Both the position numbers and the translations under genes were made by a program. A model generated the notes under the pieces. It was not told where the DNA came from and made no database searches. It was given only the letters and a program-made list of their open reading frames with translations. Shown here piece after piece: positions 1-64,000 of a DNA stretch of 64,000 nt; within the stretch, counting starts at the first letter, position 1; the number at the start of each line of letters is the position of its first letter. Source of the stretch: Eukaryota sp. TZLM1-RC (Eukaryota > Protista > Metamonada: BaSk clade). The stretch lies in contig JAUPSS010000004.1 in NCBI GenBank assembly GCA_040285825.1, positions 5,051,784 to 5,115,783 on the forward strand, given 5' to 3'.

Positions 1-2003
1 AAATAGTGACGGGAACGTTTATTGTAAGAAGAGCCTCTGCCTCTGCCGCGAGTACCTCTTCGACTACGGAAACCAGAACCTCTAGAACTTCTACCTCGAG
101 CTTGTTGTTGAGCTTGTTGCTCTCTCCATTTCTTGCTCCTTTGGCAGTCTTCACTGGGGCACCTTTCGGTCGGATGGCCCTTTTGCTTACAGAAGTTGCT
201 TTGGACATCAGCGGCCTGGGAAGACGATTGTGGTAGGCTTCCTCCTCTCTTACTTTGTTTTGGGCGTTTACCTGGACCAGAACCTCGTGGTCTGGGGATG
301 TCAGGTGGGGAGGGAACGACCATGGGAGGTCGGCGAGAGGCCTGCTGGTGAGTTAATTGGTTCTGATAGGTGAAATCGACATGGTTCAGTTGTTCCATGA
401 ACGATCTGGCGTTACAGAAATTCTCGTATTCAATTTGGAGAACACTAAAGAATTCGCCAAGGGTGTGCCCATCGCATGAGTAGTGGGAGGGAGAGGACCA
501 GATCCTGAGGAGTCTGTCTCTGATAGGGATAATTCCTACGCTTTCTAAGACATGAGTAGCAACTACCCAGTCTGGAAGTCTATCAGCTGGAGGAGTGGAG
601 CTTATGGAGAATGTTCTCAATTGTTGAGAGATGCCCCTAAATTCTTGGATGGCGGTGGAGCGAGTCAGAACTCTGCCTATGTTGACCATGAAGTCAATCC
701 ATCTATTGCCATAATCTCTTTCCGACCAGTCCATGTTGGTTGCGAGGAGAGCTCGATTAGCCTCATCCAGTCTGCTGAATTGGGTTCTTTTTAGAATTTG
801 AGCCCAAATGATGCGTTCATCTCTTGAGGTAGGGACCGTGGGAGAAGAGATAGCTAGGTGAGCACCTTGGTATCGTAGCGCATTTAACACCTCGGGGGTG
901 ACACATTCAGCGAGGCCTCGGGGGTTGATCCTCATGGCTTGGCGGAACAAGTCCCATTCGTGAACTGGTTCTCCAGAGATGTTACCAAAATACTCATCGA
1001 TCGGTGGTTGGGAACCTTCTCTAGCTAGTTCTAATTCTTCACGTAGTCTGGCAACTTCGTTAGCTAGAGCTATCTGGGCTGGATCCTCAACGTTACCTCT
1101 CGTTTCTCTTAGGACTCGGTCGGTACGACTCCAGAGAATGAATTTGTTGACAAACTTTAGGAGTTTATCAGCGTCTCTCAAATCAGAAGCTTCAAGATAC
1201 GGACGTTTAGGACGGTCCCTACGTCTGTCATCTCGATCTCTTGATCCAATCATTGAAGAGAGGAGAAGGCTACTTTCGTATGTGCCCGAGAAAGGTGAAT
1301 GATGTGAGGAAATGGAGGATGTTGAACCTGTCGTGGAAGGTGTAGGTAGGGGTTGAGGAGCTCGACTAACGGGAGTGATGGGAGCAGGTACTGCATCAGA
1401 AGATGTGGTGGGGGTGGGTGATTCGCTGCTCACAGTGACAACGTCGTCGTCAGCTTGTTCCATAGCAGATTGGTTGGGGTTAGAGGTTTCCGTGATAGGA
1501 AATGAATCAGTTTCCATAGGAGGTTGTGGTGATTCAGGAGGTTGAGCGGAGGAAGATGGAGCTTCACTCTGTTGAGGTTCAGGGGAAGGTACTGTCTCTT
1601 CAATCTGGGCTAGAACCTGGTAAGAAGAGATCGCTGGTTGAACCAAGCGTGTTTTCTCTATACGACCTTCTACCATTACCCACTTTAACATCCTGGATTC
1701 TATGCATCCAGGGAAAACGGTGACGAGCTGGAGGGCTCTTTGAAGATTGCCAGATCTTCTGTGGTCAGGACCACAATATGACGCTATATGATCAGGACGT
1801 CTATCATATAGAAAGAGTCTTTCACCATATGTGGTTTCGGTAAACCACCACCCTGTTCTATAATCTCTGTCGATGAGGATATCGAGAGATGCGTTGTACC
1901 CAGGGCTGAACCTAGGGTATGGGCAAGGGTTGTGAACGTTTATGAAGAGGTTGTCTTCATCTCCAGCGAAGCGTCTGAATACTCCTTCTCGAGTAGTTCT
2001 CAT
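1..2003 (-). mobile_element. Gag-like ORF2 of a probable LTR retrotransposon (runs off the window edge)
   Basis: Manual translation: frame open from about 2219 to base 1, with an ATG at 2003. It ends in a degenerate zinc knuckle SNFCKQKGHPTERC (~200-159; first Cys replaced by Ser) and an Arg/Gly-rich nucleocapsid-like tail. It is absent from the ORF track because there is no stop in the window. Confidence 0.7.
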
Positions 2004-3325
2004 GAACCTAACTCCGGGTCTTGGTTCATAAGTTGGTTCAGGGTCATTCCTGGAGGTTTCTGGGGTGATCCTTTCATCGGAAAGAAATGGAGACCAATTC
2101 TGGGAGAGATCCATATTCCTAAGTCGTTCTCGACTTTGGGGCCGTAGAAAGGAGGACGCTTGTTGCTCATCTCCGTGGGAGGGATGGCCTCTGGGTCCTC
2201 TGGAATGACTCGTGTGTCCCTATATCTAGCGTAAGGGTTGTGCTGGCGGGAAGCACCATGATGAACACTTGAGCTAGCATAGGAGCTAGTTTGAGAAGGG
2301 GTGTGTTTAGCAAGTGTAGAGGATGTTCCTCTTCTAGCCTGTAACTCTCTTTCCAGTCTGTTCTTGAGTTTCCAGATTCGATCTTCATGGATGTAACGTT
2401 CTAAATATTTTTCAGAAACCTCACCAGTTTCTCTATCAATTTCAGGAACATGTTCCGTGGGAGGAACCGGAGGTTGAGCTGTGTGAGAAAATTCCCTGGG
2501 AGGTTCCTCATAGTCAACCAGATCTGAGAATAATAGTTCATACCTCTTCCTTTGCTCTTCGGAAAGATGCGAAGGAAAATTTGGTGTGCTAGGAGTGGAA
2601 TCTCTAGCTTGGGGAGGGGAAACAGACAGATTGTTAACTCCTCTTACTGTTGATGTAGTAAGAGGAGATCCTGAAGTTGGGACAGCAGGATTTTGAATAG
2701 TTCTCCTAACAGTTGGAACTGCAGGGAGAAGCTGTTGAGAGTGAGAGGGTGGGACCTCAGAACTGGATGGAAGGGATGAAGATGGTACTTCAATGGCCTT
2801 CTTAGAGGAGGAAGAGGGTTGGTCTTCCAATCCTTCTTTTGCAGTGAGAGAAGGTTGAACAGTCTCTGTGCTCTGAGTAGAAGGTGAAGGTGGTACTTCA
2901 GAACTTCTTCCAGGGAGGGGAGAAGGTGGGACTTCAGATGCCCCCAATTGCGAAGGGGGAAGAGTAGCAACGGAATCCTCAACATCTTCATCGTCGTAGG
3001 AGACTAATGAAGGACTTCTTCCTTCAGAAGGAATAGAATCCTTAGAAGGGTTGTCTCCTTCCGCAGGAACGGAATCCCGAGGAGAGGAACTTCCTTCCAT
3101 TGGAACGGAATCCTCAGGAAGGGAACTATCTTCCCTTGGGGTAGAACCCTCGGGAAGAGTTGCTTCAGGAAGCGCAGAAGCCTCAACCGAAGAAGGAGGC
3201 ACGGAAGCAGGGTCTGTGGTTAGTGGTGAGGAAGAGGGACCAGTCTCTTCCTCAAGGATCCTACGCTGAGCCGGGGACGACCCAATACGTATTGATGGTC
3301 TTGGCTGTTGGTTATTGTCTGACAT
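2000..3325 (-). CDS. Ser/Pro/Glu-rich ORF1, N-terminal part of the same gag-like region
   Basis: 441-aa low-complexity ORF with ~12-aa DS(V/I)P.EG repeats. Its TGA overlaps the ATG of ORF2 (ATGA at 2003-2000) and it shares the elevated GC of ORF2. Confidence 0.6.
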   Translation of the reverse strand: MSDNNQQPRPSIRIGSSPAQRRILEEETGPSSSPLTTDPASVPPSSVEASALPEATLPEGSTPREDSSLPEDSVPMEGSSSPRDSVPAEGDNPSKDSIPSEGRSPSLVSYDDEDVEDSVATLPPSQLGASEVPPSPLPGRSSEVPPSPSTQSTETVQPSLTAKEGLEDQPSSSSKKAIEVPSSSLPSSSEVPPSHSQQLLPAVPTVRRTIQNPAVPTSGSPLTTSTVRGVNNLSVSPPQARDSTPSTPNFPSHLSEEQRKRYELLFSDLVDYEEPPREFSHTAQPPVPPTEHVPEIDRETGEVSEKYLERYIHEDRIWKLKNRLERELQARRGTSSTLAKHTPSQTSSYASSSVHHGASRQHNPYARYRDTRVIPEDPEAIPPTEMSNKRPPFYGPKVENDLGIWISPRIGLHFFPMKGSPQKPPGMTLNQLMNQDPELGS

Positions 3326-3539
3326 ACAATGTGGAGTAACAGAAGTGTAATTTATTACGAAGAGGTATTGTATTCCCTCTTCTTAAGCTAACAGGCGGAA
3401 TACTAATAACTAAACTATTAACTATAAATACTATTCAAGACTAACACTGAGCCCCAAAGCAGAGGTAATTGATTTTCCAAAACCACTCACTCAATCCTCT
3501 TTGAACACCTTGTCGTTTGAGAATTTTTACAGGTATCTC

Positions 3540-5440
3540 ATTGGAATAACTCCCACTTATCAGAAATTGGGAGCAGAAAACAATTTTTTGGTTTCGTAAA
3601 CTCTGACCAATAGTAGAAGAATTTGAGACGAAAAAAGTTTGCTTTTTTGGAAAGAATGATAAATGACCTTGATCCAACTTCGTCCTTAAAATTAGAAAAA
3701 CATGTTAAACTATTTTTGCTCAAAGTGTGCTATACTGGAAGAATAACCGAAATTTTGAAATTTTGTGCTTCTTCCATAGCATTGGATTTTTATCGTTCCT
3801 TTAATTCGTTGAGAACAAAACTTTCCTCTGATTTATTGGATTTAGAACCAGGAATGTTGAAAAGTTACTTATTTTCGGCAATAAATTTTGGTGGTGTTGG
3901 TTTTACAAAATCTTCTTTTTTGTGTCAAGCAGCATTTTTAGGTGGATGCAAGAATTTTATTTTCAAATTTTCTCGTAGATTTCCTGAAAATTCTCATTTG
4001 TTAGTTCCCAGCTGCAGTCCATATTTGAATGAGTTATCTTGTGAACTTGATAGATTGCCACCACATATCTGGACCAAATGTTTTCCCAAATCAATTCAAG
4101 AAAATCCAAACCGATCTCTTGTTAATATGCAGTTTTGCTGTAAAAGCTTCAACAAAAATTGTCAAAGATTTTTGACAGCTTCCATTTTGATGTTGGACTT
4201 GACTTCGTCAAGAAAAAGATTCCCGCTTTTGCAAATCTTTGACAAGCTATGTGTGATAGTACGTGATTTAGTAACAACCATTGCTCAAGTTCATGGCACT
4301 CTTTTAACCGATTCTGCCAGAACTTTGAATATGAAGCCTCGTTCCTGTTTTTGGCATGATAATTTGCTTCATCATTTTATTTGTTAAATTTTAAACATAT
4401 TATGGCAGTAAGCTCTCTATGTCTTCTCGGCCGTGGTAACCAACCAAAGTTGAACATTTATAGACAGCGAGAACTAATACAATTCCTTGATTACTATCAT
4501 TAAATCAATTTAAATCACCAGTTTTTTCAATAACAAAAAAATCAGATGTAATTTCATTCCCTTTTTGGGTCTTGAAAAGTTCATCAGCGATATTTGTTTT
4601 TTCCTCTTTAGTCTAATGGTTTCTAACTCATTTTTTACTTCATTCAGAGTATACAAATTGACACCTATCTCTACTGGTTTGGGTTTTCGTGGTTGTGACA
4701 AGAAAAAGCGAGAAGTTACAAATATTAATGAGTCAGGAAACCAGAAAGAACGAGAATTTATTGAGAATGAGGAATTATATATCGAGAAGATATAGAGAGT
4801 TTACTGTATTTTAGAAGCAATGTACATAAGGCAGTTTGAGATTAATTATATTGTACGTGTAAGTCTTATAGAATTGAATGTTTTTTGGAACTTCTGTTGC
4901 TAAAGCTGTTTGATGGTGATGATTTTCATAAGAAAAATAGTGGTGATGTCAAAATGTCCGGATTGAATGGAACCTTCATTTTAGCATAGTAATGTCTGCT
5001 GACTATCTGTAATGTCTCAAATGAAAGGATTGCTAATTCTGAAATTCATAATCGTTTTTCAAATGCTGAAAATTTCAAATCAAAACATACAGTGAACCAT
5101 TGTCCAAATTGTTCACCCAACAGCATGCAAAATACAATTTGTATCCATTTGTATTTTCTCTATTTGGTTCGCTTGCTCCCACGACTATTCGTTTTTTGGC
5201 AGATTTTGAAATGATTGTAAAGAGAAGAGCCAAACGAAATTTCAACAGATTGTTTTGGCACGATAGAATTGTGTTTTCTATTTTGAAGGGGATGTTGAAA
5301 ATGGTTTCTGATGCTTTGCTTTCTCTTGGATCTCACTATGAGAGAGTTGCATCTAGTGTTTTTGTTTTGGGAGAGATGGATTATTTAGATGCTGATTTGT
5401 ATGTTTTTTTTAAAAAACTGGAATATTTATTGAGATAAAA
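3540..5440 (+). mobile_element. Decayed RLE non-LTR retrotransposon (family B), interrupted at ~4390-4850
   Basis: ORF 3623-4387 is a close homolog of 43366-44244 (KVCYTGRIT...GGVGFTKSSFLCQAAFLGG). ORF 5100-5438 (HAKYNLYPFVFSLFGSLAPT) matches 42964-43350. Confidence 0.85.
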
Positions 5441-6300
5441 ATAACCATCTAGAATTCAATATCCTCCAAACAAGCGTCACTATTACTGAACCTACTCACA
5501 GCATAACGTTCATATTCTACACCAATAGCTAAAAGTGCCCTTGAAATCATTGTAGGAATAGACTTGAAAATGCAAAAAACAATTCTATTTAACCAGAAAG
5601 TGGAGTTCATTGTTTTACCAGACCTATTCAGTAACACTTTTTTAAAATTTTCCAAAAAGTGCAACCTTGAAGGTCCAATATTGCCAAAAAGAGAAATTGC
5701 AAACGGCACAAACTGATATTTCACATGTTCCACTCTACCTAACTGTGCCAAAGGTTCTTCATATTTTTTTATCTTCTTTTTTTTCGGCGTTAGATAACGG
5801 CGAATCAGCGGAATACACTAAACGAGCAGCAGAATTTTTGCAAACATCAACTGAGACAACATCTACAACATTGAGAACACCATCGATCCCTGGAGCTACT
5901 AAATCTGCCCTTCTTTTACCAAAGGAATCATCAGTTTGATCTGAAGACAGCTTACGTACTAGTGGCTCAATAAATGCCTCTATATTGAAACTTTTGCACA
6001 TGGCATATAATTGCTCACGAACTGAGTCATGAACAATTGAGCGATAAGTTATAAAATACTTACAGTTTAAAATATGGGAAAGTGTAACAACACTCTTGCA
6101 GCGACAAATTAAATCATTTGGTAATGAACAAGGCCATAGAAAACATCTCATTCTCATTGCAGTGGTCCATTGGTGATCATTAAGTAGAGGGCCATAAATG
6201 TTGGGAATTTGGGAGATTAGGCAACTTGAGCAACTGTCTTCAAGATCAATCAAAAAGTTTGCAAAAACGGGATTTTTTTCCTTAGCCAAGCTAAGACGTA
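5440..6300 (-). mobile_element. RLE non-LTR retrotransposon 3' fragment (family C)
   Basis: CCHC-type motif CRCK...HILNC, RxxxHD, RLE core RRADLVAPG...VDV...EKK, and the PFAISLFG motif; frameshifted. Confidence 0.85.
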
Positions 6301-6449
6301 CGTAAGATTTGTATGTTGTGTAATAAATATATATATGAAAAAAAAGTTTAATGTTATTACATACCTTTAAATTCCAAATACTTCAAGAAATACTTGAAGA
6401 ATTCCAGTAGTACATACTAGAAATTCGGAATTCCAGGAATAATGGAATT

Positions 6450-6690
6450 CAAAGGTAGGTCTTGGACGTTTTTTCATCTATTGTCAAAAATAGAACTGGA
6501 AGAATATTTGACCGAACGTTTTGGCAAAACCGAATTGCATTTTCTATTTTTGAGGGAATGTATAGTCTTGTTTCTAGGTCGTTGTTATCACTAGGAAAAT
6601 TTTATGAGAAAAAAGCTGTAGGTAAGTTTTCAATAGTAGATGTGGAGTATGAGGAGATTGATTTTTGGTTTTTTAATTTTGCTTAAATAA
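6450..6690 (+). mobile_element. RLE non-LTR 3' end fragment (family D)
   Basis: FWQNRIAFSIF C-terminal motif shared with the other RLE copies; related to 38800-39145 and 60680-60980. Confidence 0.7.
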
Positions 6691-6699
6691 AATATGTAT

Positions 6700-7295
6700 C
6701 GAAAAAAAACGTTCAGGGATATTTTCAGTATCTGATTGCAATGACAACAGAGTGGTCGATGTTACTCAACCTACTGAAATTGGGTTAATGTGAATCCTCA
6801 AAGAGATACACTGAAAGATAAAGTGTATTGGACCTCCATCTATATCAAGGAAGAAGAAAAGCTATACGCTGTAATGGCTTCGACTATTGTATCCGTCGCC
6901 AAAAGAGATTCAGCCATTTTGTCCAGAAAATCAAAGACATGGCTGAAAATCGTGAAGTGATTATTTGGTTTGGTAAAGGAGGTGATGGACCCTGCCGTCA
7001 AAGAGTGAAAACACCAAGAAAGCGTTTTCTGAAGTATCTCATGGCTCGATTTCCAACCGTGAAGGATGGAGATGAATACTACACATCTGCCAAGATGAAC
7101 TGTTGCAAAGTTTTCCATGGCGACCTTTACTTCATAGAGAATGGAGAAAGGAAAAAGTTTAAAGCCTATTTTGCATGTCCAAAATGTGGGATGGTTTGGT
7201 CAAGAGATATATCTGCATCGAGAAACCAGTGGGAGATTGCAGTAAGCGAGTATTTTTTGAACCCAAGACCCCTAGCACTTAGAAGACCTCAATAA
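6700..7295 (+). pseudogene. Fanzor (TnpB-like) C-terminal half, 5'-truncated; lineage B
   Basis: VIIWFGKGG, RuvC-II DEYYTS, zinc-finger cysteines (CC...CPKC), RuvC-III WSRDISASRN and the terminal RPLALRR typical of Fanzor1. Confidence 0.85.
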
Positions 7296-7400
7296 GAGTA
7301 TTCAAATCCGACGTATTTTGATCTAAGCCAATCATCTCATTAAGTTTAGATATGCGGATGTGTCAGATACAGAATGCATTTCCAGTGAAAACCAAAGACA
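7296..7400 (+). ncRNA. Candidate Fanzor omega-RNA scaffold / element right end
   Basis: Hairpin ATCTAAGC(7321-28)/GTTTAGAT(7344-51) inside ATCCG/CGGAT. The 27-nt motif at 7374-7400 is 23/27 identical to the motif downstream of the Fanzor at 46351. Confidence 0.55.
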
Positions 7401-7443
7401 CATCCAAATGAATATGCAATTACTCTGCGTCACTGCCTTTATA

Positions 7444-8202
7444 ATGATGGCTCTGGGCTCTACAGAGTACTTCTACATCAACAATTTAGCTTGTAAGTTA
7501 CAAATTCCCTCGACCACTGCCAAAAATGCTGTTATAATCAGCCATGGTCTGTTTTCACACAAAGAAGACCTATTTATACCCGATATATGCGATGCTCTGG
7601 GTTCCTTTGACATTGCCTGCCTATCTTTTGATTCATCAGGATGTGGAAACTCTTCCGGGAATGCTACATATTCCACAATGCCATCCGATATTAAAGAATT
7701 AAATTCCGTTTATTTAGAACTAGAACAAAGAAATTTTAATGTAATGGCCTTCATTGGTCACAGCAAAGGTGCATGCAATGTTGTCCTTTACGGCTCTCGT
7801 TTTCAATCACCTCCTGTTGTTATTACCATTGCTGGAAGGGGGGATTTCATCAATGAAAAACAAAGATTCAGTGATGAGCAAATGTTGTTATTGGAAACCC
7901 AAGGTTACTTTGATTGGACAACTGCCAGAGGAACCATTCGTGTAACAAAAGATGATTTAAAGAGAAGAAAGAAAATTGATATTTCAAGTGCAATTCAGAA
8001 ATCTAGAAATACAAAGTTTTTGTTTGTCCATGGAACTCGGGATCACACCGTTCCTTTCAATGATGTTTATATTCACTTCAATGCATGCGAAGATGATATG
8101 GACTGCTCGCTCAAAGTTGTTGAAGGAGCTAATCATGGATTTACAAACCATAAGATGGAGTTGATTGAAGGTATTTGTGATTTTATAAAGAGTTTTCTGT
8201 AA
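7444..8202 (+). CDS. Alpha/beta-fold serine hydrolase
   Basis: HG oxyanion motif, GHSKG nucleophile elbow, HGTRDHTVP (Asp) and GANHGF (His). True start is probably ATG 7444/7447 rather than GTG 7360. Confidence 0.88.
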   Translation: MMALGSTEYFYINNLACKLQIPSTTAKNAVIISHGLFSHKEDLFIPDICDALGSFDIACLSFDSSGCGNSSGNATYSTMPSDIKELNSVYLELEQRNFNVMAFIGHSKGACNVVLYGSRFQSPPVVITIAGRGDFINEKQRFSDEQMLLLETQGYFDWTTARGTIRVTKDDLKRRKKIDISSAIQKSRNTKFLFVHGTRDHTVPFNDVYIHFNACEDDMDCSLKVVEGANHGFTNHKMELIEGICDFIKSFL

Positions 8203-8871
8203 TTTTTCGCTCACTTTTTTATCTTTTCATTGTAACTTTTTTCAATTCCCAAACTACTAACTGCAACAAATAGAAATTTGGAAATATTTGCTCAAAAATT
8301 ATGTCTCAAATCATTTGAATCTCGTTCTTCTTAAGTCTGTCAATATGTTCTTAGATGAGCTAATTTTTCTTTTTGTCAATTCATCCACAACATTTAGCAA
8401 TTTGAGAATTTAGTGACAAAAGTTTTCTACACTTCCTATGCTTACAGAAGTTTGTTGATACTTTGAATATTTGCCTCTTTAAATGCTTTTTTACCTGTTT
8501 TGACCTCAGTTTTTACTTCATTACATAGCTTATATAACGTAAAACTATGACTAAGCGATATTGATAAAATTCATTGTATAATCTGCTTGAGTTTCTTTTT
8601 TTTTGTTCTGAGATTACTTTGTCAACTGGCAAATAATGATTAACATTTGAACAAGCTATTATTAAACAAAACAACCAAAAAAGTTGCTAATGTATTCAAT
8701 TTTCGTTGATTTTTCGCCACACAGATTTTTCAAATGTTGCCCTTTTATTTAAACATGTTGTTGAAGGACAAAGATATAAATTCAATCCGAAAATAAATCC
8801 GTAAAGGATTATTGGAAGTTTTTCAGAAATTCATCCCCATATTACAGAACCTTTGATAAACTACTCTTCTC

Positions 8872-9783
8872 ATGCCTTTGCCTTTTACACACGAGCACGT
8901 TGTTGAATGGATACCCCAAATTAGTGCCTTCTTTATCATACTTGCATTGGGTCTTGGTGGTGGTCTTCTTCCCATCAAGATATCGAAATCAAATAATGCC
9001 TCCAGAAGATTGTCCTTTCTTAATGCGTTTACTGGTGGATTGTTCCTTGCTGCGGGTTTGGAGAGCTTTGTGGATGCTGTTGAAGAGTTTGAACACATTC
9101 ATTTCCTCGGCTCAATTGGTCTCGGTCACGCTCCGTGGGCCATGATTTTCGCTCTCCTAGCTGTCATCATTATTGCTGTTGCCGAAACCTGCTTTGTCGA
9201 TGTTCATGATGACACTCTCCTCATTCAACATGATGACGGAAAGAGTGAACTCAAGAAATCTGACCATACTCATGATCACGGTACATCCCCGTTTATTCTA
9301 GTCGTTCTGCTTGCTGTACACTCTGTTCTTGAAGGAACTGCCGTTGGAAGTGCTCATGGAACATCGTTCTATGTCATTGCAACTGCCATATGTGCCCATA
9401 AGTTTTTTGCTGGTTTAGCTTTAGGAACAGCAATTAGTAATGCCAATTACACCGTGTGTAAGCACTTTTCTTTGGTCTTGGTGTTTGCTCTGGCCACTCC
9501 CATTGGTCAGATCATTGGACTGTCGCTGGCCTCTTTCTTGGAAGCCGATGCCGCTGAGATTACTGCTGCCATTTTTGCTGGTCTTGCTGCTGGAACATTT
9601 TCGTGGGTATGATATTGTTGGTTTCTTTCACCTTAGGTTTCGTTATGTGAGATCCTCCATCCAGAATTGATCAAAGGGACTATCAAGGAAAAGCGAATCA
9701 AGGTGCTTCTAGCTGCTTTAGGAATGCTTTCGATTGTTGTTGTTACCTTCATTATGCATGAAAGTGGTGGTCATCACCATTAG
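8872..9783 (+). CDS. ZIP (SLC39) zinc/iron transporter; one intron at 9607-9636
   Basis: Multiple TM helices, His-rich loop, HSVLEG and AHKFFAG motifs. A 30-nt GT-AG intron restores AAGTFSWVSLCEILHPEL...HHH, ending in TAG at 9783. Confidence 0.9.
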
Positions 9784-10692
9784 TAGATGTTCTTATTTCG
9801 TGATAATGTTATAGTGGTTAAGCAATTTATTATATTTATTTATATGTTGATTTATGAGTTTTTCAATAAAAAAATTATTAAAAGGATAATATTTGAATAA
9901 ACATTGTTGTATTATGTCATTTTTGTTCAACCGACAATCTTTGAAATTTTTCAAACTGAAAGTGACCAGAATTCCACCGTCTGCTTCAATCAGCAAGTCT
10001 GTAGAAGCAGAAATTGAGTTTGTGTTGAAATTTTCAATTACTAAGGAGAGTGTTGAAGTTCCAATTTGCAAAATGACATCATGCTTTTTTCCAATAGATC
10101 TTATCCATTCTTTGAATCTTCGTTCTGTAGATCATGTACTCGATCGCCTTTGATTATTGAAGATTTAAACATACAAATTTACAAGAGCACTAAAGATTTG
10201 TTTTCTATGACTATATTTTTGAAAAGCATAGCAACATTGACACATTTTGGGTCAAAAATGAGAACGAAAGCCAAAATGGTTTGAAGCTTTTGAAGATGAA
10301 AGAGAGAAAAATTACAATGGACAAGAGTGACAATGAGCTACTTTATATTGTACATTTTATGTCTAAACAATTTGTTAGACCAATTAAAACATGGCTTAAT
10401 TGATCAATTGGGTTTTCCAAACTTGTACGATGGTCAAGAAAAATTAACAAAAACAGTTAATTAGAAAATACTGTTTCATTCTAAAGTATAAATATAGACT
10501 TGTATAATTTGAGTAACTTGTAGTTTTCATTATGGGAATCTTTTTGAATCTTACTTGTAGTTATTGTCTCCATATCAATCAAGAGTTTCTTATTCATGAA
10601 TAATTAATAACAATAATGGGAATAATATAAAGTTCAATATCATCTATGACCAAAAAATGAGAAACTGTACAAATAAAAAAATCAACTTACAA

Positions 10693-11310
10693 TCAACGAA
10701 ACCTCTTAGAACTATCTCCCCCTGAATAACCCCTCCTTCTAGACCGATCCCCGCCATGTCGGCCGTCATAACGATCCACGCGTTTGCGAGAAGATGATTC
10801 TTTTTCCTTTTCTTCTCGTTCAAATTTAGCTAATATTCTTCTTTTTTCTTCAGTAGAAAGACCTTTCAGCATTTCTTTTATTGATTCTTGCATTTGAACA
10901 GCGGATGAAGAAGTTCTAGACGGGACTGGTTTGATTTCTAGCCTTTCACTCCTTTCTGGTGGTCGTTCTATACTCGATCGTCTTGTTTTATCGTCCTCAA
11001 CAGTACCTGCGATGGGCCTGGTAGTGGATTTGTCCGTGGTGCTGTTCTCCTCTTTCTCCTCTTCAATGAACCCAGGGGGAGGAGCGTACAGAAAGCGAAG
11101 GGACGCTTCGGCTTTGACTTTGTCTTTTTGTTCTTCAGGAGCTTCTAGAAGTTTCATTTCAAGCCAGTGAGTTTCGGCATCAAGTTCCTGTCTTCGCTGT
11201 TGTGCACGGCGTTCTTCAGCCTTGGCAGCTCGTTCAGCTGCATTAACTGCTTCAATGTTGGAATTACGGGCAACATGCCAAGATTTGGAACTAAGAAAGC
11301 TTAAGGACAT
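10693..11310 (-). CDS. CIR1/CWC25-family splicing-associated protein (CIR_N domain)
   Basis: MSLSFLSSKSWHV...NIEAV..AE...E N-terminus and FLYAPPPG motif; ATG at 11310. Confidence 0.75.
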   Translation of the reverse strand: MSLSFLSSKSWHVARNSNIEAVNAAERAAKAEERRAQQRRQELDAETHWLEMKLLEAPEEQKDKVKAEASLRFLYAPPPGFIEEEKEENSTTDKSTTRPIAGTVEDDKTRRSSIERPPERSERLEIKPVPSRTSSSAVQMQESIKEMLKGLSTEEKRRILAKFEREEKEKESSSRKRVDRYDGRHGGDRSRRRGYSGGDSSKRFR

Positions 11311-11385
11311 TGTAAGGAATTGATTGAAAGATGGTTTATTTGACAAAGATTTTAATTTAATCAATTTTTTCAACCCTACACGCCT

Positions 11386-12699
11386 ATGGTTGCTGACCCT
11401 GTCCAGAAAGCTTTAGACACGTTTAATGTCTCTCTTTTTAAGTCTAAGTTTGACAGTGAAGAGTGGACCACTGAGCAGCAACGTCTCCAACAAGACGAGT
11501 CATCCCCTTTCCACTCTTCTAAAACTTTTGCTGAGCTGGGCTTGAGTGACGAAGTTCTGGAAACACTACAAGAGCTTGAGCTACTACACCCCACTAAAAT
11601 CCAACAGTTCGCACTTGAAAAGGTTCAAGAGTCCACTCATGTTATTTGTGGTTCGCATGGAGGCTCTGGTAAGTCGCTTGCCCTAGTTCTCGCAGCACTA
11701 CAGTCTATTGACCGGGAATCACAGAAACCTCAAGTCTTTATCACAGCATGTAATTTCGAGGTTATATCGTTGTTATATGGAATTGCTTCAATGTTTACAG
11801 AAAAGTGTGGTTTCAGCTTGGAATTATGCACGAACAAGCCATTTTCGAGTCAAATTGTCATTGGTCACCCTGTAGCACTCATTGAAAATTGCCAGGAACC
11901 TATTGATGGGTCAGTACATTTGTTTGTTGACGATGCAGCCATCGCATTGCAATTAGACATTAAGGAAAGCGAGGACTCTGACGCCGTTGTCCCTGCTATT
12001 TCCAAGTTGAAGCAAACCTTATCGGAGTCGGTTCGCATCTTTTACTTTGGGAGTACTTTCTCACAGGACGTTCGTAAAAGAATCATTTCGATTTCACCTT
12101 CTTTTACACATTCCAGTGTTGATGATAAAGATCAACTTGGTCAAAACTATTTGGTTTGCTCTGTAAACTCTGCCGACCGCTCCTCTCGTAATAACAAGGC
12201 AATTCAGCTTTCAGCGGCGTTCGCTTCTCACACTCAAGTTTTGATCTTTGCTGATACTTCGGTTCACTCTGGACCTTGTAAGTACATCCGAAGGAAGCTT
12301 GAAACAGATCATCAACTAGCTGTTGGCCTGCTCTCTCATGAGTTTTCCATTCGTCGTCGCGAACGTGTTCTTGCAGATATTCAATCTGGAAACTTCCAAG
12401 TCATTCTCGCCTCTCCAGCTATGGCTTGTGGTATCGACTTTTTGGATGTTGGCTGTGTTATCATCTTGGATCCTCCGTTCAAAACACTCGCCAGGGATGC
12501 CGAAGAAGAAACCTTTGATGTGGACTTTGAAGGATGGGTCATGAGAGCAACCCGAACCGGACGTGCAGGGAGATATGGTTTAGTTGTCAATTGCACTCAT
12601 GATTCGCATTCTCAGAAGGCTGTAATTGATGTGGCAAAGAGACTCAACAGGATCATTCCTTTTGTTGAACCTGAACAAATCATTCAATTATTGGAATAA
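11386..12699 (+). CDS. Divergent DEAD-box RNA helicase, DBP5/DDX19-like
   Basis: LQQDESSPFHSSKTFAELGL resembles the Dbp5 N-terminal/Q region; PTKIQ, GSGKS, motif II DDAA and motif VI RATRTGRAGR. Confidence 0.75.
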   Translation: MVADPVQKALDTFNVSLFKSKFDSEEWTTEQQRLQQDESSPFHSSKTFAELGLSDEVLETLQELELLHPTKIQQFALEKVQESTHVICGSHGGSGKSLALVLAALQSIDRESQKPQVFITACNFEVISLLYGIASMFTEKCGFSLELCTNKPFSSQIVIGHPVALIENCQEPIDGSVHLFVDDAAIALQLDIKESEDSDAVVPAISKLKQTLSESVRIFYFGSTFSQDVRKRIISISPSFTHSSVDDKDQLGQNYLVCSVNSADRSSRNNKAIQLSAAFASHTQVLIFADTSVHSGPCKYIRRKLETDHQLAVGLLSHEFSIRRRERVLADIQSGNFQVILASPAMACGIDFLDVGCVIILDPPFKTLARDAEEETFDVDFEGWVMRATRTGRAGRYGLVVNCTHDSHSQKAVIDVAKRLNRIIPFVEPEQIIQLLE

Positions 12700-13103
12700 T
12701 GTTGTATTATTATCATCTATTTTGACAATAAATTTGTGTAATTGAAGTGAATTGTTGGGAGTTCAACATTTGAAATCACAATTTATTTACAAAAATTGAA
12801 ATAATAACGAAAAAAGTAGCTGGGATGAAATGTAAAAATATAGGTAAGTTCATTTTCACAGAAAATAGTGGAGCAAAATAAAAAAATAATAAAAAAATAG
12901 TGGAGCAACTCCAGATGGTCACCAAATCAACTAACATCTTTGGTATTGTAAAACATATATCTTTCACAACCAAAAAAAGAAACATGTTGAGCTCTTTACA
13001 GGTATTGTACTGTGAAAAAGTCAACACAAAAGGACAGAGATGATAGGCAAATGACAAAGGAAATTGAAAAAGAAACACAACATTTTCAACTCATAATTAA
13101 TGG

Positions 13104-13529
13104 TTAAAAAAACTCTTCAGGGTCCAAATCATCTTCAACTGATTGGAGCTTCAATTGATCATCAGATATAAAATCATTCCATTTATCCTCAAGTTCTAAG
13201 AGAAAGTCAATAGCCTCATCAGAAGACATTTGACTTACATAGAAGAGGCAATCTTGCATGCCAGGTTCAAGACAAAGATTATCAAATGTGAGGTTTCTAC
13301 GTTGTGCTACAAGGTTAGCCCTCGCTTTGCCTATTTTAGATAGAAACTGTCGTCGGACAGCCATTTGGTGTGGAGAAAGTGAACTAGGACTTCTGCGACT
13401 AGACGTTCTGGTGTTAGAAGTGACTGGGAATGTTCGTGGAGATTTTGGTGGAGAGAATATTTGAGCAGGAAAGTTGTGGCAGTTGTTAGGCGACAAAGGT
13501 GGCGTACATATCGGTTGATCAGAGTTCAT
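13104..13529 (-). CDS. Hypothetical protein, weak resemblance to the RPA-interacting protein N-terminus
   Basis: 141-aa ORF divergently paired with dNK; contains RRQFLSKIGKARANLVAQRR followed by an acidic tail. Confidence 0.5.
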   Translation of the reverse strand: MNSDQPICTPPLSPNNCHNFPAQIFSPPKSPRTFPVTSNTRTSSRRSPSSLSPHQMAVRRQFLSKIGKARANLVAQRRNLTFDNLCLEPGMQDCLFYVSQMSSDEAIDFLLELEDKWNDFISDDQLKLQSVEDDLDPEEFF

Positions 13530-13692
13530 TCTTACAGATGATGTCGTCTATAATGAAATATGAGTTCATTAAGCTCTTGGACAATAGAATTTTTCTTGGC
13601 AAGACAATCGTCTTTTCCCAACTCAATGCATGTAGCAGATACACTTGCTCATCTTGCTTGTTGCATCTGTTTCCTGTTAGGTAACTGCACTC

Positions 13693-14481
13693 ATGTCTGG
13701 TCAAGGTAAAATCATCATCCTCGAAGGGAACATCTCTGCTGGGAAGTCAACATTAGCGTCTGCTCTTGGTAGTTATCTTGACGCTAAAGTGTTCTTCGAA
13801 CCTACAGTCACAAATCCCTACCTCGCCAAATTCTATGCCAATCCCAAGAGATATGCGTTGAAGATGCAAGTCTATCTACTTAGACAACGGTTTATCATCT
13901 ACATTTCTGCTCTCCGCCACCTCATAAAGACAGGTCAGTCTGTTATTTTGGATAGGTCCATTTTCTCTGATGAAGTGTTTGCTCTCACTAATGTTCATGT
14001 TGGCAATATTTCCAAAGAACAATACCAATATTATAAGTCTCTCAGGTCTCAAATGATTGACATTCTACCCATTCCCCACTTAACAATCTTTCTCCAAACA
14101 AGTCCAAGTGTTTGCCAAGAGCGAGTTATGAAGAGAGCCCGTGCCTGTGAATCTGGCATTCCATTGTCCTATCTCCAAAAACTCCATGAGAATTACCAAG
14201 TTTTCTATAAAAAGATGCAAGAAGCCGGATCTTGTGTATTCAGTTTTGATTGGAATAACTTTGGTGATTCAAGTGATGTTTGTAGTGTTGCCAATGTACC
14301 TATTCTACCTTCCCCTCTTCCGTTATCGGCCTCGCTGTTGTTTTCTGATATGTATATCATGTCAAGGTTACGAATTGATAATGAAGTGGAGTCAAGTGAT
14401 GAAGAAGACTGTGAAGAAGAGTTTTCGTTGCATCAAGATGTTTTAAAGATTCAATTTGGATTGGAATCAGTTGCAGTGTAG
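13693..14481 (+). CDS. Deoxynucleoside kinase (dNK family)
   Basis: EGNISAGKST P-loop, FEP, DRSIFSDEVF, lid RVMKRARACE and YLQKLH. Confidence 0.93.
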   Translation: MSGQGKIIILEGNISAGKSTLASALGSYLDAKVFFEPTVTNPYLAKFYANPKRYALKMQVYLLRQRFIIYISALRHLIKTGQSVILDRSIFSDEVFALTNVHVGNISKEQYQYYKSLRSQMIDILPIPHLTIFLQTSPSVCQERVMKRARACESGIPLSYLQKLHENYQVFYKKMQEAGSCVFSFDWNNFGDSSDVCSVANVPILPSPLPLSASLLFSDMYIMSRLRIDNEVESSDEEDCEEEFSLHQDVLKIQFGLESVAV

Positions 14482-14645
14482 ACGTTTTTTCAATTTTTTG
14501 TTGGCTGGTTTTTTAATCGGTTTTTTGTTTATAAACAATATTTAATTGTTGTTGTCCTTCTAAAAATTCTGTTGCGTTGTGAATTAAAAATGAAGAACAA
14601 AAAATAAAACTATTTTAATTTAAAAAACTATTAAAAACTAGACAT

Positions 14646-16019
14646 CTACAAAACATTTTTCCAACTGGCTACATCAAAAATTTCCAAATCATCCTTGGAT
14701 CCACCAACAGCTAATAAACCAATGTTATTTTCGTCAGCAAAAGGATTGAATTGCAAAGCAAAGACTTCACCCACCTCTGAAGACACATTCTCTTTATGCA
14801 ACATCTTTGGTTCCGAACCAATGTTCCACGCCTTCAAACACTTATCAGAACCCCCTGAAACCAAAAGGTGAGGTAGCCTTGGATGAACATTTAAGTGTGT
14901 GCTACTTTTATGGGCGTCAATCATGTACAACCTCGTAGAAGTATCCCTAGGATCGAAACATTGAATAGAACCATCTTCGCAACCAATGAAAAACTTGCTA
15001 GTTTCCAAAGACTGTCCAATGTTAGCCCAACAAGCAGACTCAGCTTCTGCTTCTAATTTGAACGACAGTGGAGGTCCTGATTGTCGAAGGTCAAATATCT
15101 TACTTGTTCGGTCAAAAGATGACGTCATAATCACGCTATCAGAGAAGGGTGCCCAATCAACAGTTTGTACAGCTTTCTTGTGTTTAAAAGCTGAAGGAAT
15201 CTTCCAGACAGGAGCCTCAGTCTTATCAAGATCCCAGACAAAAACTTTACCATCATCACCTGAAGAAGCAAGAAAGTTTTGGCGGACAGTATTCCAAGAA
15301 AGACCAAGAACCGCGCCTTTATGTCCAGGTTCTTTTTCTTTTTCAGAAACAATTCCCTTTTTTTTCATTATTCGTTTCCTACCTATGGTTAATTAATTCT
15401 GTAATAATTTTAAAAAATACTTATTGATAAATGTTTTTTAGGTCCCAGAACAGCGATAGGTTCAAGAGCATCAACCTCATTCATATTCCACAACTCTATT
15501 CCTGGTTCCATAAATCCAACAGCTGCCACGTGGCAAGGATGGTTACCTTCTCCATGACCGATCCATTGAGTACATATGGGTGCAGACCTCAACACTCGGT
15601 CGTGGTGCATATCAATGGTGGCATAAGAGTCTTCAGATGAAGGTTCGACGATCCACTGTTCCAGGAATCCTTCTCTTTCTGGTAGGTTGACTCTGCCTGC
15701 TAGGAGAAGGTAGGCAGATGATGGGATATGTAGGTTTTGAATTTCATCTTCATCCGAGACTTGTTCAGTTATGTAAGGATCTTGGGTATTGGCGGAGTAG
15801 AACATTCCACCTGGATTTGAGGAAGATTGGTCATCAGAATCATCTGAATTATCAATGTCAACAGATGCACCATCGCTGGAATGAGAAAGATGGTATGGAA
15901 AGTATAACAAACACCATTTGCTTAAGTTCTGTAAGTTCAGATGAGGTGATATCATTAAGAATTGGCTGTGTAGCTGCTACACCTTGAGGAACCCAAGAAA
16001 GTGAAGTAACGATAGTCAT
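14646..16019 (-). CDS. PWP1: Periodic tryptophan protein 1 (WD40 ribosome-biogenesis factor); introns at 15876-15912 and 15383-15420
   Basis: MTIVTSLSWVPQGVA N-terminus, HHDRVL...P...W, AAVGFMEPGIELWNMNEVDALEP, GHKGAVLGLSWN. Introns of 37 and 38 nt join the two track ORFs in frame. Confidence 0.88.
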
Positions 16020-16796
16020 GATCAATCAAGAAGTCGTAATAGACAAGATCAGTATGGATAGAGAGATGGATGAACAAAAGGTGTTATAATTAGTTCAATT
16101 GAATTGGCTGATCTAGTTTCCAATGAACAGAATGTATATACTACAATTGGATGAAAAATCTGAAACCCAAGGGCCAAACTGGTCGCCAGAACAACTGTGG
16201 TTGATTGACTCAATTCTGAATCAAGTTAAACATCTTCGTACTTAGCCGGCAATGTATACTTTAAAGTATTAATTTACCAGTGCTACTTATTAGTAAAGAG
16301 TGTCTCTTTCAGCATCCTATTTATCGACAATCTCATTATCCCCTTGAAATATTGTTGTGGAAGACCTTTCGTACCATCTGTAGAAAGATTTCACAAACAT
16401 TATTAGACTTCGAGGGTGCTTTTGTCACAGTTTATGTACAATTTATTTTGTAGATTAAATGGACCATTGTGCAAATGGATTAGAAAGCGCGTAAGTTCGA
16501 TGTACATTATCTACCTGCATTGCAAATTATCCTAGAAGTGATGAGGTAACCATGAAATAGTTTAGTAAACACGGCAAAATTATGTTGATTCTACCTATTA
16601 AGCAAAGATGTTGAACTCTAGATGCAGATAACAGTACATTCAACAAACTAATCAACACATAGGAGTAGAAGGATGAATAATTGCAAATACACGTATTTAT
16701 GGAAAGAAGAAGCTACAATGGAGACTAAATGTACTATCTGTACCAACGAACAGTTAGTTAGATAGTTAAATGAGGAAATTTAAAGACCTATACTGA

Positions 16797-17048
16797 CTAT
16801 AGCTTTAAAGTACCCCTAGTTTTGGACTTTTGAAGTTTACGCTTGAGTTTTCGCTTTGACAGCTTCTTTTTCGACACTTTACCGTTGACATCCACGGTAG
16901 GAGTTCCTGCCATGGGGGCTGAATCTGCAATGGTCTGTTGAAGAGATTGGCTGACTTTTTCAAGGCGGATACGAACCTTTTCACCATCCCGTTCCCGCTG
17001 TCTATTGTGGTGCTGAGCTACCTTTTTCGATCGAAGTGATTTGGCCAT
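16797..17048 (-). CDS. LLP-homolog-like (LLPH/DUF2423-type) small basic protein
   Basis: MAKSLRSK N-terminal signature and Lys-rich C-terminus. Confidence 0.75.
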   Translation of the reverse strand: MAKSLRSKKVAQHHNRQRERDGEKVRIRLEKVSQSLQQTIADSAPMAGTPTVDVNGKVSKKKLSKRKLKRKLQKSKTRGTLKL

Positions 17049-17267
17049 TGGTGGTGTGGGAGGAATAATAATGATAAGATGAGAAAATTATTCAAATTAT
17101 CAAAGTTCTATTATGTTAGTGTTATTGTCAAAGTGATATGTCATCTGTTGGACTTCTTGAATGGTTTAGAAAAACATGGTGTGAATGTTGTAATCGACAT
17201 TGTTCCTATTCGCACCAAACAAGTTTTTTCTGTTGTGAAGATGTAAATTGTAGATTACTTTATCTGT

Positions 17268-17775
17268 TTAGTTCTGATGATAGAGGTGATGTATACTGTG
17301 ATTGGATTGATAATTCTGAAGCTATTGTTGACTTTGTCTCATGTAATGTTGCAAACGATACTTTGGTTCACAGAAGAAAACTTAATCCTGTGGCTGCTCT
17401 GGATTTTAAAGCAAAAGAAAAACATAGAAAATATGATAAAGAAATTGAAGATGCAAATATCGATAGAAATACACAGCTGGTTTTTATTGCTTTTCCATTT
17501 TCGATAAATGGAAGATTATCAGTTGAAGCAGAAACTTTTTTGGATGACTTCCAAAAATTGGTGAAAGAAAAAACAATGAAAAGATTTGATATTTTTTTAT
17601 GGCGTTCACGGATTCAATTTGCCATTATTAATAGATTACCGCGGTTTTTCAATCGAATTAGAGAAGCTTTAGCTAGACAGCAAGCAAATCAAGATTTTGT
17701 AGAGGAAATCTTGGTTTAATGATAGTCGTCCCATTAGTTATGATTTAATTTAATCAAGTGTGCAAATTCAATAAA
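17268..17775 (+). mobile_element. RLE non-LTR retrotransposon 3' end (family A)
   Basis: RGDVYCD...VDFV...KEKHRKY...FPFSINGRL endonuclease; near-identical to the copies at 57041 and 57746. Confidence 0.9.
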
Positions 17776-18062
17776 TTAATACATTTATCTGTTAATCGTC
17801 AAGTTTTTTGTTATTTCATTTGTTTCAATTTATTTGAAATTTATAGAATTGACAACATAGCACAATTTTGTTTTAACTTTTTGAAATATAAGCCAATCCA
17901 AACTGGCTGAACAGAAGTGCTCAGCTTGATTTATTTTCCTCATCAGGTACTAATGTTTCAATAACAACTGTTGTAGAAAATCGAAAAGGGAAATTAATCG
18001 GTTCTTTCTACAGTTTCTCTGTATAAACGTATGTCTAATACAATTCTTCCTTATAATAGCAT

Positions 18063-18827
18063 ATGGCTGACACTAGCGTAGCCGGTAAAAGAGGTGGTTT
18101 CCGTGGTGGTTTCCGTGGTCGTCGTGGTGGTCCCCGTCGCCGTCGTGATGATACTCAAGAATGGACTCCCATGACCAAGCTCGGTCGTCTCGTCAAGGAA
18201 GGAAAGATCGGTTCTCTTGAAGAGATCTTCCGTCACTCTCTGCCCATTAAGGAATACCAAATCATTGACCATTTCCTTCCCAACCTCAAGGACTCTGTCA
18301 TGAAGGTTGCCACTGTTCAAAAGCAAACTCGTGCTGGTCAACGTAATCGTTTCAAGGTTTTCGTAATTGTTGGAGATTTCAACGGACATGTTGGTTTAGG
18401 TGTCAAGTGCTCTAAGGAAGTCACCACTTCTATCAGATCAGCTATTGCTCTTGCCAAACTCTCTATTGTCCCAGTCCGTAGAGGTTACTGGGGTAGCAAC
18501 ATTGGTTCTCCCCATACTGTTCCCTGTAAGGTCACTGGAAAGTGTGGATCTGTTAGAGTACGTCTTGTCCCTGCTCCCAGAGGTAGTGGAATTGTCGCTG
18601 CCCATCTTCCCAAGAAGGTTTTGGAGTTTGCTGGTGTTGAAGATGTTTTCACTCAATCTGTCGGTAAGACCCGTACTGCTGGTAACTTCTTGAAGGCCAC
18701 CTTTGCTGCTTGTGCCCAAACTTATGAATACTTGACCCCTAACTTCTGGCCCGAATCAGCTTTGACTGCTCCACCCGCAGAAGAGCACAGCGATTTCCTT
18801 TTGGCTTCTAAGGAAGGAAAAAAGTAA
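18063..18827 (+). CDS. RPS2: 40S ribosomal protein S2 (uS5)
   Basis: RGG N-terminus, [43 protein letters not shown]. Confidence 0.98.
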
Positions 18828-19358
18828 TCTATTTTGACAATGGTTCATAGGTGAAACTTTGATCCACGTATTAATTTTGGTTCAATAAATTTTGTGGATT
18901 TAGTATGTAACACAAATAATATTTTCGGTTGAAAGTATTAAATTTAAAATAACGTTACTGGATTATTAGGTTAACATTTGAATAGGATGTCAAAAATTTC
19001 CAACAATGAAACTATCTGGTACAAAATCCAATTTTTCAATAGCTCATTATCAGCATAATTTATCAAAGTATCGCATTTGCAATAATTTTGGGTAGGCTTG
19101 CTTACCACAATGGAAAAATCTTATAATTAATGAGGTATCATTTTCCCATATAAACGTAATCTACCACTAATCTTCTTTTGTACCTTTGCAATTTGTCTTA
19201 ATAATGTCTGTTGTTGATACAAGAAAAGTTGACATGAAACATTTTATTACATTCAATCTAATATTATACAATTTTATTGGAAAAATAATAAATTAAATCA
19301 GATCAGGAACAGAGCAATCTCATAAATTACAAAAATAAATAAAAAATATCTACAAACC

Positions 19359-20213
19359 CTAACCCAACAGCTTACTTGGAATAGGAACACTTTTATTAAC
19401 CAGTATCTTTTCTTTTTTATGAAGCCTTGACCCTCGATCGGTAGCTTTTGGAGTATACCTGGCTGGCAAAGGTGCTGGTTTTGATAACAATTCCAAACAA
19501 TGAGCGTGGTTCATAGATTGTCTGTTGTTTCTATACTTGGCAATTAACAATTCTTTTTCTCTTTTATATTCAGCTTCAAGATTAAGCCTTTCTTTATTGA
19601 TTTTCTCCTCCAAATGTTGAAATTCTGATTCTTTTTGTACTTTTAAAGTACGTTGAATTCGATCATTAAACATCTTTTCTTGTAACAATCGTTGTTGAGA
19701 AAGAGTCTTTTCCACTATTTGTTGTGATCTCTTGGCTTGTGCTGCCTCTTCATACCTTCGTTGCTTGATTAGTTGTTCTTGTGCAGCTTCAAGATCTCTT
19801 TCTAACCTTGATTTTGTTTTCATTGGTGAAGATGATCTCCTAGAAAGACGAGATGCACAATTTGGAGAGCTGTGGAGACGTTGAGAACGAGTGAGGTCAA
19901 GTCGGAGCTTCGTAGCACGAATGTTGTGCTCTTTGAAAAGTTGCGAGTATTTTTCTTCAAGTGCTTGGAGGGCATCTTGCTCAGCTTGATCTAAAGCTTT
20001 TCGTTCTAGGAGTTGACGCTGTTGTTCTTCATGGACGAGTAGTTCAAGATGTTGTTTCTTTAACATATCGATTTCTTCATCAATTTCGGAAGCACGAGAA
20101 AAATCAAGACTGGAAGAAATATGACGAGATCTCTCCTCCTCAAGGTGATGTATCGTTGACCGTAAGGAAGATCCTGGTCGCATCAGTTTAGACGAAAGCG
20201 GTCTAAAACTCAT
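19359..20213 (-). CDS. Coiled-coil hypothetical protein
   Basis: 284-aa intact ORF with Glu/Gln/Lys/Leu-rich heptads. Confidence 0.7.
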   Translation of the reverse strand: MSFRPLSSKLMRPGSSLRSTIHHLEEERSRHISSSLDFSRASEIDEEIDMLKKQHLELLVHEEQQRQLLERKALDQAEQDALQALEEKYSQLFKEHNIRATKLRLDLTRSQRLHSSPNCASRLSRRSSSPMKTKSRLERDLEAAQEQLIKQRRYEEAAQAKRSQQIVEKTLSQQRLLQEKMFNDRIQRTLKVQKESEFQHLEEKINKERLNLEAEYKREKELLIAKYRNNRQSMNHAHCLELLSKPAPLPARYTPKATDRGSRLHKKEKILVNKSVPIPSKLLG

Positions 20214-20533
20214 GCCAGTGTATAACGGACAGTTTTAGAGAAGAGTAAGGTAGAATGATGAGATTGAAAGGAATGCAAAATTCAACAAAGTTTTGAAACT
20301 AGTCATGTTTCAGGGGTGTGTTGAGGTTGATTTTGTCTTAAATTTATTTCGAATTTTCATGATGCTGCGAAGGTGTTGTTTTTGGAATTTTCTTCAGTAT
20401 TCAATTGATATTGACTTGACCGTATTCCAATGTACAAGTATTGATCAATGAGTTGATGTTTTCACTATTAATTACTGAATTTTGTAATAATTTGGTAGCA
20501 ACTACAAGACAGTAAACTGAAATTTTATAAAAA

Positions 20534-22708
20534 CTAAATAGAAGACTTAACAACCTTGTGAGCTTTCTTGACATCTTTCCATGAACCACCTTCAAGCAAT
20601 TCGCCCAAAACGTCTGCTAATCTATCATAATGAACAGAGATCTGCTCACCTGAATCCCGTTCCCTAACAGTGAGGTGATTATTGGTTAAAGATTCATGAT
20701 CTACAGTGATACCAAAAGGAATTCCAATTTCATCTGCTCTTGCATAACGTCTACCAATAGCTCCAGAAGAATCTGTTCTAAAAGAAATACCATTGTATTG
20801 AAGCAACGGGGCAACATTAGCACAATATTCTTCAAATTCAGTCTTATTAAACAAAGGGAAAAGGGCAACTTTGTAAGGAGCAATGATTGGAGGAAAATTG
20901 AACACAGTTCTCTCCACGGTGCCAGTAGCACCAGTGGCACCAGGTCTAAGGTACATTGTATGTTCGAGAATTGAGTAGACAATACGATCAATACCAAAAG
21001 AAGGTTCAATAACTCTTGGAACAATTTTCTCAACATATTGCTTTTCAACTACTGAACTAAGGGTTAATTCATTCTTGTTGATTTCTAAAGTTATTTCTTC
21101 ACCATTAGGGCGGGCGACAGTGACTGAAATCACTCCTTTTTCTTCCATTTCACTCATTAACTGACCGAGCTTTTCATTACTCATCTCAGAAAAAAGACTT
21201 TCCAAAAGTTTTAAATCACCTTTAAACTTTTTGCCACAAACTTTCTTGTTAAACTCAAACTTTACGACTTCTCTGACAACTGGTTCCTTCAACTGAATTT
21301 CAGCAGTCATATCAACCTTAGCCCCAGTTGCATGGCAAGTAAGATCATAGCAAGAGCGGTCAGCTATTCCAACTACTTCAGTCCAGCCAGTAGAGAGCAA
21401 AACCTCAGCATCCCAGCAATCTTTGGCATAATGGGCCATTTGAGAGGACAAATGTTGTCTAAATCTGATTCTGGAAGGGTCTATTCCAACATTATGAAGG
21501 AAATCTACAACTTTTCCAATAAAATAACCTAAAACTTCAGTCTCGATATAACCTGCATCTATAGTTTCGTAAATGTTTAGTACAAAACCTTCAGCTGATG
21601 CACCATGTTCTTCTTGTAATTCACGTGGTAAAATTTGAATTTCCACCTCGCCAACATCATCAATGTAATTATGAAAAATTTCATCTGGTTTGATGAAATA
21701 TTCAATTTCGGCCATTGAAAATTCTCTTAATCTAAGAATACCAGCACGTGGAGAAATTTCATTTCTGAAGGACGTTCCTATTTGAGCAACTCCAAATGGC
21801 AGCTGTTTGTTATTAAATTCAAAAAGCCTTGGGAAATTGACAAAGATCCCTTGTGCTGTTTCAGGTCTCAAGAACCCTCTCTGCTGGCCTAATGGTCCAA
21901 TGAAAGTTTCAAACATGAGGTTCATAGGTGCAGATTCTGAGAGATCATTCTTTACGGGTGATTTTACCTTATACTTCTTGATAGCTTCATCCATTTCTTC
22001 AGGAGTCAAGGCATCAGCAGTGGAGATAGCATGGTTAATCTCTTCCTTCTCTTCATTTGTTAACTTTGGATCTTCTAGTAAAACAGCCAAATGGGCCTCT
22101 AAAAGCTGATCAGCCCTGTAAGTTTGCTTTGTAACAACATCTCGCACCATTAAATCGCAAAACTTTTCAACATGACCAGAAGCTTTAAACACATTCTCAG
22201 GAGTCAAGGCAGTTGTGGCAATTTCATAAATATCAGGTTCACCAGTGATAAAGGAGTCTACCCAGAGGTTGATGACATTGCGTTTCACACCAGCTAGAAC
22301 GGGGCCATAATCGTAGAGACCAGAAACTCCTCCATAGATTTCAAAGGCAGGGGCGTAGAGGAATCTGCGTTTAATAATGTCATCGAGAAGGACTTTCTTT
22401 TGATCTTCTGAGATCGGGGCAGTCTTGGAGGCAGCAACTGCCTTGGATGAATCCGTGGGGGATGTTGAGGGTTTGGACTGGGTGGGGGTGGTCGATTTGG
22501 TGGAAATTTGTTGTTGAATTTTGGGGGCAGAAGTAGAAGGTTGCGACTTGGGTGCTTCCTTTGGAGGTTCAGACTTTGAAGGGGGAGAAGCTTTAAGTTG
22601 ATCAAGCTGTTGGTGGAGTTCCTTGAGTTTAGCCTCCAGTTCATCGCCTGTTAAAGCCCATTTGACTGACTCAATCTCAGCGAGAATATCTGCTTCTGTT
22701 TGGGACAT
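20534..22708 (-). CDS. GARS: Glycyl-tRNA synthetase (eukaryotic dimeric type)
   Basis: FEIYGGVSGLYDYGP, LRPETAQGIF, SFRNEISPR, EPSFGIDR and anticodon-binding IGRRYARADEIG. Confidence 0.97.
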   Translation of the reverse strand: MSQTEADILAEIESVKWALTGDELEAKLKELHQQLDQLKASPPSKSEPPKEAPKSQPSTSAPKIQQQISTKSTTPTQSKPSTSPTDSSKAVAASKTAPISEDQKKVLLDDIIKRRFLYAPAFEIYGGVSGLYDYGPVLAGVKRNVINLWVDSFITGEPDIYEIATTALTPENVFKASGHVEKFCDLMVRDVVTKQTYRADQLLEAHLAVLLEDPKLTNEEKEEINHAISTADALTPEEMDEAIKKYKVKSPVKNDLSESAPMNLMFETFIGPLGQQRGFLRPETAQGIFVNFPRLFEFNNKQLPFGVAQIGTSFRNEISPRAGILRLREFSMAEIEYFIKPDEIFHNYIDDVGEVEIQILPRELQEEHGASAEGFVLNIYETIDAGYIETEVLGYFIGKVVDFLHNVGIDPSRIRFRQHLSSQMAHYAKDCWDAEVLLSTGWTEVVGIADRSCYDLTCHATGAKVDMTAEIQLKEPVVREVVKFEFNKKVCGKKFKGDLKLLESLFSEMSNEKLGQLMSEMEEKGVISVTVARPNGEEITLEINKNELTLSSVVEKQYVEKIVPRVIEPSFGIDRIVYSILEHTMYLRPGATGATGTVERTVFNFPPIIAPYKVALFPLFNKTEFEEYCANVAPLLQYNGISFRTDSSGAIGRRYARADEIGIPFGITVDHESLTNNHLTVRERDSGEQISVHYDRLADVLGELLEGGSWKDVKKAHKVVKSSI

Positions 22709-22849
22709 GGGTTATTTTGATTTGGGACACTAAATCACTTAAAATAAGATCTTATGGGACTGAAATTCAAATTAAGATTTCATCTACAAAGTACTGATCT
22801 GCTTGTTTTCTCGCATTTGCTTCTCTTATTCGATAAAAGAACCGCAAAT

Positions 22850-24245
22850 TGAATTCGTTACGGCCACAAAAAGACATCAAATCTTTTCATTGTTTTTTCT
22901 TGAACCAATTTTTGGAAATTTTTTTGCATAGTCATGTTTTCTGTAGCACAGAATTGGGAGGCCTAGATTTTCACAATTTTTCATATTTGTGTAAAGCTGC
23001 CTTTATTCGTGAAGGCAAAAATTTCATTTTTGAATTTTTGAATCGATTTTCTGAAAACCATTTTGTAACCATTGTAACACAAAGATTTGAATTGTGTGCC
23101 ACTAATGAAGCATTTGTAACAAAAACAAGATAATTTGAATATCCCCATTAATCGATTATTATCAAAAGAAAAATGTATTTGTTCGAATTCACCTCAACTC
23201 ACTTTGCACCATGCTCTGAATTGTTCTAAATTGATAACTTATCGTTCTCCATTACATGATGCTGTTAAAGACACTGTTTTTAATATGGCACGAACTGCAA
23301 GAATATCGTGTATCAAGGAGCCCCTACTGAAGGAAACACTTTCTCTGAATTATTTTGGTTCTGATGATAGAGGTGATAAATACTGTGATTGGATTGATAA
23401 TTCTGAAGCTACTGACTTTGTCTCATGTAATGTTGCAAATGATACTTTGGTTCACAGAAGAAAACTTAATCCTGTGAATGTTTTTGATTTTAAAGCGAAG
23501 GAGAAACATAGAAAATATGATTAAGATATTGAAGAAGCTAATGCTGGTAGAAATACACAGCTAGTTTTTATTGCTTTCCCATTTTCGATAAATGGAAGAT
23601 TATCAGTTGAAGCAGAAACTTTTTTGAATGACTTCCAAAAAATGGTGCAAGAAAAAACAATGAAAAGATTTGATATATTTTTATGGCGTTCTCGAATTCA
23701 ATTTGCTCACTTTTCAACGTCCTCCTTTTTCTCAACTTGACGTCTCATTGTCGGTTCGATTGAAGTCCTCCATTTTCCATGTCAGACACTCTCAGTGATA
23801 CTGACTGGACTGCAAAATGTACCGAACGTGATGTTGACAAATTAACCTCCTCAACCACCAATTGTTCTCATTCTCCCCACCTGTCACTCCATGCTGGAAA
23901 ATTATTGGAAAAATATTCAAATGAAAATTTTCTAAACCACGCCGCAAATGCAGTAAATGTCGAAAATCCGGACATAATATTTCAACTTGTTCGCTTATTC
24001 AAAAGGAAACACTTAATTCTCGTGCAGCTACTGCTGATTTAAATTTTTCATTATCACATAATCCTGAAAAAAATCCTGCAAAAAAAGTTGCCATTATTAA
24101 TAAATTACCTCGGTTTTTCAATCGAATAAGAGGAGCTTTAGCTAGACAGCAAGCAGATCAAGATTTTGTAGAGGAAACCTTGGTTCAATGGATTTCGTCC
24201 CATTAGTTATGAATTAATTTAATTAAGTGTACATGTTCAATAAAT
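22850..24245 (+). mobile_element. Decayed RLE non-LTR copy (family A) with an internal insertion at 23707-24087
   Basis: LGGL thumb remnant, CICSNS...HALNC knuckle and RGD endonuclease; the sequence resumes at 24088. Confidence 0.85.
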
Positions 24246-24409
24246 ATTTTCTGAAAACCAACATTCAATTGAATGTTGTGTTAGTGATTATTTGGTGTCT
24301 TTGCACAATGAACTAGGCTGCCTCTCTCCTCAAAATGCTTTCCTTCCGATATTCAAGAAATTCCACCCAGAAGTTGATTTCTTTAAGATTTGCATACACC
24401 AAATTGCCA

Positions 24410-24770
24410 AATATGAAACATAGAAAATATTACAAAGATACCGAAAAAGTAAATGCTGATAGAAATAGACCACTTGTTTTTATTGCTTTCATATTTTCTA
24501 TAAACAGAAGACTATGAGTAGAAGCAGGAACTTTTTTGAATGATTTCCGAAAATTGGTTTAAGAAAAATAATGAAAAGATTTGATATTTTTTTATCGCGC
24601 TCTCAGATTCGATAAGCCATTGTTAATAAATTACCTCGGTTTTTCAATCGAATTAGAGAACCTTTAGCTAGACAGCAAGCCAATCAAGATTTTGTAGAGG
24701 AAATCTTGGTTCATTGAATTTTGTCCCATCAGTTGTGGGTTTATTATATTAGGTGTTGGAGTTCAATCAA
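24410..24770 (+). mobile_element. Decayed family A RLE 3' fragment
   Basis: Direct nucleotide similarity to 17420-17775. Confidence 0.8.
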
Positions 24771-25206
24771 GAATTGAGTTGTTAATAATTTGGTAATGAA
24801 AATTGTAAAAGCAATATTTTAAAGAGTGATCTTTTTATATTTATTTGATTGACAATAACATCTGACTTGTTCAATGGAAAAATTACATCGAACTCTTAAT
24901 TGGTGAAAATTTTTCCGCTAACCATCGATGAAGTATGACGATACAAAAAATGTGTTGAAGAATCACCTCAGTTGGTCGCAATTCACTTATTGTTCACAAA
25001 AAAAACATATTTCTATACAATCATGAATCACAAATGAGGTTCAATGGTACATTTGATACAAAAAAGAGAAATAAAGACTACCATGTGATTTATTGAGGAT
25101 GAAACCTGATTAGGCTCTGTCATCAAATAACTAATGTCCGAATTAAGTTTTACAATAGAGAACTGCTGGCTACATGTTGAGAAAGATACAGACTACCTCT
25201 AAAGAT

Positions 25207-25666
25207 TTATTGTTTGAGAGCAACACGAAGAGCGATTTGATCAATTTCACGTTGTCCCTTGGAAGTAATTTGACGACCACCTTCGGGGTTCAGCTCGACG
25301 ATGCCGGCAGACTGGAGTTGCTTGAGGATGTTGCGAGCAACAGCACCAGAGGAGAGCATGAAATGTCTGGGTCTGGCTCCACGGCGACCGTTTCCACCAT
25401 AGACCTGACGGAACTTACCTACACCCATTCCTGGGCAAAGATAGACCTTGCGGGCCATGGAAGCTAGGGTGAGGACATTCTGAAACCATACCAGCACGGA
25501 TGAAGAACCAATCGGCGTCTGTGGGAGCGAGTTCCTTGAAACTGGCAGTTTTGACGAGGTCTACCCATTCGGGAGCCTTGATAGTGTCAGATGCCTTCAA
25601 TTGTTGGGCATATGCCTTAATGAAGTGGGCAGAATCAACGTCCTTTAGAGTAATTGCAGGAGCCAT
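25207..25666 (-). CDS. RPS19: 40S ribosomal protein S19 (eS19); intron at 25464-25491
   Basis: TLKDVD...[22 protein letters not shown]|[13 protein letters not shown], joined by a 28-nt GT-AG intron. Confidence 0.96.
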
Positions 25667-26329
25667 GTTGAGAATGGACAAAAAGAGAGTTTTCACTCAT
25701 CCATTATTTCTCATTTATGGATAGTTACACAGTTTGCGGCAATGAGGATGTATTACTTAAGCTGACCACCCAAACACATGCCCGTTTTGTACTTCCTTAT
25801 GTTTTTCATCCAGTGATTTGGTCGACTATCAAAATACTCTTACACAGTATGGTCTCAATGTATTTCTAGTCTGTGTCAAACAGGTGTTAACCTTTATTAT
25901 GCACTGGTTTCAGTCTAAAATATATTGGCGCTCTCTTAATGTATCCCTCTCAAATCCACAAAGTGTGCCTCTTGTGTGACTTTCCCGATAAAGAAACGAG
26001 AGGAGTTGTGGAGAAGACACTTGTGGAGGTGAATCTGACCTCCTTTGTAGAGCACTCAAATGTCACTGGGATAATGATTAAATCACTATTGATTGGCCTT
26101 TTCTAAATTGTTTTCGTATATATCCACCACACCAATTTTATTATTTCTCAATGAGCAGTTTCGCAAACAATGTTTCCATGTGTTTTTGGGAGAAATCGGT
26201 TTGCATCTCAATAAGTCAACTATAAAATTGAACTAGTGAAATGTATTAGGAAGGTATGTTACTAACAACCCAAAGCTCAACTATATTTGCATTAAAGAAA
26301 TTTTAAAATATTCAAAAATATACAACTAA

Positions 26330-26620
26330 AGACAACTTGGTTGAATGCTTTCCCATTTTCTATAAACGGAAGACTATCAGTGAAACAGGAACTTTATTTG
26401 GATGGTTTCCAAAAATTGGTTCAAGAAAAAACAATGAAAAGATTTGATATCTTTTTATGGTGCATGAATTCAATTCTCCATAATTAATAAATTATAACGT
26501 TGCTTCCATCGAATTAGAGACGAAATGGCGAGAAAACAAGCTGTTCAGGATTATGTGGCGGAAATCTTGGTTTATCCAATTTTGTCGCATTAGTAATCAG
26601 CATATTCGGAGTTCAATGAA
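26330..26620 (+). mobile_element. Decayed family A RLE 3' fragment
   Basis: GCTTTCCCATTTTCTATAAACGGAAGAC... similarity to family A. Confidence 0.75.
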
Positions 26621-27135
26621 AATATTTTTATTGAATTGAATGAAATTGCAAATTCTTCCCTGTACAATTTCGCCAATGCTTTGACAGGCCCTGCGGTTTA
26701 GTGAACATTCTTTTGTACAATAGATTTTCATGTATGTTTATTTACTAGAATGTAATCTAGTATTGGGCAGTGGCTAAAACACTACGGTAATCACAGTTCT
26801 TCATGTGGTTGATTTAAAATATTGTTTGTTTTTGTTATTGATAAAGGAGGTCACAGGATGAGTGTTGAACAGCACCATAATCAACCATCTCACAAATTGA
26901 CATTCCTCTAGTAGGTGAGAACGATAACAGAATTGTGAAGGGGTTTGGTACAACTAAACTAACACTAACGAAAACTAAACAAAATGGGGGATATCATCCA
27001 CATTATCAATGACAAGAACAGTCACATCTTAAAACTCAACCAAAAAGCCTTAATTTAAATTTTTACCCACTCAAAACCCCATCAATTCAATAACAGGAGA
27101 TTTTCGCTATTCGGCCAGACAGCGACTTCCCTTTT

Positions 27136-27700
27136 TTAAAACTCTGTAATGTTATTCAAAATGGAGTTAATATAAAGAAGAAGAAGATCGTTCAATATAG
27201 AAAATACAATTCTGTTCTCCCAAATCAAACATTCAAATCTACAACCACTTACATTGAGAAATTTTCCTAAGTCATTTACAAAGTTAAGACCTTCACTACC
27301 AATGGTACCAGGAATTGAAATAACAATCGAGAACAAAATTGATGTTTCTGCATCTTGCTCTTATGGGACGTTTAAGAAGAATTTCTTATTTTGATTTCTT
27401 GGTAAGCTCTGAAACATTGAGTAAATGTTGCATGTCAAAATTGGGACTCCGTTTCCACGAATATACGGTAGTACTATCAATATTTAGTTCAGCTTCATCA
27501 TACCAAGCACATTGAATATCACCTCGTTTTTGACTCAACCTGAAACTTAATTCATCAAACAGAAGTTCTAAACGAACTGGTGGGTGAGCACAATTCAACA
27601 GAACGGAAATACAATTACGAGCAGCATTGTGTATAATTGATCCTTTTTGGGTAAATTTGCAGCAGGAAATAATGTGATCAAAAGAAAAATAAGCACAACA
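27136..27700 (-). mobile_element. Decayed RLE non-LTR fragment (another family)
   Basis: HIISCCK..IHNAAR knuckle remnant, KRGDIQC and IWENRIVFSI. Confidence 0.7.
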
Positions 27701-27789
27701 TCATATAACTGAAGATTAGAAAGCTCAAACAAACTTTTTTATTACATTAAAATATAGTTAAAATGTGTTTACTTTCACTGATGTAGTAT

Positions 27790-28215
27790 TACAGAAGTTC
27801 TTTGGTTCAAAGAAGAAACCTTAATCCTTTAAGTGCTCTTGAATTTAAAGCTATAGAAAACATAGAAAATAAGACAATGATATAGAAGAAGCTAATGCTG
27901 ATAGAGATAGACCACTTGTTGTTATTGCTTTCCCATTTTCTTTAAACGGAAGACTATCAGTAGAAGCAGAAACTTTTTCAATGATTTCCAAAAAATGTTT
28001 TAAGAAAAAAGCAATGAAACGATTTGGAGTTTTTTATGGTATTTTTTTCTCGAATTCAGTTTGCCATTATTAATAGATTACCTCGGTTTTTCAATCAAAT
28101 TAGAGAAGCTTTAGCTAGACAGCAAACAGATCAAGATTTTGTAGAGGAAATCATGGTTCAATGATTTTCGTCCCTTTTGTTATGAATTAATTTTATTAAG
28201 TGTGATAGTTTAATA
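27790..28215 (+). mobile_element. Decayed family A RLE 3' fragment
   Basis: Nucleotide similarity to the family A 3' end. Confidence 0.8.
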
Positions 28216-28276
28216 AAGGTGTTGTTTCTAGAAGTCAATTGCTCAATCTTTCCTTTCCTTTTTCTCTACACTGTCA

Positions 28277-30112
28277 ATGGACCTGGCCACAACCTGCCTC
28301 ACATCTCTAGATTTCTCCACTAGAAACTACATTGACAGATCATTCGAATCTTCATCCCATCAGGATGTTGGTGTCAAGTGTATTTCCACTCGTGAAGACT
28401 ATGCTCTTCTCCTCACCTTTTCTGGTGAAGTTTATGGTTGGGGGAATAATTTTGGAGGTCAAGTTCTTTTCAGTACCCAAACTAGATGTGAAAATAATGT
28501 GATCAATCATGTTGTACCTGGAACTATCAAAACTCCGGTTAAATTGCCATTAAATAATATTATTTCTATTTCAACTCATTCTGATCATGCACTTGCCCTT
28601 AATTCTTATGGTGATGTATTTCATTGGGGAATTTACGATAAAAAACCCGGAACCACTCATGATGGTAACTGGGAGGTATCTATATCACCTATTACACAAG
28701 TCACACTTCCTTTTTCTATTGAAAATGTTTTTGTTAATGAAGGCTCTATGCTTGTTTTAAGTCAAGATGGTAAAGTTATTCGAATTAATCGTACTTTTGG
28801 CCAGTTTGCACAAGGAGTAGAATTTAATTTCGAAATTGTTGAAGAATTAAACAATATTATTCACATTGATGATTTTTTTTATTTCGATACTAATAACCAA
28901 GTTTATTATTATCATGGTGGTAGTAAATTCTCTGAAGACGAAGGAAGTTTTTCTTTAATCCCAATACGCAGATACTTGATCCCAAGAATTCCTTTGAAAG
29001 ATTCTTATTTAGCAAATGGGGATTTGTTCATTATTGATGTCAATGGTGATGTTTGGAAGTTTGGTAAGCGTAATCTGTTCAATGACAAACCTACCAAAGT
29101 GGATGGTTTAAGCAATATTGTTTCTATTAGTGGTTATGAAGATAGTTTTGCCGCTATTGATAATAATGGTAAAGTTTTTGTTTCTGTTTATTTGAATGAA
29201 ATGAGTGATTTTTATGAAAAACGTTATTACGAGCAAGTATGTATCGAAGCTTTCACTAATATAGAAGGCGTTTCAGTAGGTTATTACTATCTTTTTGCCT
29301 ACAACAAAAACACTGTTTGGGCCTGGGGAAGGAACCATGAAGCTCAATTAGGTACAGGTGATTTGATTGATCGACCTCAACCTGTCAAAGTATTTGGGTC
29401 AGAAATTCTTGGCAGTTTTCAATATCCAAGACAACCTTTGGATAGAATGTTTAGTGGTCTAATCAAATTAATTTACTTTGAATATTTACAATATTTGAAG
29501 AATATGTTTGGTAACCACCCTTATACAAAAGCCAGATTCTATACCAAATGTTCAATTAGCAAGAGAGTGGCTAAATTGGCTAAGGAAGTAATCAATCGAT
29601 TTGAATCATTAACAGATCCTCAAGATTTAACTTTAAACGAAAGTAATCTTGATTCACAATTGCGATTATCTATTGATTCTGAGGGTACTGAGTTAAGCTA
29701 CCACACATCATTGAAAGAATTGGTGGCATCACATCATATTCCTTCAGAAAGAATATTAAAAGGACAAATACCTTTACCTCAATCCATTGTTAAATTGGAA
29801 GTGGAGTTAATGTTTATGGATTTAGTTAATATTGAAATACAATTACCAAACTTGAAGGAATTGATAATTCATCGTAACGCCCCTACCAATATCACTGAAC
29901 AAAACTTTCCTTCTCTGAAATTCATTCAATTAGTTACAGTTGAAAAAGAAAAGCTTTTTGGTTCTTCCCTATCTCCAACCAAATTTATTAATCAAGGTAT
30001 AATTAAATCTGTTAAACTAATCAAGAATGAATATTTAGTTGAATTATCTTGTTTTCCATGGTGGATTCAGTATCCTGCTAAATGGTATTTGATTGATTTT
30101 TTGATTGACTAA
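28277..30112 (+). CDS. RCC1-repeat (beta-propeller) protein with LRR-like C-terminus
   Basis: Repeats GEVYGWGNNFGGQ, HALALNSYGDVFHWG and VWAWGRNHEAQLGTGD; C-terminal LPQSIVKL/LPNLKEL. Confidence 0.85.
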   Translation: MDLATTCLTSLDFSTRNYIDRSFESSSHQDVGVKCISTREDYALLLTFSGEVYGWGNNFGGQVLFSTQTRCENNVINHVVPGTIKTPVKLPLNNIISISTHSDHALALNSYGDVFHWGIYDKKPGTTHDGNWEVSISPITQVTLPFSIENVFVNEGSMLVLSQDGKVIRINRTFGQFAQGVEFNFEIVEELNNIIHIDDFFYFDTNNQVYYYHGGSKFSEDEGSFSLIPIRRYLIPRIPLKDSYLANGDLFIIDVNGDVWKFGKRNLFNDKPTKVDGLSNIVSISGYEDSFAAIDNNGKVFVSVYLNEMSDFYEKRYYEQVCIEAFTNIEGVSVGYYYLFAYNKNTVWAWGRNHEAQLGTGDLIDRPQPVKVFGSEILGSFQYPRQPLDRMFSGLIKLIYFEYLQYLKNMFGNHPYTKARFYTKCSISKRVAKLAKEVINRFESLTDPQDLTLNESNLDSQLRLSIDSEGTELSYHTSLKELVASHHIPSERILKGQIPLPQSIVKLEVELMFMDLVNIEIQLPNLKELIIHRNAPTNITEQNFPSLKFIQLVTVEKEKLFGSSLSPTKFINQGIIKSVKLIKNEYLVELSCFPWWIQYPAKWYLIDFLID

Positions 30113-30324
30113 TGAGTGCAATTTAAATTTTCTAGTTTCTGATTCTTTTGATCAATTGTATATTTGACATTTCTTTATTTAGTTTTTGTACATGAACTAA
30201 GCTTTTCTTTTCCCTTTACTTGCATTTCCTTGGTTGTTGCGTCTAGGAACAGTTTTGTTGTAATTTTGGCTATTTCTTGTAATTTTTCATTTATTCTCAT
30301 TATCACATATAGTAAATGTTGTAT

Positions 30325-30720
30325 TGTTGCCTTAAATCATTAAGTTAAGATAAAGATTATTTATTTTCTATTCATATTATCTACGCCTTAGGGTGCCAAC
30401 ACATCTTCTTCCCCTCAAAATCAATCAGCTTATATAAATTTTCAAATTATGACTAAATAATTATAATCATCTAAATGAACCAAGAATTAGCTACAGTGTC
30501 TAATTCTATTACTGCTTCTAGACCGCTTAGGGGCTGTAGACTCATTGCTAGCACCTTTGCGTGGGTTTGTAGTTCGTCAACTACTACAATTTTTGGATGA
30601 GTTGTAGAAGGAATGTCTCCAAAAAATAATTCTGTATGATCTCAGTGTATCTGAAATTGTAAATCTCTTTTATTAATTGATACAAGGGGTTATATTCTTG
30701 ATTTGTCCAATAGAGTTCAA
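30325..30720 (-). mobile_element. Gypsy remnant: 77-bp 3' LTR (30325-30401), polypurine tract and decayed internal 3' end
   Basis: TGTTG...CAACA termini, clear similarity to 61309-61389, and an adjacent GAGGGGAAGAAGA purine tract on the minus strand. Confidence 0.75.
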
Positions 30721-31006
30721 ATGGTGATTTGATTCATAAATAAATCGCTTTTTTGTAGTGAAACCTCATTCTCTCTTCATGATGTTTTTTGTAGCTTACC
30801 AAATCATATTTCCCTGAATTTAAAACTTATCTACTTCTTACATTGAACACAACTATTGTGAAAGGACGATTAACAGTTATTTCATAATAGATTTTCTATT
30901 GTTTCGTAACTGAGCTTAAAGATTCATGAATTGTTTTTTTCTTCAAATATCAAATATTTTTATTTATTATTATTATTATTATAGAGTGACAACATACAGC
31001 TAAGAG

Positions 31007-31410
31007 TTAGAACTCATAAGAACAAAAATTCTCCACATCTACCCTTACACTTCTATATAACTTTTTGAATATCTGAGACAAGTATTTGGGAAAGCTTCGA
31101 AATAAAGCAAAGATAATTCTATTACGCCAAATGGAGATGTTAAATAATCTGTTACGTTCAAGACATAACTTGGCAAAAGAATCAAGAACCTTTTGACCTA
31201 TCATACCAATACTTCCGAAAATCGAAATTGCAAACGGAATGAAGACAAAAGAAGAGTATAAATTTTGATTAAAATTCCTCATTACTTCATCATACAACTG
31301 ATACTTACGTGCCTCCGCCTGACACAGATGCGAATTTTCATCATTAACAACTGAAGACAAGTACACTTTTTTACAAGGGTCAACGGTAGTTAAATTAACA
31401 ACCGCCTGAG
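31007..31410 (-). mobile_element. RLE non-LTR 3' fragment (family E)
   Basis: TTVDPC...EARKY..Y, PFAISIFG, WRNRIIFAL. Confidence 0.8.
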
Positions 31411-31689
31411 ATGAAAATATTTTTGTTCCAATGTAGCTACTGTATGTTACTGCTTGAAATGAGGAAATTTCAAAAATCGATGTAGAAGAATGAAATCGAT
31501 GCTTTCCCCAATCAATCAATGGCATTAGTCCAGAATAGAATTGTGTAAATTTAAAATACACTCTTTGAACATTTCAAAAACCACTGACTGAAATGGATGA
31601 AAATGATCTTTATAAAAATAAATGCGGCTTGGCTCCACTTGTTGTTATCGGAAAAAGTTTGTTTGTGAAAACCAGCGACAAGATTCTTC

Positions 31690-32471
31690 ACTGTTTGTAA
31701 CCATTGCACCACGAAGATCTGGACTGTGTGCTACTAATGAAGCATTTGTAACAAAAATGAGATTCTATTTGAATATCCCCATTAATCAATTATTATCAAA
31801 ATAAAAATGTATTTGTTCGAATTCACCACAGCTCAGTTTACGCAATGCTCTCAAATGTTCGAAATTGATAACTTATCGTTCTTCATTACATGATGCTTTT
31901 AGAGACACTGTTTTTAATATGGCACGAACTGCAAGAATATCGTTTATCAAGGAGCCCCTACTGAAGGAAACACTTTCTCTGAATAATTTTGGGCTGATGA
32001 TAGAGGTGATGTATACTGTGATTGGATTGATAATTCTGAAGTTATTGTTGACTTTGTCTCATGTAATGTTGCAAATGATACTTTGGTTCACAGAAGAAAA
32101 CTTAATCCTGTGACTGCTCTTTATTTTAAAGCAAAAGAGAAACATAGAAAATATGATAAAGATATTGAAGAAGCAAATACTGAAAGAAATACACAGCTGG
32201 TTTTTATTGCTTTCCCATTTTCGATAAATGGAAGACTATCAGATGAAGCAGAAACTTTTTTGAATGACTTCCAAAAAATGGTGCAAGAAAAAATAATGAA
32301 AAGATTTGATATATTTTTATGGCGTTCACGGATTCCATTTGCCATTATTAATAGATTACCTCGGTTTTTAATCGAATAAGAGAAGCTTTAGCTAGACAGC
32401 AAGCAGATCAAGATTGTGTAGAGGAAATCTTAATTCAATGATAGTCGTCCCATTAGTCATGAGTTAATTTA
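31690..32471 (+). mobile_element. Decayed family A RLE copy
   Basis: Zinc-knuckle and endonuclease region similar to 23070-23700; frameshifted. Confidence 0.85.
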
Positions 32472-32792
32472 ACAATTTCAGTACTTATGTGGGCTGTTGG
32501 TTAGTCAAATCCAAAGAAAAACCTCTCGAAATAAGTTATTTGCTAGGTTTTCTTCTTGACAAGGATCAAAGCAAAGTGTTATTCTCTCGCAAAGCAAAGT
32601 GTTTTTCTTTAATTCCATATTAATAGTACACAAATATGTTCGCGAAAACTTGTCATGATATCATTTTTCCATAAAATGTATTGAAAACGAAACAAAAATC
32701 TAAAAAACAACATTGTTATTGAATAATTGTAAAACTAAAACCCTCTACTTCATTAAATAAGCGGAAAAACTAAATAGACACATAAAATAAAC

Positions 32793-34238
32793 TCAACTAC
32801 AACTAATCAAACTTTCAATAATTCCTTTGACTTCCATTGCTTTATTCATGGTGGTTATTTTTGAATTTATAACAAGCGCTAAATTCTCAAATTTACGACA
32901 AACATCATTGTTTTGCATTATCAAAGGCTCATAAAGTTCAACCATTAGGGCAAAAACTTCACAAAAAAGATCATTATAACCAGGATCATTGGCAATTTTT
33001 GAAAATATATTAATCATTTTGATAACCATTTCAGGTTCCTTATTGTCTAAACCAATCACCAAAGCACCTCTACGGCGAAGTTCAATCAAAAGAGCAATCA
33101 AATGGGGCAAATGGCCACGTGTCACCACGTCATCAACTGCTTTTCCATATTGAAATTTTTGCAAAAACTTTTCAAATTTTTTAACCGACTTATACCTGGT
33201 CGAAGTGGACATATTGACAACATTTGTACTAGATTTAAGTTTGGTTTTCGAAAATAATTCGTCCATATTTAAAGACATTTTCTTTTTTAAACTTTTTAGA
33301 TAGACAGAACCATCCAAGCTAGCAAAAGAAATATTGTGTAAATTAGGTGAAGATTTCGCATCAATTACTGGGCTATTTGATTTAAAAGTATGGCATAGTT
33401 CTAAATTTGATGAGTCTAAAACAGAAACAGTACAATCAAGAGATGAGCAAATTAATCGATGACCCTTGTTGGTGAAGCTGAGATTACTGATTGGCTTGTT
33501 ATGACGTGATGATGTCATCATCATTCGACCGGCAACCAGGTCAAAAACGGAAACTGATGGACCATTTGCAACTGCCATCAACGAACCACCAGGGTAAGAA
33601 ACCACAGATTCTACAGGATTCTCGCAATCAAACCTCTGCTCCTCCTTGCCAGACCTGCTATCCCACAACCTAACACTGCAATCATTACTACCGGAAAGAA
33701 TGACAGGACGGTTGGGGAGAGAAGAGATTGATTTCACATACTGGGAGTGGCCAGCAAAGGAGGTAATGTTAGAGGCTGTTTCGAGTGACCAGAGTCGTAC
33801 TGTCTTGTCATTACCACAAGAAAGAATTTGCTGTTGGTTGTGTTCAAAGAACCTACAGTCGTTGACAGGACCTTCATGACCTAGGAGGGAACGGAGAGAG
33901 GTACCTTGGTGGGAGGTGAAAGCACGGACAAGACCATCATCAGTGGAAGTAACAATAAGTTCACCAGAGAGGTTGTAACGACAGCGAAGGACGCCAGATT
34001 GGAACCTGGTGATTTCTTTCCTTAAAGTGCGACTTTGAGTGTCATAAATGGCGACACGTGGCCCTGAGGATATGATAAGGTCAAATGGAGTAACTGGAGA
34101 GAAATCGAGAGATGTAGGGGTTCCAGTGACTGGAAGAATGTCAGAGACACGGAAACAACGCCAAAAGAGGGATTCAGTATGTACTTTACGAGCGATTGTA
34201 TGTCGCTGAGGGATGGGAAGAGATTTGAAGTGTGACAT
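32793..34238 (-). CDS. UTP15: U3 snoRNP/SSU processome WD40 protein UTP15
   Basis: TESLFWRCF N-terminus, seven WD40 repeats, C-terminal FEKFLQKFQYGKAVD...ALLIELRRRGAL. Confidence 0.9.
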   Translation of the reverse strand: MSHFKSLPIPQRHTIARKVHTESLFWRCFRVSDILPVTGTPTSLDFSPVTPFDLIISSGPRVAIYDTQSRTLRKEITRFQSGVLRCRYNLSGELIVTSTDDGLVRAFTSHQGTSLRSLLGHEGPVNDCRFFEHNQQQILSCGNDKTVRLWSLETASNITSFAGHSQYVKSISSLPNRPVILSGSNDCSVRLWDSRSGKEEQRFDCENPVESVVSYPGGSLMAVANGPSVSVFDLVAGRMMMTSSRHNKPISNLSFTNKGHRLICSSLDCTVSVLDSSNLELCHTFKSNSPVIDAKSSPNLHNISFASLDGSVYLKSLKKKMSLNMDELFSKTKLKSSTNVVNMSTSTRYKSVKKFEKFLQKFQYGKAVDDVVTRGHLPHLIALLIELRRRGALVIGLDNKEPEMVIKMINIFSKIANDPGYNDLFCEVFALMVELYEPLIMQNNDVCRKFENLALVINSKITTMNKAMEVKGIIESLISCS

Positions 34239-34384
34239 TGGCTATGAACACACTGATGACAAGCAGTTGTGACCTATAGGAAGTGGAAAATGTTGATCAA
34301 AGAATAGTATTTTTTATTTTTTTTATTTATTTATCAGACATTATCTTAATTTGCTACGCAGAAAAAAAAACTAAACAAAACAAA

Positions 34385-35120
34385 CTAAAACACATAAGAA
34401 GCAAAATTCTCCACGCCAACTCTTGATGAATCCTTATACAGCTTGGACATCATTAAATTTAAGTATGTGGGAACACTTCTATACAAAGCAAAAATGATAC
34501 GATTCTTCCATAAATTCCCTGCAAAATTTTTACTACTTGAACGACATAAATTACCAAAATCATTGAGAAAATTCAAGGCAGACTGTCCAATGTTGCCAAA
34601 AATCGAGAAGACAAAAGGAACCAACGAAAACTTCGCGTAAAGGTTTTGATTTAAATCATTTAATATCTCAGTATATTTGTCTCTTTTACGATCCTCAGCT
34701 TTGTTTAAATGACCATTAGAACTAAGTAAAACATCATCACGATAAATAAAAGCAAAGAGATCAACTGTAGTAAAATCAACAACAGCTTGAGAGGAAAACT
34801 ACAAAAGGAGCAATTTAATCACCTCGACGTGAATTAAACAGATTATTATCGCTATAATGCTTCAACAACGGTTCTACTTTGCAACTAAAATTGTAACACT
34901 TGAACATCTCATATGCCACATCACGAACGGCATTATGAAGAACTGAGCGATATTGAAGAAATTTCTTGCAACTAACAACATGACGGAAATTGGCAGTAGG
35001 TTTTTCGTTACAAATACAAACAGAATTATCCAAAAGACCACTTGGATACAGCCCTAATCTCAAACGCTTGTTTTGTTTCCAAGCTTCATTTGTTAAGTGA
35101 AGACCAAATGGCCTTGGTTA
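34385..35120 (-). mobile_element. RLE non-LTR fragment (family E-like)
   Basis: RLGL...CIC...HVVSC...RSVLHNAVRD, RRGD, EDRKRDKY, PFVFSIFG. Confidence 0.85.
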
Positions 35121-35718
35121 CTGAGATATTTTTTTATTTTTTTTATTTTTGAACAGTATTTGACGAATAATAAACATGAACTTGTCTAAGTTCATGGTTT
35201 TCTTTATAATTAGTCGCAGATCTTACTAACAGGAACCTAATGTTGATCATGAAATAGTGTCACCCATGATGAAATGTTTATAGTTCCATCTTGTGTTTGT
35301 TTACAAAAAACAAATTTTGAGTAATGAATAATAGTTCCAAATGCAAATAAATGATTTACACTCAGAAAAAAACAAAAACTGTTTTGACATCAGATTTGAC
35401 TATTTACAATGCAGCAGGTAATCCAAAAGAAAAAATATTTGCTCTTATGTATTGAAATGATGAGATTTTGAGACCCTTTGGTTGATTATATAAAAACAAG
35501 ATGTACATAGGTTAAACCAAAATATTCTGCACATCTTAATAGTGTGATCATGAAAATTCATGACTACCCAAATAAAAACACATTTCCATTGCAGTTGAAT
35601 ACCCCAATAATGAATAATTGATAATTGCATGGTTTCAAATGATACCTAATCAAATCAATCTGAACACTGCAAAACAAATTAAAAACAAAAGCCACAAATA
35701 AATAACCACGGGAACCAA

Positions 35719-36570
35719 TCAATCATAGTCCTCGTGTTCTTCAAAAGTCGCCACATTTCTGACCTCATTTCTGACCTCTTCCCACTCATCACGACCTTCT
35801 TCCTTTTCTCCCTCATCCAGATCTTCCCTCTCTGATTGCAACCCCACTTCTCCTTTAGCGTCCTTCACTTCTCCATCGCCATCCCAATACTTCTCCTCCT
35901 CCAACTCATACTCAACATCCTTAGGTTTTGCAGCCTCTATCCCCGACCATCCCTTTGTTCTTATTACTTCCAAAACCTCTTCCATATCCCTGGTATCTCT
36001 CTCATTTGGTTCGTATTGCAAAGCTGCTTGAACTGATTTGAAATCTTTCTTCAATTCATAATTGTATTTGATACTCAATTCTTTTCTAGTTTTATCAGGA
36101 AATAAAGCTCCTATTAATGTGAAATTTGTTTTGAACAGTTTTAAACCTTTGTAAAACAATAAATCGTCATCATTCTTCCATCGGACTCTGGTTTTCTTTT
36201 TCCCAAATGATGCAGAGTTAATGGCAGGTTCCTCATAGTCAGGTAGGTCCACTTCCATAGCATAAGAACCACGTCGGGAACGTTTCGGTGGAGGCTGGAG
36301 GTCAGTGAAGACAATCTCCCCATTGACGATTTGAAGAGCATTCTCCTGTTCGGGTTCATCAGTATTTGTGTCCTGAAGCAGGGGTTGTTCTACAAGGATT
36401 GGTGTGGTGGATGGAGCATCGTTTTGTTGAGATAGACGTTGTGATTTGCGTTCAGCTCGTTCCTTGGCACGTTTGAGAGCACGTGGAGATGGTTCCCCTA
36501 TAGAAGAACGAGATCTGATGAGTTGTTGTAGAGTGAACGGTGAAGGAAGAGTGGATGGTGGGTCAGACAT
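35719..36570 (-). CDS. BDP1: TFIIIB B'' subunit (BDP1)-like SANT/Myb protein
   Basis: INSASFGKK...RW...LFYKGLKLFKTNFTLIGALFPDKTRKELSIKYNYE matches the Bdp1 SANT domain. Confidence 0.82.
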   Translation of the reverse strand: MSDPPSTLPSPFTLQQLIRSRSSIGEPSPRALKRAKERAERKSQRLSQQNDAPSTTPILVEQPLLQDTNTDEPEQENALQIVNGEIVFTDLQPPPKRSRRGSYAMEVDLPDYEEPAINSASFGKKKTRVRWKNDDDLLFYKGLKLFKTNFTLIGALFPDKTRKELSIKYNYELKKDFKSVQAALQYEPNERDTRDMEEVLEVIRTKGWSGIEAAKPKDVEYELEEEKYWDGDGEVKDAKGEVGLQSEREDLDEGEKEEGRDEWEEVRNEVRNVATFEEHEDYD

Positions 36571-37824
36571 TTGAATTATCTCTAAAGAATCTTCAGAACT
36601 TCTCGATACTAATCTTATTGAAGAACTTATTATTAAAGCAATGATTGAAGAATAGTGTATTTATAGCATTTCACGAAAATGATAAATATGAATTACTAGG
36701 AACTCCATTTCTAGTAAATGATTGTAAATGAATGTAAGCCTATCATATCGTTGTGGAAGTTTCAACAGATCGATGTGGAAATTCAAATAACATTTTTCTT
36801 GATGAATATGAATTAATTATGAAACTTATTATTGACTACGATACTGAAGTCTTTAGCAGTTTCGGAATTTATCTCTATGGACACAATTACTTTGAGCTAA
36901 GTGACTTTGACACTTACTAAAGTTCTAAAGAAATCGCAGAATATATTTGTGATAGATTAACTACTATTTGTGAAGGCGAAGTAACTTACGCAAGAACTAC
37001 TAATTCTTTTTTGTTTATTTTTGAAAAATATTATCTTTAACGTCCTAACTGTGAACGTGATGATGAATTAATTAAAAATGCAATCCTAAAAAAGACTAAT
37101 GTCTAGAATACTAATAAGGATAGAACTATGAAAGAAAACTTTAAATATCCCAGTCCTAATTTTCCTTACGATTTCGCCTGCGAAGAAATCATCATCCATT
37201 TGCAACTATTACTCCAAAAACTACTTTGAGTGATGAAACAAAACATAGATTAGCCTTACTTATTCAAACGATGGACAGAATGTAGAGTAATACTAATTCA
37301 AGGCCATTCTTATAATAAAATAATTGTGCGAAAGATGGAACTCAGAAATTTAAGAAAGCTATTCGTGATTACTCTACTAAATTCGTTCCACAATAATAGA
37401 AATAAGATTATGTATGTGAAAGGGTAGTCTCTAACTTCTCAAAATACAAGAATAAATGTATAAATGGTTGAAAAATGGAATCAACTTTTGACATTGTAAT
37501 AGACAATTACTCAACAGACAAAATTCCTCTTATACTGAGTGGTTGGTGTGTATCAAGTTTAACAATTCTTTGAAGTTAAACAAATAGTATTATATTAATT
37601 GCGCAACAAACTCGAGCTAATCGGTCCATTGATCCTACAGCAGCTGAAAACGACAAAGCTAGACCCTACTACAGGCTACATCCCAGTATTCCCGATGATT
37701 CAACAATTAAAGCACTCAACCAACTTTCACCAAGATGGAGGAAGTTATTATCAGGGAAAATGACCTTTATCTTCTAGATACACTGGTATTTGCAAAGAAA
37801 TTTATCAAAATCCAATATGATCAT

Positions 37825-37970
37825 AAATTGGGCAATCTTGCGTATTAAATGAATAGTGAAAAGAAAATGAAACTTCATCAGGAATTTATCATTACGTTAC
37901 CTGTTTAGCCACTGCTTCACTTAGACAAAATTTGATTCCATATGGGCTTCATGATTGTGTATTATTGCTC
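37825..37970 (+). pseudogene. Relic of the exonuclease-Fanzor element (ExoIII region)
   Basis: GGCAATCT...GAAAAGAAAATGAAACTTCATCAGGAATTT...TATGGGCTTCATGATTGTGT matches the reverse complement of ~45270-45410. Confidence 0.7.
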
Positions 37971-38219
37971 CCTTAATTATCTAATACAATAACATCAATA
38001 GGTACGACATCAGCTGAGTTATGAAAAAATCCAACGCATCATGACGGGACGCAGCTTGGACTTGCTTTTCAAGTCACGACACGTCATGACATCAGAATAT
38101 TGACATTAACAAGTTTAAGTCTTCATATACTCCATCTAAACTTCATTTCAATACACCTCTTACGTAGCAAAAATATTCAATGAAAAAATCATACAGAATA
38201 GAGACAGCAAACCGAAAAG

Positions 38220-38640
38220 TTATACCATGATTGAAGACCTAAAAGTGCCTGGACTATATCATCATTCAACAGCGAACGCTTGGGTGTAATCACCAATCCT
38301 GCTTGTTCTGCTGGAACTGATGTAGACTGAATACTAAAGAAATTTCAGACAATCTGTTGGAAATCTTGCCTCAGGATGGAAATCTTTTGGAATCAACTGT
38401 CCAATAGTTCAATGGATAAGCATTAGTCCTTCTCTCACTCAAGAAATCATCCCATTCATTGATTTCTTCCAGTGCAATCATATGTTCTGTTTCTGACATA
38501 TCAGAAAACTCATAAACGGCAGACACTATTTCAGCTTCAACAAAAGAACAGAATTTAACAAGAAAGGGAAAGTCTGTCAATCAAGGAACAAATGAAGAAA
38601 CTTTTGCGGAAATAGATTGAATCATTTGTTGGGTGGCATC
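38220..38640 (-). mobile_element. hAT transposase C-terminal dimerization-domain relic
   Basis: PLNYW...RFP, then in another frame SIQSTSVPAE..AGLVITPKRSLLNDDIVQALLGLQSW. Confidence 0.75.
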
Positions 38641-38799
38641 ATATCAGGTATTTACACATTTTAATTTTAATTTAAAGCTGAATATATTGCTCACAAAAGT
38701 TTCCATTTCCATTTTCACTTCCAAACGCAAAAGAAAAATATAAAAATCCTCTACACTTTGCCATCTCTAGCCCACAGTTTTTAATTGCTTTAATGTTGA

Positions 38800-39145
38800 A
38801 CATGCTGGCCAAAATAAAATTGTTAAATATGCGAAACTTATTTCCTCAGTTAATGAAAATTCTCATGCCCAATATAATTTATGTTCCTTTGTTTTTTCTT
38901 TGTTTGCATCTCTAGGTAAGGATGCTATGGCTTTCCTTGAGGATTTTGTTGTAGTTGTAAAGGAATGAACTGGAAGAATTTTCAATCGTGTTTACTGGCA
39001 AAACAGGATTGTATTTTCTATTTTTAAGGGAATGGTAAAACTAATTTCTGATTCACTCTCTTCTTTTGGGAAATTTTCTGAATCTTTGGCAAATATTTGT
39101 TTTGATGTAGGAGAGGCTGGTTTTGAGGATTTGGAGTTTTAGTTG
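38800..39145 (+). mobile_element. RLE non-LTR 3' fragment (family D-like)
   Basis: HAQYNL.PFVFSLF and YWQNRIVFSIFKG remnants. Confidence 0.75.
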
Positions 39146-40050
39146 TGTATTTCATGTTTTAAAATTTCATATTAAATGAATAAAATGGACAGCATGCAAA
39201 AAAAATGTTGAATATTTCATGTATGAAGAAAACCTTTTGTACGTTGTATACTGATAACAAATGATAACCGCCCCGTTTTCCCTCTGTAATGAGTTCAAGG
39301 AAGAGAATGAACATACAACTCTTCTAGCAATGAGGTTTGAAAGAGGGTGATAAATTTCTGTTTTTTTCAATATCTGTTTTTCATATCTACAGTTGCTGTC
39401 TTATCATCTTCGGCTTCGCTGATTAACTCCACACCTTCTGCTTGATCCCGCTTCATGACGCGGTAGATAACACCTAGTCACCGCCAGTAACTGTTTCAAA
39501 AGAGAATGACTTTTCTCCAATCCACAGTACATCCACTAGCTTGTCGTGGTTGTTTAAGTCACATCGAAGGATGGTATAGATATTGATTACAGTTGCCAAC
39601 AGTTTCATAGACATCGTGAACTTAATCTATTCACACATCAAGGACCATTCTCTTCTGCCTTGTTTTCACACCAAAACTACTGATTGCTATCGATACCCCC
39701 TTTTTCGGATTGAATAACACTCTAAATACCATTCTATTCAATAGTGAATCACTGCAGTCCGTGGAAGATTCCTCGCATATAGCCTTGTTCTCACACAACT
39801 AGTTCCTTCTTTAAACATTTATATGGGGAACTTCTTGGGGTTTTATCTAATCTGAATTACGTAAACACCATTCGTAATCCATTCGACTCCATATCAAGTA
39901 GAATCCAGGGCTATATGTCCATTATTGCTGCTATATAAGTTACAAATACTAAAACAATGGTAAAGAAACAATTTGAAATCTATATTTTTCAATTTATAAT
40001 ATTAAATAAAAAATGCGGGAAAGTTATATTTAATAGAATTTAGTATATAT

Positions 40051-40539
40051 TTAGCATATAAGTATACTGTTTATGGCCTCCACAATTTTATCAATCTCGT
40101 TATAGCGCAACATTGACTGTGACTCCTTTTGTCCACCAATTACACGTGTAAGAGCTTTCTCAAACCAATTCAACTTCTCCATGATCAACTCGCCACCTAC
40201 CAACGCATTACACAGAGACTTGGAACGTAGAGATTCTGGGTAAGTGTTATCAAAGACCTGTTGGGCCTGGTTCTGGGACATACATGACACAAATAAACCA
40301 ATATGCTTGTCCTGGAGCACATCCATATTTTGATTAATAAAAGACGTCAGCTGTTTTTGGACAGATCCTGCGTAGACAGACCCTCCGAGGATGATAACAT
40401 CAAAAGAACTGCAATCAATAGTACTGTTGTCCTTGGCGTTGAACAGACAGATGTTGTCTGAGTTGATACGTTCCTTGAGATACTCAGCAACTTTGAGGAC
40501 TGCACCGTGTTTGGTTGTGTAAACAATTGCGATTCGCAT
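40051..40539 (-). CDS. Flavodoxin-domain protein (HemG/Flavodoxin_5-like)
   Basis: IVYTTKHGAVLKVAE FMN loop, FDVIILGGSVYAG, GLFVSCM; ATG at 40539. Confidence 0.88.
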   Translation of the reverse strand: MRIAIVYTTKHGAVLKVAEYLKERINSDNICLFNAKDNSTIDCSSFDVIILGGSVYAGSVQKQLTSFINQNMDVLQDKHIGLFVSCMSQNQAQQVFDNTYPESLRSKSLCNALVGGELIMEKLNWFEKALTRVIGGQKESQSMLRYNEIDKIVEAINSILIC

Positions 40540-41539
40540 CAAATACAATGATTGTAAACGCAATGTTTTTGGCCTTCATTTGTTTTTCTACATCAATTTC
40601 ATTTCAATTGATGTCTCTATCAGTCAGATCTAGGAGTTGGTAGTGCACCAGAAACCATTTTCAACACCCCTGTAAACCTCAAGAAAACAAGCTTGTTTAA
40701 TTACAATGATCTTGTAAAAGTAATCTTCAACTATGTGCATTATGTATCAAATTTCTAAAAAGTGACGAGAAATGGTAAAGAAATAGTAAATCAACTAGCA
40801 AAAACATGGTCTTTACATAAGGCTTTCATAAGTCCTAGGACAAGTGATCGTTTGTTGGTCTTTGTTGGGACGTTTCTTAATTAAACAATGTTTAAAAAGA
40901 AATTAATTTATGCAGAGTGAAGAAAATCGATGAAAATAACATAAAAGCTATTATATAATTACAATATAATTATAAATGCTATTTGACAGTCGGATCACGT
41001 CATCACCTTTCAAAAGGGGAAAGACACCTTCAGCTAGGGCTAACATGGTGGATCTACACAGGTTACAAACAAGATCCTTCATAAAAAATGATTCATCTTC
41101 CATCATTTAGTTTTCCTTCACTTTTAATCAAAATGAAAAGAAGGAATTCTGAACAAGTGGATGAATAGTGTTTCGAACGTATAAAATGAAAAACAAAAGA
41201 CCCGTCAGATGCTCCTGATCAACATCTCCTGTATCACCCTTTCTTTGTGCTTGTGTAATAGATGGTCTAATAAATAATGTAATGGAATTAATCAATAATT
41301 TGAAACACAGGAATCCAAATGGGTAAAACTTCAATGGGTTTTTACAAGACTCAGCTTGTTGTTTTCTGATGGAATTGAATTGTTAATAATAATAGAATTT
41401 TGTACAAATGTTTAATTCCCTCAAACAAGCCTACAATGATGATTGATCAAGAAAGACTTTGTACAACAACATAATAAAAAACACTAAATAAAACATCAAT
41501 AAATCAATCAGAAAAAAACTATACACAAACTACTTGAAA

Positions 41540-42388
41540 CTACAAAACAAAACCAAAAACCACAACAAAAATCATAATTAATCCAAAAATCTTTAACAAC
41601 AAAGCTCTGTCATTCTTTGTTCGTTCCCATATCCTCTCAATATGCCTCTGTGCTCCTTGAACGTCTGCAAAAGCATCGTCTACATTCCGCTCAATATGTA
41701 TTATAGCATCACCCTGTTCAGCTACCATTGAATTAAAAGTAGAGAAAAGTTGTGCTAATTCTGTTAAATGTGTTTCAATTGATTGAACTGCTTGTCGTCT
41801 GTCAGCCATCGTATTTGATTGTTCCATCATTTGTGATTGCTGCTGTGATTGATCACGTGATTCTGACTGAGTTTCCGGTATTTCTTCAAAAGCGGTCGGT
41901 GGGAGTTGAACCCGTGACCTAGACGACTGGAACCTATCCCTCCTAGCATTTTGGCGTTGTAAGGTTTGCGATTGTGACTCTAGAGTGGTCTTATATAACT
42001 GAGATGTGGTACGGAATTGCTTATTTAGCTGAGAGATTACTCCTTTCTTGTGCTGTTCTTCTTGTGAAAGGGAGGAGGTGTTGACTGTACCAAGTTGTTT
42101 CATTTGCTCTCCAACGACAGACATGTTCTGTCGTATTGAGTGTGATAAACGTTGGACATCTACTGTGAGACTGGAGTCTCCAATTGTGCCTTGAGATTTC
42201 ACAAGTTGAGTCATTTGGTCTAATTGACCACTGATTTTAGTGAGGTTTCCAGCAATGACAGATGCAAGTGAAGCAAATTGTGATTGGGGAGTAGGTTTTT
42301 GGGATGTAGGGAGTGCTGCAAGTTGTTCATTTTGAGAAGAAACTATGTTGAAGAACTCACGAGTTCGTTCACGAAAAGCCGAGGACAT
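41540..42388 (-). CDS. STX5: Syntaxin-5 / Sed5 Golgi Qa-SNARE
   Basis: RERTREF N-peptide, SNARE motif AVQSIETHLTELAQLF...MVAEQGD, C-terminal TM preceded by DRALLLKIFG. Confidence 0.9.
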   Translation of the reverse strand: MSSAFRERTREFFNIVSSQNEQLAALPTSQKPTPQSQFASLASVIAGNLTKISGQLDQMTQLVKSQGTIGDSSLTVDVQRLSHSIRQNMSVVGEQMKQLGTVNTSSLSQEEQHKKGVISQLNKQFRTTSQLYKTTLESQSQTLQRQNARRDRFQSSRSRVQLPPTAFEEIPETQSESRDQSQQQSQMMEQSNTMADRRQAVQSIETHLTELAQLFSTFNSMVAEQGDAIIHIERNVDDAFADVQGAQRHIERIWERTKNDRALLLKIFGLIMIFVVVFGFVL

Positions 42389-42498
42389 TGATAATGGTGA
42401 TGGTGAATACCAACTATAACAAGAAGAAATCTTGGTCAACTAGTTTCTCATCTGTGGGAAATTCCCATAAATACACGATCAATTTTCGTGTGGAATAA

Positions 42499-45400
42499 TT
42501 ACAAAAACCATCTACTACACAGATACTGAGGCCTTTCATTACCCCTCATTCTAGCTTCAGCAATAGCAAACATATTCAGACAAGCCAGCTTATTTCTATT
42601 GAAAAGCTTTGTTGAGCCTTTGTTACTGTGTTTGCAACACTCACCGTTACAAGCTAATAAACCATGACATGTAGGAACAGGAGTCTCTTCTCTTCTACAG
42701 AATCTGGGATTTGTTACTCTCAAAAATTTAGCGACCTTTTCAAAACAAACAGGACATTTTGCTGAAGTTTTTTTATTAATTTCAATTTTATTCAAAACTT
42801 ATAAATCAACATCTAAAAAATCCATCTCTCCCAAAACAAAAACACTAGATGCAACTCTCTCATAGTGAGATCCAAGAGAAAGCAAAGCATCAGAAACCAT
42901 CTTCAACATCCCCTTAAAAATAAAAAACACAATTCTATTTTGCCAAAATAATCTGTTGAAATTTCAACTAGTTTTTCTCTTTACAATCATTTCAAAATCT
43001 TCCAAAAAACGTAAAGCAGTTGGTGCAAGTGAACCAAAAAGGGAAAATACAAATGGATACAAATTGTATTTTGCATGCTGTAGACTGGCCAATTTGGACA
43101 AAGGTTCATTGTATTTTTTGAATTTAAAATTTTCAGCATTTGAAAGAGGATTATGAATTTCAGAATTAACAAGCCTTTCATTTGAGGCATTACAAGGATC
43201 AACAGACATTACATCCAATAAAATGAAGCTTCCATCTAATCCAGGTAATATTACATCACCTCTATTATTCTTATAAAAATCATCTTCAGCATCAAACAGA
43301 TTTGACAACAGAGGTTCCAAAAAGGATTCAATTCTATGAGACTTACACATTCAATATAACTGGTCTCATACAGCATCATGAACCTTGCTTCTAAAAGTAA
43401 TAAAGTGTTTACAATATAACAAATGAGTAATTGTAATTTTTCGAGAACATTGACAAATTAAATTATGAGGTAAATCATCAGGCCAGATAAAGGAACGAAA
43501 TCTCATATTCAGAGTCCAACCAGAATCAGTTAAAAGAGTACCATAAACTTGAGGAATTGTTGTTACTAAGGCAGAAGAAGTACTGTCACACATATCTTGT
43601 AAAAGATTTGCAAAAGCGGGATTCTTTTTCTTGGCCAAGCCAAGTCTAACATCAAAATCCAAGCTTTCAAAAATCTTTGACAATTTTTGTTGAAGCTTTT
43701 TACAGCAAAACTGTAAATTAAAAAGAAATCGGTTTGGAATTTCTTGAATTGATTGAGGAAAACATTTGGTACAAATTAGTGGCGGCAATTTTTCAATTTC
43801 ACATGATAACTCATACAAATATGGACTGCAATTGGGAACTAACAGATGAGAATCATCAGGAAATCTACGAGAAAATTCATAAATAAAATTTTTGTCACCA
43901 CCCAAGAATGCTGATTGACACAAAATTGAAGATTTAGTAAATCCAATACCACCCAAATTTGCTGATGAAAATAAGTGACTTTTCAACATTCCTGATTCTA
44001 CATTCAATAAATCAGCAAAAAATTCTGTTCTCAATGAATTAAAAGAACGACAAAAATCTAATGCTATGGAAGGAGCACAATATCTCAAAAAGTGGGTTAT
44101 TCTCCCAGTGTAGCAAATTTTAAGCATGAAAAATTTAATATGTTTTTCTATATCTAAAGAAGAAATTGAATCAAGTTCAATTTTCATTTTTTCCAAAATA
44201 ACTTCCAATTCATTCTGAATTTGAGGCACGTTCCTAACCAACAACCAAGGAACTTAAAAGCATCACTACTATAATTAGTAAAGGGGACAATAGAATCATT
44301 TATCACGAGATCTTGAGCAGAAGAGCCAATGAGAAGGCATTTGCTCGCATTAAGATGAAGCCCAATATTTTCATATGAATCAGCAATTTCTTTTGCTGAA
44401 GTGAAAGCTTCATTGATCATCAATACTTCAAAATCATTTCTTTTCCGAAATTAAATCCATCCAATGCCTCGAGCAGGCCTATGATGTTTCAAATTCTTAA
44501 AACCATTTGTCATTTCGTTAGACTCGATCATTTGGTTCCTGTCATAACCTACCTCAGTATATTTGGTCGCCAATCGTTTCTGTTTTTCATTCATCCTACT
44601 TTTCAAAGACCAGGACATCGGAGTCATTCTCTACCATTTGAATTTCTTGTCTTGATTCATCACCTGACCATTTCTTTGTTGTTCAGTTTCATGTTCAGGC
44701 ACCATGGCTAATTCTGGATCCGTTTTTTACTCCCAAAATACAATAAATCACGTTTTCCAGGATCACAAACAACAATTCGTTTGTCTTGAAAAGTATCAAC
44801 ATCAACATCATCAATAAATAAATCAGAAACACTGGCCTTGTTGTCTGGCTTACATTTCTCACCTTGTAAATCCCGACGAACAAATTCTACTGCAATATTA
44901 AATCCATCTGTGTGGATAATGTTGTTGATTTTATAGCTCTTCTATTTGAACATTGATTGATTTAAATCGAGAATATTAGACCAAAAGTCAAATTGTTCAG
45001 GTGATTTGAATTCCATAATTTGGGCTCGTGTATTGACCTTTTTTAATCTCGTGGTGGTATGAAATTACGTACAAAACAAGACTGTAAATACAGCTTTAAG
45101 CAACATGTGGCGTGTATTTGTAATTGTTGAAATTTTACAGCAGTTTCTCTCAATTTAAGTATCGCATTTGAATGTTTAACCATTGAGTTGACGGTTGCTG
45201 GAATGGTTTTATAAGATGATAAAATAAATATGTCTTTCTGAAACATCACGAAAAGTTTCAGACAAAGGACACAATCATGAAGCCCATAATGAATTGAATT
45301 TTGTATCAGAGGAGAAGTAGCTAAACAATCAATTGGCAAAATATGGAAAAATTCCTGATGAAGTTTGATTTTCTTTTCATTTTTCATTCTATGTGCCAGA

Positions 45401-45951
45401 TTGCCTAATACATGTCCAAATCAAGCTGCAGTAAATTGTGATTAAGACAACAATGGGGTTGATGATGATGAACCTGTGAAGCAAGATTTTTTCGTCAGGG
45501 AACATTTCTGCCTGAACATACATATCAATGTCTGCTAATCTGATTTGAGGACTCATTCTCAATATAAGTGAATATTTACTCTCCAAACAGAAATTATGGT
45601 GGTCAAACTTACAAATAACAATCGAAATAAAAAACACTTTTTGATTTGAAATCCACTCACCCATTTGTTCATCAGTTTGCTTTTTCAAAAGATTTGCACC
45701 TCGTTTCTCTTTTTGTTGATAGTCTCGTCAGGAAGGAGAAATTGGCCATCATGATTTTGGTAAAGATGACCATCCTGATAGGTTTCAAGATCAAAGCACA
45801 TAACAGTGGGAAAATTTTGTGTTGTTGTCCTTAATTCCAACTCTATCAAAGGATCAAGCTTGAAGCCACCACGACTTGGCTCAATTTTTTTGACCATACT
45901 CGTTTTCAATGGTCTTTTTGTCAAAATCTTCCTGTTCTCGATATTCAACAT
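42499..45951 (-). pseudogene. DEDDy exonuclease-Fanzor1 fusion pseudogene (copy A2), split by a non-LTR insertion
   Basis: ExoI FDLET (~45790), ExoII-like HNLLQLD, ExoIII YGLHD continuing in one ORF (45043-45387) into the Fanzor N-terminal IHATCCLKLYL. Then IHTDG, RuvC-I DPGKRDLLYF (~44763) and RuvC-II INEAFTSAK (~44410). After the insertion come CPVC...HGLLAC...C...NRNKLACLN...RPQYL. Confidence 0.8.
42769..44390 (-). mobile_element. 5'-truncated RLE non-LTR retrotransposon (family B) with 12-bp target-site duplication
   Basis: RT C-terminal GLHLNASKC/FKFLG, thumb, CQC...HLLYC knuckle, RGD..D endonuclease. Flanked by identical TTTTGCTGAAGT at 42757-42768 and 44391-44402. Confidence 0.92.
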
Positions 45952-46180
45952 TCAAGATGATCTCGCTGTCTGACACGCTGATTGCAATTTTGTGGTCATC
46001 AACATCAGCTCGATATACGCTCTAGCTCTTCTGGTCGTTGTTACTCCGTCTAAATTCTATGTTTTTTTCCAGTTTCCTTCCCTTTCCTTTACCTCTTGGC
46101 CTCTTACCATTCAGCTATCTCAACAATTCTCCCTTTCTCTCTCCCTCTCTGTTTCGATGGGACCTAAACAAATGCAAAAT

Positions 46181-46350
46181 TGTCTGAGGTTTTCATTTGA
46201 AATGCATACTTTCTACAAGCATCATTCAAACTTATTCTAAGAACTTTCATCCTGGGTGTGATCGTTCACAGACGTTCTAGAATCCTCGAATAATTGGCCA
46301 CCAATCTCAGCGAGCCCATTTCTCCTCCAGAACAATACGTAGCTTTGAAG
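46181..46350 (-). ncRNA. Candidate Fanzor omega-RNA scaffold / right end
   Basis: TTCAAA..ACGTATT just after the stop and ATGCATTTCAAATGAAAACCTCAGACA (46207-46181) are both shared with 7296-7400. Confidence 0.55.
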
Positions 46351-47090
46351 CTAGTTTCTTTGTGGTCTCTGGAACGCTTCTGGTCTTGTTACATAGTAGT
46401 GCTCACTAATTGCAATGTCTAGCTGATTTAGTGATGTTGAAATGTCTCTAGACCAAACTTGATTACTTTCCGGACAACCGAAATAGGCGTTGTGAACTTT
46501 AACTTCACCATTAACTTCTCGATAGATCTTTTGGTGTAGCATCTTGCAGCAGTTCACCTTTGCAGATGTCCTTTGTTCATCTCCGATCTTCACATTAGCA
46601 AATGAACATTGTGACAACTTGAGAAACGCCTTACGTGGTGTTTTCACTTTTTGACGTGATGTACCACCACCTCCATTGCCAAACCACACTTTTACTTCTC
46701 GACCGTTTGCAAATTTTTTCACTTTGTTGATAATTGAGCTGAATCTTCTCTGTTTTCTTATAAAGAAGTCAAATGTGTTTCTTCTCAATGCTTTTCGAGC
46801 GCTCAGGTATAATTGCTGCTTCAGCAATGATCGTCTTACGTTATTGCCTTCTTACTCCTTATAGTCACCGATAGTTGATATTTCAAGCAGATAATGGTTC
46901 AATTTCTGCATATCATAAACATCTATTGATGAGTGGGTCAGTGAAGCAGAGTGATTGATTTTTCGTTGCTTTGGTGCCAAGAAGATATTGGGTACGGTTG
47001 GCCCTGAACGTGTTCCAATGCCGGAACCACATAGATTTGAGTGGTTGGTTATTGAGTTTTTCAACTTCTCATGAAATCTAAGTTTAGTTT
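46351..47090 (-). pseudogene. Fanzor C-terminal half, lineage B
   Basis: Homolog of 6828-7295: VKVWFGNGG, DEQRTS, WSRDISTSLN, RPEAFQR. ORF 46852-47064 is in the same frame across one stop. Confidence 0.85.
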
Positions 47091-47505
47091 TCTTAATTGT
47101 TAAATTCCAGCAACGATATGTGCGGTCTGTGGAGAAGCAAGTGATATTTCATCAAGTGTATGAGTCAATGTGGAAACAAGTATTTTAACATTAGCAGAGA
47201 CATATAGGTGAACGAATAACAATATAACTTTGGCAAAATTTAATGAATTATAAAGTGAACTACAAATGTATTCTTCAGAATTATGTTTGTCAAATCAAAA
47301 CATGGTTAGTTATTAGCTGATGCAATATTATGATGTGCTCAAATGTAAGTTCGTGTATTACTATGGCTTGAGATTATAAAATTGATGTGAAAACATTGGA
47401 AACCACTCACACAGGTCAATTATCAATTGTGTTTGTTCTGCAGAGCTTAAGCTATTAACAAAAATTTATTCTTCAATTTGTACAACAAAAAACATCTTTT
47501 ACAGT

Positions 47506-49412
47506 CTACTTATCATCTTTCTTATTCTTGTTAACATAAGAAATCAAAGCTTCAGATGCAAAGTAAGGTCTTTGAGCACTTCCATCATTACGCTCACAAT
47601 CTTCAAGGAAACAGAGGAAAATAGTGTCAACAGCCATTTCTGTCACACCCATAAACATGGAACCAACTAGATAAGAAATCAAAAAGACTAAAGCAACCAT
47701 AAAGTGCCAGCTGTTATAATTTTCATTTCCATAGAAAACAAATGTGCCAAGAAGACCAGTGGCAATGGCAATGAACAATTTACCAAGGAACAACAATGAG
47801 TCTCCAACAATAGTGATTGCCAAAACTCTGCGCAAGTTTCTCATAATCAAATTAAACCCTTGCTTGGCGGCCTTACAATATGAGTAATTGTAAATAGCAA
47901 CCATAATCCATGCATTCTTGTTAATGTACTTCATAACCTTTTCAGCACATTTGACACAACAAGCAAGACATTTGAATACAGCAGATAATGACTTATTGCC
48001 AGTGTCCTTTGCTTTCTTGGAGAGATACTTAAGAATCCACTTGATAAAGCAGAGGATGGCAATGACGAGAGAACCAAAAGCCAAAGAACCAAAGTTATAT
48101 CGAAGACCTCTGGTTAATGCGCTCCAAATAGGACTGGCTCCCAGATTCTTCTTGTCATGAGTAAAGTAATACTTGGCAACTGCTCCAGCAATGGTAATGA
48201 GTGATACAGCAGAAATGAAGAACAATACCCAAAACATACCAAAAATGTGGTAAAGAAGATAGTAATGAGTGTTCTCTTCCTTCCAGTGCCATGTTCTACG
48301 CCCATCAGCATATGTCATTTCAGCAGTAGAGGCCAGCATAATGAGAGAATATCCCCAGTAAACAAGGAACAAAAGTTCAAAAACAAATACAAAGATTGGG
48401 AAAACTGTGAGAATAGGCATAGCTGCGATAGCTCTGGCCGCTTCCTGCACAACATCAATTGCCAACGAGATACTCTTACGCATCCAGAGTACCAACAACA
48501 AGAGGACACCAAAAACACCCCAAAGGATATACCCAATGTTTCTTGTGGTGGTCGCACTCTTTTCCTCATCAGAGTCTTCAGCTTCATCGATTCCATTAAG
48601 TCCAGCCATGGTATAATAATAAGCAGCAAAGCCAGAAGCGAAGAGAATACCAAGAATGGTAACCCAAACAATAATAGGGGCACACATTCTCAGCAAAATT
48701 AACCAAACAAAACCAAGAATAATGGCAACGAAAGAGAGTCCCACAAGAATGTTTAAGGTAGTGGATTGGTTGATGTCATCCATGGCATTAGACATATATC
48801 TGGTGAAATAGTTATCAGCAAAGTCTTCGGCAAAGTCTTGTACATCTCTTGGGATACACCTGCCAGAAATCGGGTGTGAATCATAAGTGTCATCTGCACT
48901 GAAGGTTTGTGTGAATGGTCCATAGTTAGGAGTGATATCAGTCTCCCCATCAGGACATTTTTGCACACAGACAGAATGCTCTGTGATCAAATGGATTAAC
49001 AATACATACCAATATTACTATTGTCATAGAAAAACAGATACTTGTGGGCAGTCAGATCAACTGTGTTGGAATCTTCTATGAAATGTTGGTGCTCTTCAGC
49101 AACGTAAGGATTGTTGTCCTCAGTGTTTTCAATACCACAAATAAAGCCATATCTGTCCATGGGAGCTGTAATTCTGCCATTAGCACATAAAAAAGAAAAC
49201 GTACTTCTGAATATCACCTTGTTGGATACCTAAGACAAAAGAGACATAGACGAAACCAGCAAGGAAAGCAAGGAAGATGAGTGCAAAAAGGCAATCTCTA
49301 CATTTGCGATTGGCTGAAATGAGTGTGTGAGCCACTACACACCAATTGGTCCGTGGAAATCTGGATCATAGGAATGGGCCTCGCCATAGAGTTCAGCTTC
49401 TTCGTTCTTCAT
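47506..49412 (-). CDS. Choline transporter-like protein (CTL/SLC44); introns at 49314-49342, 49174-49204 and 48981-49009
   Basis: DPDFHGPI.NRKCRDC, PMDRYGFICG, CVQKCP, YNFGSLAFGS, NKNAWIMVAIY, DTIFLCFLEDCERNDGS. Introns of 29, 31 and 29 nt restore the frame. Confidence 0.93.
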
Positions 49413-50092
49413 TGTGAAATAGAGTTAATGATGATTTTCATCTGATCAAGATTTCATCATTGGCGCAATTCTATTATTCTGATCACAAGCTTTAAGCTAC
49501 CTGAATCGCTTCTGTCATGTTAAAGTCATCTTGATTTTTGTATGAACCAAAATTTTCCTATATGTTGAAATGCAATTCTATGTCATGGTGGTTTTTCGTC
49601 GACCTTTTACACGACAATGCAATACTTCAGCTTGAGTTACCATCATCTTTTCGTCTGTGTCAAGGTTACCACGCTGCTAAATAACTTTTGTTTTTGTCGA
49701 AAAACTATTGTGCACTCAAATTGGTATTTAAGCACCATGACAACAGTTTTATTGTATTGTACGTGATCCTTTCATAGGGTCTGTGTTTGCTTTTTATTTG
49801 TTATTTATCAATTTCTGCGAACGAGAAACGAGAACAATGTGCAATTGATATCATTCAATTCAATGCTGTTCAAGGAAACATTTTTTTCAATTTTGGTTCA
49901 TGACAATCAGACAAAGCTTTTTAAATATTGTTTTAGATTGGAATTCATTATTTCATGTTTGTCAATGAAAAAAACTCGTCGCTTTGTAACTTTCATATTT
50001 TGTTTGGTTTGAAGCTATTAGTCAATCACATTTTACTATAACTTTAAGTAACATTGATTTAAAAAAAACAGATAATTTTGAGAAAAAATAAT

Positions 50093-50132
50093 CCTTATAG
50101 CAGTTGACCTTATAGCAGTTGACCATATAGCA
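50093..50132. repeat. 15-bp tandem repeat (CCTTATAGCAGTTGA, about 2.7 copies)
   Basis: Directly visible. Confidence 0.8.
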
Positions 50133-50424
50133 TTTGCAAATATTTCAATTGATTGCAGTGAAAAACCTGATGAGAACTTGTTGATCAACAGTGCTATGAA
50201 GGTTAGTGTATTATTTAACTACACCATATAGTAAGCATTGAGAGCAATACACAGTTTTAAAAACCCATGAGACTCTTTATTTTGGACAAGGTTCATCAAG
50301 AGGGACTAAGTGTTAATCACCTGAGGCATGAACTTTGTGGTAAGATTAACCCTCACAGATTTTATCCTTTCAAGATGGTGCAATTGGTTTATTCTAAGTT
50401 TGACACTGTTTCACTGATTCGGGA

Positions 50425-51200
50425 CCAATGTGCCACGAAGATTTGAATTGTGTGCCAAAAATGAAACGTTTGTAACATAAATGAGATTATATTTGAATAT
50501 TCCCATTAATGAATTATTATCAAAAGAAAAAAAGTATTTGTTCGAATTCACCTCAGCTCACTTTGCGTCATGCTCTGATTTGTTCGAAATTGATAACTTA
50601 TCGTTCTTCATTACATGATGCTGTTATAGACACTGTTTTTAATATGGCACGATCAAAGAGTCTCTGCTGAAAGAAACACTGTCATTGAATAATATTTGCT
50701 TCTGATGACAGAGGTGATATATACTATGATTGGATTGAGAACTCTGGAGCTGTTGTTGAGTTTGTCTCCTGTAATGTTGCAAATGGTACTTTGGCTCCAA
50801 GAAAAACTTAATCCTGGAGATGCTCTTGAATTCAAAGCCAAAGAAAAACATAGAAAATATAACAAAGATATCGAAGAGGCTAATGCTGGTAGAAATACAC
50901 CACTAGTTTTTATTGCTTTCCCATTTTCTATAAACGGAAGACTATCAGTAGAAGCAGGAACATTTTTGACTGATTTCCAAAAAATGGTTCAAGAAAAAAC
51001 AATGAAGATATTTGATATTTTTTTATGGTGCTCTCGGATTCAATTTGCCATTATTAATAGATTACCTCGGATTTTCAATCGAATTAGAGAAGCTTTAGCT
51101 AGACATCAAGTAGATCATGATGCTGTAGATGAAATCTTGGTGCAATGAACTTAGTCCCATTAGTTCTGAGTTTATTTCGTTAAGTGTGCAAGTTTAAATT
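50425..51200 (+). mobile_element. Decayed family A RLE copy
   Basis: KAKEKHRKY...FPFSINGRL...RIREALAR. Confidence 0.87.
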
Positions 51201-51283
51201 AAGCAATTGATTTGTGAAAAAGTTTGAGCTTTGTAATCTTACACCTTTCTTACACTTACACCTTTCTTTCTACTATTGTTATA

Positions 51284-51688
51284 ATGGCTAGCATTTTGGA
51301 AAACGTCTTTGAAGTAAAAGACATTGATCCTGAACATGGGAAGAAATTCGACAAAGTCTCAAGACTTGTGTGTTCTTCTGTAGGCAGTACTCCTATGGAA
51401 GTACATCTTGACATCAACTCAGACATATGGCCGGTTGAAGTTAAAGACCGACTTGAAATGCTCATTTCAACAACTCTTGCTTTGGGAACTGATGAAACTG
51501 ACACCACCCTTCTTGACAAATACGATTATGCCATGTCTGGGAGGGTATTCCGGTTTATTGAAGAAGGAGATCAGCATTCGGTATACGCATCTTTTGGGGG
51601 GTTATTGCTCAAAGTCAAATCAGCACCACATAACATTTCAGGATTTAGTCTAGACCAAGAAATTTATATACTTATTAGAAAGGTTTAA
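51284..51688 (+). CDS. RPB8: RNA polymerase I/II/III shared subunit RPB8 (RPABC3)
   Basis: FEVKDIDPE.GKKFDKVSRL, LDINSDIWP, YDYAMSGRVF, YASFGGLL. Confidence 0.96.
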   Translation: MASILENVFEVKDIDPEHGKKFDKVSRLVCSSVGSTPMEVHLDINSDIWPVEVKDRLEMLISTTLALGTDETDTTLLDKYDYAMSGRVFRFIEEGDQHSVYASFGGLLLKVKSAPHNISGFSLDQEIYILIRKV

Positions 51689-51908
51689 GATTAAATTTAA
51701 TAAATGTAGAATTTTATTTATTTTTGTTTTTCTAATTTTTATTACTTTTCATGGTCTATGTATTATCATATGGTTGTGCAAGACATGTAAATAAGCAAGT
51801 GACAATAGTATGAAAGAGTGGTGATGTAACAAAACAGGAAACTGTATGTGTAGCAGTAAATCAGCATCATAAAATATTCCAATAAAGTCTTTATTACACA
51901 AACACGGT

Positions 51909-52508
51909 TTAAAACTTGAGTTTACCTCCCGGAATGGCATCACATTCGTTGGGGTGATGTGGAGTGAACACCAGATGTTCCCGTTTGACATCACATTGAT
52001 CGATAAGAATCTCTGCAATTTGTTTAATGGCTTCTACATCATCACAACTACGTAACCAAATGTCTACCCTTGGAGAACCCCTCTTAACAAGGATGTAAAT
52101 GCCAGTTATAAGGTCTCCTAATTCTCCAAATTGTTCACCAACCAAGAACATTAGAATGTTATCAACGAATTGGTTGATTTCGGATTCATTCCCTCGGAAC
52201 GAAGGGAGACTGTATTTGTAACGGCCTCCATTAGCATTATTTGGGTCCTCCCATGTTGGTTTCACGTCAGCTTCAAAAACTTGAAGGGAAGATCCGGATT
52301 TGTAATCTGATGTTTTTGGAAGTGCCTTGAGGATAGAGACAAACTTCTCGGCTGTGGAGAAAGTGATGAGATTCCTCATTGTGTTTTCAAAAGAACTCTT
52401 GTCCTTGGAAGCTTCAGCTGCTGTGAAGTAGAGAGTCCATGAGCGATGTAAGGGATGTTCTTCCACTTCCTGGGGAGAGGGTGAGATGTGCTGTTCAACT
52501 GAGGTCAT
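51909..52508 (-). CDS. eIF4E: Cap-binding protein eIF4E (divergent)
   Basis: HPL..SWTLY, KPTWEDPNNANGGR, VGEQF, IWLR, FTPH. Confidence 0.92.
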   Translation of the reverse strand: MTSVEQHISPSPQEVEEHPLHRSWTLYFTAAEASKDKSSFENTMRNLITFSTAEKFVSILKALPKTSDYKSGSSLQVFEADVKPTWEDPNNANGGRYKYSLPSFRGNESEINQFVDNILMFLVGEQFGELGDLITGIYILVKRGSPRVDIWLRSCDDVEAIKQIAEILIDQCDVKREHLVFTPHHPNECDAIPGGKLKF

Positions 52509-52549
52509 TGAAACAGATATTGTCTATAACAATGAAATAAGTGTCCTTT

Positions 52550-55500
52550 TTACACCGATGTAGAGGGACTGGGTTCTTGAGAAGCAGAAAATTGTCTCCT
52601 TGATGCCTTTTTCTTTGAAAATTTGTCAACCTTGACTCTCTGCAGGTATTGCGGTCTATCTCCACCATTTACATTTGCTTCCATCATTGTTAACATATTC
52701 AGCGAAGCATTTCGATCTCTATTCCACAAACTTTCGCATGATTTACACATAGTAAGCCCGTGACGAATAGACATCTCATGCCTCTTCCATGGCCTAGGAT
52801 TTCTGCACCATCTGAATGTTTCAACTGTTTTTTCCGTCTTCTTACAGTTGAAACAACAGCAACTGGTTCGACACTCATCAATCAAAAAGACCTTATAATC
52901 AGCCTTTTTAAATAGAATTCTCAACCCTTTTCCTTTGGTAGATTCTTTGAATTTCATGTGTTTTCGTTGTTCCCAGTCTCCAATTCCAATAACTACTTGG
53001 CTGGGATCAATCAGTTACTGATTTGAATCTCTGAATCATCTTCCCTCCATCTTGTGCGATTAATCTCAGCCCACCATCTTTGTTTCCCAAATATTTTTTG
53101 ATGATAGACTTCACCAACAATACTATTCACATAATTCTTTTGTTTAATATACTCCATAAATCTATCAAACCTGCATCTTTTGGAATTGAATTGGGATAAA
53201 GTTGCTTCCCGTTCTGCTACAAATTTAGTCGTGTGATCATTATTTCGCAAATTGAATGAGTAATCAATTTCATGGGGAATATTGATTTCTTGAAGTACTT
53301 CACCTCTTAATAAACTAATTGTTCTTTCAGTCATTTGATTAATTATACTACTGTTTAAAGACATCCTTTGTTGTTGCTCTTCAGAAGGTTCATAATTGGA
53401 TAGATCAATAACTCTACCAGTAGAGTTATTGTGATAAGAGTGTCATTCCGTAAGCTGTCTCTTATTCTTTTGAATTTGTAACTTTTCGACTCAAATCTTC
53501 GTTGATTTTGAGTGTATTTGAAATGAAAATATTTATCTCTCTCAGGTTTGTTTGAATGAGTCATTCCAATAGCTAAATTGGCAGAAAAATAGAGTAGATC
53601 AGATTTCTCTGGATCAGCAGCAGCAAGGGTCATATCTTGGAATTCAGAAGGATTGATACTGTGGTCACCGATATATTTTTCTTTATCTTTCAATTCTTTT
53701 GCATTTACTTTGTACTTTTTCAAGTCCATTCTAGATTGAATGAAACTTATGTTAGTCTTTACACTATTCTAGAGTGTAGTTAGACTTATCTATTTGTTCT
53801 TGTATATTAGCTTAATGTTTATTGTTCTGTCATGGAGACTTCACTGGTGATGGTATTGAAATTCAATATAGCTCATTTCCCATCGTAATAAATTGCTCTC
53901 TCTCTCTGTTCATATGTCTGACTCTAGCCCACAGGCATCACTTACTGCTATTCCATCAGTCTCGATACTAGACATGATGTACTTGGAATTTTCTGCATAA
54001 AGTTTAGTGTTTTTAATCATATCCATTTTCAAAAAGGTATTCCATAAAACCAGATCATCAGCTTGATGATTGCATTGGTAAGACGACCTTGGACCAAGAA
54101 TGTCTTTGAATTGGACAAAAAACAAGTCCAATAAACATGTCTGGTCAATTCTGATATACGAGGGAATACAAGAATTCTTCAAAGGCAGAGCATGAAAGAG
54201 TTTGCTTTCCGCATCTTCCGCAATGTTACAAATTTGATTTTAACGAAAAATCAAATTTTAAATATTTTTCCCTTTTAGAATTACTGGGAAGTAAAAGAGG
54301 AATCCGATCATTAATGAAAGCAAAATAATTGATATAATTGAAATAATTGATGAGACTTTGTTTCTCATTGCAGAAGTTTCGCCATCAATATCTCTACATC
54401 CTTCTAAAAGGAAAGATTCAACTTTGTTGATGATTGATGAGAAGTTTCTCCTATCTTGCTTTTCAGGACATTGTTGTTTCTCTTAACATCATAAAAGCAT
54501 CAACAACAAACCGATCCAAGTAATCAAAGTAATGCTCCTGGATGTTAGTTTTGAAATTCACAATTAGTTTGTCAATTGTGTAATACAAAATATTATTTAT
54601 TCCTTTTTCTTGATACAACTTTTCGAACAAGTATTTCTCTAAAGTGTTGGTGATAGAATTCCAACAATGGGGCACAATGAGGATTTTGCAAAGCTGTTTT
54701 TGTCTTTGCGTTAAAGGAACTTTCCTCCTCATTTTGGGACGTGACCATAAAAAAAGCGTCACGAAATAATTGGGTTTCAATTTTTGGTTAAACATCATTT
54801 GGGTTTAAGTCAAAAAGATGCAAATAATAACCACAAATGAACTCTAAACCAACAGTAGAAATTTCCTGACACCTAATTACTGCCTCATCGATCACGTCAA
54901 GCATTTTCGGATCTCTGATGACATTTTTTAGACTGTCCTTATAACCATCATAAGGTTTATGTTTGACAGTTTATATGAATTGGTCATTGTTAAAGAAATT
55001 AAATATTTTCATGGTTAAATCTCTATCCCTTAAACAATAAACTGCAACTGCAGTTCTTCTTTGGGATAAGGATAAATCTGAGAAGCTATCATTTTCTTGA
55101 ACCTTCCAAAATTTTGCAAAATATAGAGGATCAAGGTCAATTTTACTCTCCCCTAATAAAATTGTAGAAACTGTGTTTAGTTTGCGTGGTTGATAATAAT
55201 GTGTGTAAATACTACAAGTATCAACAACAAATCGACCAGCAATTAAGGGGTTCAAGTGTTTGTGATTCAATTCTATTAAATTTGAGTTAAAATATTGAAC
55301 CCATTCATCAGCACCGATTTCACCCTTAAAAAAGTCCTCATCTTCAGAACCTTTCATAATATGTGGGATGTCAAATTTGAGAATTTTAAAACCACATATT
55401 ATATGAGGATTATAAGTTTTTAATAATTTTTTAAATGAACTTAGCAATTTTTTTTCAGAAAAATGATGATATAAAGTGATATTTTTATCATCAACTTTGC

Positions 55501-56840
55501 AATAATGTTCATTTCTGCTTGTTGATTTTTCTACAAGATCACAAAAACAAAGATTTAATTCAACCTGTTCTCGAGTAAAAATATGTGAAACAGAATTTGC
55601 AACAGTTTTTCCTGTAGATTGACAGTAAGAGATGCAATGTTCCCTTGTAGAAATAACAATTATTTCATTCTCATCACTGAGCATTTAACCCAACACCAAA
55701 ATTTCAATATCAAAATGTAATATTCTGAGAGTAAATTGTGTTTTGACATTTGATGGTGTTACTAAGGAGTATTTATATTGAGTCAGCTGATTCTCATTGA
55801 AAAGTGTTTTTACACGTTTCAAAGGTGTGCTCAATACATCAGCTCGCCTTTTTCTGATGTTTTTATGTACAGAGGAGCATTTCTTTGTCTCAAATGATTT
55901 TCGTTCATTGTCATCACAGCTATAAAAACAACTTTTGTCTTGATTGACAAAATGTTTAACATGAGCTGAATCAATTGAATTGAGCTGATTTGACAACAAC
56001 AAATTGATCATTTTTTTTGCAAACAGTATGGGGAATTTTCCACAATCATACAAATTGGATTGAAAAAATTCAGATATATTCTGACTGATATTGATTCCAA
56101 ATTTTTCATAAATTATTGAATTAATATTTTGATGTTGTCCTTCATTATGACGAAGACTATCAAAAAGAAAAGCTTTTACTATTCTGGATTTGATCCAGAA
56201 TGCAACAAATACCCCATGTTGTCCAATAGTAAATTGTTCGTCAACAGACCGAATCAAATTTGATTGATGAAATGCATCATTATAGGGTAGAAGAATCAAT
56301 GTGTTTTCTTCGTCGCCAGAATTGATCAATTGTGAGCAAAAATCCTCTTGAACAAATCCCCTAAAAAACAATAGGGCTGATGCGATGGGCCAAACAAGTA
56401 TTTTGTGATGTGACAGTGGAGTTGATGACTGATTGATAAAGTTGTTGATCGAACCAGTGATTTGTTCATTATCTAACCACCTGTCTTTAACATCATCATT
56501 TTGTTGCCCTCCACTTGTTAAATTAATTTTTTTAAAATATACATTGTTATTATAAAAAGGAATTCAATTTATATAATTTTTGATAAAACAATTATAGAAT
56601 ATTTTATCAGATAGGTCATAAATCTCTCCAAAATAAACACAAAATGAATTGCTCCCTTCTATAAAGAGGCTGTGGGTGGAAAAACTGATGTGTGAAACAC
56701 ATACAGCTTCCAGTTTCGTGCCCCAGACACGACCAGCAAATTCATAGATAATGTGTTGTCTTGAAGGATTTATACAATGTTTATTAAACACTCTCTGAAA
56801 CTCTGTGATGATAACAAAATTTTCAAAAATAGTATTGTAC
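52550..56840 (-). pseudogene. Ulp1/SENP8-like protease - DEDDy exonuclease - Fanzor1 fusion pseudogene (copy A1)
   Basis: One reading frame from ~56840 to ~54600, broken only by single stops. Protease: WLDNEQI, LPYND, GQH, FDSL, QSNLYDCG. Exonuclease: FDIE, GFKILKFDI, YCLRD. Then Fanzor KDSLKNVIRD..IDEAVIRC, NIQEHYFDYLDRF, PSYIRID, ETDG, DPEKSDLLYF, YTQNQRRFES, IGDWEQRKHMKFKE.TKGKG, DECRTS, zinc finger, WNRDRNASLN, RPQYLQR. Confidence 0.85.
53750..53940. mobile_element. Probable solo LTR inserted in the Fanzor gene
   Basis: 191 bp with TG...CA termini, flanked by CTTA (53746-49 and 53941-44). Removal restores ETDGIAVSFIQSRMDLKK in frame. Confidence 0.7.
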
Positions 56841-57040
56841 TAAATGGATGTTTTAACTGAAAACCAACAAATAAAAACCCAATAAAAAAAAGAAAAGTTG
56901 CTTATATTACATTACATTACATTATATTATATTATATTATATTATATTATATTATATTATATTATATTATATTATATTATATTATATTATATTATATTAT
57001 ATTATATTATATTATATTATATTATATTATATTATATTAT

Positions 57041-57595
57041 ATGAAAGAAACCCTGCTGAAAGAAACACTTTCTCTGAATAATTTTGGTTCTGATGATAGA
57101 GGTGATGTATACTGTGATTGGATTGATAATTCTGAAGCTATTGTTGACTTTGTCTCATGTAATGTTGCAAACGATACTTTGGTTCACAGAAGAAAACTTA
57201 ATCCTGTGGCTGCTCTGGATTTTAAAGCAAAAGAAAAACATAGAAAATATGATAAAGAAATTGAAGATGCAAATGTCGATAGAAATACACAGCTGGTTTT
57301 TATTGCTTTCCCATTTTCGATAAATGGAAGATTATCAGTTGAAGCAGAAACTTTTTTGGATGACTTCCAAAAAATGGTGAAAGAAAAAACAATGAAAAGA
57401 TTTGATATTTTTTTATGGCGTTCACGGATTCAATTTGCCATTATTAATAGATTACCGCGGTTTTTCAATCGAATTAGAGAAGCTTTAGCTAGACAGCAAG
57501 CAAATCAAGATTTTGTAGAGGAAATCTTGGTTTAATGATAGTCGTCCCATTAGTTATGATTTAATTTAATCAAGTGTGCAAATTCAATAAATAAA
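57041..57595 (+). mobile_element. Family A RLE 3' fragment within the (ATTAT)n array, copy 1
   Basis: Intact endonuclease-domain ORF 57041-57535 plus 3' UTR. Confidence 0.92.
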
Positions 57596-57745
57596 ATTAT
57601 ATTATATTATATTACATTATATTATATTATATTATATTATATTATATTATATTATATTATATTATATTATATTATATTATATTATATTATATTATATTAT
57701 ATTACATTATATTATATTATATTATATTATATTATATTATATTAT

Positions 57746-58300
57746 ATGAAAGAAACCCTGCTGAAAGAAACACTTTCACTGAATAATTTTGGTTCTGATG
57801 ATAGAGGTGATGTATACTGTGATTGGATTGATAATTCTGAAGCTATTGTTGACTTTGTCTCATGTAATGTTGCAAACGATACTTTGGTTCGCAGAAGAAA
57901 ACTTAATCCTGTGGCTGCTCTGGATTTTAAAGCAAAAGAAAAACATAGAAAATATGATAAAGAAATTGAAGATGCAAATGTCGATAGAAATACACAGCTG
58001 GTATTTATTGCTTTCCCATTTTCGATAAATGGAAGATTATCAGTTGAAGCAGAAACTTTTTTGGATGACTTCCAAAAAATGGTGAAAGAAAAAACAATGA
58101 AAAGATTTGATATTTTTTTATGGCGTTCACGGATTCAATTTGCCATTATTAATAGATTACCGCGGTTTTTCAATCGAATTAGAGAAGCTTTAGCTAGACA
58201 GCAAGCAAATCAAGATTTTGTAGAGGAAATCTTGGTTTAATGATAGTCGTCCCATTAGTTATGATTTAATTTGATCAAGTGTGCAAATTCAATAAATAAA
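57746..58300 (+). mobile_element. Family A RLE 3' fragment within the (ATTAT)n array, copy 2
   Basis: Same 5' truncation point as copy 1; about four substitutions seen. Confidence 0.92.
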
Positions 58301-59994
58301 ATTATATTATATTATATTACATTATATTATATTATATTATATTATATTATATTATATTATATTATATTATATTATATTACATTATATTATATTATATTAT
58401 ATTATATTATATTATATTATATTATATTATATTATATTATATTATATTATATTATATTATATTATATTATATTATATTATATTATATTATATTATATTAT
58501 ATTATATTATATTATATTATATTATATTATATTATATTATATTATATTATATTATATTATATTATATTATATTATATTATATTATATTATATTATATTAT
58601 ATTATATTATATTATATTATATTATATTATATTATATTATATTATATTATATTATATTATATTATATTATATTATATTATATTATATTATATTATATTAT
58701 ATTATATTATATTATATTATATTATATTATATTATATTATATTATATTATATTATATTATATTATATTATATTATATTATATTATATTATATTATATTAT
58801 ATTATATTATATTATATTATATTATATTATATTATATTATATTATATTATATTATATTATATTATATTATATTATATTAATAAAGTAATACACGTGTCAT
58901 GTAGTACTTTTCTATTGATTACGATATTCGGCAAATATTCGAGTTTTGTTTTGTTGTTCAACTCAAAAGGCAACAATTTCATTTTCGATTTTGATTCTAG
59001 TAATGTCTTCAGAAGTTGCAAAGAAAAGCACTTTAGGAATGTGATTCAAAAACATTTCGCTAATCAATCAATATGCAGCATTCAACATAAAATTGAATTG
59101 TGTAAATCTTCTAATTTCAATAATTCTTATTAGTTGGCACAGAATTTAAAGAACTTCAAATTAATTAATCTAAAATCCTCTTTACCAATTTTCCTAAAGA
59201 CACATTTCGTTTTCTGAGGTGTATGTTAGCAAACATTGATGAAAGTACCTAACAATTTGAAAAATTGGCGATTAGCTGAAATTGAATTCAGTATGATTTA
59301 AAAATTGAACAATTCACCAACATTGTTATTTTTGGAATTTGTTATTCAACAAAATTGAATTACTTTATGTGTAGAAAATTACTCGTTTATTAATGTCGGC
59401 AGTACCAATTATACCTCTTGAAATTGCCACTCATTTAACCAACTTCATGTGAAATTTTTTGCTTTCCTACTGCAATTGAGACCTGATTTATTTTAAGCTT
59501 ATTCGTTTCCATCTTCACAATTTGTTTGTGTAGGGTTTACAAAAACTTCAATTGTTTTTCAAACATCATTTGTTGGTAGTAAAACAAATTCTGTTCTTTG
59601 TTTTCTGAATTGTTACTCCATGCGTTATCCATCATTTAGGGATAAATGATGTTCCTTAAGTTCATGATGTGGTACGTGACAAGCTCTATTGCGTGTGTGA
59701 GACGCACAAAATTGAATTGTTTCAAGAACCTTTGCTTCTTTCCTTTTAAATTTAACTGATGAATTTGACAAACATTCTTTTGGTGATATTCGTGGACATG
59801 TGTTGGTTCCAGTCCTTGGTGGATCGATGGTCACTATTGATGTCAGATCCACAGATGTATCAAACAGCTCAAATGAACCACAAGCACCATCTTATAATTC
59901 ATCTTTACGTATAGTTAAAAAATCCAAAACTAACAAGTATGTTGAAATAATTGCTAATTTTTTGTAAACTGTATTTTTATTGAAATAAAATTCT

Positions 59995-60660
59995 ATCTAG
60001 TATTCAATATCCTCCAAACAAGCATCACTATTGCTAAACCTACTCACATCATGATGTTTATATTCTAAACCAATAGCTAAAAGAGCTTTAGACATCATTG
60101 TTGAAATAGACTTGAAAATGCAAAAAAACAATTCTATTTAACCAGAAAGTGGAATTCATTTTTTTACCAGACCTATTCAGTAAAACTCTGCAGGTCCAAT
60201 ATTGCCAAAAAGAGAAATTGCAAACGGCACAAACTGATATTTCACATGTTCGATTCTACCCAATTGTGCCAATGGTTCTTCATATTTTTTTATTTTCTCT
60301 TTTTCGGCGTTAATTAGCTATAGCTTACGAACTAACGGTTCAATAAAAGCATCTATACTGAAACTTTTACACATACCATATAATTGATCACGAACTGAAT
60401 CATGAACAATTGAGCGATAGGTTAGAAAATATTTGCATTTTAAAATACGGGAAAGTGTAACCACATTCTTGCAGCGACAAATTAAATCATTTGGTAACGA
60501 ACAAGGCCATAAGAAACATCTCATTCTCATAACAGAGGTCCATTGATGATCATTGAGCAGAAGGCCGTAAATGTTGGGAACTTGGAAGATTAGGAAACTT
60601 GAGCAACTGTCTTCAAGGTCAATCAATAAATTTGAAAAACGGGATTTTTTTCTTTAGATA
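59995..60660 (-). mobile_element. Family C RLE copy with internal deletions
   Basis: Close similarity to 5449-6300. Confidence 0.85.
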
Positions 60661-60679
60661 ATTTTTCTATTGATAAGAT

Positions 60680-60980
60680 GAATGTTAAATCACATACCCA
60701 ATTCCTCATTTGTCCATTTTCCTATCTATTTGGAAATTTTGGGCACAACTCTTTGCTATTCTCTACAAAACTTTTCTCAAATTGTTAAAAATAGAACTGG
60801 AATTGACAGAATTTTCTGGTAGAACAGAATTGTATGTCCTATTTTCAAGGGAATACACAGCCTGGTTCTCGTGTTCGTTGTTATCACTTGTCACCTATAA
60901 TGACGAAAAGGATGTATGTCTGTTTTCGATAGTAGATGTGAAGTTTTATGAAATAGATTGTCGGTATATGAAAAATTAAA
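60680..60980 (+). mobile_element. Decayed RLE 3' fragment (family D-like)
   Basis: Similarity to 6450-6690. Confidence 0.65.
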
Positions 60981-61058
60981 ATAAGTATATATATACAAAC
61001 ATATTTGACGTTCAGTTGTTGGAGACGGTGATTTACTACGGTCAAGGTTCTCATCCGA

Positions 61059-61140
61059 GCGAGGATGGCCGAGCGGTTATGGCGCTTGTCTAGAAAACAA
61101 GTGGGGTTTCCCCGCGTGAGTTCGAATCTCACTTCTCGCG
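61059..61140 (+). tRNA. tRNA-Ser(AGA)
   Basis: Acceptor GCGAGGA/TTCTCGC plus G discriminator, A-box TGGCCGAGCGG, anticodon arm CTTGT-CTAGAAA-ACAAG, long variable arm, T-arm GTGAG-TTCGAAT-CTCAC, followed by a TTTTT Pol III terminator. Confidence 0.95.
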
Positions 61141-61308
61141 AATTTTTGAAAGCAAAATTTTCGGTGAAAGAACATTTTTTAATAATTTGATGAGTTGAAT
61201 TTGATGGAGACAGAATGCATTCCACAGTGAAAAGAGATTGGTCAAAAACATCAAAGATTTCTGTACTAATTTACATTCTTATTTAAGTCCTTATTTGTAT
61301 GAGTTATC

Positions 61309-61389
61309 TGTTGCCTTAGGTTGCAAAAGTGGTTGAGATAAAGATAATTTATTTTCTATTCATATTATAAAAGCCTTAGGGCGCCAACA
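61309..61389 (-). repeat. 3' LTR (81 bp) of the Gypsy element; polypurine tract at ~61390-61407
   Basis: TGTTG...CAACA termini directly after AAAAAGGGAAGAAGCAG; similarity to 30325-30401 stops at the same boundary. Confidence 0.75.
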
Positions 61390-61505
61390 CTGCTTCTTCC
61401 CTTTTTCAGAGCTAATAGGCTAATATAAATATGAATCTAAACTATAAACAAATAACTAAATAACTAAATAACTACAAATAACCTAATCTAAACTGAGAAT
61501 TAGCA

Positions 61506-64000
61506 TCACTTCCTAATTCTAGTACTATGTCTAGGCCTCTTGCAAGGCGCAGAGTTATTGGAGGTACTCTTACGTTGACTAGAGGTACGTTTTCCAATTT
61601 TCTTGTTATTCCTACTGAACAACTTGTAAGCTTCTGAATGTTTAACTGAATGGAGAGGCTCTTCTGTTGTCTCACCGCCAAACCATTGAACAGTACAGAA
61701 ACTACCTGAGTCAGAATTATATTCTGAGAGGATTTTCTCTATAACATGTTTCTCAGCATCGCCTGCTGCGACTGCTTTTAGAAATTCGATATCCTGAGGA
61801 TTATCTGCGTTATAGATTTTGCAATCTTTCTTGGCAGCTTTTAATTCACTGCCAGTGATAAGATTCTTTAATAATAAAGTAGAGTTGGAAGGACGGTCTA
61901 TTACTAAAAAGGGTCCGTTCCAAGATCCATGTAATTTATTATTCTGTTTGGTTTTACGTAGGACATAGTCACCAATATTAAATACTATAGAGCGCGAATT
62001 AGTATTGTCTACTGAAATCGGAGTATTTGATAATTGATGACGCTCTGCTTCTTCCCTTTTTTCTTGCAGACGAGTATTTTTCATTTTAATATCGTCTAAT
62101 AAAGGTATATTGGAATCAAATTTTGATAAGTTTCCTAATATGTTTGCAGGGTCCGATCTTGGACTAATCGAAGATCCGAACATTAGTTCGTAAGGTGTAA
62201 AACCTGTCTTTCTGCTTTTAGTGGAATTTATTAATAGTTGGGATATGGGTACATAAGTAGACCAATTTCCATAATCATTAAAATCTATTAATAATTTCCT
62301 CAAGCATTGTAGAACGTCTCTATGTTTTCGCTCTACGAGTCCATTACTTTCAGAGTAGTGGGGTATTGAGTTACTCATCTCAATAGCTAATCTATTACAC
62401 ACTATCTTAAAAGTCTCATTGGCGAACTCAGGACCATTATCACTATGAATTAACATAGGTATGCCAAAAATTGCGCAAACGTTCCAAATCAAAGCGTCTG
62501 CGGTCTCTAAGGCATTGAGTTCCTTCAGAGGGACTAAAATTGAATATCCAGTAAAAGAATCTACAAATACTAATAAGTATTTATTAGCATCACTATCAGT
62601 ATTCAGAGGTCCAATTGTGTCAACATTTAGTCTGGCAAAAGGACGATCTGCCCAAAGGGAACCTGTGAAAGGTGTATTTGTTCTTTTAACTGGTGCCGTT
62701 TTTTGACAAGTTGGGCATCTTTTGATGTGGTTTATGAGGTCCTTTCTCATATTAGGCCAGAAAAAGTCGCTTTTGGACAGTTTATGTAGACTGTCGTTTT
62801 TGCTGGGGTGGCCTGATTGAACCAATCCATGAATTAATAATAGTGCCTGTTTTCTGAGGCTTTTTGGAATTAAAATTTTATTTTTATTGTTTTTCCAAAT
62901 TTGAGTATATTCATCTAGAATTGCATTCTCAAATAGAGGGTCATTATTATTTTTGGCTATTTGTTGTTCGGATCTTATTTTAGAGAACCAAGAAGAAAAA
63001 ATAGGTAAGTCCTGGTGTCTACTTAGGGATGAAATTGATGGGATGTCTTCGAAGTCCGAATCAGAATCATCGTCTATAGGAGGTATCTCGTAATTCGAAA
63101 GTAAAGTATCTGGTATATTTATACTACATATAGAAGGAGTTTCCTCATTTTGATCTAAATCAATATTCCTCGATAGCATATCTGCCCAGTGGTTATCTTC
63201 ACCTGGTTCATGGACTATATCAAAGTCGAATTCAGATAGTATCGGCAGCCATCTCTTTACAATTCTATTTTTCTCTGGGGATGTGGCCAGGAATGCGATA
63301 TTTTTGTGATCGGTGAAAATTGTTAGATGTCTAGTCAAAAGGTAGCTTTCTAAACAACTTTCAGTTAAAATCAGAAGAATTGCATATAATTCTTTCTGTA
63401 AAGTGGACCATTTTCTTTGTGTTTCTGTAAGTAATCTACTATAGAACGACAAAGGTTTCACTTTTCTTTTATTCAGCGGGGTTCCTGCAGGGGAGTATGG
63501 TTCAATTTCTTGCCAAATAACGCCTCCAACTGCTACATCTGATGCGTCGGTACTTATTAGTACGCGCTTGCCCGGAGCTGGTAATTCAAGGGGCATGTGA
63601 TTAATTATTAAATCTTTTATTTGTTTAAGATAATCGTCATGCTCGTTGGTCCATTTTATTACTCTAGGTTTTCCTTTAATTAACTCATTAATTGGAGCTA
63701 TTAACTCGGAAATACCTGGAAGCCAATCTCTTATATAATTGATGGATCCTACCAATGAGCGAACTTCTTTCACTGATTTTGGTCTAGGGATTCTCATCAA
63801 GGCTTCGATTTTTTTCTTACTAATAAATCTGGTTTTTATCCTGGAAGGTGCTTCCTAAAATATCAATAGGGTGTTTGGATGTTACGAATTTACATTTACG
63901 TAAACCTATATTTACACGTCTATTTCTGGCGCATTGGAGGACTCTTTGTAATCTCTTATAGAATTCATCGAAAGTCGTTCCAACTATTATAATATCATCA
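61506..64000 (-). mobile_element. Ty3/Gypsy pol: RT C-terminus, RNase H, integrase and chromodomain-like tail
   Basis: DDII RT motif at the window edge, TDASD...KELYA...TDH RNase H, HHCC, VDT/SDNG/LVER DDE triad, GPF motif, IEKIL...VQW...T.EP chromodomain. One frameshift in the A-run near 63835. Confidence 0.95.

Follow-up and report, generated by a model that had tools for sequence, protein, structure and literature searches.

The copies of a Fanzor1 element that is multi-copy in the genome of the soda-lake protist Skoliomonas litria show an ancestor with a single 1,461-codon ORF, predicted to encode a leader, a CE-clan protease, an NLS-like linker, a PolB/Pol-delta-type DEDDy exonuclease and a Fanzor1. 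One decayed copy lies in the window, by which we mean the whole 64,000-nucleotide stretch of DNA that was analysed. Its features are as follows.

56522-56790 (-): leader remnant, codons ~110-200 of a ~200-aa leader; blastn homology to L003 and L004 starts at 56790 (compare the natural ORF P0006)
56507-56521 (-): LTSGG, a Gly-Gly motif that separates leader from protease and is a candidate for self-cleavage
55934-56482 (-): predicted CE-clan (Ulp1/SENP8-like) cysteine protease, with WLD, His 56218, Asp 56161, Gln 56062 and Cys 56044
55724-55933 (-): linker, with a basic, NLS-like RKRR at 55855-55844
54974-55723 (-): family-B polymerase 3'-5' exonuclease (DEDDy), with ExoI at 55723-55703, ExoII at 55393-55370 and ExoIII at 55039-55025
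52550-54970 (-): Fanzor1 of ~745 codons, starting ~24 aa past ExoIII, with RuvC D 53615, E 52876 and D 52717
53750-53940 (-): solo-LTR-like insertion of 191 bp with TG...CA ends and a 4-bp TAAG duplication

The window copy and the ancestral reading frame

The initial annotation had read several open reading frames here as one minus-strand frame split by single stops. We recovered that frame as five pieces (56839-56567, 56563-55688, 55684-54974, 54970-54791 and 54787-54596) separated by TGA 56566-56564, TAA 55687-55685, TAA 54973-54971 and TAA 54790-54788. It holds 4 stops in 732 codons where 57.5 are expected (P~6e-21), against 40 and 87 in the two remaining frames. The span first given to the element, 52550-56840, stands from 56790 downward, where blastn homology begins, but 56791-56840 is not element. 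The gene start needed correction, because in the paralogues the ancestral gene began ~110 codons further upstream. These first ~110 codons of the leader are missing from the window copy, and the remainder is interrupted by TGA 56566-56564. No family match to the leader was found in Pfam or the Atlas.

The 191-bp insertion is missing from all paralogues and is skipped by contigs, so it is a later lesion, in the segment that the initial annotation had already proposed to remove. There are also eight indels, near 54609, 54497, 54464, 54336, 54234, 53429, 53050 and 53010. With its 5' truncation, four nonsense changes, eight indels and solo LTR, the window copy is dead, as had been claimed.

The paralogue set comprises eleven loci with copies ~90-92% identical, all within the window's own genome. 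Each of the four stops is a sense codon in every covering paralogue (TTA, AAA, GAA and TTA), including the TAA at 55687-55685 inside the exonuclease domain, which had been called a lesion, and lesions differ from copy to copy. Two natural ORFs read through the stop positions: P0006 (491 aa) runs from leader through protease to ExoI, and L005:9407-11350 (648 aa, stop-free) runs from the protease triad through the exonuclease into the Fanzor N-terminus. The majority frame of the copies has 1,461 codons and 0 stops; it served solely for counting stops and substitutions, and domain pieces were searched separately. Because the paralogues have sense codons at all four stops, and because of the read-through ORFs, the ancestor most simply had one large ORF, as the initial annotation had supposed. 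We looked in the paralogues for a stop and a new start between exonuclease and Fanzor, the arrangement that it had set against a fusion, and this did not occur. None of the eleven loci had an intact copy, and a recoded genetic code was considered and rejected.

A reading in which separate genes encode the domains, and the stops are true ends of genes, codons that are recoded or read through, or errors of sequencing, is extremely improbable. The assembly is Nanopore-based and Illumina-polished, which leaves some room for such a reading, but the copy-specific lesions and the sense codons in the paralogues argue against it, as do the host genes in the window, which end in TAA. For the ancestor it is refuted by the 491-aa and 648-aa ORFs.

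Catalytic residues are kept in all covering copies. pN/pS is 0.61 in the protease, 0.67 in the exonuclease, 0.55 and 0.34 in the Fanzor and 0.86 in the linker, values that mix selection with decay and carry no formal test.

Domain assignments

The motifs that the initial annotation had located (protease His/Asp/Cys, ExoI/II/III, RuvC D-E-D) are all at the places it gave. The assignment of the exonuclease, which had been described as PolB-type and proofreading, is strong: Pfam PF03104 matches above its cut-off (E=2.8e-8 in the window copy, 1.9e-15 in L005), the ExoI DxE, ExoII NxxxFD and ExoIII YxxxD patterns are present, and yeast Pol delta (3iay) is the best PDB match both by sequence and by fold (Foldseek). 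In the window copy the domain is interrupted by TAA 55687-55685, and the ExoII Asn is Lys where the paralogues keep N. The likeness to DNA polymerase delta and the family-B proofreading exonucleases extends over motifs, sequence and fold, but the polymerase domain (PF00136) is absent from every piece, as had also been claimed, and a Fanzor1 takes its place at the exonuclease C-terminus, starting 24 aa past ExoIII.

The Fanzor1 assignment is also strong (Pfam, PDB and Foldseek), with SpuFz1 (E=2.5e-14) and PpFz1 (2.3e-12) as best PDB matches and a C4 zinc finger at 52858-52736, in agreement with the full Fanzor1 with RuvC D-E-D named earlier; in the window copy it is interrupted by TAA 54973, TAA 54790 and indels. 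With SpuFz1, PpFz1 and GtFz1 (PMC10432273, PMC11423790) it shares the RuvC D-E-D with DPG and LIDE, the zinc finger, a ~745-aa core and a structured 3' end overlapping the stop codon. The element differs from them in ~715 added N-terminal residues, which comprise the protease and PolB exonuclease, in ending on host start codons, and in that no terminal inverted repeats were found.

The protease is supported more weakly; it is predicted to be Ulp1/SENP8-like from motifs, an Atlas score and a marginal Pfam match. The CE-order His-Asp-Cys triad, oxyanion Gln, WL.D and HW motifs are present (HW has become HG in the window copy), and the catalytic residues are invariant in the 4 of 4 copies that cover them. 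The Atlas gave Peptidase_C48 at 0.93, with agreement among the best 10 family matches (10/10). These points favour the initial annotation. In Pfam, PF02902 reached E=0.0029 and 17.9 bits in the paralogue L003, under the 20.7 cut-off, and the window copy had no Pfam match to this family. An HMMER search of the protease piece against 1.84 billion representatives returned 0 matches, none was found by sequence in the PDB, and an AF2 model from four close copies had pLDDT 35 and is unusable.

The Gly-Gly site reads LSGGG in L004 and L005 and LSGEG in L003, and in the natural ORFs that were scanned no other GG precedes the C-terminal tail. The linker contains neither a 2A peptide nor Gly-Gly. We rejected a 2A site for the beginning of the ORF, which reads MSDAPPGP rather than D(V/I)ExNPGP.

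A second lineage in the same genome

The window holds a second, more distant copy:

42449-45950 (-): lineage-B exonuclease-Fanzor copy, split by a non-LTR retroelement

Lineage B has ~21% protein identity to the studied element. It has the same collinear exonuclease-Fanzor junction, with each half significant alone (0/500 shuffles) and 20 aa rather than 24 aa between ExoIII and the Fanzor start, and all DEDDy residues are retained across this divergence. Because the junction is shared at 21% identity, the exonuclease-Fanzor fusion is old. The lineage-B copy in the window has no protease. Only lineage B contains a 2A peptide (L005:6124), which precedes the exonuclease-Fanzor.

Relatives were found neither in viral contigs (queries: exonuclease and Fanzor C-terminus) nor in metagenome contigs (query: alignment A2), and a homologue search with A2 among proteins of up to ~1,130 aa yielded pieces from S. 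litria and ordinary PolB proteins, and nothing else. So far the element has been seen in Skoliomonas alone. This distribution, the missing protease of the lineage-B copy and the linker pN/pS could suggest that the Fanzor carries protease and exonuclease as passengers, fragments taken from the host or a giant virus that stand in frame by chance and are of no help to it. We think this very unlikely, as the junction and DEDDy residues survive to 21% identity and the protease catalytic residues are invariant.

Element ends and insertion sites

Fanzor1 binds an omega-RNA from the 3' end of its element, with a guide drawn from the flanking sequence downstream. In the window the two meet as follows.

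52506-52570 (-): conserved 3' end, putative omega-RNA scaffold, with hairpins at 52570-52543 and 52534-52506
51909-52508 (-): host eIF4E gene (PF01652, E=6e-34), whose start codon at 52508-52506 is also the final ATG of the element hairpin

CATTG and CAATG form the terminal stem. The hairpins (z=-2.57) vary mainly in the loop, with 0 compensatory pairs and a sharp boundary, and the 3' end has no Rfam match. Thirteen element ends sit at different S. litria loci, and in 11 of them the hairpin stops on the host start codon. The 5'-truncated copies carry 7-10-nt duplications and filler; a duplication of at least 7 nt from the copy's own flank was present in 6/9 copies against 2/72 cross controls (P=7e-6), and additionally in L011. 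This combination of a 3' hairpin on the host start codon with 5' truncation, duplications and filler is a new anatomy. Element ends are stacked at L005 and L007. Filled sites may stay cuttable, because the element end recreates CAATG beside the same guide target.

A true 5' end was not found in the 11 loci, nor was a RepHel among the genes called there. The sequence CCCAGCTT, shared after two duplications, was tried as a left end and rejected, since it proved in L011 to mirror the junction. The flanks consist of ordinary host genes and retroelements; transposase, capsid and pPolB genes are absent from the surroundings, and the pPolB, integrase, ATPase or capsid genes that would mark a Polinton/Maverick or giant-virus insert were not seen around the protease. 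Host-orthologue clusters for empty-site comparison contained S. litria sequences only.

The nearest parallels are the Helitron2-type CRe-1/2/3 and MCi-2 Fanzor1 elements (PMC3627910), which likewise lack a transposase, keep their 3' ends intact with a hairpin there, are often 5'-truncated and have target duplications of variable length (7-19 bp in Chlamydomonas CRe-1). They differ in their targets, TTTT or ATAATT against CA|ATG here, and in that no fused enzymes were reported for them, while no RepHel or Helitron 5' end was found in our element.

A proposed role for the exonuclease

We favour, at roughly 55%, end-trimming during copy-in repair, with the exonuclease trimming the 3' end that Fanzor cleavage leaves. 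The enzyme would cut the element-free allele just within the start of the host gene, whose first bases (eIF4E here) would be the guide. The TAM-side end would then have a 3' tail mismatched to the element-bearing donor, and the tethered exonuclease would trim it, much like Pol delta proofreading in yeast recombination, where, following invasion, the Pol delta exonuclease removes up to 40 nt from 3' ends (PMC10868807). The element would be copied into the break beginning at its exact 3' end, and copying that often halted early would give 5'-truncated copies, end-joined with 7-10-nt duplications and filler. In the weakest step, the protease would probably remove the leader at LSGG, the job of the lineage-B 2A peptide, and/or ubiquitin-like tags at the break. 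The trimming view gains from the duplications being shorter than the 14-21 nt past the TAM at which Fz1 enzymes cut (PMC10432273), a comparison with the cuts of other enzymes. It is weakened by the engineered fusions of MmeFz2, a Fanzor2, with TREX1, TREX2 and T5, all of which lost activity (PMC12923547). The filled sites that may stay cuttable also count against it.

The same anatomy might instead reflect spread as RNA, through target-primed reverse transcription by the abundant RLE-type non-LTR retrotransposons acting in trans, with exonuclease and protease as accessories, as in retroelement polyproteins. That process, too, is marked by exact 3' ends, by 5' truncation of variable extent, and by filler and 7-10-nt duplications; RLE-type elements lie in or beside most copies, lineage B has a 2A peptide, and DnaQ-like exonucleases occur in LTR polyproteins (PMC6338049). 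We nevertheless regard it as quite unlikely: the element lacks a reverse transcriptase as well as a tail of poly(A) or tandem repeats, the same pattern occurs in CRe-1, a DNA element (PMC3627910), and in L011 the junction seems to have been the template for the filler, as happens in end-joining.

A somewhat better, though still unlikely, alternative accepts the fusion and gives the exonuclease a role other than homing. It could trim the omega-RNA or guide 3' end out of a host transcript that reads through, or degrade the cut ends to keep them from being religated and re-cut, as in Cas9-TREX2, so mutating gene starts or competing elements. A guide inside a host mRNA start needs 3' processing, filled sites are apparently re-targeted, and Cas9TX (PMC8904484) supplies a precedent; but the nearest relatives are DNA-specific PolB proofreading domains, and other Fanzors produce omega-RNA without such a domain (PMC10432273).

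Beyond end-trimming itself, we only tentatively suggest, with more doubt than belief, a transposase-free RNA-guided system in which one polypeptide would cut, resect and self-process or remove ubiquitin-like marks, docking its 3' end at the start codons of host genes, with the result that the first bases of each gene become the guide and its upstream region is replaced.

Relation to known systems

To our knowledge, the Fanzors described are stand-alone nucleases. We found no description in the literature of a natural protease-exonuclease-Fanzor combination, in line with the initial annotation, which did not recognise the architecture, and the word exonuclease is absent from Saito 2023 (PMC10432273) and Xu 2024 (PMC11423790). 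Kaonashi/VANC MULEs (PMC13317346), which carry Ulp1, also have a CE-clan protease on a mobile element, but here it is joined to an RNA-guided nuclease and there is no transposase. The CE clan also contains viral polyprotein proteases such as adenain and ASFV S273R; the candidate Gly-Gly site resembles theirs, but the element has no capsid or pPolB genes nearby. Cas9-TREX2, exoCasMINI and the MmeFz2 fusions likewise tether an RNA-guided nuclease to an exonuclease, whereas the fusion in this element is natural and old.

That a natural fusion with a proofreading exonuclease has been kept for so long suggests that the trimming of ends is a limiting step. Although the window copy is dead and the system has so far been seen only in Skoliomonas, the element may offer, ready-made by evolution, the design of a compact editor coupled to an exonuclease.

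Reading frame and lesions of the window copy

Translation of the window gave a single minus-strand frame, from 56839 to 54596, consisting of five successive stop-to-stop pieces. As the initial annotation had described, the pieces are split only by single in-frame stops:

56566-64, minus strand, TGA
55687-85, minus strand, TAA
54973-71, minus strand, TAA
54790-88, minus strand, TAA

Of the 732 codons of this frame between 56791 and 54596, 4 are stops, compared with 57.5 expected (P~6e-21), and the other two frames have 40 and 87. Past 54596, the Fanzor part runs via frameshifts until a stop at 52550 and contains one insertion:

53750-53940, solo-LTR-like insert, 191 bp, with a 4-bp duplication

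The 191-bp repeat recurs with different flanks in public contigs, and public contigs that are 80-99% alike span the exonuclease-Fanzor junction without it. The catalytic motifs that had been claimed for the protease, exonuclease and Fanzor were each found in place, and we also noted three substitutions, HW to HG in the protease, N to K in ExoII, and DPG to DPE. With about 110 5' codons missing, four nonsense changes, eight indels and the insert, this copy is dead, as had been proposed.

A single ancestral open reading frame

All proteins matched in our homologue searches belong to Eukaryota sp. TZLM1-RC (Skoliomonas litria; PMC11603281), and the eleven loci that we fetched (L002-L011 among them) contain paralogues from the window's own genome. 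For the five fully aligned paralogues, identity to the window copy is 90-92%, and among themselves it is 91-95%. Searches restricted by length and word limits gave no relatives beyond Skoliomonas.

At least one of the window stops had been taken for a lesion rather than a gene end, and at all four of them the paralogues that cover the site have a sense codon (TTA, AAA, GAA and TTA). The predicted paralogue protein P0006 (491 aa) reads from its start, MSDAPPGP, across the protease into ExoI, and L005:9407-11350 encodes 648 residues without a stop, beginning at the protease triad, covering the exonuclease and ending in the Fanzor REC region. If the domains were separate genes, as the window stops taken at face value might suggest, a stop and a new start would be expected between exonuclease and Fanzor; this junction is open in P0002-P0005, and we consider separate genes hardly credible. 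Six copies give a majority frame that is a single ORF of 1,461 codons, with the domains in the predicted order:

Layout of the majority ORF (codons)
~1-202, leader
~203-392, protease, followed by a linker
~460-714, PolB-type exonuclease
~715-1461, Fanzor

We therefore believe that protease-exonuclease-Fanzor1 is a real ancestral ORF, with a probability of about 0.95 for the architecture. The protease H/D/C/Q, ExoI D and E, ExoII D, ExoIII D and RuvC D-E-D are intact in every covering copy. The pN/pS against the majority, a rough count in which selection and decay are mixed, is 0.61 for the protease, 0.67 for the exonuclease, and 0.55 and 0.34 for the Fanzor halves. That the protease and exonuclease are passengers is quite improbable.

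Domain identities

The exonuclease assignment was borne out by matches of the piece at 55684-54974 to PF03104 in Pfam (E=2.8e-8) and yeast Pol delta (1.6e-6), and a paralogue exonuclease matches PF03104 at E=1.9e-15. A structural model, confident in part (pLDDT 70-90 over 90 residues), has Pol delta as its top Foldseek match (E=1.2e-9), which is not fully independent because the model's alignment contained PolB exonucleases. No polymerase domain follows the exonuclease. The Fanzor1 assignment is likewise upheld, with 53014-52553 matching SpuFz1 (2.5e-14) and PpFz1 (2.3e-12).

Of the domain assignments, that of the putative protease is the least secure. The window piece had no match in Pfam, PDB or HMMER searches, but the Atlas puts it with Peptidase_C48 clusters at 0.93 (10/10 best family matches agree). 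In L003, the protease has matches to PF02902 (E=0.0029) and, within clan CE, to the ElaD/SseL family (0.0025), and the protease motifs WLD, HW, FDS and Q..YDCG are in the same order as in Ulp1.

The architecture had been thought undescribed. In the literature we found on Fanzor with exonuclease, Ulp1 or polyprotein, mostly non-subscription, there was no natural fusion, and the word "exonuclease" is absent from Bao & Jurka 2013, Saito 2023, Jiang 2023 and Xu 2024. Other transposons offer a precedent for each of the accessory domains, and MmeFz2 was impaired in engineered fusions to exonucleases (PMC12923547).

Element ends and a possible role for the exonuclease

The 3' end of all copies is a hairpin (z=-2.57). 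Its closing stem is formed by CATTG and CAATG, and it shows no compensatory pairs. In 11 of 13 ends, a host ORF 102-1,016 codons long begins at the hairpin's ATG; among these genes are eIF4E, Elongin A, CHMP7, a deaminase, an acyltransferase and a kinase. Of background CAATG sites, 8.7% open a host ORF. Element DNA fills the region upstream of host genes whose start codons it ends on (window 52506-52534; L002-L011).

Most copies are truncated 5', at varying points. In 6/9 copies, compared with 2/72 cross comparisons (P=7e-6), the copy's own ATG plus 4-7 nt is found again no more than 250 nt upstream of the truncation; L011 is a further case, with a duplication of 8 nt. Next to the duplication comes filler, 6 to about 140 nt long, or 218 nt in L004, where the case is doubtful. 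At L005 and L007 the 3' end of another element precedes the upstream duplicate, so sites already filled appear to have been hit again. Head-to-tail elements are stacked at one host ATG with a 7-8-nt gene-start duplicate between them at L005 9230-9250 and L007 9690-9850. Retroposition in trans, as another origin for such truncated copies, is unlikely.

The window 5' junction has been replaced by an RLE retroelement and a (TTATA)n array, and no duplication was found there. Two near-identical 705-bp 3' fragments of RLE, a non-LTR type, lie inside (TTATA)n arrays at 56902-58879; the family has many window copies and interrupts most Fanzor copies. A Gypsy-type pol ORF with RNase H, integrase and a chromodomain-like tail occupies 61506-63800 (minus strand). 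No true left end was found among the loci. Ahead of the ORF start, L003 5933-6226 and L004 7143-7449 have ~300 bp in common, with decayed reading frames, and the true left end is in this stretch or further upstream.

Fz1 enzymes cut 14-21 nt beyond the TAM, and in the proposal of Saito et al. this cut helps the element to be copied into the empty sister (PMC10432273). The 3' end left on the TAM side would then hold target sequence mismatched to the donor at that point, and a tethered Pol-delta-type exonuclease could trim it; Pol delta proofreading can remove as much as 40 nt from 3' ends once invasion has occurred (PMC10868807). The 7-10-nt duplications would be the remainder expected from partial trimming. 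For CRe-1, a Chlamydomonas Fanzor1 element with no exonuclease reported, the figure is 7-19 bp (PMC3627910). We slightly favor trimming of the cut 3' end as the function of the exonuclease; roles in RNA or end destruction are a weaker possibility.

A second exonuclease-Fanzor lineage

A divergent lineage, B, also has the exonuclease and Fanzor together:

L005:6369-7943, lineage B exonuclease-Fanzor
window 42449-45950, minus strand, lineage B exonuclease-Fanzor

A short, isolated piece of its exonuclease is at window 37681-37964 (plus strand). The lineage B 3' end has two other hairpins and in the window is ~60 nt ahead of the syntaxin-5 ATG. A third, very divergent TnpB/Fanzor-like lineage, which often adjoins fused elements and beside which no exonuclease match was seen, is at window 6828-7295 (plus) and 46351-46851 (minus), L003 2083-3039 and L009 5770-7619.

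In L005 (5797-9196), lineage B has a hydrophobic leader, then a true 2A motif (DVEANPGP) and RKRR, then the exonuclease-Fanzor; no protease was seen in this copy. The 2A motif is absent from the lineage of the element studied. There, LSGG stands immediately N-terminal of the protease, and the ORFs scanned have no other Gly-Gly before the C-terminal tail. The two lineages are 21% identical in one collinear alignment spanning the junction (E=1e-9), with each half separately significant (0/500 shuffles), and ExoIII is 24 residues from the Fanzor start in the element studied and 20 in lineage B. Given that lineages this divergent have the junction in common, we infer from sequence comparison that the exonuclease-Fanzor fusion is old and maintained. 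The protease is the less constant part of the architecture.
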